Origin: Phallusia mammillata
Taxonomy: Eukaryota
DNA length: 64,000 nt
Direction: 5' to 3'
NCBI GenBank assembly: GCA_965637545.1
Contig: OZ281498.1
Location: 2,046,001 to 2,110,000, forward strand
The notes beneath the pieces are model-generated. The model saw only the letters and a program-made list of their open reading frames with translations. It was not told the origin of the DNA and ran no database searches. The translations under genes and the position numbers were made by a program. Positions 1 through 64,000 of the stretch are shown here, one piece after another; within the stretch, counting starts at the first letter, position 1, and every line of letters begins with the position of its first letter.

Positions 1-1754
1 CAAATGGTATCGGGCACTTTTTTAAGAATTTAACATGACTATTCTCCATTTTGGCCATTGGTAAGATTATGAAAGCAAGTTTTGCAAACGTAAAGTAAAA
101 AAGCGTGTAGAAATAGAAGGTGGTGTATAGACTATATAGCAGCAATTTTCGTCTGCCCTGGAGCTATAACTAACGCAGTGAGCGCCGGCATGTAAATGTA
201 TACACAGCCCGGGGGCCTTATAGCGATTTCGCATACTTATGTGTCTGCTGCCATTCAAGCACCACGCCATCTCAAGGTCGTACGCACGTCGGCGAAGGTC
301 AAATGCGGTGCCGACATTTTACTTGCGTAAATATACAAAGATGCGATAAACTATGTGAGATTTCTGTTTAAGGACATTGTGGGTTACTATCACCAAATAT
401 CTATGAAGGAGACATATTCAAAAACAAATTGGACTTTACAGCGGCAAAAACATATTTTCCCAAAATGTACAGCTTTGTGTTGCATTACTCTTTTACAATT
501 TAGATTTTACACTTATTTGTAACGTTTATAGACACACAGTTTATTTATCATTGATAAAAGACAGCCGGTCTGTTTCCGGTAACTATTTTGTTCAAGATGA
601 GAAAACCAATTGGATATCAACAATTGCAACCAAGTTATAATTTGTGTTTCAAAGAGGTTTTAAATAGATGCATAGTTGACCGTAATCAGCTTGGGATATG
701 TCGCAACTTCACAATAACTTAACGAAACATAAAACTCGATGTATCATCAATTCAAATACCACTAAAAACCTAAATTTACTAAACGAGAATCAATGTAGCA
801 TCAATATTAAGTAAGTTGGTGATTATAAATTCAAGCTGGATAATTCACAAAGTTCATATTAGCGAACAAAAAATCTAGAACTATGCGTAACACTTCGCGC
901 TTATTAGTCTATGTAACGCTCTATTTTTAAGTAAAATGCTTTAGGACTAGTTGTTTTTTTATTCAACTCTTTAAACAACTGGCAAAATTTCCCAATTTTT
1001 AGCGAAACAAATTTCCCAATTTTTCAGGCGAATTTGAGATGGAAATTATTGACGTCGACGTGTCAAATGACAAGTAATTCCCCCAAGTAACCTGATCTGC
1101 GCTATTATCCTTGGCAGGTGTTCACCTACCGCGAAATATGACGCTGTTACTCGTCTGTGACGTGTACAAAGGCACGTGGGTGGTGTTGAGTGAAATTAAT
1201 ACTTCACTACACAACTGGGAATTTTTGTGGTAGATTTTATTGAATTCCAACGTTTGCGTAATACTGATCCGTTTATTCGATCGTTATAGGTTTGCGTTTT
1301 ACTGAGTAACCTTTAGGTTTTTTAACCAAATAAGGCAGTTTTCGAGGAAAAGTGGTTCGCCATTTAATTTAGTTGGATCTTCGGTTAACAATGGTTCACA
1401 AGCCTTTTAATAACTGAAAGTACATTGGTTGCGTAACAAGTAGATTGCCAATAAAATTACGCTTAACGTTTGGGTCGCCTTAAAAAAATTTGTGAAGCAC
1501 TGAAATAAGCAGTAGGCTCCCCACAAATATCACTGAACAAAAAAACTATTTTTGCATTCACGAAAAACCTGGCAAATCCCTTCGTGGTAGGCGACCACTC
1601 TTTACAAAAAGAGCAAACCAACAGAATGTAGCTTTATGCGCAACTCAAGACTTTACTAATTGTGTGCGATCCTGCAATAAAAACCAATACGAAGTTGTAA
1701 AACTTTAAACGAAGTAAATTAAATAATGCAGCGCGGCAAAGTGAAAAACAATCT

Positions 1755-1986
1755 TGACCTTGAAATAAACGACATTTAACCTTAAAACGGCTAAAATATT
1801 TCAGAAAGATATAGCGCAAGAGCCACGTGACCTTGAAATTGCACCAAATTTGACCTTGATCATGGTTCGCAAAAAACGTTATGTAATATTATCTGCCGAA
1901 ATAGCGCATTGTCTCATCTTTGTAAACAGCGCGATACCGGGCACGTTTGCAATTTGACCTTGAAATTGCTCGAAATGTGACCTTGA
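1755..1986. promoter_or_regulatory. Homotypic cluster of five TGACCTTGA (TCAAGGTCA) motifs
   Basis: Exact copies at 1755, 1828, 1851, 1955 and 1978. TCAAGGTCA is the monomeric NR5A/ERR nuclear-receptor site; function is not shown. Confidence 0.5.
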
Positions 1987-4900
1987 ACGTTGTATTTTAA
2001 GAGATTTACAAAATTGTGTCGCCGAATAGCAATGTGCAAATCTTTCACACTGACATGGTAAAAGGGTAGTTTGTAAGAGAAGCATTAAAATTGCGTGAGA
2101 TAAAACATTATCACCCTGGGAAAAAAGCTTCGGATTGTGTGGGAATGCTTGAGAGACCGAGATGTGCATTATGCGGGGATGGAAGCGGCAATTATCTTTC
2201 TTTTTCCCCGGTTTGTCCTAATGCAATGTATGTTCGCAATTAAAAATAGGCTTGGTTGATTCGAGTTACATTGCTCTGTGCATTATTATGTTATCCAATG
2301 TTATTCTATCGCATGTTTGGGTAACTGAAACATTTATTTAAAATTCATCGCCGCATATTCATTGTACTTTCTAAAATAATTAAACTGTTATGGTATATCA
2401 GCATTTGTCCTTACATTTGCGTCGACATTTTCTTGTTGAAGCTTTATTTCTTCAATACAATTATGTATAATGTCTGCAAAGGAGATTGTTTGTAATGAAA
2501 GAGTCTTATGCGCGTTTTCAAGTTGCTTTCAACAATTTGGCATATATATAACGGAATACCTCATGTATTAAAAACCTATAAACGAAACTGGAGTGAATCG
2601 TTCTTTTAGATATTTGTCGTGTAATTACAATTTTTAATGATGATATAACTAGCCTAATACCACCAACGTGTGTACGCTTAGTCACTGCTTTCGTAATTTT
2701 GTATTGCTTTTAAGCCGTCGGGTATCTTTAAAACTCACAAAAAAGTGCCAGTAATAAGTTCATCCCTACATCTCAATTTATACACACTTTGACAGGGTCT
2801 TTGATACCAACACTTTTCCCAATGGAGAAATGTCTGACACTTGGTTAAACTATTGAAAACACCATAAGATTTTAACCATACAAGCCTGTATATTGTGCAA
2901 AACATTTTTGACATTTGATTTAGTCAACTTTAGGTTTCGCTTTGATATTTTCTGTTTGTTATAATTACAACACACAGCTGTCCCGATCATATTGATAGTC
3001 TACCACGTAATAAACAAGTAAAATGCCGTGAGGTCCTTAGAATAACAACATCACAAAATTAATGTCAGAAATGGAAGGGCATCTTATTCAAAAGTAAAAC
3101 AACAAAAAAATGTAAATCAAAACGCTTGTTTCAAACCGTTTATTATTTTGTTAACATTTGCGTAACATATTTTCTGATGTACTTTTTTTACAACAGAAAT
3201 CAGATTTGTTTAACGGACTTTAAGTCGTTAGAATCGCTGAAGGGGAATAATGTCCGAAGTCCAGTCCCTTTGCAAAGTTCTTGCTCAGTAGCACCACCCA
3301 ACGGCAACTGATGGTGATTATTTAATGAAATGACAAATCAACAAAAATAGATGCGAATTGTTTGAGGTACATTACTCAAGAAAAAATCATAATTCCAATA
3401 AAAAAAAAACATTGTGGCAGTTACAAGTTAAAAAATCAAATTGCATAAACACAAACACATTGAAGGGGGACTTTAACAAAACTTTAGAATTAACACAGAA
3501 TTTTACTTCCAAGACAGGATAGATGATTACAAAACATAAATACAAAAACACAAGACTAGTCACAGTAGCCAAAAATTAACACGAGCTAAATCAATAACAC
3601 AATGATTTCACACCAACCACACCACCTCACACAAATAAGCAAGCACCAACACATAAGCGAGTTTCACAAATTATCATTTAATATTTCTTTGATGGAACTT
3701 GATTTTGAAACACAAAGAGCAACACGGCGTGATAAAAAAGGAAAGAAACGAAGAATTTATACAACATAAATAAAGTGCCATTAAACCAATGAACTTGCGG
3801 ACAAGAAAGGGAAAAAATCCCAAGTAGTTTTGCATTTAAGCAGAAATTTTGTCACACTGAGATACTTTTCAACACTTGTTGCATAAAACCCCATAAATTG
3901 CATCAAACTTCGACATTATTTGTTTGATTACTTCACCTATTGGTAAAAATAAACATTGATTGATTGCTTTTACAAAAGTGCCAAACTCTACTTCACTTTT
4001 TGTGCAAATGAAACAGACACACATTGTGTTAACACCACAAGAAGCTGAAACCAACCACAAATAGCCCAAAAAACCTGAAGAGAAAAATCTAACAAGAGCG
4101 ACACAGCGAATGAAACTTAATAGCGCAATTCAAAACAGACAAGACCAAAAAACACAGACGCAAACATAAGGAAATCACAAACCAACGCAAACACTTGAAA
4201 ATATTTGACACCTTGGAACAGAACCAAACCCGGAAAGGTCAGTCAACCTAAATGCGGAACAGAGATTTCGAACTCCGATAACCGTTACAATCACGAAACG
4301 GGCTTGCTACATGAAAATATCACATTGGTCAATGTAAGGCCCCAAACAGCTCGCCTCTGTAACAACAAACACACGTTCAAGTCCAACGAAGGCGTTTGAA
4401 GGCAAAATGACTGTATCAAGTGAAACTGACGCACGTGTCGTGTGATATTTGATGACTGGTAACTGCTGGGAATAAATGATTTGCGGTGTCAGTTTGCGTA
4501 AGATCGTGGCCTATCCCTAACTGATAGTGGTGGCCCAGTACTTCGTGAGTTCTATTTGGCCGAGAACCAGACCTTAAGGTCAATTTTGCGGCTGCTATGG
4601 CGCAACACATGTATGACGTAACAATAGATTACGCGCGCTATTTTGGCTGCATGAAACTTGGACGCAGCAAGAGATGTTTATGTAACAAAACTTGCAAGTT
4701 GGACAAGAAATGTTTGTTTCTCGAATCGAGACAAAAATTCATGTCATTAAGTTTGTGTTGATCATCAATTTATATTTAACAGATTTTGATCAAAGTTAAT
4801 ATGTGTTCTGTACCACGCCCGACCGAGCCCATCCCTGCAAATTAGTGTAAGCAATCTTGCTAATTTCGTTTGTTGTCAACCAACACAGTTTTTTGGTTCC

Positions 4901-5031
4901 AAATTATCGATAACATAACATATTAAGTCAACTGTCCTATTTTCTATTACACCCAGTAGGCTCGTATTAGTTTTGAAGAACCAAATTTCACCATCATAAG
5001 GTGTGGCATAAACTTCAACGAACTGATTCAG

Positions 5032-8000
5032 CTAAAATCCACATGAACAACCCAAATCGTTCTCAATTAAGTTAAGTAACTTTTTATCTTTCAGACAAGA
5101 AAAGGGTAATTAGTTATAAATGTCAAACCGACCGGTATTGCTGACAGGTGATCACGCGCGCCAACTAGCGGATATAGAAACTCACCCATTTCTCCGCTAT
5201 TTATGGTTGGAAAGCCGGATGTAGATAAGTGGCTGTAATATTGTTCGGAGAGCTAAAATAAGAAAAAAATAAGTTGTTCATGAGCTTTCCGAGTCATTAG
5301 GGTTAAGGAATATAGTAACTTTAAAAAAATACAAAGGGGATTGGACTTTTTACTTTTTCAAGCAGATGGATCAATCCTGAAACTAGGTTTCAAAAAATAA
5401 TTACACACCATAATGTTTTCCATGTGTTTCTGCTCGTGCGCCACACATGACTCAGCACGCGTGAATAGTTGTGAACAGAAGGAACACTGGGTCATCGGTG
5501 CGGATAAGTGAGTTCGCTGGTGACGTTCGAGAAGTTGTTTGTTCATCGAAGACTTGCCACAAACCTCGCATATCTGTTGACAAGAAATAATTGTTAAATG
5601 CAACCAGAATTGTGGAGTGGAGGTCGGTGGATTTGCGCTCACTTTTTAAGGATCGGAGTAGTTTTCGAACAAATAATGTGGAGTCGGAGTTGTTATATTT
5701 TCGCCGGCTTGGGACTTTTCCCAACTTTGTTAAAATGAACGCAACAAAGTGCAATGTCAAAGGCTTCGAATTTTTGAAAAGTGGAGTCAAGCGTCGAGAT
5801 TTTTTAAACCGTCGCCACGACTCTGCAAAAGATGCTAAGGTGGGATAGGAACCGCCAACCTAGCAAACACCAAGTAATTGCCAACCAGTAAGGATGAGCC
5901 AAAATTGTCAATGTCTGTTGCCAATTTAATGCTCAGTTAGTTTGTGCGATGCTCGGCCGAGCACAGAGCATTAAAACCAGCGATGCTCGGTACCGAGTAA
6001 TCGGGTTCTGACTCGTTTGTGAGATTAAAGCAACTGTAGGTTGCTTAGGTTTTTTCAAAAGCATAGGTTTTTAATCAGAAGTTGTAGTTCCTGGGCGTAC
6101 AAGTACATTATTCAATTCCAACTCTGAGCCAGGTTTTAATTCTGTACAATTAAAGCAGGTGACTACACCTAATACAAAACTTTTACCAGAGAGGATTGTG
6201 AAGTGTGGTATGTTTTAATGTGTCTGCAAAGATCGGGCTTGACTGCAAAGTCCTTGTCACATTGGTCGCAGGGAAAAGGTCGTTCTCCTGTGTGGAACCT
6301 CTCATGCCGACGAAGATTGTTCTGCAACAAAATGTATATTGTAACACAGGTTGTATTGTTTATTGCCGGTTGTGCAAAACGGATAGTTTATATACGTGGT
6401 AAAGAATGTCTGGCAATGACGCTATATTTATAGACAGCATTGATTTGTTACTTAATTTTTGAAAAAATATATCGTATGAACTACTATCCTCCACAGCCGC
6501 AAACGCGCAGGATATGCACAAAATTAAAACACGCCTGAAAAAACTAACAGTTAAAAATAGACCGCTGAAAAAAAAATAGGGCACGAATGTTAAAAAGCAC
6601 AGCAGATGCACCTTAAGACCACTTTTAGGATAAAAAAAAAACTTTAGGTGCAAAAAGCCTGCAACCTGCTGTGATAAAAACAGTTATATCGGCTAAATTG
6701 GATGAAGTTAGGAACGTTTAGTTGCGCCAAAAGTAAAGGGTAAACCCACAGCTCTATAAAACGCATTAGACGTATGAACAGATCCATGTAGTGTTTCAGC
6801 ATTTAAGTTTCTCTAACAGTTAGGGGTCGTCAACCCGCGGCTATGGAGCCGCATGCGGCTGTTTGATCCCTCGGATGCGGCTCAGTTTTTGAAATTATCA
6901 AATGTTTTATGACACTTTCTGTGGCAAGTATGCCAAACACAAAGTCGAAAATGAAAATTGCGTTGCAATAACATGAGCGTACCCGCTGATAGTAGTTACA
7001 ATTAACCGCCTCCACCATGAAACGCCAGGTCTGAAAGAGGCAAATTGGCGGCACGCAGGTTAACAAACAGTTACTTAATATTGCAAAAAGTCGAGGTCGT
7101 GAGACCAGAAACTTTCTTTTCAGTGGCAATCCATTTTAAAATGGCTTTGTGGCTTTTTTACAATGTGAAATTGGTCTGAATGGCTCTTAACGGGACAAAG
7201 GTTTTAATTTTTGATTGATCTGTGAACAAAAGGGGACAAACTAGATTTTGTTTTGATATTAGCAAGTGAAGCTGCGTAGCATATACTTAACACACACCTT
7301 GCTGAAGATGTCCTAAAGGAGACTTCAAAATGTAGGATTAGTAATTTCGATTGATAATTGAGTTAAGCAAGAGGAAAGTTTATGAAACATGCCTAGCAAC
7401 AACACTACACTTAAGCACACACCTTGTTTGACAATCCTTCCCCACAGAACGAGCAGACATACATTCTTTCCTGTGTATGCGATTGCATATGATCCTCCAT
7501 GTGGCGTTTCTGATTAAACTTTTGTCCACAATCATCACATGTGTATGATCTCAATCTCAGATGCACAGCTTTAGCATGATTCTTTAAACAAATCACACAA
7601 GTATATAATTGAAAAAACACATAATGATTACTTTAGCTTTTGTGCTTTACATATGACCATAGTATAACTAGTTGTGAACTTTTGAAACAAATTTCCCTAC
7701 CAGGACATGCCTAATTTGTTTAATGCTTTTTTTTACCAAAGAGTTTACTGATAGACAAGGCAAACCACAAATAATTCATTTATTTTATACAACAGCACAT
7801 TCACTGCCACTGCAGCCAAACTTTGTAGAATCTGCCTTCAAGTCACACAGCCTGTTGCAGTAACCACAGTGTATATAGATAAACTTTCTTTTGATTTGAT
7901 GACATTAGTTTAAAAAATGTTTACTTGACAGCACAAAAACTAAATCCGACCAACCTCAGCTCCAGCAGAATATTTGTAATTCTTGTGACAAAATATGCAT

Positions 8001-9304
8001 TTATAAGCTCTCCTAATGTGGCTTGATATATGTCGACCCAGCGCTCTGGATGAATGAAAGCAACTAAAACATAAGCTTTTGATGTTTGGATGTGATACAT
8101 ATGACAGGAATATCAAAAGTGAACTTACAGGTTACATAAAACGCACTGCTTCATATTTCCTTGGTGTGACAACAAATGACTGATAAACGATCTAGGATGT
8201 CTGCATGTAAATAAACATGTACTGGAATTTAATGTAATTTTGGCTCATCTCCACTTTACATTAACACCAGCTTTCCACCACCTAGTTTTATAAGAATGTT
8301 TACTTAACAAGTCACATATATATGAGTGAGCTGGAAACACTGTTACAGCCTATTAAGCTGGTAGCGAAAGATTGACTGTTAAAGGTAGGGTAGCCACATA
8401 AAGCCATGACTGAAAGTCACATTCTGATAGTTTAACAAATTTTGTATGTTGGATTTGGTACAGAATTTTTACATTGGAAGATGGTGACACTTTCAACTTA
8501 GCATAAGTTTTCTTATGTTCATAAACAACATAAAAAAGTTCAAGAAGAATCATGACAAGGTTTCACAGACAAATAATCTTACCTAAAAGAAGACCTACAT
8601 ATAGGGCACAACAGAACGGAGCATGACGCACCAATGTTAAGTAATCGAGTTGTTTTCTGTTAAAAAATAATGATATGAACAAAAATAAATATTTAACCAG
8701 CAAATTTTGCAACTCACATACTTTGGAACTTAAATTCAGTTCACTGAGTTGAAAGTGGCGAAAGTATAAAAGTCCTCTACAAGAAAACAAAACCTATATT
8801 AACACTTTTAACAGCAGACAAAAATCATTTAGTCACATTTTGATAGGCATTAAAAATCACAACAATTGTTAAGTTGTATCTTAAACCAAGTATAAAGCAT
8901 GGACTTATCTGGTAATTACTTGACTAATTTATTAAGCATTTCATGCAGTTAAACAGTTTATATGCTACTATATATATATAGTTTGCAAATTTTATCTGTA
9001 TGATTACACCTCTTGGTTTAACCAACTTTATCATTTATGACTATGATTCTAAACATTTATAAGATGATTCAATTTTCATTACAAACTTTTAACTTACGAA
9101 AAAGCTCGATGGGATCTATGTTTGACTTTGAGTTTTGTGTGAAAATTCTGCAAAGGTTTAAAGCATGACAAGATATTTGAACATCATCAAACCATTTGTT
9201 CCTACCTTCTTGTGACAAACTGTAGCATGATTGCATGGAATAGTTGGAAATGCAGAACTTTCAGCAATAACAATAATTTGCAAACTCTTATCAGGTAATT
9301 TCAT
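5032..9304 (-). CDS. C2H2 zinc-finger protein, 8 fingers, about 346 aa, 11 coding exons
   Basis: Exons 9304-9206, 9147-9098, 8776-8722, 8656-8583, 8200-8129, 8063-7955, 7581-7423, 6321-6187, 5573-5409, 5252-5186, 5087-5032. All junctions are GT-AG and phase-compatible (1041 nt including stop). Fingers include CPICRSSFRHPRSFISHLLSH, CDDCGQKFNQKRHMEDHMQSH and CSFCGEGLSNKNNLRRHERFH, with a canonical TGERPF linker. The start codon and last two exons are less certain. Confidence 0.88.
5605..5828. mobile_element. Degenerate MITE with GGAGTCGGAG-type ends
   Basis: TTGTGGAGT(C)GG-like starts (5609, 5679) and a CGACTCTGCAA end; no TSD seen. Confidence 0.45.
5890..6016. mobile_element. Internally deleted, inverted copy of the 10558-10932 MITE family
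   Basis: GATGCTCGGCCGAGC...GCGATGCTCGGTACCGAGTA..CGGGTTCTG is the reverse complement of about 10572-10650, and the left end TAAGGATGAGCCAAAA matches the TIR. Confidence 0.8.
6821..7205. mobile_element. Truncated hAT/Charlie-like MITE
   Basis: Begins TAGGGGTCGTCAACCCGCGGCTATGGAGCCGCATGCGGCT, typical of a Charlie-type left end; right TIR decayed. Confidence 0.6.
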
Positions 9305-9830
9305 GATAATGTAACAATATCAGTCATTTGATTTGAATAGTAACTAAACTCCGTTAAAACAAACAGAACAGTTAAATTAGCTTGCATGTAACTTTTTTAG
9401 TTAGGTCCGTAGCAAATTAGCAATCACGAATTCGCCACGGTTTAAAGTTGATCGTTTATCTTCTGAGAAAAAACGGTTGTCTGTTGTGCACAAGCGTTTT
9501 GTCTCTAGCGCTTTTAGGTAAAAAAAACTAACGGTATGCGAGATATCATTCTTAGAAAACAATTTAAAACTCTGCTATTAACCAAAATTTGCTTCTCTAA
9601 AGTACTTTGTCTAAACTCTAAACCCACTGACGAAAATTTCAAAATGGCGCGCCAAGTTTTTACACATAGAAATATTATATTTTTAAAGTAAAGCGAAATA
9701 TTTCTTTTTTTTGTAAATTTTAACAAGTTAACACTGGATTTTTTTCCTGATTTTTTTCTGTAATTGAAACTATTGTTTAAAACAAACTTGGCAATCAATT
9801 CCAGAAAAGTTTTATTTCACGCACATGACA

Positions 9831-12800
9831 TTAAATGTCCGCAATCTCTTCAAGAGCAAGAAGTTCAGAATCGGAATCCGTACCCAAAAGATTTTGTGTC
9901 ACAAACAGTTCATCATCGGATGGAAGCAAGAATTTACATTTGAGAAGATACGAGCACAAATTGTCAACTGGATTTGATAAAGTGCTTCTTGTTGGAACAT
10001 TAGGATTTGTAATGGCTGATGGACCACTGCATTTTTTGTCTGTTTGAACAAAAAAAGTCGGAGTGAAAGAGTTGGTATGCATATATCCAAATTTACTTCT
10101 TTAACATTGGTCTTACAAGTGCCACAAGTCTGCAGTGTCTGTAGTGTTTCAAAATCCAAACTTTTTATTGATTTGCAATTTCATTATGTGCACAAATGGT
10201 TATGCTCTTGCAAGACTTCAAAAGGTTGAGAAAAACTGCTTTACTCACTAACAAATGAGTCCCACAGTAAACAGGATTTAAATGCATCAAAAGTGTTACA
10301 GATTTTTAGTAGCCCTTGAAGTCACATAATTTGCTTTGTGTTTTAAAACATAGGTAGAAATGCAAACCTTGGTGATGCTTAGGTAGTTTAGCATTAGGTA
10401 CATTAGTCCAAGGAACAGTATTACTAGAAATGATTCCGTGGGGTTGTTTTCCACTGGAAGCAATGTCTTTCAAAGACTGTCCATTGTAAAATATCTGAAA
10501 TAGGTCAATTGTTAAAAACGAATTGATCACTGTAGATTTAACCAACAGGCATTTCACTAGGGATGGGCCGAGCCGAGCCAGAACCCGAGTACTCGGTACC
10601 GAGCATCGCTGTTTTTAATCGGTGCTCGGCCGAGCAGTTGCACAAACTGAGCCGAGCGTTAAATTTGCATTTTCATGCCCTGCTAACTAACGTAAATAGT
10701 GTTCTAAAGGGTGTCTATGAACAAAAACGAATGATTTTTCAAATGTACTAGGTGGAAAAAAGCCTACTTTATGGGCATGTACAGCTTAATAAAACACCGC
10801 CGGTGACGTAAGAAATCTTGTAGAGCTGAAACGTAGAAAGGGGATTTTTGTGACATCATAATGCACCGAGCGTTAAAGTGAGATGCTCCGTGCGCGACCA
10901 AACAGAACATTTGCAGTTTTGGCACATCCCTACATTTCACGGTAGCTTATTGTCATAAGGTAGGCAATATAGGAGCTCATTGTATTGAAGAGAAATCATT
11001 TATATGATAAACAAATCTACTTTGTGATTTAGAACCTACAACAAGGACAGGTGTTTTCCTACCCTTTGCAGGGACAATAATGATCTGCTTTGTTTTTGCC
11101 ACACATTTTGCAGAAAACAGAGAAAAAGCAAGTAAATTTATTGCTTAAGTGTAATAAACTCAATTCAAAACACATTTACAAACCTTGGAAAATGCCTGAT
11201 CTTTTGAGAAAGTCAACTTGGTCACAGCATTTAACCATGATTGAGGGTTAACATAAATGTCATGATCAGTTGATACAATTAAACCAGGGTGAACCACTGT
11301 AGCTGCATAATTTGTTCCCTAAAATGTTCACATATTAAAAGTTACATCACAGACATAACCACAATTCAATATTTTGTACACATAAAAAACTACGTAGAAA
11401 TTTATGACAGGTAATTTTGTTCAACAGGTATATTTTGACCAAAATATATTTTGACCAATTAGATTGTTAAAATAAACCCTAATTTCTGATGTCAATTTAT
11501 GTTGGCTGCTACATAATTATGGCAGGAAAATAAATTGGCCAGAAAAAAACTAATAAATTTTGGAATAAGATATGTGACATAAAATTTCCTTGAGTGGATT
11601 TATTTAATCTGTTGTAACTTTATGACACCAATCTTACCTGAACAGAACAATGTAAAACATCTGAACCTTTTGAGACGAATCCTCGCTGGAACATATCTTT
11701 AAAATCCAAAGGCCTGTCTGAATCAGTTGCAGAGAACTTTACTTTATTAGTAGGCTGAAAAACATTGGTCGAGTTTGTTGGTATTCCACTATTACACGAT
11801 TGAATATCAAACTTTGGTTGGTGCAGAAACTGTTGGCTTGTTCCTGGCTGGGTTATAACCGAACCAGAACTGCCAGTGCACAATGTAGGAAACTTAAATA
11901 CAGAAAGTGGCTTGAGGGGTGAACTTTCAGGACTGTTGCCACCACAGTCATCCATGTCATAGTCTGAATAGTCATCATAACAACTGGGCGAGGTTGTGTT
12001 TAGAAGGTTGGGTTTGTTCACAAATGGCTTGTTGAGTGTCTTTTCACTCAATGCTTGTTTGGTTTTCGAGTAGGATTTGTCTGGTTTTGTTTTGTCGTTG
12101 ATTCCAGAATTGATCTTTTGTGTTGCATGTGTTTTTTGCATTACACAGATAAGTTTTGAGTTGTATTTCTTCAGAGGCAACTTTGGTTGAACTTTTGATA
12201 TTCTGTGCCTGTAAAATTATATACTTAAACTTTTGGTGGTTGCTGTTATGTTTTAATTCATAATTTACCTTTGTTTTACTGATGAAAGAATGGATTGACT
12301 GGATTGAATATCTGAGGTAGTTTCTACCTGAAAAAAAATTACCTACTTACTAAATCGGTTACTATGACATTTTTTGTTCAGTATGGAAATCAAGTGGTTA
12401 TGAGAGGTTATGCGAATTAGACTAATATTGCTAAAATCCAATTTAAATTAAGGAGGTATATTATCATCTAGTACTTAAACTATAGACAGTCACCAAATTT
12501 ATCATTAAAAACTGCATTTGATTTATCCACACATTACTGTTTTATCTCAGCACTATATACTGTGTCTGCTCATGCACAAGTTCACTGGCAGTGACAATTG
12601 TTTTCGTCATAAGTCTGAATACGAAAAAAAGCAATGGCAAATGTGTGTTAAGTTATGGTATTCTTAAAGTCTGTGTCTTGTGTATCTAAGAAACTTTTTG
12701 TTAATAATATTAAATGTTATCAGAACAAATATTTACTTGATAACCAACCTTGTCAAGGCTTTCGCTGTTTCTTGCTTTTGTTAATTCATTATTCATCTCC

Positions 12801-15507
12801 TCAAACTGAACTGATATTTTTTCTAGTCGCCTTTTTCTTACTTCCTGAAGAGCGTCGAATTCTGCTTTGTTTTCCCTGTTTTTATATGGTAAATTACCAA
12901 AATAGGAACAATATTTTACAACAGTTGCACAAAGACTCTAATGCATCTGTCATCAATATTATAAATCCTAATGTTCTTTCAGCTTAAGTCTGATACCTTT
13001 CACTTTCCTCTGAATCACTGGATAAGTTTTCTTCACTTTTTATGTCAAACTTTATTTGATCAATCCTTTTCTTCACATCTCCATGAAGCATTTTATCGGC
13101 CTGTTCTAAAAACAACTAAATAAGTCAATCCGATACATCAACCATAATTGTAACACTTAAAATAAGTAGATATGCTTTTACATGTAACTGCAATGAACAT
13201 TTAAGTTTCTTTTTACGCAAATTTTTGGTGTGTGGATGTTTCAATGTTTTAACCCAGGGGTGCACATCCTTTTCGCTAATTTGTCAGCATCGCCAATCCA
13301 TATTTCATCTAAGGCTGCTAATCACCGGCATGTTGTGGTTTTATTTGATGCACAGATTGAGCTGCACAGTGTGAAAAACAGTCTTTAACTATTTATGACA
13401 TCATAATTCATCTTGTAACGCTTGTGGCACCTTTTTTTCGCATTGTTTGCACACAATAGGCGTACAAAAAGTCTGGCACATATAGCTACTAGAGCAGTTT
13501 GAAAATCAAAATATTTAGCAAAAACGTTTTATTTCCTTTAAGGCCACCAATCCATATATTTTAATAAACATGTTCAAGGCCACACTAACTCGTCGCTCTG
13601 GCCGTATGTGCCGATCCAGCCGCAGGTTGTGCACCCCTGTCTTAACCTTACACTTGCAAGATAAAATTGCTTAACTCGAAAATAGGCACATGACACAATT
13701 TGTACATTATTTACCAATATATTGATGATTGTCAGATTTGATGAGAATAGAAATAGATGAAAACTTGGCTTCAATTATGTTTAGTGATTCCATAAGTTGA
13801 CGGTGTTTCTGAAAAATACCTTTGCTGAAACATATGCTACACCAATGGTTTACAGTGAATTTTGACCCAAAGTCAATTGAACAAATGTGATATGGTAATT
13901 GTTACCTTGGTAACTTTGGGCTTATTTTTACTTCCAAGTGGTTGACTTGCTGAAAATGCCATTTTGTTAAATTGGGTCCATCTGTAAAAAAATTAAAATT
14001 CAACAACAGACAACAAATTGAAGATGTGCTTCTATGCAGTCATTTGTATTTTGACCGATCAAAATTTAAAAATTGTTTCATCCTATGTGTCATAGCTTTT
14101 CATATGTTCAAAAGCGAAATAAATAAATTAAAAATAAATTCATTTGTACCTTCTCTTTCGTTTTCTTCTTTTTCGTTTGGTGAAACTGGTTTCTGTTACT
14201 TTTACAATTTCATTTGGCAAAACTTGTGAAAGACAGTTTCTTTCAAATGCTGCAGGATTCTGTTGGTATTTCTGTGTATCTGGAATTTCTGGTTGAGTCA
14301 GGTACAGCATGTTTGAGGCAACGCTGTCAGGGGAATTGTTCATGGACTTAGATTCTGTTCTTGGGAAATCCTGCATGGGGATAAATTTAAAATATTATGG
14401 TATATTGTACTTTACAATATTGCCACTTACATCAAATTTTTAATGGCAAAGTGGTAAACAAAATAATGTCTCATATACAAACGATACTCACTGAAATTAC
14501 ATTTATTAGTGATAATAAACAATAAAGGTTTCATAAATAACATTTTAATTTTATGGAAACATAAGGTTTTACAGAATCAGAATACACTAAAACTACATAC
14601 TTCACAAAAATCTACAGTGGGTTTGGAACTTTTAATGACAGCCAGCTCCACACTAAAGTCAGACAGCATTGTTTCATCACTGTCAAAATCCTCACTTGGT
14701 TCATTTGCACTTTTTTCAGTCATCCTGTTAAGCAAAAAAATGATGTTGCAAAGGCTATACAGATGAATCTGGTTAATAACATAATTAATTGGTCAAGATT
14801 GTTTGCAATTAACGTATGGTGACACAAATTTTCACAACAATAAGCTACAATTGGGTTTTACAACCTCTATGCAATTAAGTGGATTATGCAAGAAACTGGA
14901 CTCTTCTGTGTATGTGCAAAGATAACCTTGTGATTAATTATTTCCTGCTTTACTGCTAAACGGTTGTAGGTCAAAACGGAATGCACTGTCTGCAGCTAAC
15001 TATTTGGTTTAACCCAGTGGTTCTTAACCTTTTTTCTTTGCTGCACCCCTTTCAAATCACCAACCAATTTTTGCGCCCCCTGGTTTTTTGTATTTATTTA
15101 GAATAGACCTAATCAACCTTAATGATTCAGCATCCCCGCACCCCCTAGGAACAGTTCTTGCATCCCTTGCGGGGGGGGGGGGGGGTTCGGGGGCGTGCAC
15201 CCATGGTTAAGAACCCCTGGTTTAACCAACGAAACAATGGTTTTCACACAAGTATATTATCTTGTATAAATATATTTTTTATGAATTACCAAACAACAAA
15301 CATAACAGTTTTTTTTGTGCAGCATAATGTAGTTGTTACAAACTATATCGGACAAACTTTTACTTACAGCTGATTAAGAAGATTTCCCAGCGGTTGTGAC
15401 AAAGCATCGAACATATCACAATCAGATTCGAAATCTTCGCTCTGTTTTACAACTTGCCTCTCGCAAACTTCTGATAAATTGTCACTAATTATTGGTTCTA
15501 CTTCCAT
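9831..15507 (-). CDS. ANKRD31: ANKRD31-like protein with RAMA domain and no ankyrin repeats, about 663 aa, 12 coding exons
   Basis: Exons 15507-15368, 14724-14601, 14370-14150, 13981-13906, 13808-13715, 13105-12997, 12875-12749, 12327-12269, 12208-11638, 11318-11184, 10494-10368, 10039-9831. All GT-AG and phase-matched (1992 nt); AATAAA at 9811-9816 on the minus strand. The segment LDFKDMFQRGFVSKGSDVLHCSVQGTNYAATVVHPGLIVSTDHDIYVNPQSWLNAVTKLTFSKDQAFSKIFYNGQSLKDI fits the RAMA pattern. N-terminal FDSDET and C-terminal YLLKCKFLLPSDDEL resemble vertebrate ANKRD31 as recalled. Gene model is firm; the name is moderately confident. Confidence 0.72.
10558..10932. mobile_element. hAT (Ac-type) MITE, 375 bp
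   Basis: TIRs TAGGGATGGGCC / GGCACATCCCTA with an exact 8-bp TSD CATTTCAC (10550-10557 and 10933-10940); in an intron of the ANKRD31-like gene. Confidence 0.92.
13255..13639. mobile_element. hAT (Buster/Charlie-type) MITE, 385 bp
   Basis: TIR CAGGGGTGCACA / TGTGCACCCCTG; 8-bp flanks TTTTAACC / TCTTAACC (7 of 8 match). Confidence 0.88.
15015..15219. mobile_element. hAT (Buster/Charlie-type) MITE, 205 bp, with internal poly-G run
   Basis: TIR CAGTGGTTCTTAACC / GGTTAAGAACCCCTG; exact TSD GTTTAACC. Confidence 0.92.
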
Positions 15508-16021
15508 TATGCTTTCTGGGTTAAACTGTTACACAGAGACGGCGAAAAAACTTACAATTGCAGAACGCATTTCTTTTTCGAAATCCCCGCACACCAAATA
15601 CGTACTTTTAAGGTTCACCTGTGGTACACAAACAATACTTTGAAATGTTTTTTACTGTTTTTCTTTTATTTCATGAGCTTTTGGCTGATGTGAAAATTCA
15701 AAACTACAGAAAATGCTGAAGCATCGAGTGTTTAATATCTACAGCACAGTTAAAACAAGTGTATAAAAAATAACAAATTCAACGCGATAAAAAGTGCAAG
15801 CCTTGCAAGAGGGTACAATTACATAAAACTGAAATGAATGAAAAATAACTTTCCGCAGAAGTCCAATAATACCTCAGATTTAGTTTAGTTGGTATAAATC
15901 GCTATAAAGTTATCCTCAGGAATTCCGTGAAAAAGATAAAACCAGAGAACGCAAATTTAACAAAACAAAAATCTTTCAATATGGGGAAGCCACAATGTGA
16001 ATTAACTGTTGCCCTTGAACG

Positions 16022-16385
16022 CAACAGGGGTTGTGACTTTTTCGTGACACTTGTCACTGTTAGTGACAGGCGTCAGTGACAGGGCTGGAGTGTCACTAAA
16101 TCAGTGACAGAGCGTCATTGAATCAGTGACAGGGTGTCAAAAATAGTGACAGAGCGTCAGTAAATCAGTGACAGGGTGTCAGTAAATCCGTGACAGGGTG
16201 TCAGTGAATCATTGACAGGGCGTCAGTGAATCCGTGACAGGGCGTCAGTAAATCAGTGACAGGGCGTCAGTAAATCAGTGACAGGGTGCTAGTAAATCAG
16301 TGACAGGGTGTCAGTAAATCTGTGACAGGGTGTCATTGACAGGCTATAGGTGACAGCCTGTCACTGAATTATCACAACCCCGTCT
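16022..16385. mobile_element. TIR element with 9-bp TSD and internal minisatellite, overlapping the stop codon of the membrane-protein gene
   Basis: Exact direct repeat CCTTGAACG at 16013-16021 and 16386-16394; inverted ends GGGGTTGTGA (16027) / TCACAACCCC (16372-16381). Confidence 0.8.
16060..16365. repeat. 22-bp minisatellite (CAGTGACAGGGYGTCAGTAAAT)n, about 11 full units plus partial units
   Basis: TGACAG recurs at 16105, 16127, 16147, 16169, 16191, 16213, 16235, 16257, 16279, 16301 and 16323; each unit holds the inverted repeat TGAC(A)-GGG-(Y)GTCA. Confidence 0.95.
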
Positions 16386-18545
16386 CCTTGAACGTGGTAA
16401 CCGCTATTCCATCAGCTTCTGCGACTGTTGCAATTGTGTCATTGTTCATTTCCAAGTTGTCGTTAAACCCCTGTCACAATTATTCCACGTTATGTTACAT
16501 AGGCACTAATAGTCTTACGAAAAATAAATTAACTCCAAAAAACCTTCATGCATTTTTTGTTGAAGTGTCTGCTAATACATTTAACGAAAAAATCCAAGAT
16601 GTTTCTTAAGCCGAATGGTGGGCGACGGGACTTTAAGGGCAAGAGGGGTCTTGGTAGGCCTACACGTAACAAATAAGCGATGGACGCGTGGCCATGTGGG
16701 GATTTTTTATATTGCAGAATGTTTCAGGTTTTTATTGTACAGTAAATAATGTATGCCTTAAATGAACATGATTGTTTTTTACATAAGTTTGTGTCAAAAT
16801 TTGTCCCATTTTGCAAAATGTTCTGCCGGCCCCCAAGAACTGAATTTACAGTTTTGAATTATATTAGGTCTTTAACAAAACGATAAAAACCTCAAATCAA
16901 GTAAGGCCTAAGAGCCTCACCCTGTATTTGCTGGAAAATGTGAACTTCTTTTTACGCATTTTTTCCTTGCTGTCAGAACCCTCACAGCAACAACCGTAGC
17001 ATATACCTGTTTAACAAGCAAATTGATAAGATTAATACGATAGTGTTGTAAATAAGTTGACACATATAAAAACTGTAGACTACTTATATGGAAATCGTCC
17101 TGAACCAACGTATGCTCATTAGACCTATAGACGATTACAGTTGTGGATAAGCATTGCAAACTGAAACTTCCAGCACACTTAGATCAGTCTGTGCTTTTCG
17201 TTATGCAACGGTGACATATATAAATCGATTTCGCCTATATAATGGCATCCTCAGGCTTTGTTGAAATACATTGACAACACAAACGTCAACACATAACACA
17301 AACGTTTCCTGTGTTAAAGTGAGCAAAATTGTTTATTTCTCTTCAAGTCCCATTTAGTCTCGTTTGATTACTGTTAAATATGAAGTAAAGATCACTTACC
17401 TATGAACAGCAACAGAAAAACGGCCGCGGTAAAAGCCACTATGGATACAAAGAAGGTGATGTTGAAATTGTCGGCAAAAATTTCCTTCTTTTGGATGTCG
17501 TTAAAAGTTCTCCCGGTTATTGTGAACAAATACTTGTCCGCTTCAGTGGTGAAGTTGCGTAATCTGAAATAAATTAATTATAACGAGATTGTAAAACCGT
17601 AATTGTAACGATAAACTTATTATAATGAGGATATTATTGGGGATGAACATTAATTCCGATAAATGGGATCAGCGCGTCTGTGCAGACCAGCGATTACGGC
17701 ACACTCAAATTTAAATCATAGTACGCCAGGCCCATTGAAGGTGTAATACCAAATCAGCCTGTCACCAAGCGTTCACCAATTGTATATTACTAAATGGAAA
17801 TAACTGGCCTATTTTTTTTCGTTTAGTTTATTTGCACTGAAGATCAACAAAACCAACAAGGAAATGTGAACGTGTGGGGCAGCGATAGACTTTGTGGTCA
17901 TCGTGTCAGCCACCCCTTACACGCGGTTAGGTAAACAGAATTTCGTCACAAAATACTTTTTTGAAAGCAATGTTTGTTATTTCAGAGAAAAAAAACCTCA
18001 CCCATAATCAACCCTGTCTTTTAAGGTTAACTGTGTGGCAGAATATAAGAAAAGCTTTTTAAAACACTACAAGTTTTGCTTGAGCTGGGATTCGAACCCA
18101 CGACGGGAGTTTATGTAGTAGTATTGCCTCACAAAGTTTTTCAGCAAACGCGCTTTTAAACAACAACAAAAAAATGCTGATGCAAAATATCGGCGAAAGA
18201 TTGAGAAGTTCTTGCCATACTTGTTCAAAGTGCTGATTGTTCATTGGCTGTAAGCTTTTCTGTTACTCTATAAATGCTAGAACACATAGGTAGCCACCGT
18301 TACATGACATGCAAAAAACTAGAAGCAAGCATGGCGTCTGCCGTCGACGTCATGCACTATAAAGCTTCTTTTAAACGTCACAATACTCAACAACAATGAA
18401 AACTCACATTTCGCTGAATGACATCTTGAAGCTGTACTTGCCTTATCAAAACAGCCAAAGCATCGCAGAAATTTTGTCGAATGTAACAGAGTTTCAGGCA
18501 AGCGCCCGCGTAGTTAACAGGAAGAAAAAGCCATGATTGAAGAGC
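16372..18545 (-). CDS. Single-pass (type I-like) membrane protein of unknown family; 3' exons only
   Basis: Exons about 18545-18408 (5' edge uncertain), 18030-18002, 17563-17400, 17006-16921, 16470-16372, phase-matched. Protein reads ...QDVIQRNLTLKDRVDYGLRNFTTEADKYLFTITGRTFNDIQKKEIFADNFNIT-FFVSIVAFTAAVFLLLFIGICYGCCC-EGSDSKEKMRKKKFTFSSKYRGFNDNLEMNNDTIATVAEADGIAVTTFKETGL*. It has luminal N-glycosylation sequons, one TM helix, a juxtamembrane Cys cluster and a basic stop-transfer stretch. Confidence 0.75.
18060..18120 (-). mobile_element. Possible tRNA-derived SINE remnant
   Basis: Pol III B-box GGTTCGAATCC at 18088-18098 (another at 26552-26562, plus strand); no convincing A-box or cloverleaf. 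Confidence 0.3.
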
Positions 18546-19472
18546 TGGCGAGTCACGAACCTTTACAGGGGATTCCCCTACTAGTCGAGGAAGTCAACGA
18601 AGCTCTTTGCAAGTAGCAGCTCTGAGTCCCTTGAATCGTTTGCGCTGGTTTGATAAATTGAGAGATTACCAACAATGAATGTCAGAGTACAGTAGCTTAG
18701 GTAAAACTTGCACCGCCTGTGCGTGACGTATAAAGGTTACTTTGGTATATTTTGGCTCGATTCAATTTGACTTGCAAACACATTGCATTGGATCAAACGT
18801 AAACATTTCCATAACGTTCATCCTGAACTCTTTAAAATATTCAGGTCATCCACTAATCAGTGTCAATTCTTGCAGGAAGAATTGAAATGAAGTTAACGAA
18901 GAACCTAAAGCACAGTGCACGTTTTAGAAGTCCCAGGCTTCAAGCAAAACTGCTGTGACACAAACAATTTACCATTTACCAGAGGGGATGACAGCTTTAG
19001 CGCTGGTTGAATCTGACACAATGCTGAAAGTAAACGAGGGTGACATTTTAACAAGTTAAATTTGTGTTGAGAAAACTGGCACGTTCGGTTTTCAAACAAG
19101 ACAAAAGGTTTGCACCAAAATGTTGTACATCAGACGCGAATACCAACGCCTGACCTTTCACCTAGTAAAGGTAACACGCGGTTCAACCTTCATATGACCT
19201 TGACGCGTTTTTGCGCCTTAACCACGCATAGCAACGACTATCATATTGATGTTCCGGCTTGTGGCGCTTAAAAAATGTTGTTCCGACATCGTCATTAAGT
19301 ATTTTGAAGGTTAACTAAAGGTCAAATCCAAATCCAGCACTGGGCCTGTACAGCTGGCTTTCCGCTATGCACAACCAACTTAAACAAATTTAAAAAATGA
19401 ACGAATAAGTTAAATTACAACGACAATAAGGCAAAGAGTTGTAAGGCTGGTTAGGGTTAAAGTTCACACAAA

Positions 19473-19596
19473 CGGGCCTGACTTTACAATCGACTTCATT
19501 TGCGTCACAATTTCACCAACTTTCGGGCCTAATTCGAGCCTTGTTTTAAACCATTTCGGTACCAGACACGAAATTTCAGATTCAGGCCCGTTTACA
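19473..19596. mobile_element. Small MITE remnant
   Basis: Inverted ends AAACGGGCCTGA / TCAGGCCCGTTT; TSD not evident. Confidence 0.6.
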
Positions 19597-19768
19597 CTAA
19601 TAAAGCAACTCAACGGCTGAATAGTTTAGGGCATTTAATGAAACTTTGTTAAAATAGTCGGATGCCATTTAATTTACAAGGTCGCACTTTATTATTCAAC
19701 ACAATACTGAACCATTGACGACAATCGACGGCAGAACACGGTAAGGGCACGGTGGCATGCAAGATAAG

Positions 19769-19823
19769 AAGCGGATTCCGACGAAAAATAAGCGGATTCC
19801 GACGAAAAATAAGCGGATTCCGC
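19769..19823. repeat. 21-bp tandem repeat AAGCGGATTCCGACGAAAAAT, about 2.5 copies
   Basis: Directly visible; ends in the near-palindrome GCGGATTCCGC. Confidence 0.9.
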
Positions 19824-21162
19824 GGTAAAGTTAGGCCGCTCTATGTACACTGGTGGTGTGTGCTGGCTGGGAATGGACGGAAAAAAGAAAATTACGGAAC
19901 GAGCGGAATTTAGGGAGAAATGTGTGACTTGCGAAACACATTTGTTGCACGTAACGGCAATGGCGGTTTTTAAAAAAAAATACTTGGTATAACTCGTTTA
20001 TAATCATTTAGACATGCTAAAAAAAGGGGTTAAAAGCCTATTTTTTTCTTTACAACCAGTGCGTTCTTAATTAAACTTGTCGGTGAACAATGTTTCATTT
20101 AAACCCACATTTTACCAAATTATTACTTTTGTAAATAAACATTTTCTTGCGATGCGCGACGAAGCAGAAAAACGAGCGCTAAAAATCTCTTGACAAAAAC
20201 ACAGGAACGTGCAAAGAAGGAAAGTATATATATGACAACAGTACACAGGAGATATTAATAGGCGAAGGCAGTTCCCATAGAAATTAACACACTAGCACCG
20301 GTGACGTAAAAGTACACACATGTTGGACGGAGTTTGACAAAATTCTTGAATAATTTTATTGAAAAGTTAGTGACAGTTTTTACTGTTTTAATTACCTTTG
20401 TTTTCAGAAAATATGTTTACCTCGGGTAAAAGTAAAAACCTTACCACCAAAGGTGTTTCCAAAAACAAAACCACACTGATATGTTTTTCTTAATCTCAGT
20501 GTTCATATTTAGACATTGCATTCAATTGAAATCTCGTGCAATATAAAATTCGGAACTTTAAACTGAAAGTGCTTTTCGTAAATTGTTATGCTAAAACTTT
20601 TAAATGGGAAAATAAAATATGACAAAATTAAATTCAAAATGTCGGACCAAAATTTATTTCTAGTGACTTAGTTGTAATATTTTTAACAGCTTGTACCTTC
20701 CATCGTGAGTAAAACCCCACATAATAATAAAATATAACAAACACCATTAAATTCGGGAAATTTGTGTGTGTGACACTGTCAGAGTGATGGCACTAAGTTA
20801 CAGAGTTTAGGAATTGCCATAATTGTTTCGAGCGTAAAAAAGTTTTGTGAAACACTGGAGTGAAACAACGCTTTTACTGGCACAGGGTACAGAAATCGGA
20901 TGAGAGCACCGTATTACACGGATAATTATACGGACAATTCACAATGAGCTGATAATGTAATAATCGAAGTCTTGCTTTAAAGTTTAAACCAACCCTAAAA
21001 AACATAATTTTCATCATAAAAAAAGTTTACTACGTAATACTGATAGAATAGAATTTGTGGAGCAATAAACGCCACAAAAAACTAAAAGGAGTTTGCCAGA
21101 AAATGTTGCAAACAAATGTTTGTTCGGCTTCTAAATCAGCTTATACTGTTGATGTTCTGAAC

Positions 21163-21656
21163 CAGTGTTTCTTAACCTGGGGTTCGCGGACCCCCAAGGG
21201 GTGCATGAGATGGTTTCAGGGGGTCCACGGAGGGAAATATGTTAAGTATCATTAACCAACAGAAGAATATTTTTAAGTTTCTCAACCGTTTTTACAATCC
21301 TGCATGCGAGTGCGCGCTGTTTATTACACCTTAATTATGCCAAGAACAATTACTTTTTGCGATTGTCTGCCCTATTGTGATATCACACATGGACAATAGA
21401 CTTTACAGGACGATTTGTGAAGTTATATATACCAGAAATATTATCAATTCGATGGGTTGGCCACTATACGTTACAGAGACGTCATTGATTTTAAAGGACT
21501 GTGAAGGCGGATTTAAATGCTTCAAAAGCATGACAGGGTGGTATAATGCAAGAAACGTGAAACATAAAAAGACTAATGGTAAATTGCGTTGGGGGTCCGC
21601 AGACTTACAAAATTCATAAAAGGGGTCCGTGACTACAAAAAGGTTAAGAACCACTG
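21163..21656. mobile_element. hAT (Buster/Charlie-type) MITE, 494 bp
   Basis: TIR CAGTGTTTCTTAACC / GGTTAAGAACCACTG; flanks TTCTGAAC / CTCTAAAC (6 of 8 match). Confidence 0.85.
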
Positions 21657-21761
21657 CTCTAAACCGTTTTCACCTGTTTGTCCTAAAAAGTGACGTCACA
21701 ATGACATCGGCGCGTCAAGCGACTGTGACGCAATAAATAACAAAGGCAGTGTTCGCTCGGC

Positions 21762-24700
21762 TCATCCAGCGTAACTGCCACACTCAGCAGTCATCCTCTC
21801 CGCCTGCATCTGACCGTAACGATGGTGACGGTGGTGGTGCGCCGCCTCGTGGCCGGGCGACGGCTGGTCGTCATGGGAACGATCGAACGTGACGTCATTG
21901 TCCATTTCGTCATCGTCGATGTCGTCACGTGACTCGTCGTGCTGGTTCGTGGAGTTACTGGTGTGATGGGACGGTTGCTGTGCAGGATGGTGGTGCTGGT
22001 GGTTGCTGGTGTTGTGCTGGTTCACCAGAGCCAGAATAGAATGGTTGACAGCAGCCATCTCGAGCGCCAAAGTCATCGGATCTTCCTTCTTGGGTATCAC
22101 AAGCGCTGGAGGGCACTAAAGAGCAAAAATACGACAACTTGAAACCGGGTTCTATTTCAAAACGATTTAATTAATTTGAGAACTTTTGATGCAACCCGTA
22201 TAACCAGTGGTGGGATTCAGCCGGTTCGCACCGGTTCTGTAGAATCGTCTCACGACATTTTAGGAGAGCAGCGAACCGGTTAGCATTACCGGTTACTGTC
22301 AATGTACGGTTGTAACAGAACCGGCTGACAAATATGACTTTTGTGATAGCACCGCCTGACAAAAGAATTGAATCTCACCACTGCGTACAGCCCGACTCCA
22401 ATGCATGAGACAATTCGCCAAATTCTTGAACGTTGGAAAGTCCTAACTTTACAACATTAAGATATTTCTGGTAAGACATGCTTTTAACTCTGTCAGAGAC
22501 TGGGCTCATTGAGCAATCCCCGAGAAACGCCACTTACCCTTTCGTGTGCCCCAGGAGTGTTGTCTCCACCCGAGTGACTGTCGTTAGAGTTGCACGACGG
22601 AGTGGGAGAAACAGTTGAACTTCTGCGTGGACTGTGAGATTGATGTTGGTCCATCGCTTCAATGTGCTCTAGGAATAATTAATAGCAATGTAAAGCAGTG
22701 GATCTTGACGCTTTTCGCGCTGATACCGATTGAGGATTCTTAAACTGTACTTGTATCACTTGCCTACAATGATACTTAACACCCAAACTCGTATCCCTCT
22801 GGTGGCCCCCGAGTCCACATAAATGCTGTTTAATTGTGTATTTCCATTCAATTCTTATAGCTATCGACTCATGTTAGGGGTTAAACCAGATAGTGTAGGG
22901 CGAAGTAGTTAAGGTCAGTCGTGGACGCAGGTTAGTTCAAACACTTGTATAATAAAAAGAAACAAACAAAGTGACCACAAGGTCGCATTTTATAAAGAGT
23001 TTATGAGTAAGGTACCTGCAAATATTAAGGACCACTGGGAGTGGCAACACAGAAAACATAATTACTTGTTGCTTGTTGCAAAATCCACCCATCAAAACCA
23101 ATAACTCGCGCATTTCGGGTTTATATTAACTTAATTGCACTGAACTAATTCCGTGCAAAGCCGCAGCGGTCATCCGATACACCGACGATTAAGCGTTGAC
23201 TCATCCGACATATAACTTTTACCGCCCAAGGGAAACCGCATGTGGAAATTTCGACGGCTTTTAAGGCATTGTGACGTCACAGTTTTCCTTAGTTTACGTC
23301 ACAATTTACAGTGAATGACTCGAGGCGGGGGAAAGGTTTAAGTCGATCAGGAAGAAATAAGGAAGGAATTATTGTTTGTTTGTTTGTTTACATAAATTTA
23401 AATTGTACTTGAGATTATTTTCAGAAATTTTTCGTCGTTTTCAAAGAATTTTCGTAACTTTTTTTGGCCTCAAGTTACGGATTTTTCTGGCCACTTTTTA
23501 GACGGTTTTGGAAATCGTTGACAGAAGTGAGCGGAATTTTCGAAACAAGAATGTCGAAATACATGAAATTGGTTTAATTGTCATTTTTCGTCTTCCTCAC
23601 AAAATACATGAAAAATTTCCCTTTAGATATCTTATAACGCCGTTTTAAATTACGATGTGTTTTAGTAATCTCTACAGATTATTACCCAATGTATTTAAAC
23701 AGACACACGGCACGAAAACCAGCTTTACTAACAAAAAACTGCCACTGGGGTATCTTACAACGACATATAAGCATCCTATAATTCAAACAAACCATTTGCC
23801 ATCATCATCATTGGAGCAATACTTTTGTGCACGTAACTATTGTTGTTAATTTCTTTGCTAACTTACCAATGTGTCTCCTACGCTTGTCGTCCTTTCGTCT
23901 GTTCGCGAACCAGTTGTAAACTTTCACTGTGGTGACCTTGTCCAAGTCTGATAACACGCCACCTACAAAAAAACACATCAGTATGAGAAAACGATAGGTA
24001 AACTAGTTGTATAACAGTGTGTAATAGAATACACTAGAATGATAACAGTGTTAGCCGAAACTTTGGCCCGCAGTTTGGATATCTTTGCATTTGAAATATG
24101 AATGATTACAGTTAACAATATCTGTATCAGAGTTGAGGCGTTTTTGTCGTGTTATTTCAAGGTTTAGGTTTTTAAACGTGGTATACGTTGACAGTTAGCC
24201 ACATTAAAGGCTTGGAAGGCTGGATATATTGGCCACAATATACAAAGGTTATCAATTCCTGATCTATATGAACAAAGACAAGTTCATAAAAGAGTAAATG
24301 AATGTTTAGGTTGCAATAAAAACCACATACTGTATGTCGTTTACAGTTAGAAAATATATTTGCAATAAAATATAGAAGATTGCATTCACTGTAACAAATC
24401 AGGGAAAATAAACAATTTAAAAACATTTCCGCAGGAGTTTTACGGAATAAAATCTGTCTGTTATATTGTAAAGATTAGATTGAAAACAACTTTAAATATA
24501 GAAACAAATTTCCGTATGGCGAGAATCGACATGTCAGAAACCTAAACAAACACCAGATCTGTAATGAGCTTGGTGTTGTTAAACATGCAGTAAGATTAAT
24601 GCCAAAAACGGTATATTGACAGGCAAGCATTTGTTTGCTAGAATTTTTGCTGTTACGCGCTTTTTTTCTAAATACCTTATCACAAAACGTGTAATGGCAT

Positions 24701-27700
24701 TTCAGGACTAAAAGCTGTACCATTTGTTACGGGCGGGTCACCTGGTTTATTCCGGTTTGTTACTAGGATTTTTTCTAAATCGCGTTCCATTAGTCAACCT
24801 TAAAATGTCGATTGAGTTCAAGATCTTCGTGATGATAAAGTTATCGTGATATCAGATCTCATACTGAGATGAGCAGATATCACGACATGAAAATATGAAT
24901 GCCGCATTGATGCTTGTCAAAACGTTTTGCAAGAATATCACGTCAAAACCAAATTGATTTGACTTTCAAGTCAAACAACGAGAAATTTTATGAATTGACA
25001 GGAAACTTTTATGCAGATAATAAAATGTGGGTATATTGCTAATTTAGTTTGTTAGATGTAAACCAAACATTTGTCCCTAATATGTTTATGACTTGTACCA
25101 AAAAGTATTTTGTAGATTTAAAAGTAGATTAATCTTATTTTACATCTGGTATTTTGATGTTCTAGAATATTACCGAATCCAAAGCCTCTAAATGAAACAA
25201 TCATTTCCTACTGATAACTTTCATTTCAAACAAAAACTCTTTAAATAGTTTTTGAAAGTATGTTTTCCACAAAAGTTGTCCTAAGTTTTTCCCACCAAGG
25301 AGCTAGGTGTCACAATGGTAAGGTCACGTGACAGGTCTTGCAAGTTATCAGAAGCGGTTGCGCGAAAAATTTTGGGAACGAAAAAAACGCGCGAAGTCAA
25401 CAGGTTTAACGACACCGACACATAAATTTTCTCCCATCTATAGAACACGAATTTCTAATGCCGGTTATGATTCCTGCCCGAACTCGGGAGTGAAAATTTT
25501 AAGTATTAACTCGAAAACAGAAAATCCAGAAAACGCCAGTGAAGCTGATTTGTTGCAGAGCTGAGCGATTTACGGTCGCCGATTCAAAACAGCGTCAAGA
25601 TTGCCCGCGAAACCTTTAAGTCAACACGAATCGTTATGAAATAAGCGCCATGCCTTCACGAAGTCAAACCGAGAAATTTTGCTAAACAACAAAACGATCA
25701 ATTCCGCAGAAAATGAACTGAAAACAAGTTTGGTAGACACTAAGTATTAAAAAGACATTTAAAATTCCTACACGGCATTGTATCAATCAGTTATTCGTGC
25801 ATCACAGAAGTACTATAAGTGATCAATTGTTCTCGCAACCTCACAAGCAACGGCTGCAATAGGTCAAGTTTCATGTTACTTGGATTTCTGCTTGCAAAAC
25901 ACGTTCCAAGTTGGCTAACTTTTAAGCTGGGGAAATTACTGATGTCGCAACGTGAAAACGTGCATTTAACTGGAGTGTAAATGTCATAGTGGTGCGGCCA
26001 CAGCATGCAAAAAGGCGGTGCCCGCGAACAAACGTCTCTACCAGCCGCATTTCAGGTTACGAAAACCCCAGCGTACATGCAAATCACTCATATATCGCGG
26101 CCTCGGCGTAGTGGTAGGAGTTTCCAAAGGACAGCATCTCTGGTTAGCTGGCTATCAGCATCACAGCGCGGTTTTGGCGCCAAAATGGCTCAAGGTGATT
26201 TCAAGGTCACACCGCGTGTTACCTTTGCAGACGGAAGGTGAGGGTCAAAAGCTGCCACACGAGGGCATACAAGCGCGCCAGTTTTTGCTGAGGTTCAAAT
26301 TAAATTTCAAAATGGTCTTTTTACAAATAATACTCGTTTCGTGAAAGCGTTTTTTTTAGTTTCTACAAACGGGATTGCCAAAAAAGTTCGTCTAACATAA
26401 ACTAGTTTATTTTTTAACAAATATGGTTTTCAAAATACAACGTTATCAATGATGCCAAAAGTCCTGCACAAGACATACGCGCAAAAGTACCGAAGTTATT
26501 TCTATATTTGAGTAAGTTTTCCTGATACCGAAACTTGACACAGCGGTTGCGGGTTCGAATCCCAAGAAACCTGTACAGGAGAAATACCACTGGATGGGCG
26601 TGGACTTTTTCACTCCAAAAATAATCAGACACAAATTATATGATCTCAATTTGTCTACGAGATTAAATTCGAAGTTAATGACACGATTTCAGAGGTTTCA
26701 ACTTTCCGCAAAATTGCCAACAAAAGCGATTACACACAACAAAACTCGATGTGAATACATGCTGTCCAGATTCGATCACGTTTCAAACACAAATGCGCTA
26801 CTGCTTAGGATTAAATGGTATTAACCAACAGTCCAATCTCCGCAGGGTACTTCAACTTCAAGTGTGTGGTGTCTGGCAGTCACATGACTTTCAATGTTAT
26901 GCTGGACGTCGCAACTCCAACCGCTCGATTTACAGCTGAATGTCGTCATAGTAACGAACAAATTCATGTATAAAACCCAATTTATTTGCGTCTACCTGGG
27001 TGTTAAGTGTCGTGTGTATTTTGCACACTCATCCGATAATCACTGTTTTCAATGGATGAGCTTATCTATATCTAACCGCAATTTCTCGTTTTCAGACGAT
27101 GTCTCGTTAAATTTGCCGCATTAAAATATAATTTTCATTTTAACAAATGACCACAACATGTGTGGGTGTAGAAGTGGTTTTCCAACAAGTTTGTCGTAAA
27201 TCTGATTAAATCAGGCAATTTTCCATATTTGTACACATGACCTGGAAATAACGACAATCATTTTCTATTTGGAACAAAATTATACATGGCCAATAGCTAA
27301 TTATTTGCTCTGTGACGTCACAAATATGTAACAAAATCCACTGTGACGTCACATGCAGTAAGGGAACACAAGGATTGTTATCCGAAGTTTGATCGTTGTA
27401 AGCAAAATTAAGGGATTAAATTAAATAAAGCGAAAACTGGATTTTTTTTGGATTCGACGATTAAAAATTCAAACATTTTTAATTTACCATTTTTCTATAA
27501 TCAGCATTATACAATACCAAATCTGACAGTTCCGCAATTAATTGATTTTAAAGAATTGAATCAATTAAGATATCCAATAGTTCATGTTCAAGGCTTTATT
27601 CCACATTATAAAATATTTTTTTTAAACTTTCTAATTCTTACCTGGTTTTTGACTTTGTATGATGGAATTGCACGCATGAGCGATTTCCTCCCTTTTCGAC

Positions 27701-30700
27701 TCGTCAGGGTATGAATTTGCGTTGTAATAATTCTCCAGAATCGAAAGGCATTCTTTCGGCCATGTAAACCTGCGGAGAGTTAACAACTCGAATCATAAAA
27801 ACGCCGGTTAAGAAATATTCCATCACAAAAAAAACTACAAACGCAACAGTACGAATAAATAAGGTAGTTTTGGATTGAATTTTTTACACCTAAAATACCA
27901 ATAATCACTGTTGGTACTGTGCCTGTGCATTTATAATATACGATATGGAGGCTGTATATGTTAATATGTTGCTTAGTTTAACGTCAGAAATAACTAAAAT
28001 AAAACTAAGAACAAATTGAAAAAACATTTTCGCATAAAACTTCTCGACGATTCATTTAAACTTGTAAAAAATACCAACACGTACGGAACAGGTGGAAAAT
28101 AATTGTAATTTAGCCAAGTTACACAAAAATGGCGAGATGAGCTCCCCAATTAACCCCGGTCTGTTAGACAGCTTATCTCAAGAAGCACCACAATTTTGTC
28201 CTCCACCACAGAACGAGTGATTCACTAATTGCTACGTCAGAATGACCGTTAGTGACGTCACAAAGTGGTGATTACGTAACTGATGCAAATTTCGCGGGGA
28301 AACCTTACTTGAAGGGCCGGTGCTTTATGGAAATTACGCCAAGTGGTTTCGAGTGCCAAGCATTAGTCTGTCTTGCTTAAAACTCCTAATTTCCGCTGCC
28401 TGATTTCGCCAAACGACAACTTCTAGGTTTTGACTCAGAGCAAGCCGTTACCAAGCGTGTGTTTAGCGGTTAAACTAACAACTAGTAACCGCTATGTACA
28501 ATTACCAAAAACAAACTGCTTTAGTTTCGTCTAATACTGAGCTGTAAGTTGGGCCTGGAGTTTCGAGCCGAATTCGGGCTCGTGTTTTCAAATAGTGAGG
28601 ACAGATTCGAGTATTTAGTTCCGACTTTGTCACATTTGCTTCATATTTTTACTATATTCACACGAATGAACAGAGGAAATGTATTGATTTGTTGCTTACA
28701 ACCGTACATTCTGTGTATTTAATATGTATCTATTTGCTGCAGTGGCCAATTCGGTGAACTATTTTCGAGCTTGATACGTTGTTCTCTTTCAAAGCAGATC
28801 GGGATCGGGCTTAAAATATTGGACCGGTTACAACCGTTTGCCAGAATTAAGCAAGACTTGTACTCAATAAGCCCGTGTGTATTTGTCCAAACCAAATCCC
28901 TTGCTCGTTTCATATTCTTTTGTTAAACACTGCAAAATTGTGTCTTCGTGATGTTTTATGTTTAAAAACCTCGAATGGTTGATTTTATTTCTGAGGCTTT
29001 GTTATAATTAGGGTCGAAATTTCGGGACGATATTGACAAAAATTACAGAAACTTTTTCTCCAGCAATATTATCACTTACCGAGCGCCGCGTTTAGCTTTC
29101 ATGAGAAGTGTACTCATCATATCTTGGTCCGATTCGCTACTTCGGTAAACCACCGGGTTGGAAACCCCCATACCTGGAAACATAAATAAAATTTTCATGT
29201 TTATGTGCTCTTTGACTTTTAACATTTCCTATTAAATCATGCTGACAATTTGGTCATGTGACCATCATCGGTTCTGCGATTGGTCAACATTTTGTGGGTA
29301 TTAAACCCAACAGTTATTTAGTGCACAGAAAACAAAATGATAAAACACAAAGAAATAATTGACAATGGGGAGCAAAAAATCAAAGTCAGCGTTTTCAAAC
29401 ACGAAACATTGCGCATTTTGTTCCAGTGCTCCGAAAAACAATTTTGCAAACAGTGCCCGAAAAATAATCAAACATAAGTTATTCAATAGAATAGTCGATA
29501 ATCAAATTAATTGCCTGGATAACTTAATATTAGTCCAAAGTGTACTAATAGCATGAATATGTACTTTGTGTGTGTGCTCTTTCTTCCGGCGCCAGAAACT
29601 ATCCGGTAGGGTTTCTTTCGGTGGTTTCTTTTCCTGTTGAACCCCACCCTCTTTCCCTAACACGGGTGGTTAGTTTATAGGGCCCCCTCGACTGGTTCCA
29701 CCAACGTCCCACCCCCAGTCGGGTTCGCCCACAATGCGCCAACCTCACTTCCTTGTGAGCCCCGGTCACTTAACGTATGTAGCAGCGCGTTTTGCAATCA
29801 TCCACCAATTGTGCTCTCCACTGTTTTGCGTCCAATAACGTCTTAACGTTGCGCAGCTATTTCCGGCTTGGTGATTGTTTTAGTGCTATTGTGTCGCTGT
29901 GTTGTCTTTCACCAAGCGAACTAAACTCAACTCATATCATCTTTTTGTATTTAATCGTTCAAAGTCTCAGTTCAGTGATTTTTCAAGTTTTCGACGTCGG
30001 TTAAGTTAATAAGCACCATGGGGCAGAACTAAGAGTGGTTTGATTTGCCCAATGTCTCACAGACTGTAATCAAGTTAATTGCAGGTTTCGGTCGATGAGA
30101 CAGACGACCTAATCCTACACAACACTTGTGAAATCCCGATCACTTAACAATGTATCCGCAAGTGTTACGTCAATGTCTAGAGCTGTGATGCAACCACATA
30201 GAATGATCAACTAACGGTCAAGTCGACAAATAAAAACAAACCTAACAAACCGGATTTTTATGAATTTAACACCCGTGTGTTATGAAGCAAGCATAAAAAG
30301 TACGGCAAAACCTTTTCTCTGCACATTCTGGTAAAACTACAAGTTGTTTTTCAGAAAAAGTTTCCTACAGATAACAGTATGGAAATTTCCTGTTTTTTGT
30401 GGTTTGGTTGATACGGGAAAAATTTTCGTGCAATTTTTTACTTGAAAACTTCACTTATGAATGTAAATATTGTGGCTGGCACAAAAATCACCGCGTGACG
30501 TTAAATTTGCATTTTGTGGCATTAAGTTACTTGGTATTAATTGTTTTTTGAACTTTGCATCGGCCAATATTTACAAATTCGGCAAGTCTTTGAATTGTTT
30601 TCAACGTCCGTCACTTTTTTAGTTCCAAAAATATAAAACTGCCCGGAATAAATTTAAGTGTTAGAGCAAAAACAAAATGCTCTATACAAAAATGATTGAG

Positions 30701-33700
30701 TTCAGCTTTTTCAACCCTTCTAGGCAGTGTTTTTTTTAAGGTGTTTTTGGGGACCGAAACGGTCCCCCAAATTTCTCCAGCGGTTTCCCAAAATGGCTAT
30801 TTAAGCAAATATGGCTATTTTTTGGTATTTAAATGAAACGCTTGCGGTCTCTTAAAACTACTTAGCGGTCACCCAAACCAAACCTTAAAACAAAACCTGC
30901 TTGTAGGTATTGAAGTATTTTGCCTTAGCCTAATTATTTGCGGAATCAATGAAATGTCATGAACGTAATGAAAACAATATGGACGTAAAAATATGATTGT
31001 CAGTTATCTGGTGATTTGACTCATTTCAGCCCGCAGATTCGGGGTTGAACGACAATACATTAAAACTAGCGAACAAAATCGACAATTTGAAGACGTCTGG
31101 TTAAGTAGAACATAATCCAAAAAAGTTTGTGTGCTAAACTTCGACTTATGTCACAACAACAATTGAATTATAGCACGAAAAACAATTTGAAGTTGACGAA
31201 TTCCCTCTAATTAGGCTCGTTATTATTCCGCTATGTCACGCAAACAAAAGCTGTGTTGATGCCATATAAGGCATTGCTAGCATTCAAATCATGACCATAA
31301 TTAATCAAATTGGAGAGATTTGCGCGGGCGACAAACTCTTCGAAAGCATTCTGGAATTTCCCAAGTCATTATTTCTGGATCTTATGGAAAACACACGTAC
31401 TCAAGCGGAAGGTGGCAATTAAGCGTTGCGACAACGATCGGTGGTTGTCAACCGTTGTGAGAAATATGTTGTATTAAGTCGCCAAGTCGGTCGTTTTCAT
31501 AATTACAAAAAATCCCGGTTTCGGCTCAAATGTGGATTTTCGCACAATTTGTAAATGCTGTAATGTGCCACAGCCTAACGACAAATACATATCGAAAACA
31601 ACGGACATGTGACGAGATACAAACTGCCAGAAAGTTGTATATAACAAAAACATTACATTGCAGACGTTTCGCACTGCTAACAGTTTGCTGAAATGTCTAC
31701 AACAAAATCTATTCACTACATGGACTCTCGGACCGCTTCAAGTTTGGTCAATTTAAAGTTCAACAACGGCATACTTTTTCTGGTTTGAAAAACTCTATCA
31801 AAACGTCTGTGGCATGTTCAGTGCTGCAAGGCTTTTCTTATTTTGCAACGTAAACAAAACAAGTTTGTTTGTTGTTTAGTGCATAAGCTGGCTTTTAAAA
31901 TTAAAGATGAAGGATACAGGTGAAAAAAATCAGTAAACGTGTTAATTCTATTTTTAAGTAGATGTTGGCCAGTCACTACAACATCTGTCTGTATCACAAT
32001 ATCAGAAAATTAACGAAGTCAAAAGGACATTGATGTTATTTGGCGCCAGAGGTGACCCCGAGCGTAACAGTTTGCGACAAATACATAAAACCAAAATAGA
32101 AGAAACATGTCGCCATCTGGCAAGGTGCAATTACTATCAGCGCCATAAGCCGATTTCTGGTGAAGCTAGAACTAAAATAAAGGTCAAATAGAGGTCATTT
32201 CCCAGGTACAAACCACAGTTGTTGGACAAGAAGCTGTCAACACATCAAGGTTGAAATACCGGTAAAGGGTTAACACGGCGAAAGGCATTGGTTTGCCGAC
32301 CGCATCTTGCTTAGCGGTTGCGACACAAGTGGTTTTTGTTCCATCGCTTCGTGGTCGTGACCTTATGTTGCTTGAGGTAACGGTCTTGTTATGAGACCTT
32401 GTAAGGCTAGGTAACCATTACACCCTTGGGCAATAAACACTACTGTCTGATAAAACACATGTAACAGGTTTTAGATGCAAACAGTCAAATTGCTGATAAA
32501 TTGGTTGAAACACCTGCAAGGGTTTATTCAGTAGTAGTTCGTATACGTCCGTAAGTAATTATTTTTTATCACATTACCTTTGGAATTTGGTGCAAAAAAT
32601 GTCAACTGTTATTGACTAATTTGAAATGGGCATAATGATTGCTAAAACCTCATATTTAACTCATATACACTTTTGCTTCTTATTAATCGCCATTTCCACA
32701 AAAAGTCGAACAAGAAGACATATTGATTGTGAATTTGGTTACAAATTTAAACTGTGTATAAATAACACAGAAGCTTAGGCCGTAAATTGTATGTTAGCGA
32801 GAACTCCGGTTTGATATCTTGGCTCGCACTTTTAGTAACTCGCGTTAAAGTTTAACCGCAGCATTAGAGCTTGTCAAAAGACCACATTTTACTCTAAACG
32901 CAGTATTTACGGCAACAACCCAAAGCCAAAACCGCGAATCTCAATGCATTGCCGACAGCGAGTTAGCTTTTCGAGACGAAGTCCCATGCACGAAACCGCA
33001 GTGATTGGCCTTGGACGTCAATCAACCTTGAACTTGGCGTGAACCCGATAAAAGTAAAGGAGACGTGTGGAAGCGCCTCAATACCGAACACTCAAATCGA
33101 TTCTTAAACTTTTTTTGTTCTTATCGACACCCCTTTGTTCACCAACCAATTCTTGTAACCCCTGTGGCAGCTAGCGCAAAGTAACTAATAATCAAAACAC
33201 TAATGGTTCAGCATTTTCGCACCCTCTCCAAACAGGTCTCAAACATTCAAGTACCACTGCTAAGAAATAAGAAACAGTGAAACAAAATGAGGGATATATC
33301 TTTTGGTTTCTCTCTTTGAAAGCAGAGATTCATTTTTGATCCGGGTGCAATAAAATCGCAAAATTGTTCTTTCATTGTAAAAAACAGAAAGGCATTTGTT
33401 TGAGCAGAAATGATTGAAACTGTTTGGGAGGAAAATTAACCGTTTAAGTGAACTTTTAATTTGCGATTTGTATTGCAGTACGTCAGGTTTATTAGATGAG
33501 TTATCCTGAATGAAGAAGGCTTCCGGGTCAATGTCAGTACAAAATGCTTTCGTAAATGTTGCAACGTTTGAAGGTAATTTAGTTGTTTAATTCGGAAACT
33601 GTGGGATTCAAACCACAAAACCAATTTTAAAACGTCAAATTTTGAAGAAAACTTAATGATCATATTATTATGAAAATACAGTACTTAAACAGGTCTTTTT

Positions 33701-36700
33701 CACAAGAAAGATAAAACTGAACAAACGCCCCAATTGTTTTCAACCAGCATTAGCCAATCAACATTAATCGCATGTTTTGGTGAAGTGGTTATCTAAATAC
33801 ACAGATATTTGAGTTCTATTTATCGAAAAATTCATGTTAAATTCGTCTCGTGGATCGATTTAAACATGGCGGGTTGACAAACAAGCTGATTCAGTGCATC
33901 AGACTTTGAATGAGTCACACACATAAGGTGTAGTTACCTGTTTTGTGGTTTATCTCATTACTAAGTCAGTTGGGAAAACCCGATGTGGCCAATTGTGGCT
34001 TAACCCAAAATAAGATCAGGTCAAAAATTCAATACGCCGTTTTGTTCACTTATGATGGCATGAGCATTTGCCGAAACGTTTGAACAACAAAGCATGTCGC
34101 TTTTTACGTCTGTTTGGTCGTTATTTTGATCGCTAAGCTTATGAGCAAATCCGTATGTGGTGTTTCAAACCAATATGTTTCTTGTCGTAAATATTATTTC
34201 ATCTATCTGAATTTTTTCATATTATAAACTATTAGTATATACACTCTAACTTTTTGCAATCACTAGTTGTTTTAAAATACGAATTATTGACATTTTAAAC
34301 TAAACCGATTTTCCTGAAAATTATAATTTTCATTTCACCCAAAACGTTTACCATTTAACTTTCAAACAACACTTTAACTTAAAGGGCAGTTACCTTTACA
34401 AAATACATTTTGTATTCAAAATGAAAAAAGATAGAAAATCTATCATACATATTTCTCATAGTGAAACAAACGGCCGCTCTGGCATTGTTACTTATTCTAA
34501 TTCGGAATCATGAGAGTATGACGTCACAGTGTGGTTTAAATCAAAACCAATGCGATTTCTATTTATATTTACACGAGTCCAGACGGCGCCTGTTGTCATG
34601 CGAATGTGGCACATTGGGAAGACGCTACAAATTTTGTCACCACAAAAAGTGACAGTAATAGTAGACCCGAAATGTTTCATCACAAAATGAACTTTTGACT
34701 TGAAATGTTCAGACTTGATTTAGAAACAGACTTGATCAGTCAGATACAAGTCACTCTATGCATCCAACTTCAGACACCGACAAATTGAAAAAAAAACAGT
34801 GTCTGGTTCAAACTTAGATAAGCCAACCTATCGTAAAGACATTTTTTCTATTTGAATAAGTCAACGAATCGTGAAAAAAATTCAATTTATATAAATTAAC
34901 AATTCGTTGAGCCAGAATATTTTAATATGAATAAGTCAACCATTGATGGCTTCAAAAAACTTCCAACTTTGAACACTAGTCCAGTGGTTCTTATCCTTTC
35001 GTGGACCGTGGCCCCCTAAAAGGAACTTTTGGACCTCGTGACCCCCTTCAAGTAACCCTGTAAGACCTGTGGCCCTCTTAAAAAATGTAAGTGACAATCT
35101 CGTGTTGGAATTCGGTACAATTTTTTTTAGAACAAACAAGAATCCGTAATCGTAAAAACCTCAATATAGACAAATAGTATGTGAAATAGTCGATTAAATT
35201 AGGGAATAAAGTTAAAAACGAAATGGATTTTAGTGGGTGTTTCTGGTGAATCTACACCCGTGTCCCTCCCCCCCCCCCCCCCGGAACACAGCTTGTGGCC
35301 CCCCTGGGGGGGCCTGGGCCCTGGTTGAGAACCAATGCACTGGAAAAAACACTGTTTGGTTCAAACTCTGTGTGTTACAAGTGTTGTAGACACCCATTCG
35401 TGTAGACTCGGTAGAAATTTGTTTTTATTTAAATAAGTCAACCATTCCTGGAGACAAAATATTTCTATTTGAATAAGTTAACTAACTGTTAACATCAAAA
35501 TACAACATACTTGTCGATTGGACATTAAACACTGCAAATGAAACCGGAAAAATCCGGAACTAACGAACATAAGGTGAAGGTGGATTAAAAATGCATAGTG
35601 CGTCGATGGGAGCCGGGGTATGGAATGACAAACAAACGACAAAACGCGGTTAAGAATCACGCGGCGATCGACAGCGCGACTGACAGGAACACTAAACTTA
35701 ACACAGCCTGAATCGTCGGCTATCAGCTCCGTCAAATTACAGAATTTACTGGGTTTAATTACAAGCGATTCAGAGGTGTAATGTGTAAACATTCGTGGGG
35801 GTGCCACAGGGGTCAAATTCGGCCCCTTAATCGGACTGCAAGTGGCAGAGCAACGAATACAAGCTGACCCGATGATTTATGCATCGCCTATCACTTATTA
35901 ATGCAAGTAGAGTAAACACATCCGGAAGATATCGTCGCGTGAATATTAAGTCACCGGGGCGAAGGCTAAACAGACAAGGTTGTTGATTTTACTACTATAG
36001 AGATTATGGCGGGTACTCATTGTTCTTTAGGTTGTAACGTCACAGCAGTGCCCATATACGTAACTAAAGCATCAGAGTTAAAGTAGAATTGGTAAAGTTA
36101 GATAACGTTGTTATTCAATAATTACAATTCTTCGAAACCGGTTTTGTTTATTTGCATTTGAAGATGTTTAATTCAAAATCTCAATGTTTTTTAATTTTCG
36201 ATTTTCCGCACTAAAACAGTTTTCTTTAAACAGGAAGCTCATAAATAAACAATACAAGCTAAGTAGTAAATGAGATATTTTCATTACATTTATATCGTGT
36301 TGCACTTTTAATATATAAAACCCATCACAATAATTCAATTTTCTGTAGTTGAAAAGTTCAATTGCATGTTTAACGAAATGAGACAATAGGAAATGAACTT
36401 GATGCAACTGATGATTCCATTATGGATTGAAATACTTTAACACAAACACCCTCCCACGGAAACTCCTATTTCCGTATTTTACCTGCTGTAAATTTGCGGG
36501 TTTCATCAAAATACCACTTAATAAACCCCAATCAGCAAATCTAATGTTTTAAATCAACAAGTCAATTGGAAGCGTTTTAACTGATATTCGCTTTGGCAAT
36601 TCGCAAACTTAGGCGAAGAAATTACAACACGATATGTTGAACCATTTATAGCAGGTGTTCCCAACCTGTGGTACGCGTACCACTAGTGGTACGTCAGGGC

Positions 36701-39700
36701 TTTTCAGGTGGTACGCGAGTAGCTTCCGCTTTTTTCACAAAAACCTGGATTTACAACTTTATATTTTGTTTATCTGATTTTGCTTACAAAAAATATTCTC
36801 CAAGCTTCTTCTTATTGTTATACGTAACTATTCCTGTTGTTTCGTATCATTACGATCTTCAAAATACAGGTTATGTCAATTGTCAATAAGAAACACAACT
36901 GCTTTGAAAAACCGTAAATGCTGTGGGACAGTGGGCATTAATTATGTCGAATGATTGCTCTTGATAGATATCATCTACTATTTTATAGCTTAAGCTACAA
37001 ATAGCGTTGAATAATGCTAGTGTTGTAAGCTAAAAATAGATCAGGATAAAATGTTCAATAACGGTTACGTATGAAGACGTAGTTTATGCTTCGTAGTAGT
37101 GCATAGGAATGTGAGCAGATATTTTCCGTCACGATGATCATCAAGTCAAAAATTTGAAACCGACTAGGTGCGCCGGGAAATGACTTTCGATGCGTTGCAA
37201 GTTTACACCGCGCATCGACCAATTGGTGGACAGTAAACAAAAATCTCATTAAATTTCGTTGTGGTGCTTTAGTGTTATTTTAGTAGGCCAATATTATTCT
37301 TCTGAATAAAATATGATTCGATCAAATTAGTTGTTCTGCAAGAAGTGGTACGTGGCAGTACAGAGCGTCCAAGTGGTACGAGATCGCAAAAAGGTTGGGA
37401 ACCCCTGATTTATAGGTTGCAAACATATCAAGGTTCGGGTCAAAGGTCAAAATGTACTATTTTGTTTAAATTGTACGTTTTTATCTCGGAAAAACAACTA
37501 ATGGTACATTGAAATTTTCAACATTCTCGTATGCAGTAATGTGTTGTCAAACAAAAGAAATGTCCCCTAGCTACCTTTTACACGTTGCAAACAGACCTAT
37601 GTTCAGGCAAAAACAAAATGTCCTATTTTGTTTGCATTGTCTGCAATATTTAGGCAAGTCAATTTATACATATTAAACTTTTTCAACAATCCGAAAGATA
37701 CTAACGTTTCTGCAAAGGCTAAAATGTTCTATTTTGTTTAAATTTTCTGTTAAATTTAATGAAATAAACTTATTTGTGGCATATTTACCTTTTTATCAGT
37801 GATAAAAATAAGTTAACAATATTTTGCCAAAAGGAAACATTTATTTGGTTAGACTCTCTGTAATATGCAGACAAACAATCTGAAAGGAGTGTGTTAAACT
37901 TTTCATGCAGTAATACTTGGACAAATAGCAAAATGTCGAAATTTGCTTGGACTTTCTGTTATTACACACAAATATTAGAATCTTACCGTTTGACATTCCC
38001 GGAGGTTTTCGCTTCTCTATGATGTACCACGTGTACATAGCCTTCTTCTTCTGTCCGCTAATATCTTGGGGTTGGGCAAGCCACTGTGAGATGTAACTCT
38101 GACTGATCGCTGTAACGAAAACATGCAGGTTGAAAACATCAAGGGGAAAAGCTGCTGTCGCAGAAGTTGTAAGCAGCAAAAGTTTCTTACGACCTAAATT
38201 TGGCACATCAAACTTTAGTCTGCTTTTCATTCTCCCCAAAACACGGCAGAGAAATCATCTTTCATTGGTTGTTTTCATAAGTACAAGCAAATTTACCACG
38301 AAAATATAATCACTACATGGGTATTTATGTGCAGTTATAGTTTGACAAAAAGAAATAAATTAGTCAAAAAACTCAAAGACTTGCAATAAAACGTTTTGTT
38401 TTTGTTCAACGAACTTAGTTTTGCGATCAAATTTAAACTTTTTATGAGTTCATCTGCACTTAACAAAGAGGGATTGTTAAGTGAGACTTGATTGCGGATC
38501 TCAAATAATCCAACCAACAAATGCCGAGGTTTAGTTAAAACCATCATCACATTTTGCGGCAAAAAACTTATTGGATTCAATCTTAAGCCGCGTTAAGTAA
38601 TGTCAGTGGCGTGTTTTATGGTGAAGTTAAACCAGAAAATATCAGAGGGCAAGTGGAGCCGTTAGATTAACCTTAAATTTACTATCCAGAAATACGGTAC
38701 TTCGTTCATTAAAATTTTCAAAAAAATATGAGATTAGTTTTCTGACTTAGAAAAATACAAAACAATCAGTAAAATTTAGGTCCAAGAAAAACTGTTTATT
38801 ACATATGGTTTAATAAAAATGGTGAACGGCTTTATGATTCAATTTACACAACATTTTCTTTTGAGAATTTCCCAGAAACTAAAGATTAACCACGGCAGAC
38901 GGCATGGAATTTTAATTTTCAGTGGGAAAACGCAATCCACAATGATTCGTGTTGTTTACCGCCCAAAATAAAACACACGAACATGGAATCAAGTGCATTT
39001 ACCACAATCCAGCCGCAGCAGTCACCAAATGCTCAAGAAGGTAGCAAGCTTTTAAAGGTCATGAAGAAGCGTTACAAGGTCATGAACCAACCAGGTAAAA
39101 AGCGAAAAGAGAATAACAATTCTTTTGTGGGTTTTGCTACCGCGAACACAGCTCTTGTTATTCATTCATTTATTTATTTCGTTCACGCGCAGTAAGTAAT
39201 CGGTTACGTATGTACATTCAAATTGCAACGGCGCAAACAAAAATGGATCAGCTGGAGCCACTAGTGGCCATTACAAGTAGCTGACCCTATCTATTTAAAC
39301 GGTTGAATATGATACTTTTAAACAAGGAATAAACAAGAAAAGAAGGCAATAAAGGACACAATAAAGTTTGAAAAATAGTGATAAATTCTGCACATGAAAA
39401 TCTCAAGTCATTGTGAAGCGTTGTGAGTATAAGAGAAGTCTCACGAGGCAAAGCGTCACAGCAGACTAGGTCACAGCAATTTCCTCGCAGCAATATTCGA
39501 TTGATTACGTGCAAGGCGGGGTAATTAGCACAGGAATTTTGGGACCAATTAAGACAAAACACCCCGTGGAATGTAAACACAGGACCTCGTGGTGCTACAT
39601 TACATAATGTGCCAGTGAGCATACCTGTGGCTGTGGGTTTAGGAATATGTTGCAATGAGGAAAAACCTTAAATTACGCTTGAATACTGTGAATCCGGTTT

Positions 39701-42700
39701 TGGTATCTGTAATCTTAATGGGTAGTTTGTTCCATACCTTGGCACATTTGTATCTAAGTGTATGTTGGCCGCGACTTGTGGAAACACTTGGGACAAAAAA
39801 GTGTTGTTTTAAAGCGCCTCTTGTTGCATGCTTATGTATGGACGATGTGTAGGTGAAGAAGTCATCAAAAACTGGCGGTAATGTTACGTCAATGTTCTCT
39901 ATTATAACGCGACTAACAAATGCTACAGAAGCCGCTAAGGTCATTTTCGACTCGGAGAACAAATTTATCACTGCATATTTGCCACCATCCCGCTGTTAGA
40001 ACCATCGAATGTGATTACCAAGCTCGTAAGATATTAAAGAGCAAATATCAATGATCGCATTCCACAATACCTTCAGTTGCTAATTGTTACGTCATAATGG
40101 CAATAACAATGAAAACAGCGATGTTAGTATTAATTTAAACCAATTTAACTACTAATCAAACTTGCACGTCGACATTAACTTCAGGTCACGACAAGGTCAT
40201 ATTACGTAACAATCGTTTAACGCGAGATTCCATGCCGCCATTATTAAGTAGTAAGTGAATATGGTGGCGTGTGTTACGAGCCAAGCGGCTTTTATCATTA
40301 AACTCAGACATAAAATATTAAACGCGGTGCTCAATTAAAATATCACATGGTGGCGCAACTCCTGTGTTGCCATGCCAACGCGATGTGGCACTAAATACTA
40401 AGTTATTTGCGGCAAATCTCGGTTGCCATGCAACGATAACGTCAGTAGCTACCGAAAAGTATTTATTTTACGTTATTCCAAGTGGAATAAATGACTTGTC
40501 AAAGCGGTTTTCGGGCATTGAAATGAAACAAACGACTTGCAGCCGGGTTTGCTAACAACAACAAACCATATTAGCGTGGCCGACTTCGAGTAACGTGAAA
40601 ATGAGGTTGTTTAGATATAATATTTTTGGGTTTGAGCTTCCATTTTAGGACTACAAGAGTAGTAAAGTACACGCATGTGATAAATCGACATTTTGTGAGT
40701 TTAACGTCGTTAGTTGGTCCAACATTGTTCAAAATGAATGATCAATTTGCAGGAAGAAGAATTCAATCAATTTTGGAAAAAGCAATTCCAGCCTTTTCTA
40801 TTTAAGGAACTGGAAACGAAATCCATTGGAACATTTAAGGCTAATAATTATCAAGTCGTGCTCGCAAAGTTCGACGCAAAAATCATTACTAGTCGGGAGT
40901 TTTGGTAATTAGCGCTTTGCAATGTTGCGCAAGCTCAAATAACCGACGATAAGAAGTAATTTACCGATTCCTATCATTGATCTTGGCTGAAAACGAAAAC
41001 AGCGAAAAAACGATTACCTGTGGACTAGCACTAGCAGTACCAAGTACGTCGGCTTATAAACTATAAAAATGTAACTGAAATTTTTAGATTGTCGCAAATA
41101 ACACACTGATAAAATTATGATAGCGTAAATAGCAATTTTTCTGCGCCCGCGGCAAGCACATGATTTTCAAGATATTTTTAACAACTGACTGTTGTTATAC
41201 CGAAAAAATGCCAGGGACCTCGTGTATAGTGAATGCATTAGATTACAGCCGTTTAAAAAAACTGACACTTTTCTTTGTTGATGTACACAGTCACCATTGA
41301 AACGTATGAAATAATTGCAAAATACATTGTTATTATTATAAGGGCAACTATAAACGCATCGAGGCAATACATGGTAAACAAGATGCAGACAGGTTGTCAA
41401 CTGTGCTTGATACGATTTCAAAAGAATAACAGATAGCTCTCAAATATTTTATGTTACAAGGAACTTGCTTACTATTAATGCACGCCTTTTCCAACTATAA
41501 GCCTCACCAGTGCAGCTAGTGACAAGGCATTGGCTATATAAGCACATACGGTCAATGTCTTGTCACCAGCTGCACTGGTGAGACCTTACGGGTCGAAACA
41601 GTGTGCACTGATAGTAAATATACTCCCTTAAACATAAAATCTTTATTTACTTGTTGTACTTTTCAAGTCAATGTTGATTTGGTTTCTCTTAAATAAGGTT
41701 TATTAAGTCTAGAGTACAAACACCGAGTATTTTTGACCGCAAAAATACTTTACAAGCAAAAGTCGAAAAAATCTTTTCGGTTTTGATCGTTTGATCGATT
41801 TATTTTGAAATATTAGCAATAATCAATTCTCACCATTTCTAGTCGCTTTAGCAATGGACGATTGCGAGATGTGACGTTCACTGATGAACTTCCTGATGTC
41901 TTCCTTCACCGAGGCTTGATCTCTCCTGAACAGTTCATCCAACTCTTCACTGATGTCAACCTTCTCCCCGTCAATCTCCACAACTGTGCTCCCGTTCCCG
42001 CCAGAAGTCGCGGTGGCGCGCAACATGCCTATGACGTCACAATCAGGTAAATCACACGTCACAAAGAAAAGACGCTTTGGTAGATAGTTTTCTTAGGTTT
42101 TAAGACACATAAGTTTTAAAAATACGGTATAGAATAAATAAGAAAATAAAGTAGTCTCACTAGAAACGAAATTACCTATGCCTATAAAGTCGAATAAAAC
42201 TGCTCATCTCATCGTTTCGACAAAAAATCCCAGTATCAGCGAAACATCGCTAGTCAAGTCACATAACGCGTTTTAACATAATGCGTGACAGAAAGTTGTA
42301 AGCTGAATTTCATTTTACAGACAATAAAATTGAATAAGACTTCATTCTTGCACAGTTTATGTATGTGTATATTTTTTTTAAAGTTTATGTATATTTTTTA
42401 ATTTTTAATAATTTAATTTCATCAAAGTAAGATGCATGTTCAGTTTCTTATTTAAACAGAACTATATTTTATCGGCAATCATGTTCCTAATTCAACTAGT
42501 TTTTCAGCCGTTTCACAAATATAGCAGGATTTAATAAACTCCTTACCTCTGTTGTTGAGAAGCGCAGGGTAGTGAGGGACAGTCCCGTGAGCGAAACCGT
42601 TTTGCAGCAGGCTGGCGGCGGTCGCCACGGCAACGGCTTGTGACGTGTTGGGCCACTGAGCGACGGGAGGCAGCAATGAAAGCTGGTTCGGGTTCTGAAC

Positions 42701-45405
42701 GAGAAAAGGTATTTCCGTTGTCAAATATATGTTTTTTATAGACACCAAAAGCAAAGTTGTTTACAATAGATGCTGAGTTTATTTTGCTCGGTGAAAGAAC
42801 TCGCGACACAATTACACCCATCAAGTTTATAGAGCTCTTCTGGCAATTGTATTTTTATTCCGACGTTTCGACGTCTTATACAGGTCGTCTTCATCAGGGT
42901 AAATAACACTGAATGTGTGTAGTACAGTGCACGATAAACAAAGCAGCACAATATACGCTAAAAGTGTAGTTTTAGGCCAACGACTTCATTGCGAAATTAA
43001 TTTGCACCACAACAATATCAAGTTTTGTCTGACCTGTAGGTGAGTCCCGAACATGAGAGGGTTAGCCTGGCCGATGTGATGTGGAAGGCTGGTGTTTAAT
43101 TTCACCTGCAAAGAAAGGAACGAATCATCACAAATTCATGAGTTGGTAACTTGAGCGCTCAACAGACGGCGCGCGGGCTTCGATAGCTACGCGAAATTAT
43201 AAATGAGGGGAAATTGACATTTTGGCCCCAAATAAATAATATACCTCGCATTAATAAGTTGATGGGATAAGAACGTGGAGGGATAAACATAAGCTTTAAT
43301 GTAAATGTTGCTTTTTAAATTAATTTATTTTGCGAATTTACTTTACAATAAGGGAATTTGTACGCTTTACTGCCTTATTACGGGAATGGTGAATTTAAAA
43401 TATAATCTACAAAGTTATGCTTTATGCTATTTATGTATTTTGTGCATAGGTTTAATCCGAACCAAGCTATGAGCAATTCCAGGAAGTTGAAACAGCAACC
43501 AGGCAACCAATATTTCATCCAATCACAAAGCAGCAGCTAATTACTGATTTTTCTTATCGCTAAGTGATTCATATGTGAATAGTAAGGTCATCAAAATATA
43601 GGTATTCTATTTAGAACAATAGACGCCTTGTGACGCATAACTGGGCATTGTTGCTGGTTTCAGGATCGGTTATACCGTCACAAAAAGGAACAGTTTTAAA
43701 AGTCGGTTGCCAAACTGTAAAATTAATTTAATCATTGTTCAAGAAATACTTAACACAAAAACGGGCATTATCATTCGTTTTAAAAACACCAGACCTAGTT
43801 GCAGTGTACCTTGAACAAATTACAAAACTGCCAGGGAATTCGTGTATAGTGAATACTGTATATGTTATTGCAAACTTTTTTAGCAATCTAAAAGCATCGC
43901 AACAAACTGGCGTGTTGTTATATGGCTACACTAGCCAATGCGACCTATGCCTTATCACCAGCTGCACTGGTTATAGGTCGAAACAGTGTGCACTGTCTGC
44001 AGCTTTCAGTATTAGTTTCTGTACAGTTAAAAACATGGCGACATTAACCAGGCATAATGTACAACATTTTTTTAGCTATTCCAGCAGTCTTAAACAACAA
44101 TGTCGGCGCGCGAAGACATAACGAAATTGCCAACTAATACTTTATACACTGTATTCTGTATCAGATATTCTTACATGATGTGGTGGAGACTGGGGGCTGA
44201 TGCTTCTCCTCTGATACTCGGCAGATTCTTTGACGTGGTTTACCGTCGACCCCATTTGTGCACCCCCGTTCGTCGTAGGGGCATTCCCGTTGCTGCTGGA
44301 TGGGGAGGTCCCGTTTACGATTCCGCTCAGGTTGGAGACGACGCTGCAAGACAAACGAATAAATCAATTGTACGTCATAAAGGTTTTATGACATGTGATT
44401 ATTTGACCCGGTAAACGTGTTTAAAAAAACTCTGACAGTGGTCGTTTGGGAGAAATTAAGAAATATGTTCAAAAAGTATTAGAGAAAAGATAAAGCAAAA
44501 TATTTGCATATATCCCACATTTTTTTGAAGTGGGTTTCTCCGGGAATATTATAAGTTTCACGTGATGATGGGTTATATTCAAACTAATAGGGTTGAAAAA
44601 TCGGAATCGGTTTTGGTAGTTATGCCAGAAGCAAAAGCATGAGTTGAACTGAGCCCATTCGGCGTATTCATGAGATAATGCGATTTACACGCTAAAGCTA
44701 AAGCTGTTATTGAGTATTATTAACTTGAACAAATAGACGGTGTTAGTTGCTTGAAGCAAATGTTGTTGAATTTGACAAAACTGCCTGCAGCATATCTACG
44801 TACGCGGTGAATCTGTTGTGGTGAGAATGCGTTACCCTGTGGCCTTAAACCGAAATAAAGGATTTTTCTACTTTCTAAAAGAGACTACGCCATTGTCGAA
44901 ACAATTTAAATTGAAAAAGCAATTGAATGAAACATAACAAAAACAACAACAAAGATTTCTAATTAGGCGCCCATTTGCTTTGTATGCGTTTATCAGTAGT
45001 CATATCGAATCGTCCTTATTTTTTGAAGCAAACTTGAAGTTCTTTATGGATTTTAACCCGAATAATCCAGTTTTTAACTGGTTTAAGCCGCTTTTGCCTA
45101 CTACCGATCTATCAAAACACTTTATTTTTTTTTTAAAGTCAAAACAAACAAAAGATGCGCCGTTTTAAATTTCGGTTTACAAGGCCAGTAAGAAAACTCT
45201 TATTGTGTAAAAATTTCTGCTACCTTGTTCCAGGGCTTCCAAGACCAGCATCGTCCAGTTTTTCAATCTCTTCCAGACCTCGTATGATTTGGTCTTTGGT
45301 CAGCCCGCTCTGTTTAAGTTTCTGCAGCAGCATGATCTGACTGACCGTGAACTTTGGTGTCTCCTGATCGTCCATGTTCGAACGTGTTGATTTATTGTCG
45401 TGCAT
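21762..45405 (-). CDS. HMBOX1: Homeobox-containing protein 1 (HNF class), about 563 aa, 11 coding exons
   Basis: Exons 45405-45224, 44343-44175, 43105-43034, 42694-42547, 42028-41834, 38109-37987, 29173-29080, 27769-27642, 23962-23867, 22668-22538, 22115-21762; phase-matched (1692 nt). Contains the N-terminal FTVSQIMLLQKLKQSGLTKDQII motif, a POU-like domain (KEDIRKFISERHISQSSIAKATRNAISQSYISQWL), an atypical homeodomain (RFTWPKECLSILENYY...SDLDKVTTVKVYNWFANRRK) and the HMBOX1-type LALEMAAVNHSILAL motif. Confidence 0.95.
22205..22383. mobile_element. hAT-type MITE, 179 bp (family also at 56059-56237 and 59944-60108)
   Basis: TIR CAGTGGTG(G)GATT / AATCTCACCACTG; flanks CGTATAAC / CGTACAGC; internal AACCGG/CCGGTT motifs. 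Confidence 0.88.
30725..30899. mobile_element. hAT-type MITE, 175 bp
   Basis: Ends CAGTGTTTTTTTTAAGG / CCTTAAAACAAAACCTG; flanks CTTCTAGG / CTTGTAGG (7 of 8 match). Confidence 0.75.
34982..35337. mobile_element. hAT-type MITE, 356 bp, with poly-C run
   Basis: Ends CAGTGGTTCTTA / TGAGAACCAATG; partially matching flanks CACTAGTC / CACTGGAA. Confidence 0.75.
36652..37407. mobile_element. Non-autonomous hAT (Buster/Charlie-type) element, 756 bp
   Basis: TIR CAGGTGTTCCCAACCT / AGGTTGGGAACCCCTG; exact TSD ATTTATAG; subterminal GTGGTACG repeats. Confidence 0.93.
39160..39890 (-). mobile_element. 5'-truncated non-LTR retrotransposon (CR1/L2-group) 3' end
   Basis: LPPVFDDFFTYTSSIHKHATRG...FVPSVSTSRGQHTLRYKCAKVWNKLPIKI...FKRNLRFFLIATYS* (stop 39639) is a typical CR1/L2-group ORF2 C-terminus. 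It is followed by about 450 nt of 3' UTR, a terminal stem-loop (GGGTCAGCT...GGCCACTAGTGGCT..AGCTGATCC) and a (TAAA/TGAA)n tail. Confidence 0.88.
41479..41607. mobile_element. Palindromic Penelope-like remnant carrying hammerhead-like motifs in inverted orientation
   Basis: 30-bp inverted arms at 41503-41532 and 41553-41582. Plus strand TGCA-CTGGTGA-GACC-ttacg-GGTC-GAAAC-A-GTG-TGCA at 41571-41607; a decayed mirror copy lies on the minus strand. Confidence 0.7.
42855..42908 (-). ncRNA. Minimal type I hammerhead ribozyme within a Penelope-like pLTR remnant (about 42770-42950)
   Basis: Minus strand reads TTATT(TA)CC-CTGATGA-A-GACG-acctgtataaga-CGTC-GAAAC-GTC-GGAATAA: intact core, 4-bp stem II, palindromic ACGT stem III, GUC cleavage triplet and stem I. 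Confidence 0.85.
43936..43996 (+). mobile_element. Second, partly deleted copy of the 41479-41607 family
   Basis: TCACCAGCTGCACTGGT..AGGTCGAAACAGTGTGCACTG; the upstream GCCAGGGA..TCGTGTATAGTGAAT is also shared (41210 and 43830). Confidence 0.7.
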
Positions 45406-48400
45406 TCAACAACAGATGGGTTTTTGTATTGCGGGATTTCTAACCAGGTTTCTACACTACGCTGGTGGAATTTTACCCGGGAAAAAAGGGGGAATTTAGA
45501 CTCTAGAAAACGGAAAAAAATTGGGATGTATTTCAAAAATTCGTAGCTAGAGCAACAATCTAGTACCATCAGTCACTGCCTATTTCATTTTACTGTGACA
45601 ATGTACGCCCTTGTTACATCAATTAACGGTAAGTGCCAAAAACAGAAAATAGTCAAATAACAACAACTTAAATACAATTTACAAACAAACAAAAGACTCA
45701 AAGCAGATCGCACAAATAACATCTAGTTTCTGCAGTAGTTGCAATCGACAAGCGAAAGTTCGAAATGGCGCTTGCCTTTGAGCCAGACCGTAGCTATAAC
45801 AGCGCGTTAATGCGAGCCAGTTTTATCACAGGGAGAGACGCATCGTAAAACCGTCGCCTCTAATAGACGGATCGCGCAAACAAAATATGTATAAACACAA
45901 TAAATGAACAGGAAAATTGGATTCCACAATCCGTTCCTCACCATTAGGCCTCCATTGCTGACGGATGCCTTTTTATGGGTTTATTAGAAAACGATGATAA
46001 AGAAAAAGAATCAAAAGATTTTTGACTGACTTTATCATAAAATTACTAAAAAAATTCGGAACGGTGTTTTCGGATTGGTTTAACACTTTTATGATAATTA
46101 GGCTTAAATATATTGTACATAAAGCGAAATGCTCTAGTATTTATTGCTTTGACTGATAATAGTTAAACCTTTTGTACTGAAATGTCTTTTAAAAGAAAAC
46201 AAAATTCAGTTCAGTATGGTCCTGTCTTATTCTCCTAAGTAACAACAAAAACAAATTCGCAGAAAAAAAGTTTTACATGTTTACAAGTTTTCGTACGAGA
46301 AATAAAAATTTGAATGTGTTTTTTAGATGGGGAATACGACAACGTTACTACCTGTGTTTCACAAAATTTTGATCGATACCCCACAAATTAAACACAGGGG
46401 GCAGATAAAGGCGTCTGCACATGCGGTCGATACGACTTAACTTGCACCAAGACAAGTAACATAGATGTCTGCTGTCATTTAGTTACTGCTTGTTATTTAC
46501 CAACAACAGCAACAGTCGAACTTAATGTACGTGAAAACGTATTCCTTTACTGTTATATAAGTACAAGCATAAAAATGTAAGCTATTAAAAATGTACACAA
46601 GAACTTATATAAACCTAAAAACCCAAACATTTACTACCTTGTTAAATTGCCTGTAACATAATCCTATTGAACTTAAGGTTATAACAAAAAGTTACAGTTA
46701 CGATTAAATATGTTTGTAATAAATCAAAGCAGCAACAACAAGTCTGCAACAATAAGGCCAAGTTGTCGCAAACACATCACAAAAAATTGCCTGTAGTTCT
46801 GTTGTGCTTAGAAACAATAACAACAACAACAAACAAACAACCATATATAAATTCTCTGCTACACAAGCATTGTCAGCATTTTACAATATCCACTAAGCTC
46901 TAAATCCGATTAAATGCGCTCAAACCGGTCCCGCAACACGAGTAGGCAAAATTTTCTTCAGCTTATTGGCAAGGCTGCTCAAACAAAATCACAAATGATA
47001 GCAGCGCCATGTCAGAAAACAAGATATGCTATCTACATTTGGTATACCCTTGGGCTAACACCGAAGTTCTGTCTATTGCCAAATTGCTTGCCAATGAAAA
47101 TAGATCTAGCCAGAACTGTATTATGCAATCTTAGTTGATCGTTCTGTGATCGGGAAACAATTTTGAGTGCTCGAAAAACCAAGCAGGCTTTGCTGTCAGA
47201 TTCAAATGCATTATTTTAGCTTTATTCTAATTCAGCTTTAACACGTTAAAGCGATGAAAATGAAGTACCTAAACTTGGACAAGACATACCTGGTTAATGA
47301 CTAATTGTCCTGTGGCGATACTTTGAGCAAAAAATAGCCAAAAAACGGTTCATAAACTTTCCGTCACAGTCGATGTAAACGCAAACAACTGGAAACTGAC
47401 AAAAACTAATTCTTCGCATTTTAACTACACCAGGCAACATTAATGATTGTTGAATGACCGAGCAAAATAATGTGAGTCGTTCCAACCGCCAGCCAAACTG
47501 ATGAGCGACCACAGAGCAGTTCTGACCGAATTTCTTCCCTTCTAATTGTTCGGCCTCCGACGACAAACAAATACCACCCACAAGAAAGATTGTTATTAAC
47601 GCGCGTGCGATTATCATCATTACTGGACCAATCATGCGTTCACGATGGCTACTATTACGTCATAATAGCGAAGCACAGGTTTTAAACAGTGCGTGGTGGA
47701 ATTTGAGAACGATCATCTTGGAGACAGATAATTAAAATTGCCGCGTTTTGGTGTTTCAGGACCGCGCGCGCAATGCTAGGGACATTTGTTATGATTTTTA
47801 ATGAGCGTTTGGGCGAATGTAGGCTGTATACCTACGTTGAAGCGTAGGCAAGGTTTTGGTCTACGCAAAACGCCTGCTTTTTATCTTACACCTCGGGTAT
47901 AACGACAAGCAACCGAGCAAGAAAATCGGCTGCATTTGCCTCCACAGACAAGTTATTTGTGATTCGTAAGTCGTAAGCAGTCACGATTTTAGTTCAATTA
48001 CCTTGTCAAATCCATCTTCAAAACTTCTAGCGGTTTCAATTCTACAAAACCAACTTGTGTGGTGGATGATTCGGACGACACACTGATACAGAGGTAAAAA
48101 ACAACATCTCATTGCCAGGAATTGCTAACAATAACCGCTGCATTTACTGAGAAATATACTGAAGTGACACACCGATAATTACATGTGCATGTCGATTTTT
48201 AAGACTAATTTGGCAAATTACGATAAATATTGCGATCAGGAGATGTTTGTTGGTTTGGATAGTTAGCTAAGTGTAAACAAATCACTTTTCCAACCCTACT
48301 TAACTTGTGCTGCAGAACGGTTAATCAACACACTAGTCCTAATAAAAAGCGGCCTCAATTACTAATCACGGCACGAATATTAATCGAAACGTTTATTAAA

Positions 48401-51400
48401 CTAGGCGTTTTCTCTTTTAAACTATGTGTGCCGGGATATTTATCATGAAAAGTTATTAATAAATTAATATGTGCTATTCAAGGAAAATTCAAGGGTTTGA
48501 TGAGCAAAATTTTCCTGAAGTTTTTTTGGGCAACTTTTGCCGCAGGCAGTATGGACTTATCACCCCTAGTTTATCAGCATGGCATTCCATTAAAGATTGC
48601 TGTGCGGTTAGTGTTGCAGATAACTTTGTGCTAAAAGGGAATGGCGGTTGTCAACACTTTTTCGTCTATAACCGTTTCTAAACCTTTGTTTCATTTTAAT
48701 AAATTATTTGCAAATATCTTCCCTATTTTCCAGCGAATTACGGAAAATTATTCCAACACTGAAATTAGTACGGCGTTGGGTTTCCATTGTATTTTTGCTC
48801 ATGCTAATTTGTTTATTTTGTGATCAACACGAACGGTTTCTCTCCACATGATGATATTCTATGACGCAACAATAAGATCGAAAATACGGGGTTAGAATGT
48901 GTTTTGCATCGAAAGCTTTTAAAAAATTTACAGAAAATACCTACTAATAAGTTCCGCTTAAAGAATTACAACAAACAATCGATTTCGCAAACAAATATTT
49001 TACAAATTTGCACCAAGATATAACATAAGATATATTCTAAAGCAGAAAATCTATTTCACAATTTAATGTAAAACTCCACAAATATTTTCAAGTCAAAATT
49101 ATTTTATCAGTTAGGCTGAATTTTGGCTAAATTTAACTTCAAAATCAAATCACTTCCCTAAAAGCGAACAAGACTCGACAATCTTTGATTCTAAAATGAC
49201 AAGGGCGGATAAAAATCGGCGGTGATCGCTTTATCTGCCGAGCTCAACTGCAAATGGGCGGTGACAACAATTGCGCGTTCCAATATAAAGACAGACGCTA
49301 AGCGCAGCAAATTCTGCATCAAGGTATAGATCACTGATCGCAAAAAATGCCTAGGTGAATTATTTATCGAGCACAGGCGTGAAACGATGTCTCTTCTCTA
49401 ATGATGTTAACAACCTTCAAGCAAACCGATCGCCTTTTGCATGTCATCAGACGTAAACTCTTTTTTCTCATAAAATTGCAGTAAATATATCTCGGACAAA
49501 AATATTCGTGCGCGAAACTGCGAATCCAATTCACTTTTTTCTTCACGTCGAAATCGCAGCAAGAAAACAAGCGAGAGAAAAAAGAAAAAGGGCGCGTGTG
49601 AAACGAGAGAGTTTGTGAAGGTGAAATAATCCATACAGCACCTTTACGAGTGGTGGTAGAGCTTAGCGTTCCACACTGCGTTCCTTGCAAATGTTATTAT
49701 TGTAATACATTATTAAACGTTCGTGGGGCTTACGTCATGCCAGATGGAAAAGTGAGGCCTTAGTTAAGCCCGTACCTTACGCGTCAGCCGCATATTGCTA
49801 GACTCATCAAATAGTTATCCAATATCTCTTTTGTTTTTCTTTCGCCTAGTTTATCTTTCTCACTCGGCGGCAAGCTGTTCCGTGAAACCTACAGTGTCAA
49901 AAAGCGAAGGAAAATAATTTCCAGTTGGTGCGATTACAAACCGCTCCAGTTCTAACGTTGAGCAGCTATTTCCAGCTTTAACAAAAATGTCGTTCAACTG
50001 GTGTTAATGTTAAACAAAAATACTAGTTGTTTCTATCCATAACTTGTTTAACATTACACCAGTTGAACGACATTTTTGTTAAATATGCAACCTGGTGGAC
50101 GAAAACGCCTGTACAGCATTTTCTATTTCCAGCTTGGAAATTACATTTGTAAAACTGCGCCTAACAGTTTCTTTAAAACGCATGTACTCGATCTAAATTT
50201 GAACACACAGTACGAATTCTACATATCTTTAAACATTGCAGAAACATTAAAAATGTCGCCAAAAAGATGTAAATTTTGATGTAGATAAGGACAAGCACCA
50301 TTAATAGCGAAATTATGCTATTTTGATCAGAAAGCCTTAAACTACCAAAACAGTTTTTTGTCACCAAAGGGAATTTCTTTTACTTATTTAAATAGAATCT
50401 CAAGTATTACGCTTTCCAAATACTTCCTACTACTTACATTGTATGTAAATATAACCAATTTGTTAACAGGACTTTAGGAGAAACGCTCGCTTAAGAGCTT
50501 AGAATTTAATTGCCATTTATCGCTAAAAAAGTCTTGTGAAAAAAGAACTTTTTTTACGAAACATTTGCAACTTTGATTAAACTGACTAATTCTTGTAGCG
50601 AAAGCAAGTTACTTTTGAAAAACAAATTCGCGTTTCTAAATTTGACGCAAATTTTAGAAAAAGGGGCCACGGTCGCAATTAAGAGACACGATTGATTTTC
50701 AAAGCAAAGATAAAAGTAAACGATTGATTTGTGCCCAACAATTATCACCACAAAATGTAATACTATTTTATTTGTCTATATTTCAAAAAATTACATGTAC
50801 ATATCGTGTACAAATATTTTTATTGTTGAGTCCGCTGTCATTTATCTTAAACCAAACGTAGTTAGTGGTGGCATAAAATTGCGCTCAAAATAAAAATTTC
50901 GGTTTATAAAACAATGAAAAAGATCAAGCCACCAAAACACGAATGCGCAGGGCAATTTTTTCGATTGCAAACAGCTGTTTACGTCGTCGAGGACGTACAA
51001 TTACAAGCACTTGACCGTTAACTCAACTACAATCACAAATTAAACCTAAATCCGGGAATTTTGAGGCAAAATTCAACTCAACGCGTCACAACATGTAAGC
51101 GAAGAGCCCTGGAGCGGTTTAAACATACCAAGTGTAAAAGTATTTTCATGTTAATATACAACAAGGCGGTTGCAGAAGCGATTTCGGGTCAAGGCTAACG
51201 AAAACATTTGGAAGTTACGTCATCGAATCAATTACCCCGTGGATTAACGTCGTTAGTGGAAAGTTCCAATCGAAGGTTTTAGAATGACTTATTTATCAAC
51301 CCGATTGATTTGGTGACGTAACTATATGCTTTGTTCGTAATAAAACAGACAGCAGTATGGCTTTGTAAAAATTAGTAACTTACAATTCAATGATTTTTTT

Positions 51401-52736
51401 AGATTTTTCTAGCCTACGCCTTGCCATATGATAATGCTTGGTGACCGGCTGATTCGGTATAGCGCCTTCAAAGTGATTTATATATGAGTGTGCCACGATC
51501 GCTGGTCTAAATAAACGCTTCAGGGCTGATCCCAGTTGTGCATTTATGTTTATTATAACAAGTATTCATTGATTGCATCATATTTATATTGTAAAACAAC
51601 ACGTTTGTTTGTAGATTTGCGATTCCTGGTTAATGGTAGCAGAATGCAGCGCTGATCGACATAAAGAAAACGTATTGTACAAATAATTAATTTATTCTAG
51701 GACAGGGATATTTGGGTGTAATAAAATTCTTTTGAGGAGATTTGCAGGTATTTTATTCAGTGTTTGGAGTTTGCACGTTGGCTAACCCAGAATTGCATCA
51801 TACAAATCAATACGTGAATGGCGATATACGTAGATAAAACTGTAAAAACATTACAGAAAAAACTGCACCATTACGTAAAACTTCATGAAACAACCAAATA
51901 TTAATAGTAACCAATTTTGCTGGGCGGAAACCGATAATAGTTATTGAATCTGGCAAATTGACGATGTTGCGTTTTCGATTGGAATTTACGGTGATTTTTC
52001 TTGCACGATTTTTCGCGGAACTTGGTCACGATTATGTTTTCGAAATGTTGGCGGCGCAATTATTGTACGGAAAGTACCAAATTCGTCGGTTAAACCGTAT
52101 ACTGTGTCGTTTCAATATTAAGACGGCAATATTTTAGCTTTTTGTTTGTCACAATTGCCTTTTTTGCCACTTTTTCTGTTTCGTTCTTTTTCACACAAAA
52201 TAATAATTATTACCGTCATATACTTTTTGCGTTGCTAGTTTAACCGATTTGGTCCATTTAACGAATTAAGTTGTATCATAATTAGGCAGAAAAACTGCAT
52301 TACATGTCGTTAGCTACAATCAATTCCGAAATTTTTTTAGTGAAACTAATTTAGGTTGTATCTCAAAAATTGGGTTGATCTAAACTGATGTTTTGGAAGC
52401 GAATCTCCAAAAAACATTAGGTTAGTTTAGAAAAATATTTAAATCGCAGTGTAAAAATCAATGCAAACTTCTTGACAATGATAACTGCATCAAAAAATTG
52501 CAATTTCGGAGGGTGGCTCCAATGAGGTAGGTACACATTTTAAACTTGTGAATCATTTTTATCACAAGACCTCATGTTCTGCTGAGCAATTTTACCAGAC
52601 ACAATAAAACCTCAGGACAGTTTGCTGTTTTATGGAACGTATTCAAGTTATTAATGCTCAGTCTTTATAAATAAGCTGTTGCTGCCAGGCATAATGTATT
52701 TGCAATTATTGCTCGCCCAGTAGATTTTTATTGTAA

Positions 52737-52782
52737 ATTAACCGACGTTTCGACGTTCCATAGGATTATTTTACAGTCAAAA
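52737..52782 (-). mobile_element. Degenerate copy of the 42855 hammerhead/pLTR motif
   Basis: Shares ACGTCGAAACGTCGG; the CUGAUGA core is decayed to CTGTAAA. Confidence 0.5.
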
Positions 52783-55700
52783 CATGCTTAAAGAATAGTA
52801 ACCCAGTCTATATGAAGGTTAATAAACACTGGCGGTGCTAAAGTATTGATTTGGCGGAAAACCGGTTGATTATTTATTTACACTAATATGGGAGAGGTCA
52901 TAAAATAATTTAATTTGACAAGGTGCCGTCTATCACACATTAGCACGACACTGTTAAAAATTAACTCGTTAACAAAGACGTTTACGACCCGTATTTGCGC
53001 TACTGACTCAAGACGCATAAAAGCATGTTTGAAACAGTGTTGGTGAGCAAAACTAAACTGAATATCAACTCTTAAAAACACAATCTCGACCAATTTTTTT
53101 AGTGAACGTAAAATTGAACTCTTTCTAATCGCAATAAAAACCAAGACATAAAATGTCAATAGTACAATAACACGCATATTTAACATATTTAACCAAACAA
53201 AATAAAGTCCCTTACATTATTTTATTTTCGATTCCTACACACAAAATACTGTTACATCTCCCACAAAAATAAAATAAACAAACAAAGCAGTATTATCATT
53301 ATTTTTGTATCATTGTAACAGCCAATATCCTTTGGTAGTAGCCCACATCTTAATAAAATATACGGAAAATACATTTATCGACAAGTCCACATGAGTTTAA
53401 AACAGTGCAATTGCGCCGCAACCGTTTAAGTAGCACAAAATGAACACAGAGTCGAATATATTGAAACATGTTCTATATATTGATTAGTTTTCCACGACCG
53501 GCGGCGATTGGCCAGAAACTCCCTGCAACTTTTAAGACAAACTGTCATATTTCGGTTGGAACGTCACTTTAAAGCCAAAAATAATCGTGGACAGAAAAGA
53601 GAGTATTTGAACTGAACAGTGACAGAAAAGTAACGTTTTGTGGTACTTCTAATAAGAAACAATTGAAGTTGCTTTACATAAATGTTGTTGTCTTAAGTAT
53701 ACAACAGTCAAACAGGTTTTGGCCCAGAAAGTCTGTGTTTAGAACTAAAACTAATGTTTCCTGTTTTATCAAAAAACAATATTGTCATCTGACTAGAACA
53801 TTGTCCACAAATCCCTGCCTGGCAATGTCGCCTAAAGTTTATCTAGCAAACCTTTCTTTTTTGTCTGCTTTTATTCTTTAGTTCCTCTTCGGGTTAAATA
53901 GTTTCTGTTTACGTTGGCGTGTAGCAGATACGCTGCTAGATAGATTCGTTGTTTCTCAACTAAGTGCCGTTTTCTGACCAATTTCCTAAACCACACGCGT
54001 TATCAAGTTGTTCTGTTTGTTTGTGAAAAGCTAGCGCAACTTAAAAAGTTACACTATTGAACACATTTTAACTAAATTACGTAAAGCCGAATCGATAGCT
54101 GTCCACAAAGCATCGTAACAACATAACGCCGGTTCAAATATTCGATTGCTGCACTCATCTTTCAAGCAAACAAAAGCGAAGTAACTACCAGACATACCTC
54201 AGATCAGCCAACGCTATCGTTCGTAGCATATCAACGCAATTATTTCACAAACACGAAATCCCAACAGGTTTATAAAGCAAAGTACAAAGAATCAATACAC
54301 AGGGACAGACAATAGCTTGTATGGGTTTAAATAGCTTGCCACAACTAAATCTTATTCATTGTCGCTTGACAAAGCGTTTAAATGACCTTTGGCGACACCA
54401 CAGCCTTTGCCTCCGTAACGACTTGCGTTTTACAATAGCAGTTCGGATACGAAAACAGGCGTAAGTCACTAAGTAAAGCACGACATGGCATGCCCCGTAA
54501 GCTTCTTTGATATCGAATAGCACAAGTTATTGAATATATGGCTTTAACATGGGAATTAAACAATAGCCTGGAAGCAATATGAGTGCATGGAACTTGATAC
54601 GAGACGAAAGAACGTGTATAGTTAACACAGAACATAATATACGCTTGATTCTTCCAAAGATGTTCGGGTATTGCCACAAAGTGTTGTTGTTGCAATAACG
54701 TCTACTGTTACACGTCAATAGCAATTATTATGTCCTGAATTGATTGTCAGGGATATTACTTTTCCTGTCATAATCTGGTATACTATGCTGACAATGGTTG
54801 TTTGTGACACAACAAAATACGGACAACTGGTTCCTAGTATGCTTGTTAGTTGACTTATTTCCAATTGTTTTACAAATCCAAATATTTCCACAGAAAATTA
54901 ATTAACAAAAGTTAAAATCAAAGTAATATGTTTCAAACAATGTTTATGATTTTTAGAAAATCCACATTTAAAAATGTACTATAAGCATAAAGTACTATAA
55001 TAAATATTTGATTTAGTACAAATATGATCAAATATTTGAATTTTGCAATCAGTTTTATTCACACAATTTAATGAAATACCAGCAATTTTTGGTAAATTCC
55101 TTCAAACTGATAATGAAAAGAGACCTAAACAGCTGCAAAACTATTAAATATAGTTAAATAGTGAATACAATGCCATAAGAATACATCAGTTTGCTGGAAT
55201 ACAGCTTAGACAAGTTACAATTTTATTATCATAACCAAATTTCAACAAACAGTTTGTCATAAAGGATTGAAAGTATTTTTTTTAAACTAACAACTTGAGA
55301 TTTTGCAAAATAATTTTGGCTTTACTTTAGTGGTTTAACAGTTGATTTAGAATTTTGCTGTAAATGCAAAAATGTACAGACCTAAACAATTATATTGAAT
55401 TTTGACAAACAAAAAACATCATTTGTGTATTAGGCATGTTTTATAGGAGCAAAAATCTAATGAGTGCAATTTTCGAAAAGCTTTAACCAAAATAAGAAAT
55501 TTATTTCAATGCAAATACCTCGCCTCAAAACAGAACAATATATGTATGTACACAATAAGTGCACATTAAAAGGGTAGTAAAAAATGCAATCCACAAATGT
55601 AAGGTCTAATTTGAAGCAAGTCTTGCATTTTAACAAACCAATGCACAACAATGACCTCAGCAAAGTATCTAAAATAAACAGACACGCCATTCGGCTGCAA

Positions 55701-56058
55701 ACATTTACACTTTATCTGACAATGTGATGCAATTTACTCAGTCTGTTTTGCTTTACGACTTTACTCATGCATGCTAGTGTTGTCACGAGCCCAAAACAAA
55801 AACAAAACTCAGATCCCATGAGACCTACGCGCATTTATTGCCGCTCAGATTCAATTTTTTTGAAACAACCAAATTTGAACCTTACTTCTTACTTTTTAAA
55901 CGAATTGTTTCAGGCCAAATTGTACAAATAATTATACTTTAACAAAATCTGTGCATAGATCTTGGCGTAACTTTCTACTGCGCGATAATCATGTTTAGAA
56001 TTATTTTGCATACGGTAAACACTACTAAATGTCATCGCAAAGTCTAAAAAGACATAAC

Positions 56059-56237
56059 CAATGGTGGAATTAGATTTTCGTCAGCCGGTTCTATCACAAA
56101 CTCATATTCTTCAGCCGGTTCTGTTACAAAAAGTCCCTTGACAGTAACCAGTAATGTTAACCGGTTCGCTGATCTCATAAAGTTTTCCTGAAACGGTTCC
56201 ATACAACCGGTGCGAACCGGTGACGCTAAACACCACG
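56059..56237. mobile_element. Inverted copy of the 22205-22383 MITE family, just upstream of CSNK2B
   Basis: Reverse complement matches CCGGTTCGCACCGG..., AGATCAGCGAACCGGTT and GTAACAGAACCGGCTGA. Confidence 0.85.
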
Positions 56238-56439
56238 TTTTTCTCTTTGCATTAATTTTTTAACAAAAACATTTAATTGAATATCGTTGCTTTCACTAAA
56301 AACATCTGAACCCATTTGTTTTGTTTCACAATTTTTTTAACAACATTATTTATGATTATGCTTGAGTTGTTATGGAATCGAGAAGAGAACGCCCCAACAT
56401 TTTTCCTAATCCAGGTCACCAGGTTCGTGACCGGAACGG

Positions 56440-56481
56440 GTTGGTGGCAACGATTTCCAATCTCTTTGTGGGCGGTTGAAG
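56440..56481 (+). other. Probable non-coding first exon of CSNK2B
   Basis: GC-richer promoter-like patch ending in TTGAAG|GTAAAA at 56481/56482; a matching acceptor GGTTTTAG lies just before the ATG exon (57450). The 5' edge is a guess. Confidence 0.4.
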
Positions 56482-57461
56482 GTAAAAATTCCGATTTATT
56501 GGTTTTATTTGTAAAATAGACCCTAATATAAGTCTTAATCGTAAAGCTGTAAAACGAATTACGCAAGGTTATCCTGAACGTTTTATTCTTAAAAATAATC
56601 CACCGGTAATTTACCCATTTATCACGTTTTTGTTATTTTTTCTTGCCATAAACGTAGGCCCTAAAATCGTTTATTTGTTTTTAATTTCATCGTGGATTTT
56701 TCTGTTTGTTGAGGTAATTATTGTAACGACTAACTTATGTACTTGCATAACTGATAAAACGTTTACTAATGTTGTCTATTTTTTTGTCTTAACCTTTAGT
56801 TTTTAAGTGTTCAAATTGTAAAATTTGATTGTTGTTTTAAATTAACAGTGCTGCTCAAATCAAATTAATTCTTCGTTTTCTACATAAGATTAAGTTTTCA
56901 TTTTTGATGTTTATATTTGCATGTAAAACATGTTTTTAAATAATAAACCATAAGTAGCTTATGCATTGTGTCGTTTATATATTTGCCAATATACTACTAG
57001 TTCGTACTACTACAGACAAATTTAATTTTTGTGAAATGCAGTATGTGATAAATTTAAAGAAAAAGGTTTATGTATTAAACTGTTCTATGAGTTATTTAAG
57101 TGATGCTCTCTGCTTATTTGTTTTGAGGATTTTACTTTAAATTATTAGCTACACACAACTTGTGGTCAAAATAAATGGGAACCTTATGATAGATTTATTT
57201 CAAAAACTGCAGATACATATGTTGTACACTAAAGTCTACCCAAATACCCGACACTTTCTAGTGTGATCCGATCTGTGTTTGAAGTATTTTGTGTTGAGGC
57301 ACTGTGATTTCCTTTTGTTCGTCTTTTCTTTGAGTTTTATATTTTTTTCAGACTACTCTCTTAAAACTAATTCTGTAAATAATGCTAATTTAACAAAAAA
57401 CAAAACAAGCAAAACCTGAAACAGACTTCGTGATTAGTGGTGGGTTTTAGTTTGGGAAGTC

Positions 57462-60259
57462 ATGAGTTCGTCCGAGGAAGTGTCATGGATCTCTTGGTTT
57501 TGTGGGCTACGAGGGAATGAGTTCTTTTGCGAAGTAGATGAAGATTATATACAGGATAAATTTAATCTAACAGGTCTGGGTGAACAAGTACCGCATTACA
57601 GGTAAATTTGTTAATGTTGTTTCTTGATGCACTTCACGATAAGCGATGAAATATTGTCATAAAGTATATTCACTGATCTGTAGTATATTTTTTGTGTGTG
57701 TATGTGCTAAAGTGACTTATATATTAAGCCTTAAAACTTCTAAATGAATGGTAAAATGGCTGCATTTATTTATGCAAAAAGTCCAATCAGTTTGTGTTGA
57801 ATGGAGTTTACAACAAATTTAGCTTGTTTGTGAATTTTTGCTGTCAAAATTTTTACCTTACATTTTTCAAAAACAAGTATTTGTTTGTTTTATTTCGACT
57901 AACATTCCTAAAGGAACAAACAAACAACAGAATATTGTGTCACAGAAAAACAATTGTAAATGTCACAATAAAAATCTTGTTTTTTTTGTATTTCAGCAAA
58001 ACTATTTATTACTTTTATATTTCATATTTATAATTCATCAAAACTAAGTAGTGTTTTTTTGCCATTGGTTTGTTTTGATGCAACGGATAAATAACTTAAG
58101 CAATGGCCAAGATCTATGAAGCAATAAGGAAACCCTTCAATTGACAACCAGTAATTCAATTGTATGTAAATATGCCATCATGTCATGTGTTGTATGTTTT
58201 GTTAGCTGTGCATTTTTTGTCTTTTTTTCACACCACATATTAAGAGCTTGGGTTAGCCAAAACCTCACATACATTTTAAAACACTACAACCAAAAGCGCG
58301 GAGTTTTTAGCAAATCAGTGTTCAATCTACATGTAATAAACTTTTAGCATGTTCATACTTATTTGGTAACCATGTGTTTCGGGAAAGCAAAGTCATACTG
58401 TATTCACATTTATTTGGTGTTGATACAGTAGAGTGGGGCTACATATAATGTAAAAATATGCAAGTTTTTTACCCACCATGATTTTAAATAATTACATAAA
58501 ATTCATGTATCTGTTTTAATTGTTTCATCCAGACAAGCACTTGACATGATACTGGACTTAGAACCTGATGATGACATTGAAGATAATACAAATCAGTCAG
58601 ACTTAATTGAACAAGCTGCTGAGATGTTGTATGGATTAATCCATGCTAGATATTGTCTCACAAACAGAGGAATTGCTCAAATGGTACTTGGCAACAGGTT
58701 TCTGTTTGCTCAACGTTGATCTGTATGAAATTTAAATCAAAACCAATTAAATTATGAAAGTGGTAATCCTGTAAGGTGAACTTATTTGGTATATTATGCT
58801 TTAAACAGGACACTAATGTAGATAAACTGTAGCAGCCAAGCACAGCGTATTAACAAATTTGTACCTCTTCCAGCAATGTTTTACGTGTGTTTCAATGGCC
58901 TTGTTGCTTAATAACAACTTTGTGTCTTCAATTTATGTCATTACCCTGATGAAGGTATCTCATATGGGACATCAATGGCATATTATAATAAAAACTGCTG
59001 GAAGAGCTACAAATTTGTTAATAGGACACTAACATAATTTAATACTAAAGGCACCTTTTTGGAAGTCAAGTCCAGGAACTGTTATCATTAGTCAATCTTA
59101 TTTGTCACTGTGCTGAAATCTGATGTAAATAGGTTTATGTGCACAGTGCCTGGCCCTGGGGCATATCAATGAAATCACTTCCATCTAATAATCACATTCA
59201 CATCATAACATGATGCATATGTAACTTGCTTTTTTCACAGCTTGAAAAATACCAGCAGGGTGAATTTGGGCATTGTTCACGAGTTTATTGCGAAAATCAG
59301 CCAATGCTGCCGATAGGTGAGTTTATAAACTTAAGTTTTACCCAGTTCACTGTTGTATTAAAATGCCTAGTACTGTGCATGCATGTAGTTCTGTTTTTTG
59401 TATATCTCTTAAAAAAAAATTGAGTCACTTCTTTAACTTATTCATGTTGAATTCTAATACACATAACTTACAGTTAGAAAGTTTTTACCCTATTTGATCC
59501 CTAAATAGCCAAATTCGATTTGCTTTAAGGGCATATCTTCCCAGAGGTAATTGAAACAAGAATTTGTGTCACAAACAGAACAAGTAACATAAGCATAGTA
59601 AACTTTGAAATTTACCTACAAATTTTCAAATACTTTCAGGGCTCTCAGATGTCCCTGGTGAAGCAATGGTGAAATTATATTGCCCCAAGTGTCAGGACGT
59701 CTACACACCAAAGTCGTCACGACATCATCATACTGATGGAGCCTATTTTGGCACCGGCTTTCCGCATATGCTCTTTATGGTGCATCCAGAATATCGGCCA
59801 AAGAAACCAACCAACCAGTTTGTACCACGGTAAGCATTACCATGGTTACAACAAAATATATCCTCAAAATTTGTTTTCCAAAAAATAACCATTATTGCTG
59901 CCAAGCCATCTTAAGGCATGTTTGTATGTTAAAAATGTCTAGTATCCAGCCGGTTCGCACCGGTCCTATAGAACCGTCTCACAACATTTTATGAGATCAG
60001 CAAACCGGTTAGCATTACTGGTTACTGTATATGACTTTTTGTAACAGAACCGGCTCGAAAAATATGACTTTTGTGATAGAACCGCTTGACAAAAAAATCC
60101 CACCACTGCTTACATGGTGCTGTTTTACTGTGGTAATGAATAATAATTTGTGTTTCAATATTTTTCAGCCTGTTTGGGTTCAAAATCCACCCGATGGCAT
60201 ACCAGCTCCAGTACCAGGCTTCACAGAAAATGAAAAACCCATCTAAGCTCCGCCACTGA
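57462..60259 (+). CDS. CSNK2B: Casein kinase II regulatory subunit beta, 215 aa, 5 coding exons
   Basis: Exons 57462-57601, 58533-58683, 59241-59316, 59640-59829, 60169-60259 (648 nt). Reads [39 protein letters not shown]..., with zinc-ribbon cysteines in [10 protein letters not shown] and YCPKCQD, and [17 protein letters not shown]. Confidence 0.98.
59944..60108. mobile_element. Copy of the 22205-22383 MITE family in the last CSNK2B intron
   Basis: CAGCCGGTTCGCACCGG...AATATGACTTTTGTGATAG...AATCCCACCACTG. Confidence 0.88.
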
Positions 60260-60629
60260 ACGAGCATGTCATGTGATATATTTCCGTAACCTATTTCTTA
60301 TTGTGTACTGATGAGCATTGATGACGACTACAGCCTGTTTTTGCTTTCGGATTTTTCACTCATTTTTTTACGGTGCTTCGGTATGGAGCAAGGACAATTT
60401 TGGCGCACCCCGGTGGCAGGGAAAGTGCAACAAAGGTTGCTTGTTCGAGCCTTGTTCCACTTGCGCACAATATCACAGTAGATATTGTTCTCACACAATT
60501 GAATAAACTATATCTACATGTGTAGAGGTGGAACCTATATTTACAAGCAACAGAAAGACTTTACAAGTAGCAGCAACTTGTGGAAAGGAAAAATTTTGAG
60601 ATGCAAGCAGGTTTTCAGTTGGCCTCAGA

Positions 60630-61070
60630 AGTTACTTAGCCTAATAAAGATTTGAAAACAACTAATTTGGCAGCATAATCTAATCAAAATCTACATTGCA
60701 CTAAGCAACTGAAGTTGTTTAAACATCTACTTAGTAGAAATTAATTTGCATTTCATAAATTTTATTTTAACTGGTGGATAAACCAAACTACAAAGTTGGG
60801 TAGAGCTTTTTTTGGTGATAGTGGGTTCTATAAGTGTTTAGGTGGACATTAGTTGGCCTATTAAAGATTTAAAAACACTATATTTAGCGGCAGAGCCTAA
60901 TTAAAAACAAATTTGCACTGAACTGCAATTGTTTATACATCTAGGTAGTAAATACTATTTTGTGATTCACATTTCATAAATTTTGAGTTACTAGTTTGGA
61001 TGAACAAGACCAAACTTGGGTTAAGCTAATTTCACCGATGGTGGGTTCAACTAAATTGTTTGAATTCATC
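60630..61070. repeat. Old tandem duplication, period about 220 bp
   Basis: Paired anchors GCCTA.TAAAGATTT.AAAACA, TTGCACT, TTGTTTA.ACATCTA, CATTTCATAAATTTT, TTGGGT and GTGGGTTC recur about 220 bp apart. Confidence 0.75.
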
Positions 61071-62285
61071 ACAAGTTATTTGGCTTAGTAGAGTTTATTT
61101 TTGTGGTTAGATTTCCACCAATAAACACAATGTAGGAAGAAATGGTAAAAAAAGAAAACTGTTTTCTTCAATAGAAGTACAATGAACAGTTGTCAGATAT
61201 TTGGTGAAAAGGAAAAACCAATGAAAAACACCAGGAAAAATTTAAATTGTGACGTGACTTACACTAATAGTGAAGTGAAATATTCAATGAAATAACACTT
61301 ACATTGGGAAGAAAAGTGCCTTAAATAGGAAATGTTGTCTAAAAGGGAATTCAATCAAATTAAGAAAATCACAAATACATAAACATCTTAAATGACAATA
61401 AATAAACTGATGCGAAAAAAAAGTAAAATAATGTTGTATGTACTTGGCATATAAACTATGTACTGCACAAATTTGTGGGTTTTATTGAACTCATTAACCA
61501 GTAAAATAATTATTAACAAGTTTTCAGGGAATTATTCAGTTTAGGCTCAGTAACAATTACTATACTGCATAGAAATTACCTTTTCGCAATATTTAACATA
61601 TAAAGTGCATTTGAATCAAATCGCAAGCACAAAATTTTAAAACTTGACCCCAGTTTTGTCCTTGTTTGGCAAATCTATTTTCAAATGAATTAATCTACAC
61701 CAGCACTGGCCATTTGCACCACAACACTTCATTAACAGAATGAATGACAGACATATATTCCCCACATCTGAAAGTGCATTTTTGGTCAAATGGTTTGCAA
61801 AAATATTCTTTAAATAAAATTAAAAGACCAAAGATAGCAAGTTTCCTAATAAATTTTATTTTTTTAGTATTTATTGGTAAATTGCACAAAGCAATTTTGT
61901 TTTGCATTTTTTTACCAATCAAAATGTGAACTAAAAAACTTTCTTCAAACAAGACGCTATTAACTACACATTCAAAAATAAATTGATTAGAATTGCACAT
62001 TCTAGTTATTTAAGTAACTGTTCTCGATATTTAGCACTGTATGTTGTCCAATTCAGGTTATCAAACTGCAACTCTAGGTTTTGGGATGTAGAATGTTTAG
62101 CAGTTAGAAATGTCAAACAACTATAATACAAACTATTGAATATTAAAATGTTGAATGTATGACAACTTTTCTAGCAGATACCCCTTCGTTATAAATAATA
62201 AAAAATCACAATGAATTTTTTACACCTGACAATTATGTTGTTTATGTGATACAGTAACTAAAAGCAAACTCTTGAATTGGAATTA

Positions 62286-63838
62286 TTACATTCCTTCTTT
62301 GGTTTTCCAATTACTTAACAAGTCTGAAAACAAATCAGGATTGCTACTAATGTTACTTTGGCCGGCAACAGGTAGGGAACCAGTTCTAACAAGTTTATCC
62401 GCTCTCTGTGTCTCAGAAACCAGGGAGCGCACTGGTGAATTGGAATGGAATGGATTGTTCGGTGCCGTCGGTTCGCTCATTCTGTATGGAGCGAAGTGGC
62501 TCGTTGACAACTTGCCGTGCGACATCGTGCGGTTATAAGCCAAACCGGAAGGTTTCTGATGGTTGCTTGTGGCAACAGAAGGGTACTGGAACGGACTAGT
62601 ATGAGTTGAAGGAAACACTTGCTGAGATGCTGCTCTGGTAACTGCCAGTGGATGGCGTTGCTCTATTTTTTTGTTGTACATCTTCTCTGGGCACAACGTC
62701 CCAGCTGTACTTGTGTCAGACACTGCTGTGTTCAGCAAATGTTCAGTCTTTGATTTCACAATTCCAGGAGCTATGTCGGTGATGAAAGGGTTGAAGGACT
62801 TTGCATTGCCCTCTTCGTTGTCGAAAGTGACCCAAGTCTTACTCTGCCCAGAATTGTCCACTTTGTTCTGTGTTGCGTTGGTTTGGGAAGCTTCAGTCGT
62901 TTGAGGAAACAAACTGAGACCAAGAAGGTCATTCGAAAGTTCACGAGAATCAGATCGCACCATGGCAGCCTGTAAAGTTAAGAATAGTTTTAACAATCTT
63001 TTGAATATTTTGTTCAGGCCTCAGAAAAGGGGTACAGCCTAAGGATTGTTTGAAGCCAAAAAACAAACAAAAACAACATCTCTATTCATGTGACTCTTTT
63101 CTGCTATTAGCATCAGACTGAAATTTTGCATATTCTAACACTGTGTGGTGAAATGGTGATTTGGAGATCAGTGATAGTATTTTTTGATAATATCTTCATT
63201 GGGCAGGCAATGCATGACTGCATTATTTTAACAATGAGTCTGCCAATGAGAAACCTGTTTCATTGCCAATCTTTTTCATTTCATGTTAGGGAGACTTTAA
63301 TATAGCTCAGTCCATGGGGTTTCCCTAGAGGGGAGCAGTACAGCTCAAGTTTCTTGATAATAGAAACAGAAGTGGTCGAGACAAGGTTAGATCCCAAAAC
63401 CTTGTGAACACAAGTCAGATGTGGTATCCACTCGGCATTCACATTAAATTTTCAACACATTAGTCAATTTAGTTCTATGCATGCATATTGTATTGCAACA
63501 GTTTATTGTTTTTAGATATCAAGTGTCTCAAAAGTTTCTTGCTCAGGGAAAAACAAGTTGCCAAAAGGGGATTAAAATCCTAAACACTGTGAACGCAAGG
63601 TGCAACTAGGTTCTGTACATGCACATTGTGGTATACACATGTCTCATAGAATTGGAGCTTTACCTTTTTCTCAGGAGTTGAAGTAACACTTAAATCGACA
63701 AGGGGTGTAGTTGGGGTCCCGGACAGGAATGTGGGTGATAGGGGCTCATCGTTGTATTCCAGGGGCTTCAGGAGCAGACTCGGTCTTTTGTGAACAGGTG
63801 ACGCACGTTTAAGCGACGTATTTCGACTAGTTTTAGGA
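62286..63838 (-). CDS. Last two exons of a gene entering from the right edge; low-complexity tail with endocytic motifs (possibly DENND1/connecdenn-like)
   Basis: Exons 63838-63664 and 62969-62286 join in phase 0 with good AG/GT sites. The tail has KTWVTFDNEE (WxxF-acidic), two NPF motifs, NDLLGL and DLFSDLL. No folded domain lies in the window, so family assignment is tentative. Confidence 0.7.
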
Positions 63839-64000
63839 CTGCAACAACCACAAAACAAAACAGCATGCATTTCAATCAAATCTGTAGGCATGCATGATTA
63901 TAAACAAACCAAATTAATTAAGTTCACAGAGAACCAAGTAATTACCATGGTTTTACCAAAACATTTTTTTTTAATTTGAAACGATTAATTAGGTATTATT

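What the first reader, a model, noticed from the sequence alone, without database searches (positions are those of the whole stretch)
9831..15507. ANKRD31-like meiotic scaffold with no ankyrin repeats
Seen: a closed 12-exon, 663-aa model with no ankyrin (GxTPLH-type) motif and no phase gap needing extra exons. It has an NLS-like KRKRRKRKRR, a coiled-coil-like segment and a C-terminal RAMA-like domain. Recalled knowledge: vertebrate ANKRD31 (about 1870 aa) starts with WDSDETVIE, has a RAMA segment IYKNPVTWL...AWSKVTYLG and ends in a REC114-binding peptide YLQI.EILLISDQE(L/F). Here the counterparts are FDSDETMLS, IYVNPQSWL...AFSKIFYNG and YLLKCKFLLPSDDEL, in the same order. ANKRD31 is usually described as a vertebrate meiotic double-strand-break organiser. 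Inference: an invertebrate chordate has a minimal version, implying the RAMA plus REC114-binding module works without, or predates, the ankyrins.
Basis: partly seen in the sequence, partly recalled or inferred. Interest (0 to 1): 0.8.

Follow-up and report, generated by a model that had tools for sequence, protein, structure and literature searches.

The report
Ankyrin-less RAMA-domain nuclear protein, tunicate
This sea-squirt gene is real and expressed and encodes a mostly disordered nuclear protein with one DNA/nucleosome-binding-type (RAMA) domain and no ankyrin repeats; it may be the missing invertebrate counterpart of the vertebrate meiotic break organiser ANKRD31, but that link could not be proven here.

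Summary
RNA contigs from two studies show nine of its eleven splice junctions, including 11184->10494. One contig reads through an in-frame stop just upstream of the ATG, so no upstream coding exon is seen. Transcript variants give pN/pS of about 0.11. No ankyrin motif or Pfam hit occurs in the gene or the window.

The RAMA-like domain is supported. Exon 10 hits Pfam RAMA only weakly. The spliced domain aligns to this genome's own MPND RAMA domain (shuffle p 2e-4 to 2e-3). Both genes share a phase-0 intron at RAMA profile position 42/43.

The ANKRD31 link is unproven. Against the solved mouse ANKRD31 C-terminal peptide, the tail scores at chance (p 0.5). In one register it keeps Y1818, L1819, S1828 and E1831 with identical spacing, and a near-identical distance to the C-terminus. 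It lacks W1842, Y1845 and W1857. No relatives were found in 1.8 billion representative proteins. Vertebrate ANKRD31, and hence its RAMA region, could not be fetched. Spliced proteins could not be passed to the folding or complex tools.

REC114 exists in this genome, but co-expression was not shown. My odds are about 45% for a true ANKRD31 counterpart and a similar figure for an unrelated lineage-specific RAMA protein.

The parts
15368..15561 (-). Exon 1: 5'UTR (at least to 15561) and the ATG at 15507. An in-frame TAA lies at 15531-15529, upstream of the ATG.
   Evidence: An RNA contig runs unspliced over 15367-15561. Stop position.
14601..14724 (-). Exon 2, an acidic N-terminal region that includes FDSDETMLS (14687-14661).
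   Evidence: Joints 15368/14724 and 14601/14370 appear in all four runs. Motif position.
14150..14370 (-). Exon 3. It ends in the basic NLS-like run KRKRRKRKRR (14178 through the junction to 13981).
13906..13981 (-). Exon 4.
   Evidence: Joint 14150/13981 in three runs.
13715..13808 (-). Exon 5, which my first model missed. It starts the helical segment.
   Evidence: Joint 13906/13808 in two runs. The donor at 13715 and the acceptor at 13105 are the only pair that keeps the frame open.
12997..13105 (-). Exon 6, helical and charged.
   Evidence: A contig piece spans 12996-13092 joined to 12747-12874.
12749..12875 (-). Exon 7, the best heptad-like (coiled-coil-like) stretch, res 265-297.
12269..12327 (-). 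Exon 8.
   Evidence: Canonical splice sites and an open frame. Its joints were not displayed.
11638..12208 (-). Exon 9: a Ser/Lys/Asn-rich disordered linker. Its last 30 codons (11727-11638) begin the RAMA-like domain.
   Evidence: Contigs cover 11637-12210. Four of the five non-synonymous variants lie here. Alignment to own MPND.
11184..11318 (-). Exon 10, the core of the RAMA-like domain (res 508-552).
   Evidence: Pfam RAMA E 0.038, profile positions 43-75. The exon starts at the same profile position and phase as the own MPND exon.
10368..10494 (-). Exon 11: the end of the RAMA-like domain (to about 10441), then linker.
   Evidence: Joints 11184/10494 (two runs) and 10368/10039 (four runs).
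9831..10039 (-). Exon 12: linker, then the acidic amphipathic C-terminal tail (res 623-663, 9956-9834), then TAA at 9833-9831.
   Evidence: Tail compared with mouse ANKRD31_C.
9811..9816 (-). AATAAA polyadenylation signal.
   Evidence: RNA contigs end at 9799-9818.

Best explanation
SHOWN. A single-copy, spliced, transcribed tunicate gene under purifying selection encodes a 663-aa protein. In order, the protein has:
- an acidic N-terminus;
- a strong basic NLS;
- a long helical, weakly coiled-coil-like segment;
- a disordered linker;
- one folded module, a divergent RAMA domain (res about 478-570);
- a 40-residue acidic amphipathic C-terminal tail.
It has no ankyrin repeats and no MPN domain.

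INFERRED. The protein is a nuclear chromatin scaffold whose RAMA domain contacts DNA or nucleosomes without sequence specificity, as shown for MPND. Most likely it is the fast-evolving tunicate counterpart of the C-terminal third of vertebrate ANKRD31, which runs coiled coil, then CR4 (recalled to be a RAMA domain), then the CR5 tail. Its tail would then dock on the REC114 PH domain. Y625/L626 and E638 would play the roles of mouse Y1818/L1819 and E1831, with E638 forming a salt bridge to the conserved Arg of the YSRF motif in this genome's REC114.

My step-wise odds are: real gene 0.97; RAMA domain 0.85; ANKRD31 orthologue 0.45; REC114 binding through the tail 0.3.
For: Gene model and junctions come from RNA contigs of two studies. 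pN/pS is 0.11, from 12 synonymous and 5 non-synonymous variants. The gene is single copy.

RAMA domain:
- It is the joint-top Pfam family for exon 10.
- The spliced domain against this genome's MPND RAMA scores 53, with shuffle p 2e-4 for the segment and 1e-3 to 2e-3 for the whole protein.
- Both genes share a phase-0 intron between RAMA profile positions 42 and 43.

This genome shows only two RAMA loci, MPND on C8 and this gene. Iyer et al. list RAMA plus ankyrin repeats as a eukaryotic architecture.

The order of coiled coil, CR4 (87 aa) and CR5 at the extreme C-terminus in mouse ANKRD31 matches the order here.

In the register Y625 = Y1818, the tail keeps Y, L, S1828, E1831 and L1832, with identical spacing. 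The distance from that Glu to the C-terminus is 25 aa, against 26 in mouse. The Y1818A/L1819A and E1831A mutations abolish binding in mouse.

This genome has a REC114 gene with the YSRF and SRMFRVQF motifs, which hold the ANKRD31-contacting Arg residues.
Against: - The tail against mouse ANKRD31_C is at chance by unbiased alignment (score 18, p 0.5), and the proposed register is not the best local alignment.
- W1842, Y1845 and the C-terminal W1857 have no counterpart. W1842A disrupts binding in mouse, and the other two make contacts in the structure.
- The second ankyrin domain is conserved in all vertebrate orthologues but is absent here.
- phmmer of the tail against PDB does not find 6NXF.
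- Mouse CR5 does not pick out this locus in the genome.
- Exon 10 finds no true relative among 1.84 billion representatives.
- The RAMA Pfam hit is far below the cut-off (14.4 against 35.2 bits) and tied with a spurious family.
- No P4 run was listed as holding this gene, although four P4 runs hold the full REC114 mRNA.
Confidence: 0.43

Rival explanations
1. A lineage-specific RAMA-domain chromatin protein, functionally unrelated to ANKRD31. An old copy of the metazoan RAMA module became embedded in a disordered nuclear protein. The resemblance of the tail to ANKRD31 CR5 is chance, and the protein works as a generic DNA/nucleosome-binding scaffold, not necessarily in meiosis.
For: - The tail similarity is not significant.
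- No ankyrin repeats are present.
- No detectable relatives were found, even though other agents found tunicate relatives for other genes of this genome.
- Expression was seen in runs that are not the listed REC114 holders.
- NLS, acidic tracts and helical segments are common features of disordered nuclear proteins.
Against: - Few RAMA genes exist in chordates, so a second non-MPN RAMA gene in the sister group of vertebrates is most simply an ANKRD31 counterpart.
- The RAMA domain sits near the C-terminus and is followed by a short structured tail, as in ANKRD31.
- Hot-spot residues are kept with exact spacing.
Confidence: 0.45
2. A relatively recent MPND paralogue that lost its MPN/JAMM domain.
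For: It shares the phase-0 intron with this genome's MPND RAMA domain, and the pairwise alignment is significant.
Against: - Identity to this genome's MPND RAMA is only about 20%, whereas that MPND matches human MPND at 63.8 bits over 51 aa.
- The second RAMA intron lies at a different position.
- There is no MPN trace.
- The flanking architecture is entirely different.
Confidence: 0.07
3. A transcribed but non-functional or mis-modelled locus.
For: Low RNA contig depth (about 5-8), and no homologues were found.
Against: - Twelve canonical introns give one open 663-codon frame.
- Junctions were seen in four runs.
- pN/pS is 0.11.
- The transcript is closed at both ends.
Confidence: 0.02

Closest known systems
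Vertebrate ANKRD31 (mouse, 1857 aa; REC114 partner in meiotic DSB control)
   Same: - The order of modules in its C-terminal third is the same: coiled coil, an ~87-aa conserved region (CR4, recalled as RAMA), then a ~47-aa extreme C-terminal tail.
- In one register the tail keeps Y1818, L1819, S1828, E1831 and L1832, and the distance to the C-terminus.
- Both are fast-evolving and largely disordered.
   Different: - It is a third of the length.
- Neither ankyrin domain is present.
- W1842, Y1845 and W1857 are not kept.
- No significant sequence similarity to the solved CR5 peptide.
- No evidence yet for REC114 binding or meiotic expression.
- ANKRD31 is described as vertebrate-specific (10.1101/425322; PMC10666023).
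MPND (RAMA + MPN/JAMM deubiquitinase-like protein; structures 7YDT/7YDW)
   Same: Both have a RAMA-type domain. The pairwise alignment with this genome's MPND is significant, and the two share a phase-0 intron. The MPND RAMA domain binds dsDNA and histones without sequence specificity (PMC9963953), a plausible activity here.
   Different: There is no MPN domain. The RAMA domain lies at the C-terminal rather than the N-terminal end. Identity is about 20%. This genome has a separate, well-conserved MPND on contig C8.
[quoted passage not shown]
   Same: It is the joint-best Pfam match for exon 10, collinear with profile positions 43-75, and the NPxSW core motif is present.
   Different: The score is 14.4 bits against a cut-off of 35.2. 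The domain is split over three exons, and the spliced domain could not be submitted to Pfam.

Membership tests
ANKRD31 | Ankyrin repeat domains (the second one is conserved in all vertebrate orthologues) | tested here: not met
   No Ank hit in the eight exons scanned. No ankyrin motif in any frame of the window. No Ank_2 hit within the window. The transcript is closed by an in-frame stop upstream of the ATG.
ANKRD31 | C-terminal CR5 peptide homologous to the REC114-binding tail (mouse 1808-1857) | tested here: inconclusive
   Smith-Waterman against 6NXF chain V (P0004) scores 18, p 0.5. Even so, Y1818, L1819, S1828, E1831 and L1832 are kept with exact spacing, and the C-terminal distance is 25 against 26 aa. 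W1842, Y1845 and W1857 are absent.
ANKRD31 | CR4 region (recalled to be a RAMA domain) specifically related to ANKRD31 rather than MPND | not testable with these tools
   No vertebrate ANKRD31 sequence beyond the 51-aa PDB construct could be retrieved. The length limits of the word search and the lack of a reference for the spliced protein prevented the test.
ANKRD31 | Coiled-coil region (CR3) upstream of CR4 | tested here: inconclusive
   Residues 184-324 are free of Pro and hold a single Gly (G227). The crude heptad score is reached by 5% of shuffles.
ANKRD31 | Direct binding to the REC114 PH domain | not testable with these tools
   This genome's REC114 PH domain is split over at least 4 exons, so it has no reference to hand to complex prediction. 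The word search for a REC114 protein id was blank.
ANKRD31 | Meiotic / germline expression | tested here: inconclusive
   The gene is transcribed in runs of two studies, but tissues are coded. No P4 run was listed as holding this gene, although four P4 runs hold the full REC114 mRNA.
RAMA domain (PF18755) | Score above the Pfam gathering threshold | tested here: not met
   Exon 10 alone scores 14.4 bits, E 0.038, against a cut-off of 35.2. The flanking exon pieces give no hit. The spliced domain could not be submitted.
RAMA domain (PF18755) | Significant homology to a bona fide RAMA domain | tested here: met
   The spliced res 471-585 against this genome's MPND RAMA scores 53, against a shuffle mean of 25.7 +/- 4.4 (p 2e-4). 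For the whole protein p is 1e-3 to 2e-3.
RAMA domain (PF18755) | Gene-structure signature shared with a metazoan RAMA gene | tested here: met
   A phase-0 intron lies between profile positions 42 and 43 in both this gene and this genome's MPND.
RAMA domain (PF18755) | RAMA fold (beta-alpha-beta-beta-beta-alpha-beta, as in 7YDT / CcrM 6PBD) | not tested
   The domain is split over three exons, so there is no contiguous reference for structure prediction.
MPND | MPN/JAMM domain C-terminal to RAMA | tested here: not met
   No MPN hit. This genome's true MPND, with an HSH JAMM motif, lies on C8.

The most novel reading that the evidence does not exclude
Tunicates retain a true ANKRD31 orthologue that lacks both ankyrin domains. 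On this reading the RAMA domain plus the REC114-docking tail is the ancestral core of the scaffold and predates vertebrates. ANKRD31 would then not be vertebrate-specific, and its ankyrin domains would be either a vertebrate addition or a tunicate loss.
Probability: 0.4. Interest if true: 0.7.

Novelty: new variant of a known kind. Interest (0 to 1): 0.5.

Why it matters
ANKRD31 is currently described as vertebrate-specific. Which of its modules are essential is an open question in the control of meiotic DNA breaks. A natural minimal version in the sister group of vertebrates, with only the RAMA domain and the tail, would show what the ancestral scaffold did. It would also give a small, tractable protein for testing how RAMA-mediated chromatin binding and REC114 docking cooperate. 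Boekhout et al. noted that the ANKRD31-contacting residues of REC114 are conserved far beyond vertebrates. They speculated that ANKRD31 might be more widespread than it appears. This gene is a concrete candidate for testing that idea. If the link fails, it is still an undescribed ankyrin-less, MPN-less RAMA protein of tunicates.

Tried and rejected
1. Word search with exon 9 (190 aa): no hit.
2. Exhaustive phmmer of exon 10 against 1.84 billion representatives gave three hits. All were repeat proteins (LapA/Big_2 adhesins and an SDVLVNPGP-repeat protein), so they were rejected as spurious.
3. phmmer of the tail and of exon 10 against PDB: nothing.
4. Atlas look-alike search for exon 10 and the tail: nothing usable.
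5. I probed PDB with a 42-letter query that held only the residues named in the Boekhout preprint. This recovered the true mouse ANKRD31_C sequence. A word search with that sequence returned only the PDB construct itself, P0004. PDB holds no other ANKRD31 chain.
6. Mouse CR5 against this genome: one chance hit elsewhere, E 3.8.
7. Word search with this genome's REC114 exon, to obtain a REC114 protein id for a complex prediction: blank. Complex prediction was therefore not run. The spliced REC114 PH domain and the spliced target protein have no reference, and I did not type them.
8. For the same reason, Pfam, AlphaFold and fold searches on the spliced RAMA domain were left out.
9. Synteny: the neighbours are a C2H2 zinc-finger ORF and HMBOX1. 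Neither is a neighbour of human ANKRD31 as far as I recall, so this is uninformative.
10. Co-expression with REC114 through run lists: inconclusive, partly discordant.
11. Literature: no paper links ANKRD31 to tunicates or to MPND.
12. My first 11-exon model was rejected in favour of the 12-exon model after the RNA evidence.


Full report
ANATOMY AND OBSERVATION CHECK

The region holds a minus-strand, multi-exon gene. From the sequence I first built an 11-exon, 630-aa open model.

I then laid RNA-type Logan contigs of four runs from two studies on 9750-15700. A contig piece also spans 12997/12875.

The same contigs revealed an extra joint, 13906->13808, and therefore an exon I had missed. Adding exon 13808-13715 and moving the next acceptor to 13105 is the only combination that keeps the frame open.

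One contig continues unspliced from exon 1 to 15561, through an in-frame TAA at 15531-15529. No joint or loose end was listed at the potential acceptor just downstream of that stop. The N-terminus is therefore closed in the transcripts seen.

At the 3' end, TAA (9833-9831) is followed by AATAAA at 9816-9811, and contigs stop at 9799-9818.

The contigs carry 17 single-base differences inside the CDS, 12 synonymous and 5 non-synonymous. This gives pN/pS of about 0.11. Four of the five non-synonymous changes lie in the disordered exon 9. The gene is single copy in its 240-Mb genome. Notes by other agents on this genome call it a tunicate.

No ankyrin signature exists in any frame of the whole 64-kb window. 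The eight exons scanned gave no Ank Pfam hit. A genome-wide Ank_2 scan puts the nearest hits about 215 kb away, although only 150 of 557 candidates were scored.

WHAT THE PROTEIN IS MADE OF

By composition the protein has these parts:
- An acidic N-terminal 150 residues (net charge -20).
- A basic block with KRKRRKRKRR (net +15).
- A stretch free of Pro, with a single Gly (G227), at residues 184-324. It has weak heptad character; 5% of shuffles reach its score.
- A Ser/Thr/Asn-rich linker.
- The candidate domain at about residues 478-570.
- A second linker.
- A hydrophobic-acidic tail, residues 623-663 (net -7).

THE RAMA DOMAIN

Scanned exon by exon, only exon 10 (45 aa) hits Pfam RAMA. The hit is E 0.038 and 14.4 bits over profile positions 43-75. 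This is far below the cut-off. It is also no better than three other chance-level hits among the eight exons, so by itself it proves nothing.

Two independent observations rescue it.

First, the genome has a bona fide MPND on contig C8. Its RAMA exons score 25.9 and 52.7 bits, and a JAMM-type exon lies downstream. It matches human MPND (7YDT) at 63.8 bits. In a script I aligned the spliced candidate domain to that MPND RAMA domain. The Smith-Waterman score is 53, against 25.7 +/- 4.4 for shuffles (p about 2e-4). For the whole protein p is 1e-3 to 2e-3.

Second, the alignment puts the exon 9/10 boundary exactly on the MPND exon boundary. Both lie between RAMA profile positions 42 and 43, and both are phase 0. 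The second intron of the domain is not shared.

Identity to this genome's MPND is only about 20%, and there is no MPN domain. The gene is therefore a second, deeply diverged RAMA gene rather than a recent MPND copy.

For MPND, the RAMA domain binds dsDNA without sequence specificity and also binds histones (PMC9963953). That is the activity I infer here.

THE ANKRD31 QUESTION

Published facts come:
- ANKRD31 is described as vertebrate-specific.
- Its conserved regions are two ankyrin domains, a coiled coil (CR3), CR4 (1701-1787) and CR5 (1811-1857).
- CR5 wraps around the REC114 PH domain.
- The named contact or hot-spot residues are P1816, H1817, Y1818, L1819, Q1820, S1828, Q1830, E1831, L1833, W1842, Y1845, S1856 and the C-terminal W1857.
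- The Y1818A/L1819A, E1831A and W1842A mutations disrupt binding.

Iyer et al. only state that a RAMA plus ankyrin-repeat architecture exists in eukaryotes.

I recovered the real mouse CR5 sequence from PDB 6NXF by probing with the residues named in the paper (stored as P0004).

In the register Y625 = Y1818, the tunicate tail keeps Y, L, S1828, E1831 and L1832, with I1824->F and L1833->F. The 13-residue Tyr-to-Glu spacing is identical. There are 25 residues from that Glu to the C-terminus, against 26 in mouse.

An unbiased test is negative, however. The best local alignment of the two tails scores 18, the same as shuffles (p 0.5), and it is not even in that register. W1842, Y1845 and W1857 have no counterpart. 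phmmer of the tail does not find 6NXF. Mouse CR5 does not pick out this locus in the genome.

It would raise the segment score to about 28, which I estimate from the shuffle distribution as p about 0.02 tail against tail. I could not verify that consensus.

SEARCHES FOR RELATIVES

All searches for relatives were blank:
- The word search with exon 9 found nothing.
- The exhaustive search with exon 10 returned only repeat-protein artefacts.
- The Atlas searches were empty.

No full-length ANKRD31 could be retrieved. I therefore could not test whether the RAMA domain groups with ANKRD31 or with MPND, nor check the recalled N-terminal motif.

Those steps were left out rather than typing long sequences.

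REC114

The genome has a REC114 gene on C2 (Pfam REC114-like, 30.8 bits). It carries the YSRF and SRMFRVQF motifs, which in mouse contain R27, R114, R117 and Q119. Those motifs are conserved even in species without ANKRD31, so they do not discriminate.

Its PH domain is split over at least four exons, and its word search was blank. No complex prediction was therefore possible.

Run lists show full REC114 mRNA in runs of study P4. No P4 run was listed as holding the present gene. The gene is present in two P2 runs that show no REC114 words. Co-expression is not shown, and tissues are coded.

VERDICT

The gene and its architecture are solid, and the RAMA domain is well supported. The ANKRD31 reading is attractive on three grounds:
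- Parsimony: I recall only two such genes in vertebrates (MPND and ANKRD31), and two were detected here.
- Module order.
- Retention of two of the three mutationally validated hot spots, at the right distance from the C-terminus.

It lacks statistical support, however, and it fails the ankyrin criterion. I put about 45% on a true ANKRD31 counterpart. I put about 45% on an unrelated lineage-specific RAMA scaffold, with the rest on minor rivals. No paper linking ANKRD31 to tunicates was found.

Noticed in passing
window 13249-13645 and 15009-15225 (introns of the gene): Two short elements have 21-22-nt terminal inverted repeats beginning CCCAG and are flanked by TTAA, which suggests piggyBac-type MITEs. 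RNA contigs pile up on them at depths of 50-360, so copies elsewhere are transcribed.
   Followed up: partly
window 10546-10943 (intron between exons 10 and 11): A repeat with very high RNA-contig depth (up to about 900) and many loose ends at 10556-10567 and 10932-10934. No inverted repeat was found by the repeat finder. It is probably another dispersed, transcribed element.
   Followed up: partly
G000:C2:20893660-20894700 (L003 1144-2195): This genome's REC114 gene. The motifs YSRF, GGHLMITDNNIVLES and SRMFRVQF are recognisable. The exon 2/3 phases allow two models, and I favoured the one with the acceptor before TTAGTGG. Full-length mRNA is held by at least 8 RNA-type runs.
   Followed up: partly
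G000:C8:12991256-12993400 (L001): This genome's MPND orthologue. It has RAMA exons A, B and C, and a downstream exon with an HSH JAMM-type motif. Exon B matches human MPND (7YDT) at 63.8 bits over 51 aa.
   Followed up: partly
G000:C5:2275898-2283194, minus strand: Ankyrin-repeat exons lie on the same strand about 215 kb upstream of the gene. Other genes (HMBOX1 and more) lie between, so this is presumably an unrelated gene. It was not examined.
   Followed up: no
window 5361-5645 (-) and 37844-38254 (-): Neighbouring coding pieces: a C2H2 zinc-finger ORF downstream, and an HNF-1_N exon (HMBOX1-type) upstream. From memory, there is no shared synteny with the human ANKRD31 locus.
   Followed up: partly
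proteins P0001-P0003: A 45-aa beta-rich query gave E 1e-14 'hits' to bacterial LapA/Big_2 adhesins and to a eukaryotic SDVLVNPGP-repeat protein, through summed weak matches to up to 10 repeats. This is a caution for short-exon searches.
   Followed up: yes

What the first reader, a model, noticed from the sequence alone, without database searches (positions are those of the whole stretch)
16002..16394. Transposon insertion rewrote a membrane protein's C-terminus into a PDZ-ligand-like ETGL
Seen: the 9-bp direct repeat CCTTGAACG flanks a 364-bp TIR element. One copy lies inside the last coding exon (codons T-F-K). The element's end supplies the codons for E-T-G-L-TGA, with the stop inside the TIR GGGGTTGTGA. 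Removing the element and one TSD restores ...TTFKGNS* with TAA at 16002-16004. Known: x-S/T-x-hydrophobic-COOH, often with E at -3, is the class I PDZ-binding consensus. Inference: a TE created a new interaction motif on a cytoplasmic tail and supplies the whole proximal 3' UTR.
Basis: partly seen in the sequence, partly recalled or inferred. Interest (0 to 1): 0.75.

Follow-up and report, generated by a model that had tools for sequence, protein, structure and literature searches.

The report
Transposon insertion rewrote a protein tail
A small jumping-gene remnant landed ten bases before the stop codon of a small sea-squirt membrane-protein gene, swapping its last three amino acids for four new ones and lengthening the 3' untranslated region; this is a known kind of event, and the proposed new binding motif is only a loose consensus match.

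Summary
A 364-bp, high-copy element with terminal inverted repeats (16022-16385) is flanked by a perfect 9-bp repeat. It sits inside the last coding exon of a minus-strand gene. RNA-type contigs from two studies show a four-exon, GT..AG-spliced transcript. It encodes a 121-aa single-pass membrane protein ending ...TTFKETGL, with the stop (16372-16374) inside the inverted repeat. Both element junctions are transcribed. Two independent DNA runs carry both junctions, and no empty allele was seen.

Three things were not settled:
- **Ancestral tail:** it is inferred only from insertion logic. The one detectable relative is too distant to show its C-terminus.
- **PDZ ligand:** ETGL fits the loose class I consensus, which roughly 3% of random tails fit by my estimate. 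Nothing tests binding.
- **Superfamily:** the duplication could be 7, 8 or 9 bp. The layout fits Rehavkus-type Mutator elements and fails Merlin's 5'-GG end.

Verdict: a real but ordinary case of a transposon changing a coding end and a 3' UTR. Low-to-moderate interest.

The parts
16013..16021 (.). Left copy of the target-site duplication CCTTGAACG. Before the insertion it was followed by the old codons G-N-S-stop.
   Evidence: (family D10)
16386..16394 (.). Right copy of the duplication. On the minus strand it lies inside the coding sequence (codons T-F-K plus the first base of E).
16022..16385 (.). 364-bp non-autonomous element with terminal inverted repeats (MITE-like) and no ORF. It is highly repeated in the genome.
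   Evidence: In one search the depth over the element is 40-380 times that of the flanks. The unique DNA contigs stop at 16050, and another copy's flank starts at 16386.
16022..16049 (+). Left terminal inverted repeat (core GGGGTTGTGA at 16027-16036).
   Evidence: (I6), alignment
16359..16385 (-). Right terminal inverted repeat (core at 16372-16381). It supplies codons (E)TGL and the TGA stop.
16090..16335 (+). 22-bp minisatellite of 11.3 units. Each unit holds a small palindrome (TGACA-GGG-TGTCA). The array abuts the right inverted repeat.
16372..16374 (-). Present stop codon TGA, inside the inverted repeat.
16002..16004 (-). Inferred pre-insertion stop codon TAA.
15782..16470 (-). Last exon. 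Coding part is 16470-16372. The 3' UTR then runs through the whole element to at least 15782.
   Evidence: X6 contig 21 covers 16315-16469 and is spliced to the upstream exons. X9 contig 23 covers 15782-16211, and X6 contig 17 covers 15899-16075.
16921..17006 (-). Exon 3 (juxtamembrane CYGCCC cluster and a basic stretch).
   Evidence: joints 16469/16920 and 17003/17397; (GT..AG)
17400..17563 (-). Exon 2 (N-terminal part with an NFT sequon, plus the transmembrane segment).
   Evidence: It is conserved at 42-44% identity with P0002.
18408..18717 (-). Exon 1 as far as the RNA contig reaches: 5' UTR with in-frame stops, and the ATG at 18424-18422.

Best explanation
A non-autonomous cut-and-paste DNA transposon inserted into the last coding exon of a small gene, ten bases upstream of its stop codon. 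The element is 364 bp, with short imperfect terminal inverted repeats, a 22-bp minisatellite next to one end and a 7-9-bp target duplication. Most likely it derives from the Rehavkus/NOF branch of Mutator elements that other notes report in this genome.

The gene has four exons on the minus strand. It encodes a 121-aa single-pass membrane protein, predicted N-terminus out and C-terminus in the cytoplasm.

Transcription now reads from the duplicated target into the element's inverted repeat. That adds E-T-G-L and a TGA in place of G-N-S-TAA. The rest of the element and the old 3' UTR became the new 3' UTR, at least 590 nt instead of at least 220 nt.

Shown:
- the element, its repeat status and its boundaries;
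- the splicing and the reading frame;
- transcription across both junctions;
- presence of the insertion in every sample examined.

Inferred:
- the ancestral GNS end;
- the membrane topology;
- the superfamily;
- that the amino-acid change is neutral or nearly so, rather than a selected new motif.
For: - **Sequence anatomy:**
- **Chance test of the flanking repeat:** 17 of 20,000.
- **Multi-copy element:** in two DNA runs the depth over 16000-16399 is 40-380 times that of the flanks. Unique contigs stop at 16050, which means the sequence from about 16021 onward is shared with other copies. A contig from another copy diverges at 16386.
- **Splicing:** RNA-type contigs from two studies carry joints 16469/16920 and 17003/17397 with GT..AG on the minus strand. 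These joints are absent from the DNA runs. One 716-nt contig links exon 1, exon 2, exon 3 and the last exon down to 16315.
- **Left junction transcribed:** contigs cover 15782-16211 and 15899-16075.
- **Reading frame:** a 366-nt ORF with three GT..AG introns, one hydrophobic 19-mer (mean hydropathy 2.75), and a CYGCCC plus basic cluster after it.
- **Exon 2 is conserved as protein:** P0002, from a distant eukaryote, gave E 2.5e-7 against 1.84 billion proteins, with 23 of 55 residues invariant and the exon ending at the same place.
- **Insertion in all samples:** both DNA runs from other studies carry both junctions, with no variants in the new tail.
- **Rehavkus layout:** 9-bp duplication, inverted repeats of 26-400 bp and a minisatellite before the 3' repeat (PMC6446971).
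Against: - No empty allele and no orthologue ending in GNS was observed, so the ancestral state rests on transposition logic alone.
- The outermost 4-5 nt of the two ends are not complementary, and the duplication length is ambiguous (7-9 bp).
- No other copy could be read, so the family's duplication length and its autonomous partner are untested.
- All reads were contigs, which give no strand, no 3' end and no allele frequencies.
- The inner part of the element (16211-16315) is covered only by short contigs that could come from other copies.
- Protein existence is inferred, not shown.
Confidence: 0.8

Rival explanations
1. One reading: the transposon-born ETGL tail is a working class I PDZ-binding motif that gave the protein a new partner and was retained for that reason.
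For: - The tail fits X-[S/T]-X-hydrophobic-COOH with E at -3 (the consensus is from general knowledge).
- The tail is predicted to be cytoplasmic, because a Cys cluster and basic residues follow the membrane segment.
- The insertion is present in all five data sets examined: the window, two DNA runs and two RNA-type runs.
Against: - The consensus is loose. From amino-acid frequencies, about 3% of random tails fit it (my estimate).
- One of the six read-in frames of this element gives such a tail, so this is close to what chance allows.
- Gly at -1 is not a preferred residue.
- There is no binding, conservation or selection evidence.
- Only three residues were replaced, so a neutral change is the simpler reading.
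Confidence: 0.06
2. The ORF is not a real protein-coding gene (a non-coding or spurious transcript), so the insertion changed only an RNA.
For: - No Pfam family reaches its threshold.
- No full-length protein of this kind was found in the 1.84-billion-protein library or by the word search.
- The ORF is short (121 aa).
Against: - Exon 2 is conserved at the amino-acid level with a distant relative, including the NxT sequon next to the membrane segment and the place where the exon ends.
- There are in-frame stops just upstream of an ATG with A at -3.
- The frame stays open across three introns.
Confidence: 0.08
3. There was no insertion. The 22-bp array expanded in place, the 9-bp repeat is coincidence, and ETGL is the original end.
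For: The terminal 4-5 nt are not complementary, and no empty site was seen.
Against: - The sequence is many-fold over-represented in two DNA runs, and other copies' flanks begin at the inferred ends.
- The inverted repeats and the perfect flanking repeat sit exactly at those ends. The chance estimate is about 1e-3 even with generous offsets.
- Excising the element restores an open frame with a stop three codons on.
Confidence: 0.03

Closest known systems
MITE or other transposon insertions that supply a new C-terminus, stop codon and 3' UTR to a host gene (for example MITEs in plant gene ends, or Alu-derived coding ends in primates; from general knowledge)
   Same: A short non-autonomous element lies inside the last coding exon. 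Read-through runs into the element to an early stop, and the element is carried in the mature mRNA.
   Different: Only three residues are replaced by four. The stop lies inside the terminal inverted repeat itself. The host is a small tunicate-type membrane protein that I could not find in the protein libraries searched.
Rehavkus / NOF (Foldback-type) branch of the Mutator superfamily
   Same: A duplication of up to 9 bp, short-to-moderate inverted repeats and a minisatellite placed just before one inverted repeat (PMC6446971). Earlier notes of this scan report such autonomous elements with satellite-built arms in the same genome.
   Different: There is no transposase here. Similarity of the ends to an autonomous copy could not be tested. 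The array runs in one orientation only, not as two inverted arms.
Merlin superfamily
   Same: Merlin makes 8- or 9-bp duplications and occurs in animals (PMC8101967).
   Different: Merlin ends start with a conserved 5'-GG. Here the inferred ends start CA.. and AG.., and the GGGG run begins 4-5 nt inside.
Class I PDZ-binding C-terminal motifs
   Same: -E-T-G-L-COOH fits X-[S/T]-X-hydrophobic on a predicted cytoplasmic tail.
   Different: There is no evidence of binding, conservation or selection, and the motif arose from fixed transposon sequence.

Membership tests
Non-autonomous TIR (class II) element / MITE | Terminal inverted repeats at both ends | tested here: met
   10-nt perfect core, about 23 nt at 78%. 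The outermost 4-5 nt do not match.
Non-autonomous TIR (class II) element / MITE | Target-site duplication directly flanking the ends | tested here: met
   Perfect 9-bp repeat at 16013-21 and 16386-94. Chance is about 1e-3.
Non-autonomous TIR (class II) element / MITE | Small, no coding capacity, many copies | tested here: met
   364 bp with stops in all frames. Depth is 40-380 times the flanks in two DNA runs. No second copy lies in the window.
Mutator / Rehavkus | 9-bp target-site duplication | tested here: inconclusive
   Nine bp is the maximal reading. The complementary G (16021) and C (16386) allow 7 or 8 bp. Other copies could not be read.
Mutator / Rehavkus | Minisatellite just before one inverted repeat | tested here: met
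   The 22-bp array of 11.3 units ends 24 nt before the right inverted repeat. Feature as described in PMC6446971.
Mutator / Rehavkus | Ends match those of an autonomous element encoding a PHD-finger Mutator-type transposase | not testable with these tools
   Autonomous copies are only known from earlier notes on other windows, and their sequence cannot be read here.
Merlin | Inverted repeats begin with a conserved 5'-GG | tested here: not met
   The ends inferred from the duplication start CA.. and AG... Criterion from PMC8101967.
Class I PDZ ligand | Free C-terminus X-[S/T]-X-hydrophobic | tested here: met
   ...K-E-T-G-L-stop.
Class I PDZ ligand | Tail is cytoplasmic | tested here: inconclusive
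   Prediction only: no signal peptide, an NFT sequon at the N-terminus, and a Cys cluster and basic residues after the membrane segment.
Class I PDZ ligand | Binds a PDZ domain and the motif is conserved | not testable with these tools
   No binding data. The C-terminus of the only relative (L001/L008) cannot be recognised.
SMIM5/18/22 (Pfam PF15831) | Score at or above Pfam's gathering threshold | tested here: not met
   20.7-20.9 bits against a cut-off of 29.3, over the membrane segment only. P0002 gives no hit.

The most novel reading that the evidence does not exclude
The inverted repeat of this transposon family encodes ...TGL-stop in one frame. At this locus it created a working class I PDZ ligand on a cytoplasmic tail, and the insertion spread because of that new interaction. 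That would be a short linear motif born directly from a transposon end. The same insertion also placed the stop codon in the closing stem of a 364-nt, strongly folded RNA domain (-131 kcal/mol, z = -8.8), which could additionally affect termination or mRNA fate.
Probability: 0.05. Interest if true: 0.6.

Novelty: new member of a known kind. Interest (0 to 1): 0.25.

Why it matters
This is a clean, RNA-supported example of a transposon changing both the end of a protein and its 3' UTR in a compact chordate genome. It also brings to light a small membrane-protein gene that I could not find in the protein libraries searched. If the new tail were shown to bind a PDZ protein, it would be a neat case of a short interaction motif created by a mobile element. 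As it stands, the change is most simply neutral and the phenomenon is well known.

Tried and rejected
- **Pfam on the three coding exons:** only a sub-threshold SMIM5/18/22 match over the membrane segment, so no family was assigned.
- **ESM Atlas on exon 2:** nothing above 0.80.
- **Word search with the 61-aa open stretch around exon 2:** no candidates. The length filter (34-107 aa) would also hide a 121-aa protein.
- **Exhaustive representative search with exon 2:** the only true relative is P0002. P0003 and P0004 are chance hits to repeat proteins, and P0001 gives no alignment.
- **Loci carrying P0002 (L001-L010):** all are the same distant locus. They share no nucleotide similarity with the window. 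Exons 3 and 4 are not recognisable beyond a short 'GICY' junction. No neighbouring gene is shared within 5 kb. The orthologue's C-terminus could therefore not be read.
- **Scans for the 22-bp unit:** zero hits in metagenome contigs and in viral contigs.
- **Exact look-ups of three window ORFs, hoping to fetch other assemblies of this locus:** none on record (one search had a mistyped start).
- **Rfam on 15500-18800:** nothing.
- **Literature:** searches on ascidian MITEs and on transposon-born PDZ motifs found nothing specific.
- It was translated only inside scripts to fix the frame.

Full report
**What is in the sequence**

The 9-mer CCTTGAACG occurs at 16013-16021 and at 16386-16394, and the 364 bp between them form a discrete unit. 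The unit starts and ends with an inverted repeat. Its perfect core, GGGGTTGTGA, lies at 16027-16036 and, reverse-complemented, at 16372-16381. With mismatches the repeat extends to about 23 nt (pair I6).

Most of the interior (16090-16335) is a 22-bp minisatellite of 11.3 units at 86% match. Each unit holds a small palindrome, and the array ends 24 nt before the right inverted repeat. As single-stranded DNA or RNA the element folds far better than shuffled controls (z = -8.5 and -8.8).

A flanking repeat of 9 bp or more this close to both cores turned up in only 17 of 20,000 random pairs of window segments. The window holds no second copy.

**Evidence that it is a mobile, multi-copy element, and where it ends**

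I laid contigs of two DNA runs and two RNA-type runs from four different studies on 15600-21599.

- In both DNA runs the summed depth over 16000-16399 is 40 to 380 times that of the unique flanks.
- In both DNA runs the unique contig coming from the left stops at 16050. With 31-letter words, this means the sequence from about 16021-16022 onward is shared with other copies.
- One contig from another copy matches up to 16386 and then runs into unrelated sequence.

The ends inferred from the duplication are therefore supported to within a base.

There is one caveat. Base 16021 (G) and base 16386 (C) are complementary to each other. They could be the last bases of the element rather than of the target, so the duplication is 7, 8 or 9 bp. 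The outermost 4-5 nt (CAACA versus AGAC) do not pair.

**The host gene**

The RNA-type contigs carry joints that the DNA contigs lack. These are 16469/16920 and 17003/17397, both GT..AG on the minus strand. One 716-nt contig links 18717-18408, 17563-17397, the 84-nt third exon (16920-17003, placed from the two joints and the contig's own numbering) and 16469-16315.

Translating that model inside a script gives a 366-nt ORF with three GT..AG introns. Its features are:

- an ATG at 18424-18422, with in-frame stops just upstream and A at -3;
- no signal peptide;
- an NFT sequon near the N-terminus;
- one hydrophobic 19-mer;
- a CYGCCC cluster and a basic run right after it;
- a tail of about 59 residues ending ...TTFKETGL.

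This predicts a 121-aa single-pass protein with its C-terminus in the cytoplasm.

The gene lies between HMBOX1 and the gene that starts at 15507.

**Is it really coding?**

Pfam gives only a sub-threshold SMIM5/18/22 match over the membrane segment, and the Atlas gives nothing.

The exhaustive search of 1.84 billion representatives with exon 2 found one true relative, P0002 (E 2.5e-7). P0002 is an ORF call over the equivalent exon in metagenome and Logan contigs of a distant, unidentified eukaryote. It shares 23 of 55 residues with the window's exon 2. The shared features include the NxT sequon next to the membrane segment, the membrane segment itself, and an exon ending at the same ...IG position. 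This conservation argues for a real protein.

No full-length annotated protein was found.

**What the insertion did**

The right copy of the duplication encodes T-F-K plus the first base of the next codon. Reading on into the inverted repeat gives E-T-G-L and TGA at 16372-16374. So three residues were replaced by four.

The element is transcribed:

- The spliced contig runs 71 nt into it from the right.
- Contigs from both RNA-type runs bridge the left junction (15782-16211 and 15899-16075).

The 3' UTR therefore grew from at least 220 nt to at least 590 nt. The stop codon now sits in the stem that closes the folded element.

Both DNA runs, which come from other studies, carry both junctions with no variants in the new tail. 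No joint skipping the element is listed. Contigs can hide rare alleles, so this shows presence, not fixation.

**What could not be shown**

- **Ancestral GNS end:** it rests on transposition logic only. The contigs carrying P0002 are too diverged. They share no nucleotide similarity, exons 3 and 4 are not recognisable beyond a 'GICY' junction, and no neighbour is shared.
- **Other copies of the element:** none could be fetched, so the family's duplication length is untested.

**The PDZ idea**

ETGL fits the class I consensus (general knowledge), and the tail is plausibly cytoplasmic. But from amino-acid frequencies about 3% of random tails fit it (my estimate). Of the six ways to read into this element, one gives such a tail. 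Nothing here bears on binding or selection. I put the idea at about 5-6%.

**Superfamily**

Merlin has 8-9-bp duplications but ends that begin 5'-GG (PMC8101967). That feature is not met at the inferred ends.

Rehavkus-type Mutator elements have 9-bp duplications, inverted repeats of 26-400 bp and a minisatellite before the 3' repeat (PMC6446971). This matches the layout here. Earlier notes of this scan report Rehavkus/NOF-type elements with satellite-built arms in this same genome. That is a lead, not a test. P or hAT elements (7-8 bp) are not excluded.

**Verdict**

The insertion, the rewritten end and the new 3' UTR are well supported, and the functional motif remains speculation. This is a new member of a known kind of event and of low-to-moderate interest.

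Noticed in passing
window 16372-18424 (-): The 121-aa single-pass membrane-protein gene has no full-length counterpart in the 1.84-billion-protein library, only an exon-level relative (P0002). It appears to be an unannotated, lineage-restricted small membrane protein with a CYGCCC juxtamembrane cluster.
   Followed up: partly
window 17600-17800 and 21000-21600: These are extremely repeated sequences, with summed contig depth up to about 23,000 against about 24 in the flanks. They lie in intron 1 of the small gene and upstream of it.
   Followed up: no
window 17741-18086: Both DNA runs hold contigs that skip 344 bp here, some with 39 other letters in between. This is either a structural variant or other copies of a composite repeat. 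The skipped part ends next to a tRNA-like T-arm sequence near 18075-18105.
   Followed up: no
window 17563: The X9 RNA-type contig begins exactly at the exon 2 acceptor, whereas the X6 contig continues into exon 1. This may reflect an alternative first exon or spliced-leader trans-splicing, which would remove the ATG.
   Followed up: no
window 20716-21000: An RNA-type contig (X6) lies here, downstream of the last HMBOX1 coding exon at about 21765-22115. It is probably the HMBOX1 3' UTR.
   Followed up: no
window 19769-19822: A perfect 21-bp tandem repeat of 2.6 copies.
   Followed up: no
L001 1970-1976: In the distant relative's locus, the donor after the exon-2 equivalent reads GC, not GT (G|GCAAGT). 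It could be a GC-AG intron or a decaying copy.
   Followed up: no

What the first reader, a model, noticed from the sequence alone, without database searches (positions are those of the whole stretch)
42855..42908. Intact hammerhead ribozyme on the sense strand of HMBOX1 intron 3
Seen: the full catalytic core, with predicted cleavage between 42862 and 42861, about 165 nt upstream of the exon 4 acceptor and immediately followed by AATAAA. Known: Penelope-like elements encode minimal type I HHRs whose palindromic stem III (here ACGT, zero loop) favours cleavage as a dimer. An extra A after A9, as here, also occurs in the CChMVd(+) hammerhead. Inference: every HMBOX1 pre-mRNA carries a potentially self-cleaving site that could affect splicing or yield truncated RNAs lacking both DNA-binding domains; as a lone monomer it may be slow.
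Basis: partly seen in the sequence, partly recalled or inferred. Interest (0 to 1): 0.7.

Follow-up and report, generated by a model that had tools for sequence, protein, structure and literature searches.

The report
Penelope retrotransposon hammerhead remnant in intron
The hammerhead ribozyme motif is real, but it is one of about 1,700 such motifs left across this sea-squirt genome by Penelope-like jumping genes; this lone, truncated copy is predicted to be inactive, and the host gene's mRNA is spliced normally.

Summary
Observation confirmed. On the minus strand, 42909-42849 carries every conserved hammerhead core base. It also has the extra A after A9, a G10.1-C11.1 pair, a zero-loop ACGU stem III and C17 at 42862.

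It is not a gene-specific element. It lies in a 124-nt, 5'-truncated 3'-end fragment (42820-42943) of an abundant Penelope-like retroelement (PLE: reverse transcriptase plus C-terminal GIY-YIG endonuclease). The genome holds 277 exact copies of this family's 36-nt hammerhead and 1,708 motifs of the same architecture, against 0 and 1 in reversed-pattern controls. At least three diverged PLE lineages carry the motif just after their ORF, with compensatory changes in stems I and II. This is the minimal PLE hammerhead of Cervera & de la Pena 2014, who saw no detectable cleavage from a single motif.

Here the monomer's predicted best fold (-14.7 kcal/mol) pairs CUGAUG with CGUCGG. The catalytic fold scores -6.9 kcal/mol. 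No second intact copy lies in the window. RNA contigs from two studies join 42694 to 43034 exactly, so the 339-nt host intron is removed normally.

RNA ends could not be mapped because only contigs were served. The scan has 55 earlier notes on hammerhead and Penelope elements, those shown all from this genome. Ordinary; low interest.

The parts
42820..42943 (-). 124-nt 5'-truncated 3'-end fragment of a Penelope-like element (family A), without the optional tail
   Evidence: It is 94-96% identical to many genomic copies. It aligns to the region that begins about 75 nt after the ORF stop of the full copy L033.
42849..42909 (-). Minimal type I hammerhead motif with its stem I. Stem I 5' strand 42909-42898; core 42897-42891; extra A 42890; stem II 42889-42870; GAA 42869-42867; ACGU 42866-42863; C17 42862; stem I 3' strand 42861-42849
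   Evidence: Sequence read. Folds. Covariation across PLE families.
42861..42862 (-). Predicted scissile bond (after C17 = 42862)
   Evidence: Position follows from the hammerhead numbering applied. No RNA end data were available (served contigs only).
42876..42876 (-). A in place of the family-majority G; it loses one distal stem II pair
   Evidence: Alignments.
42854..42859 (-). AAUAAA hexamer, which is part of the 3' strand of stem I in the whole family
   Evidence: The hexamer occurs 98 + 84 times in the window.
42695..43033 (-). 339-nt host intron (GT..AG on the minus strand) that contains the fragment
   Evidence: Joint 42694 to 43034 in RNA contigs of runs X10 and X12.
42546..42694 (-). 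Downstream exon of the HNF1/HMBOX1-type gene
   Evidence: RNA contigs; ORF.
43034..43103 (-). Upstream 70-nt exon
   Evidence: RNA contigs.

Best explanation
The motif is the minimal hammerhead that Penelope-like retroelements (PLEs) carry just downstream of their RT/GIY-YIG ORF. A copy of PLE family A inserted in sense orientation into a short intron of an HNF1/HMBOX1-type gene. Only its last 124 nt remain: it is 5'-truncated and has no tail.

Within the element, the hammerhead is thought to help process multimeric transcripts, either as a dimer through the palindromic ACGU or with help from the element's protein. That role is inferred from the literature and was not shown here.

In this intron the motif is a lone monomer without a stem III. 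It is predicted to fold into a rod in which CUGAUG pairs with CGUCGG. It is therefore most likely catalytically silent and is removed with the intron. It is a neutral passenger, not a regulator of the host gene.
For: - Repeat family: more than 2,278 first-look candidates, best copies 94-96% identical.
- Longer copies run 5' into an ORF with RT motifs and a GIY-YIG motif (GVVYSIPC...YIGETGRS). The hammerhead starts about 115 nt after the ORF stop. Pfam gives RVT_1 and a weak GIY-YIG hit on intact ORFs.
- PLE hallmarks are present: a head-to-head inverted 5'-truncated partner (1,583-nt arms); an optional 27-29-nt tail; and 2.6-kb tandem units with the hammerhead in the spacer between ORFs.
- The same motif occurs in PLE lineages whose RTs are 63-64% and 41-45% identical to family A. 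The core, the extra A and GAAACGU are invariant, and stems I and II show compensatory changes.
- Covariation: 80.5% of cells paired against 24-45% when partners are slid, and 6 of 11 pairs change on both sides.
- Genome counts: 277 exact copies and 1,708 generic motifs, against 0 and 1 in controls.
- Fold: monomer best fold -14.7 kcal/mol is the inactive pairing; the hammerhead-competent fold is -6.9 kcal/mol.
- No other intact motif lies in the 64-kb window.
- Spliced mRNA contigs from two studies remove the intron exactly.
- Literature: the min-HHR architecture is described, single motifs showed no detectable cleavage and dimers cleaved weakly (PMC4209133). A PLE hammerhead is protein-assisted and dispensable for insertion in vitro (PMC11167929).
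Against: - All runs were served as assembled contigs, so RNA 5' and 3' ends at 42862/42861 could not be examined.
- Contigs show that the spliced form exists, not what fraction of transcripts is cut.
- Fold energies are predictions. PLE protein or abundant PLE RNAs in trans might activate the motif.
- Family A looks recently active, with copies 98% identical and long open frames, so such factors could be present in cells.
- Hammerhead-bearing retrozymes are reported depleted from introns in frogs (bioRxiv 10.64898/2026.07.22.740005). That is compatible with some cost of genic copies.
Confidence: 0.85

Rival explanations
1. One reading: the intronic hammerhead cleaves the host pre-mRNA often enough to lower splicing or to yield truncated RNAs. 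It might do so as a trans-dimer with PLE transcripts or with help from PLE protein.
For: All core bases are intact and the motif is in sense. The family is present in RNA contigs at high depth. A PLE hammerhead was shown to be protein-assisted (PMC11167929). Retrozymes are under-represented in frog introns (bioRxiv 10.64898/2026.07.22.740005).
Against: There is no stem III, and the inactive fold is favoured by about 8 kcal/mol. A distal stem II pair is lost (42876). A trans-dimer would rest on only 4 intermolecular bp. Single min-HHRs are inactive in vitro (PMC4209133). Normal spliced mRNA is seen in two studies. About 1,700 similar motifs exist genome-wide, so nothing marks this copy out. From my own knowledge, not checked here: Dye, Gromak and Proudfoot (2006) reported that a ribozyme cut inside an intron need not block splicing.
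Confidence: 0.07
2. The insertion matters through its AAUAAA rather than through catalysis, by causing premature intronic polyadenylation or exonisation.
For: AAUAAA lies in sense at 42859-42854.
Against: The hexamer is very common in this AT-rich window (98 + 84 occurrences). No RNA contig ends in or bridges from the unique intron flank into the fragment. The intron is only 339 nt long and is spliced.
Confidence: 0.04
3. A chance match to the hammerhead consensus with no biological origin.
For: Loose CUGANGA...GAAA matches occur 8 times in the window. Rfam gives no hit.
Against: The motif belongs to a repeat family tied to PLE ORFs. It shows covariation across lineages and a 1,708 to 1 excess over the control.
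Confidence: 0.01

Closest known systems
Minimal hammerheads (min-HHR) of metazoan Penelope-like elements (Cervera & de la Pena 2014, PMC4209133)
   Same: Type I topology. An unpaired base between A9 and G10.1. A conserved G10.1-C11.1 pair. A long helix II (7-8 bp in the family). A short, bulged helix I. No helix III hairpin, with palindromic 15.x-16.x positions. Location in the PLE terminal repeat. Most genomic copies are single truncated motifs, and some are close pairs on opposite strands.
   Different: The host is a tunicate, which that paper's main text does not mention. This copy has one lost distal stem II pair.
Ultraconserved intronic hammerheads of amniotes (Rfam HH9 and HH10; de la Pena & Garcia-Robles 2010, cited in PMC4209133)
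   Same: A sense-strand hammerhead inside an intron of a protein-coding gene.
   Different: From my own knowledge, those have a stable helix III and loop-loop contacts, are single-locus and are conserved across species. This one is a young repeat copy without helix III. It has no Rfam hit, and its conservation across species could not be tested.
Animal non-LTR retrozymes (tandem hammerhead repeats giving circular RNAs; PMC5680766; bioRxiv 10.64898/2026.07.22.740005)
   Same: Hammerhead-bearing non-coding repeats linked to PLEs. A 282-nt tandem family of this kind exists in this genome, with a decayed copy at 43900-44005 of the window.
   Different: The finding is not a tandem unit. It is a fragment of the autonomous element's own 3' end.
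CChMVd(+) hammerhead with an extra A after A9 (De la Pena & Flores 2001, cited in PMC4209133)
   Same: An extra unpaired base at the 5' end of stem II.
   Different: That is a viroid ribozyme with a full helix III. It resembles this motif only at that one position.

Membership tests
Hammerhead ribozyme (catalytic core) | C3 U4 G5 A6 N7 G8 A9, G12 A13 A14, an A15.1-U16.1 pair, and H17 that is not G | tested here: met
   CUGAUGA, GAA, A...U and C17 are all present. These positions are invariant across 20 distinct copies.
Hammerhead ribozyme (catalytic core) | Self-cleavage at H17 | not testable with these tools
   Only contigs were served, so no RNA ends could be read and no bench assay was possible.
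Hammerhead ribozyme (catalytic core) | Three helices around the core, supported by covariation | tested here: inconclusive
   Stems I and II are supported: 6 of 11 pairs change on both sides, and 80.5% of cells pair against 24-45% when slid. Stem III exists only as a 4-nt palindrome and cannot form within a monomer.
Rfam Hammerhead families (RF00163, RF00008, RF02275-7) | Score at or above the gathering threshold | tested here: not met
   No hit at the gathering threshold or at E<=10. This is probably because there is no helix III hairpin for the models to score.
PLE min-HHR (Cervera & de la Pena 2014) | An unpaired base between A9 and G10.1, a G10.1-C11.1 pair, and palindromic 15.2-16.2 without a loop 3 | tested here: met
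   The search pattern fixed G10.1, C11.1 and the extra A, so their invariance in alignment A1 is partly by construction. One search used a looser pattern and gave the same result.
PLE min-HHR (Cervera & de la Pena 2014) | Located in the terminal repeat or 3' region of a PLE | tested here: met
   About 115 nt after the ORF stop in family A. In the 210-nt spacer between tandem ORFs in family B.
Penelope-like element (the parent repeat) | A single ORF with RT followed by a C-terminal GIY-YIG endonuclease | tested here: met
   RT and GIY-YIG motifs are visible in translation. Pfam gives RVT_1 at E 2e-7 to 1e-4 and GIY-YIG at E 0.008; only the family B RVT_1 hit (31.5 bits) clears Pfam's cutoff, the others fall below it. 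Similarity to telomerase RT was not tested.
Penelope-like element (the parent repeat) | Partial tandems (pLTRs), an inverted 5'-truncated partner, and an optional 30-40-bp tail | tested here: met
   2.6-kb tandems. Inverted arms of 1,583 nt. A 27-29-nt tail present in some copies only. These features are as described in PMC8557442 and PMC11167929.

The most novel reading that the evidence does not exclude
The lone intronic min-HHR is activated in vivo by PLE-encoded protein, or by pairing with abundant PLE transcripts. On that reading, bursts of PLE expression would cut the pre-mRNAs of this and hundreds of other genes that carry sense copies, coupling transposon activity to host gene output.
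Probability: 0.04. Interest if true: 0.6.

Novelty: new member of a known kind. Interest (0 to 1): 0.15.

Why it matters
It matters little for the host gene. The finding is one ordinary remnant of a well-described class, the Penelope-type minimal hammerheads.

It does have some use as annotation. This tunicate genome holds at least three PLE lineages, and the three examined all carry the minimal hammerhead, with about 1,700 intact motifs in total. It also holds a 282-nt tandem retrozyme-like family. Rfam does not detect the minimal hammerhead examined here, which suggests that standard annotation would miss this class.

Tried and rejected
- Rfam at the gathering threshold and at E<=10 gave no hammerhead hit. 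This is uninformative for a motif without helix III.
I re-sent them in the allowed form.
- I hoped to map RNA ends at the cut site, but all 24 runs are kept as contigs only. The single read-laying run could show splicing and presence, not ends.
- A PDB sequence search with a PLE ORF found nothing.
- I found no convincing target-site duplication around 42820-42943. The only candidate is a non-adjacent ATTGTG on both sides.
- I did not test conservation in other species, because no relatives of this genome are served.
- I sent no exon letters to external similarity searches.
- The N run in L033 was left as X.

Full report
**What is there.** Read on the minus strand, window 42909-42849 has the layout of a type I hammerhead.
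- Stem I 5' strand at 42909-42898, then CUGAUGA at 42897-42891 and an extra A at 42890.
- Stem II, GACG (42889-42886) pairing with CGUC (42873-42870), with one further distal pair.
- GAA at 42869-42867, the palindrome ACGU at 42866-42863, and C17 at 42862.
- Stem I 3' strand at 42861-42849.

Rfam gives no hammerhead hit at the gathering threshold or at E<=10. This is probably because the motif has no helix III hairpin for the Rfam models to score.

**It is a piece of a repeat.**
- A 211-nt query around the motif found more than 2,278 first-look candidates in the 240-Mb genome. The best copies are 94-96% identical over exactly 42820-42943.
- Most other copies extend further on both sides, so the window copy is truncated.
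- Walking 5' from longer copies led to a full copy, L033. It has a 940-codon open frame that contains an assembly gap, which I left as X. The frame shows RT motifs and, at its C-terminus, GVVYSIPC...YIGETGRS...KEH, a GIY-YIG endonuclease motif.
- The hammerhead starts about 115 nt after the ORF stop, and the element ends about 50 nt after the cut site.
- Some copies carry a further 27-29-nt 'tail', ATAC(AT)TATGCCTGGCAGCAATAGCTTAT.
- L033 has a head-to-head inverted, 5'-truncated partner with 1,583-nt arms that are 99% complementary.
- A related family forms 2.6-kb direct tandems with the hammerhead in the 210-nt spacer between ORFs.
- Pfam gives RVT_1 and a weak GIY-YIG hit on intact ORFs.

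These are the hallmarks of Penelope-like elements as described in PMC8557442 and PMC11167929.

**The motif is a conserved PLE feature, not chance.**
- An RT query found at least four identity classes relative to family A: 88-100%, 63-64%, 55% and 41-45% amino-acid identity.
- The A, B and D lineages all carry CUGA(U/A)GA-A-G...C-GAAACGU(C/U) after the ORF. Their stems differ in a compensatory way: GACGACC/GGACGUC, GGCGUCU/GGACGUC, GGUGUUUC/GGGACAUC, GUCC/GGAC and GCCC/GGGC. Stem I is CC/GG, UC/GA or CU/AG.
- On 20 distinct copies (alignment A1), 80.5% of cells pair, against 24-45% when partners are slid.
- Six of 11 pairs change on both sides. The covariation score is 0.367, against 0.10 or less for the slid controls.
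- Genome-wide there are 277 exact copies of the family A 36-mer and 1,708 matches to CTGANGAAG-N16-20-CGAAACGT. The reversed controls give 0 and 1.

**Comparison with the literature.** Cervera & de la Pena 2014 (PMC4209133) describe this architecture in metazoan PLE terminal repeats.
- It has an unpaired base between A9 and G10.1, a conserved G10.1-C11.1 pair, a long helix II, a short helix I, no helix III, and palindromic 15.2-16.2 positions.
- Most genomic copies are single truncated motifs, and some are pairs on opposite strands. I see the same pairs here.
- They report that a single motif gave no detectable self-cleavage and that dimers or trimers cleaved weakly.
- A later study found a PLE hammerhead to be protein-assisted and dispensable for insertion in vitro. 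It found no RNA-seq reads ending at the cut site (PMC11167929).

**Will this copy cut?** Three points argue against it.
- The monomer's predicted best fold (-14.7 kcal/mol, 39% of the ensemble) pairs CUGAUG with CGUCGG and buries both halves of the core. A hammerhead-competent fold with stems I and II scores -6.9 kcal/mol.
- The window copy also carries a G->A at 42876 that removes one distal stem II pair.
- No second intact motif lies in the 64-kb window. The other PLE fragments there have lost part of the core.

**Host gene.**
- Minus-strand ORFs at 45405-45220, 42062-41823 and 38239-37841 hit Pfam HNF-1_N. This fits an HNF1/HMBOX1-type gene. I did not test orthology further.
- RNA contigs of about 1.9 kb from two studies (X10, X12) lie on 44345-44173, 43103-43034, 42694-42546 and 42027-41834, with exact joints.
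- The hammerhead fragment therefore occupies 124 nt of a 339-nt GT..AG intron (42695-43033). It lies 90 nt from the donor and 125 nt from the acceptor.
- That intron is removed precisely in the assembled mRNA.
- A DNA contig from another study (X4 record 24, 42901-43388) has its own SNPs and a 6-nt deletion and bridges the repeat/unique junction. So the insertion is not private to the assembled individual.

**Limits.**
- All runs were contigs, so RNA ends, strand and levels could not be read.
- Summed word depth over the fragment is about 8,500 times that of the flanks in two DNA runs. The tool warns that this is not a copy number.

**Verdict.** It is an ordinary, truncated passenger copy with no sign of affecting the host gene. 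The scan holds 55 earlier notes on hammerhead and Penelope elements, and the eight it showed are all from this genome.

Noticed in passing
window 43900-44005 (+), in the next intron upstream (43104-44172): A decayed copy (about 83% identity) of a second very abundant hammerhead repeat. Other copies read ...GCUGCA-CUGAUGAG-ACC...GGUC-GAAAC-AGUGUGCACUGUC-UGCAGC, which is a canonical type I hammerhead with a real helix III. The window copy lacks about 7 nt of the CUGAUGA box. The family forms 282-nt tandem arrays (for example G000:C3:1385510, 1385792 and 1386074), so it looks like a retrozyme.
   Followed up: partly
window 52665-52790 (-): A 3'-end fragment of a family B-like PLE. It starts inside stem II, so there is no CUGAUGA box, and it ends with the tail ATACATTATGCCTGGCAGCAACAGCTTAT. 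PLE families A and B share nearly the same tail.
   Followed up: partly
window 58873-59023 (+): A family B2-like PLE 3' fragment whose hammerhead has a 5-nt deletion in GAAACG, so it is dead.
   Followed up: partly
window 49977-50126: A head-to-head inverted pair of short family D-like PLE 3' ends that lack the hammerhead.
   Followed up: no
L033 (G000:C6:10930300-10937400): The family A copy has an in-frame TGA inside the GIY-YIG motif (NTR*KEH) in both inverted arms. It also has a 300-nt exact direct repeat flanking an N gap, which probably reflects an assembly problem within the element.
   Followed up: no
G000:C1:2661782-2698189: Three identical head-to-head hammerhead pairs, each with about 140-nt spacing, recur every 18.1 kb or so. 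This looks like a segmental tandem duplication that carries the PLE scars.
   Followed up: no
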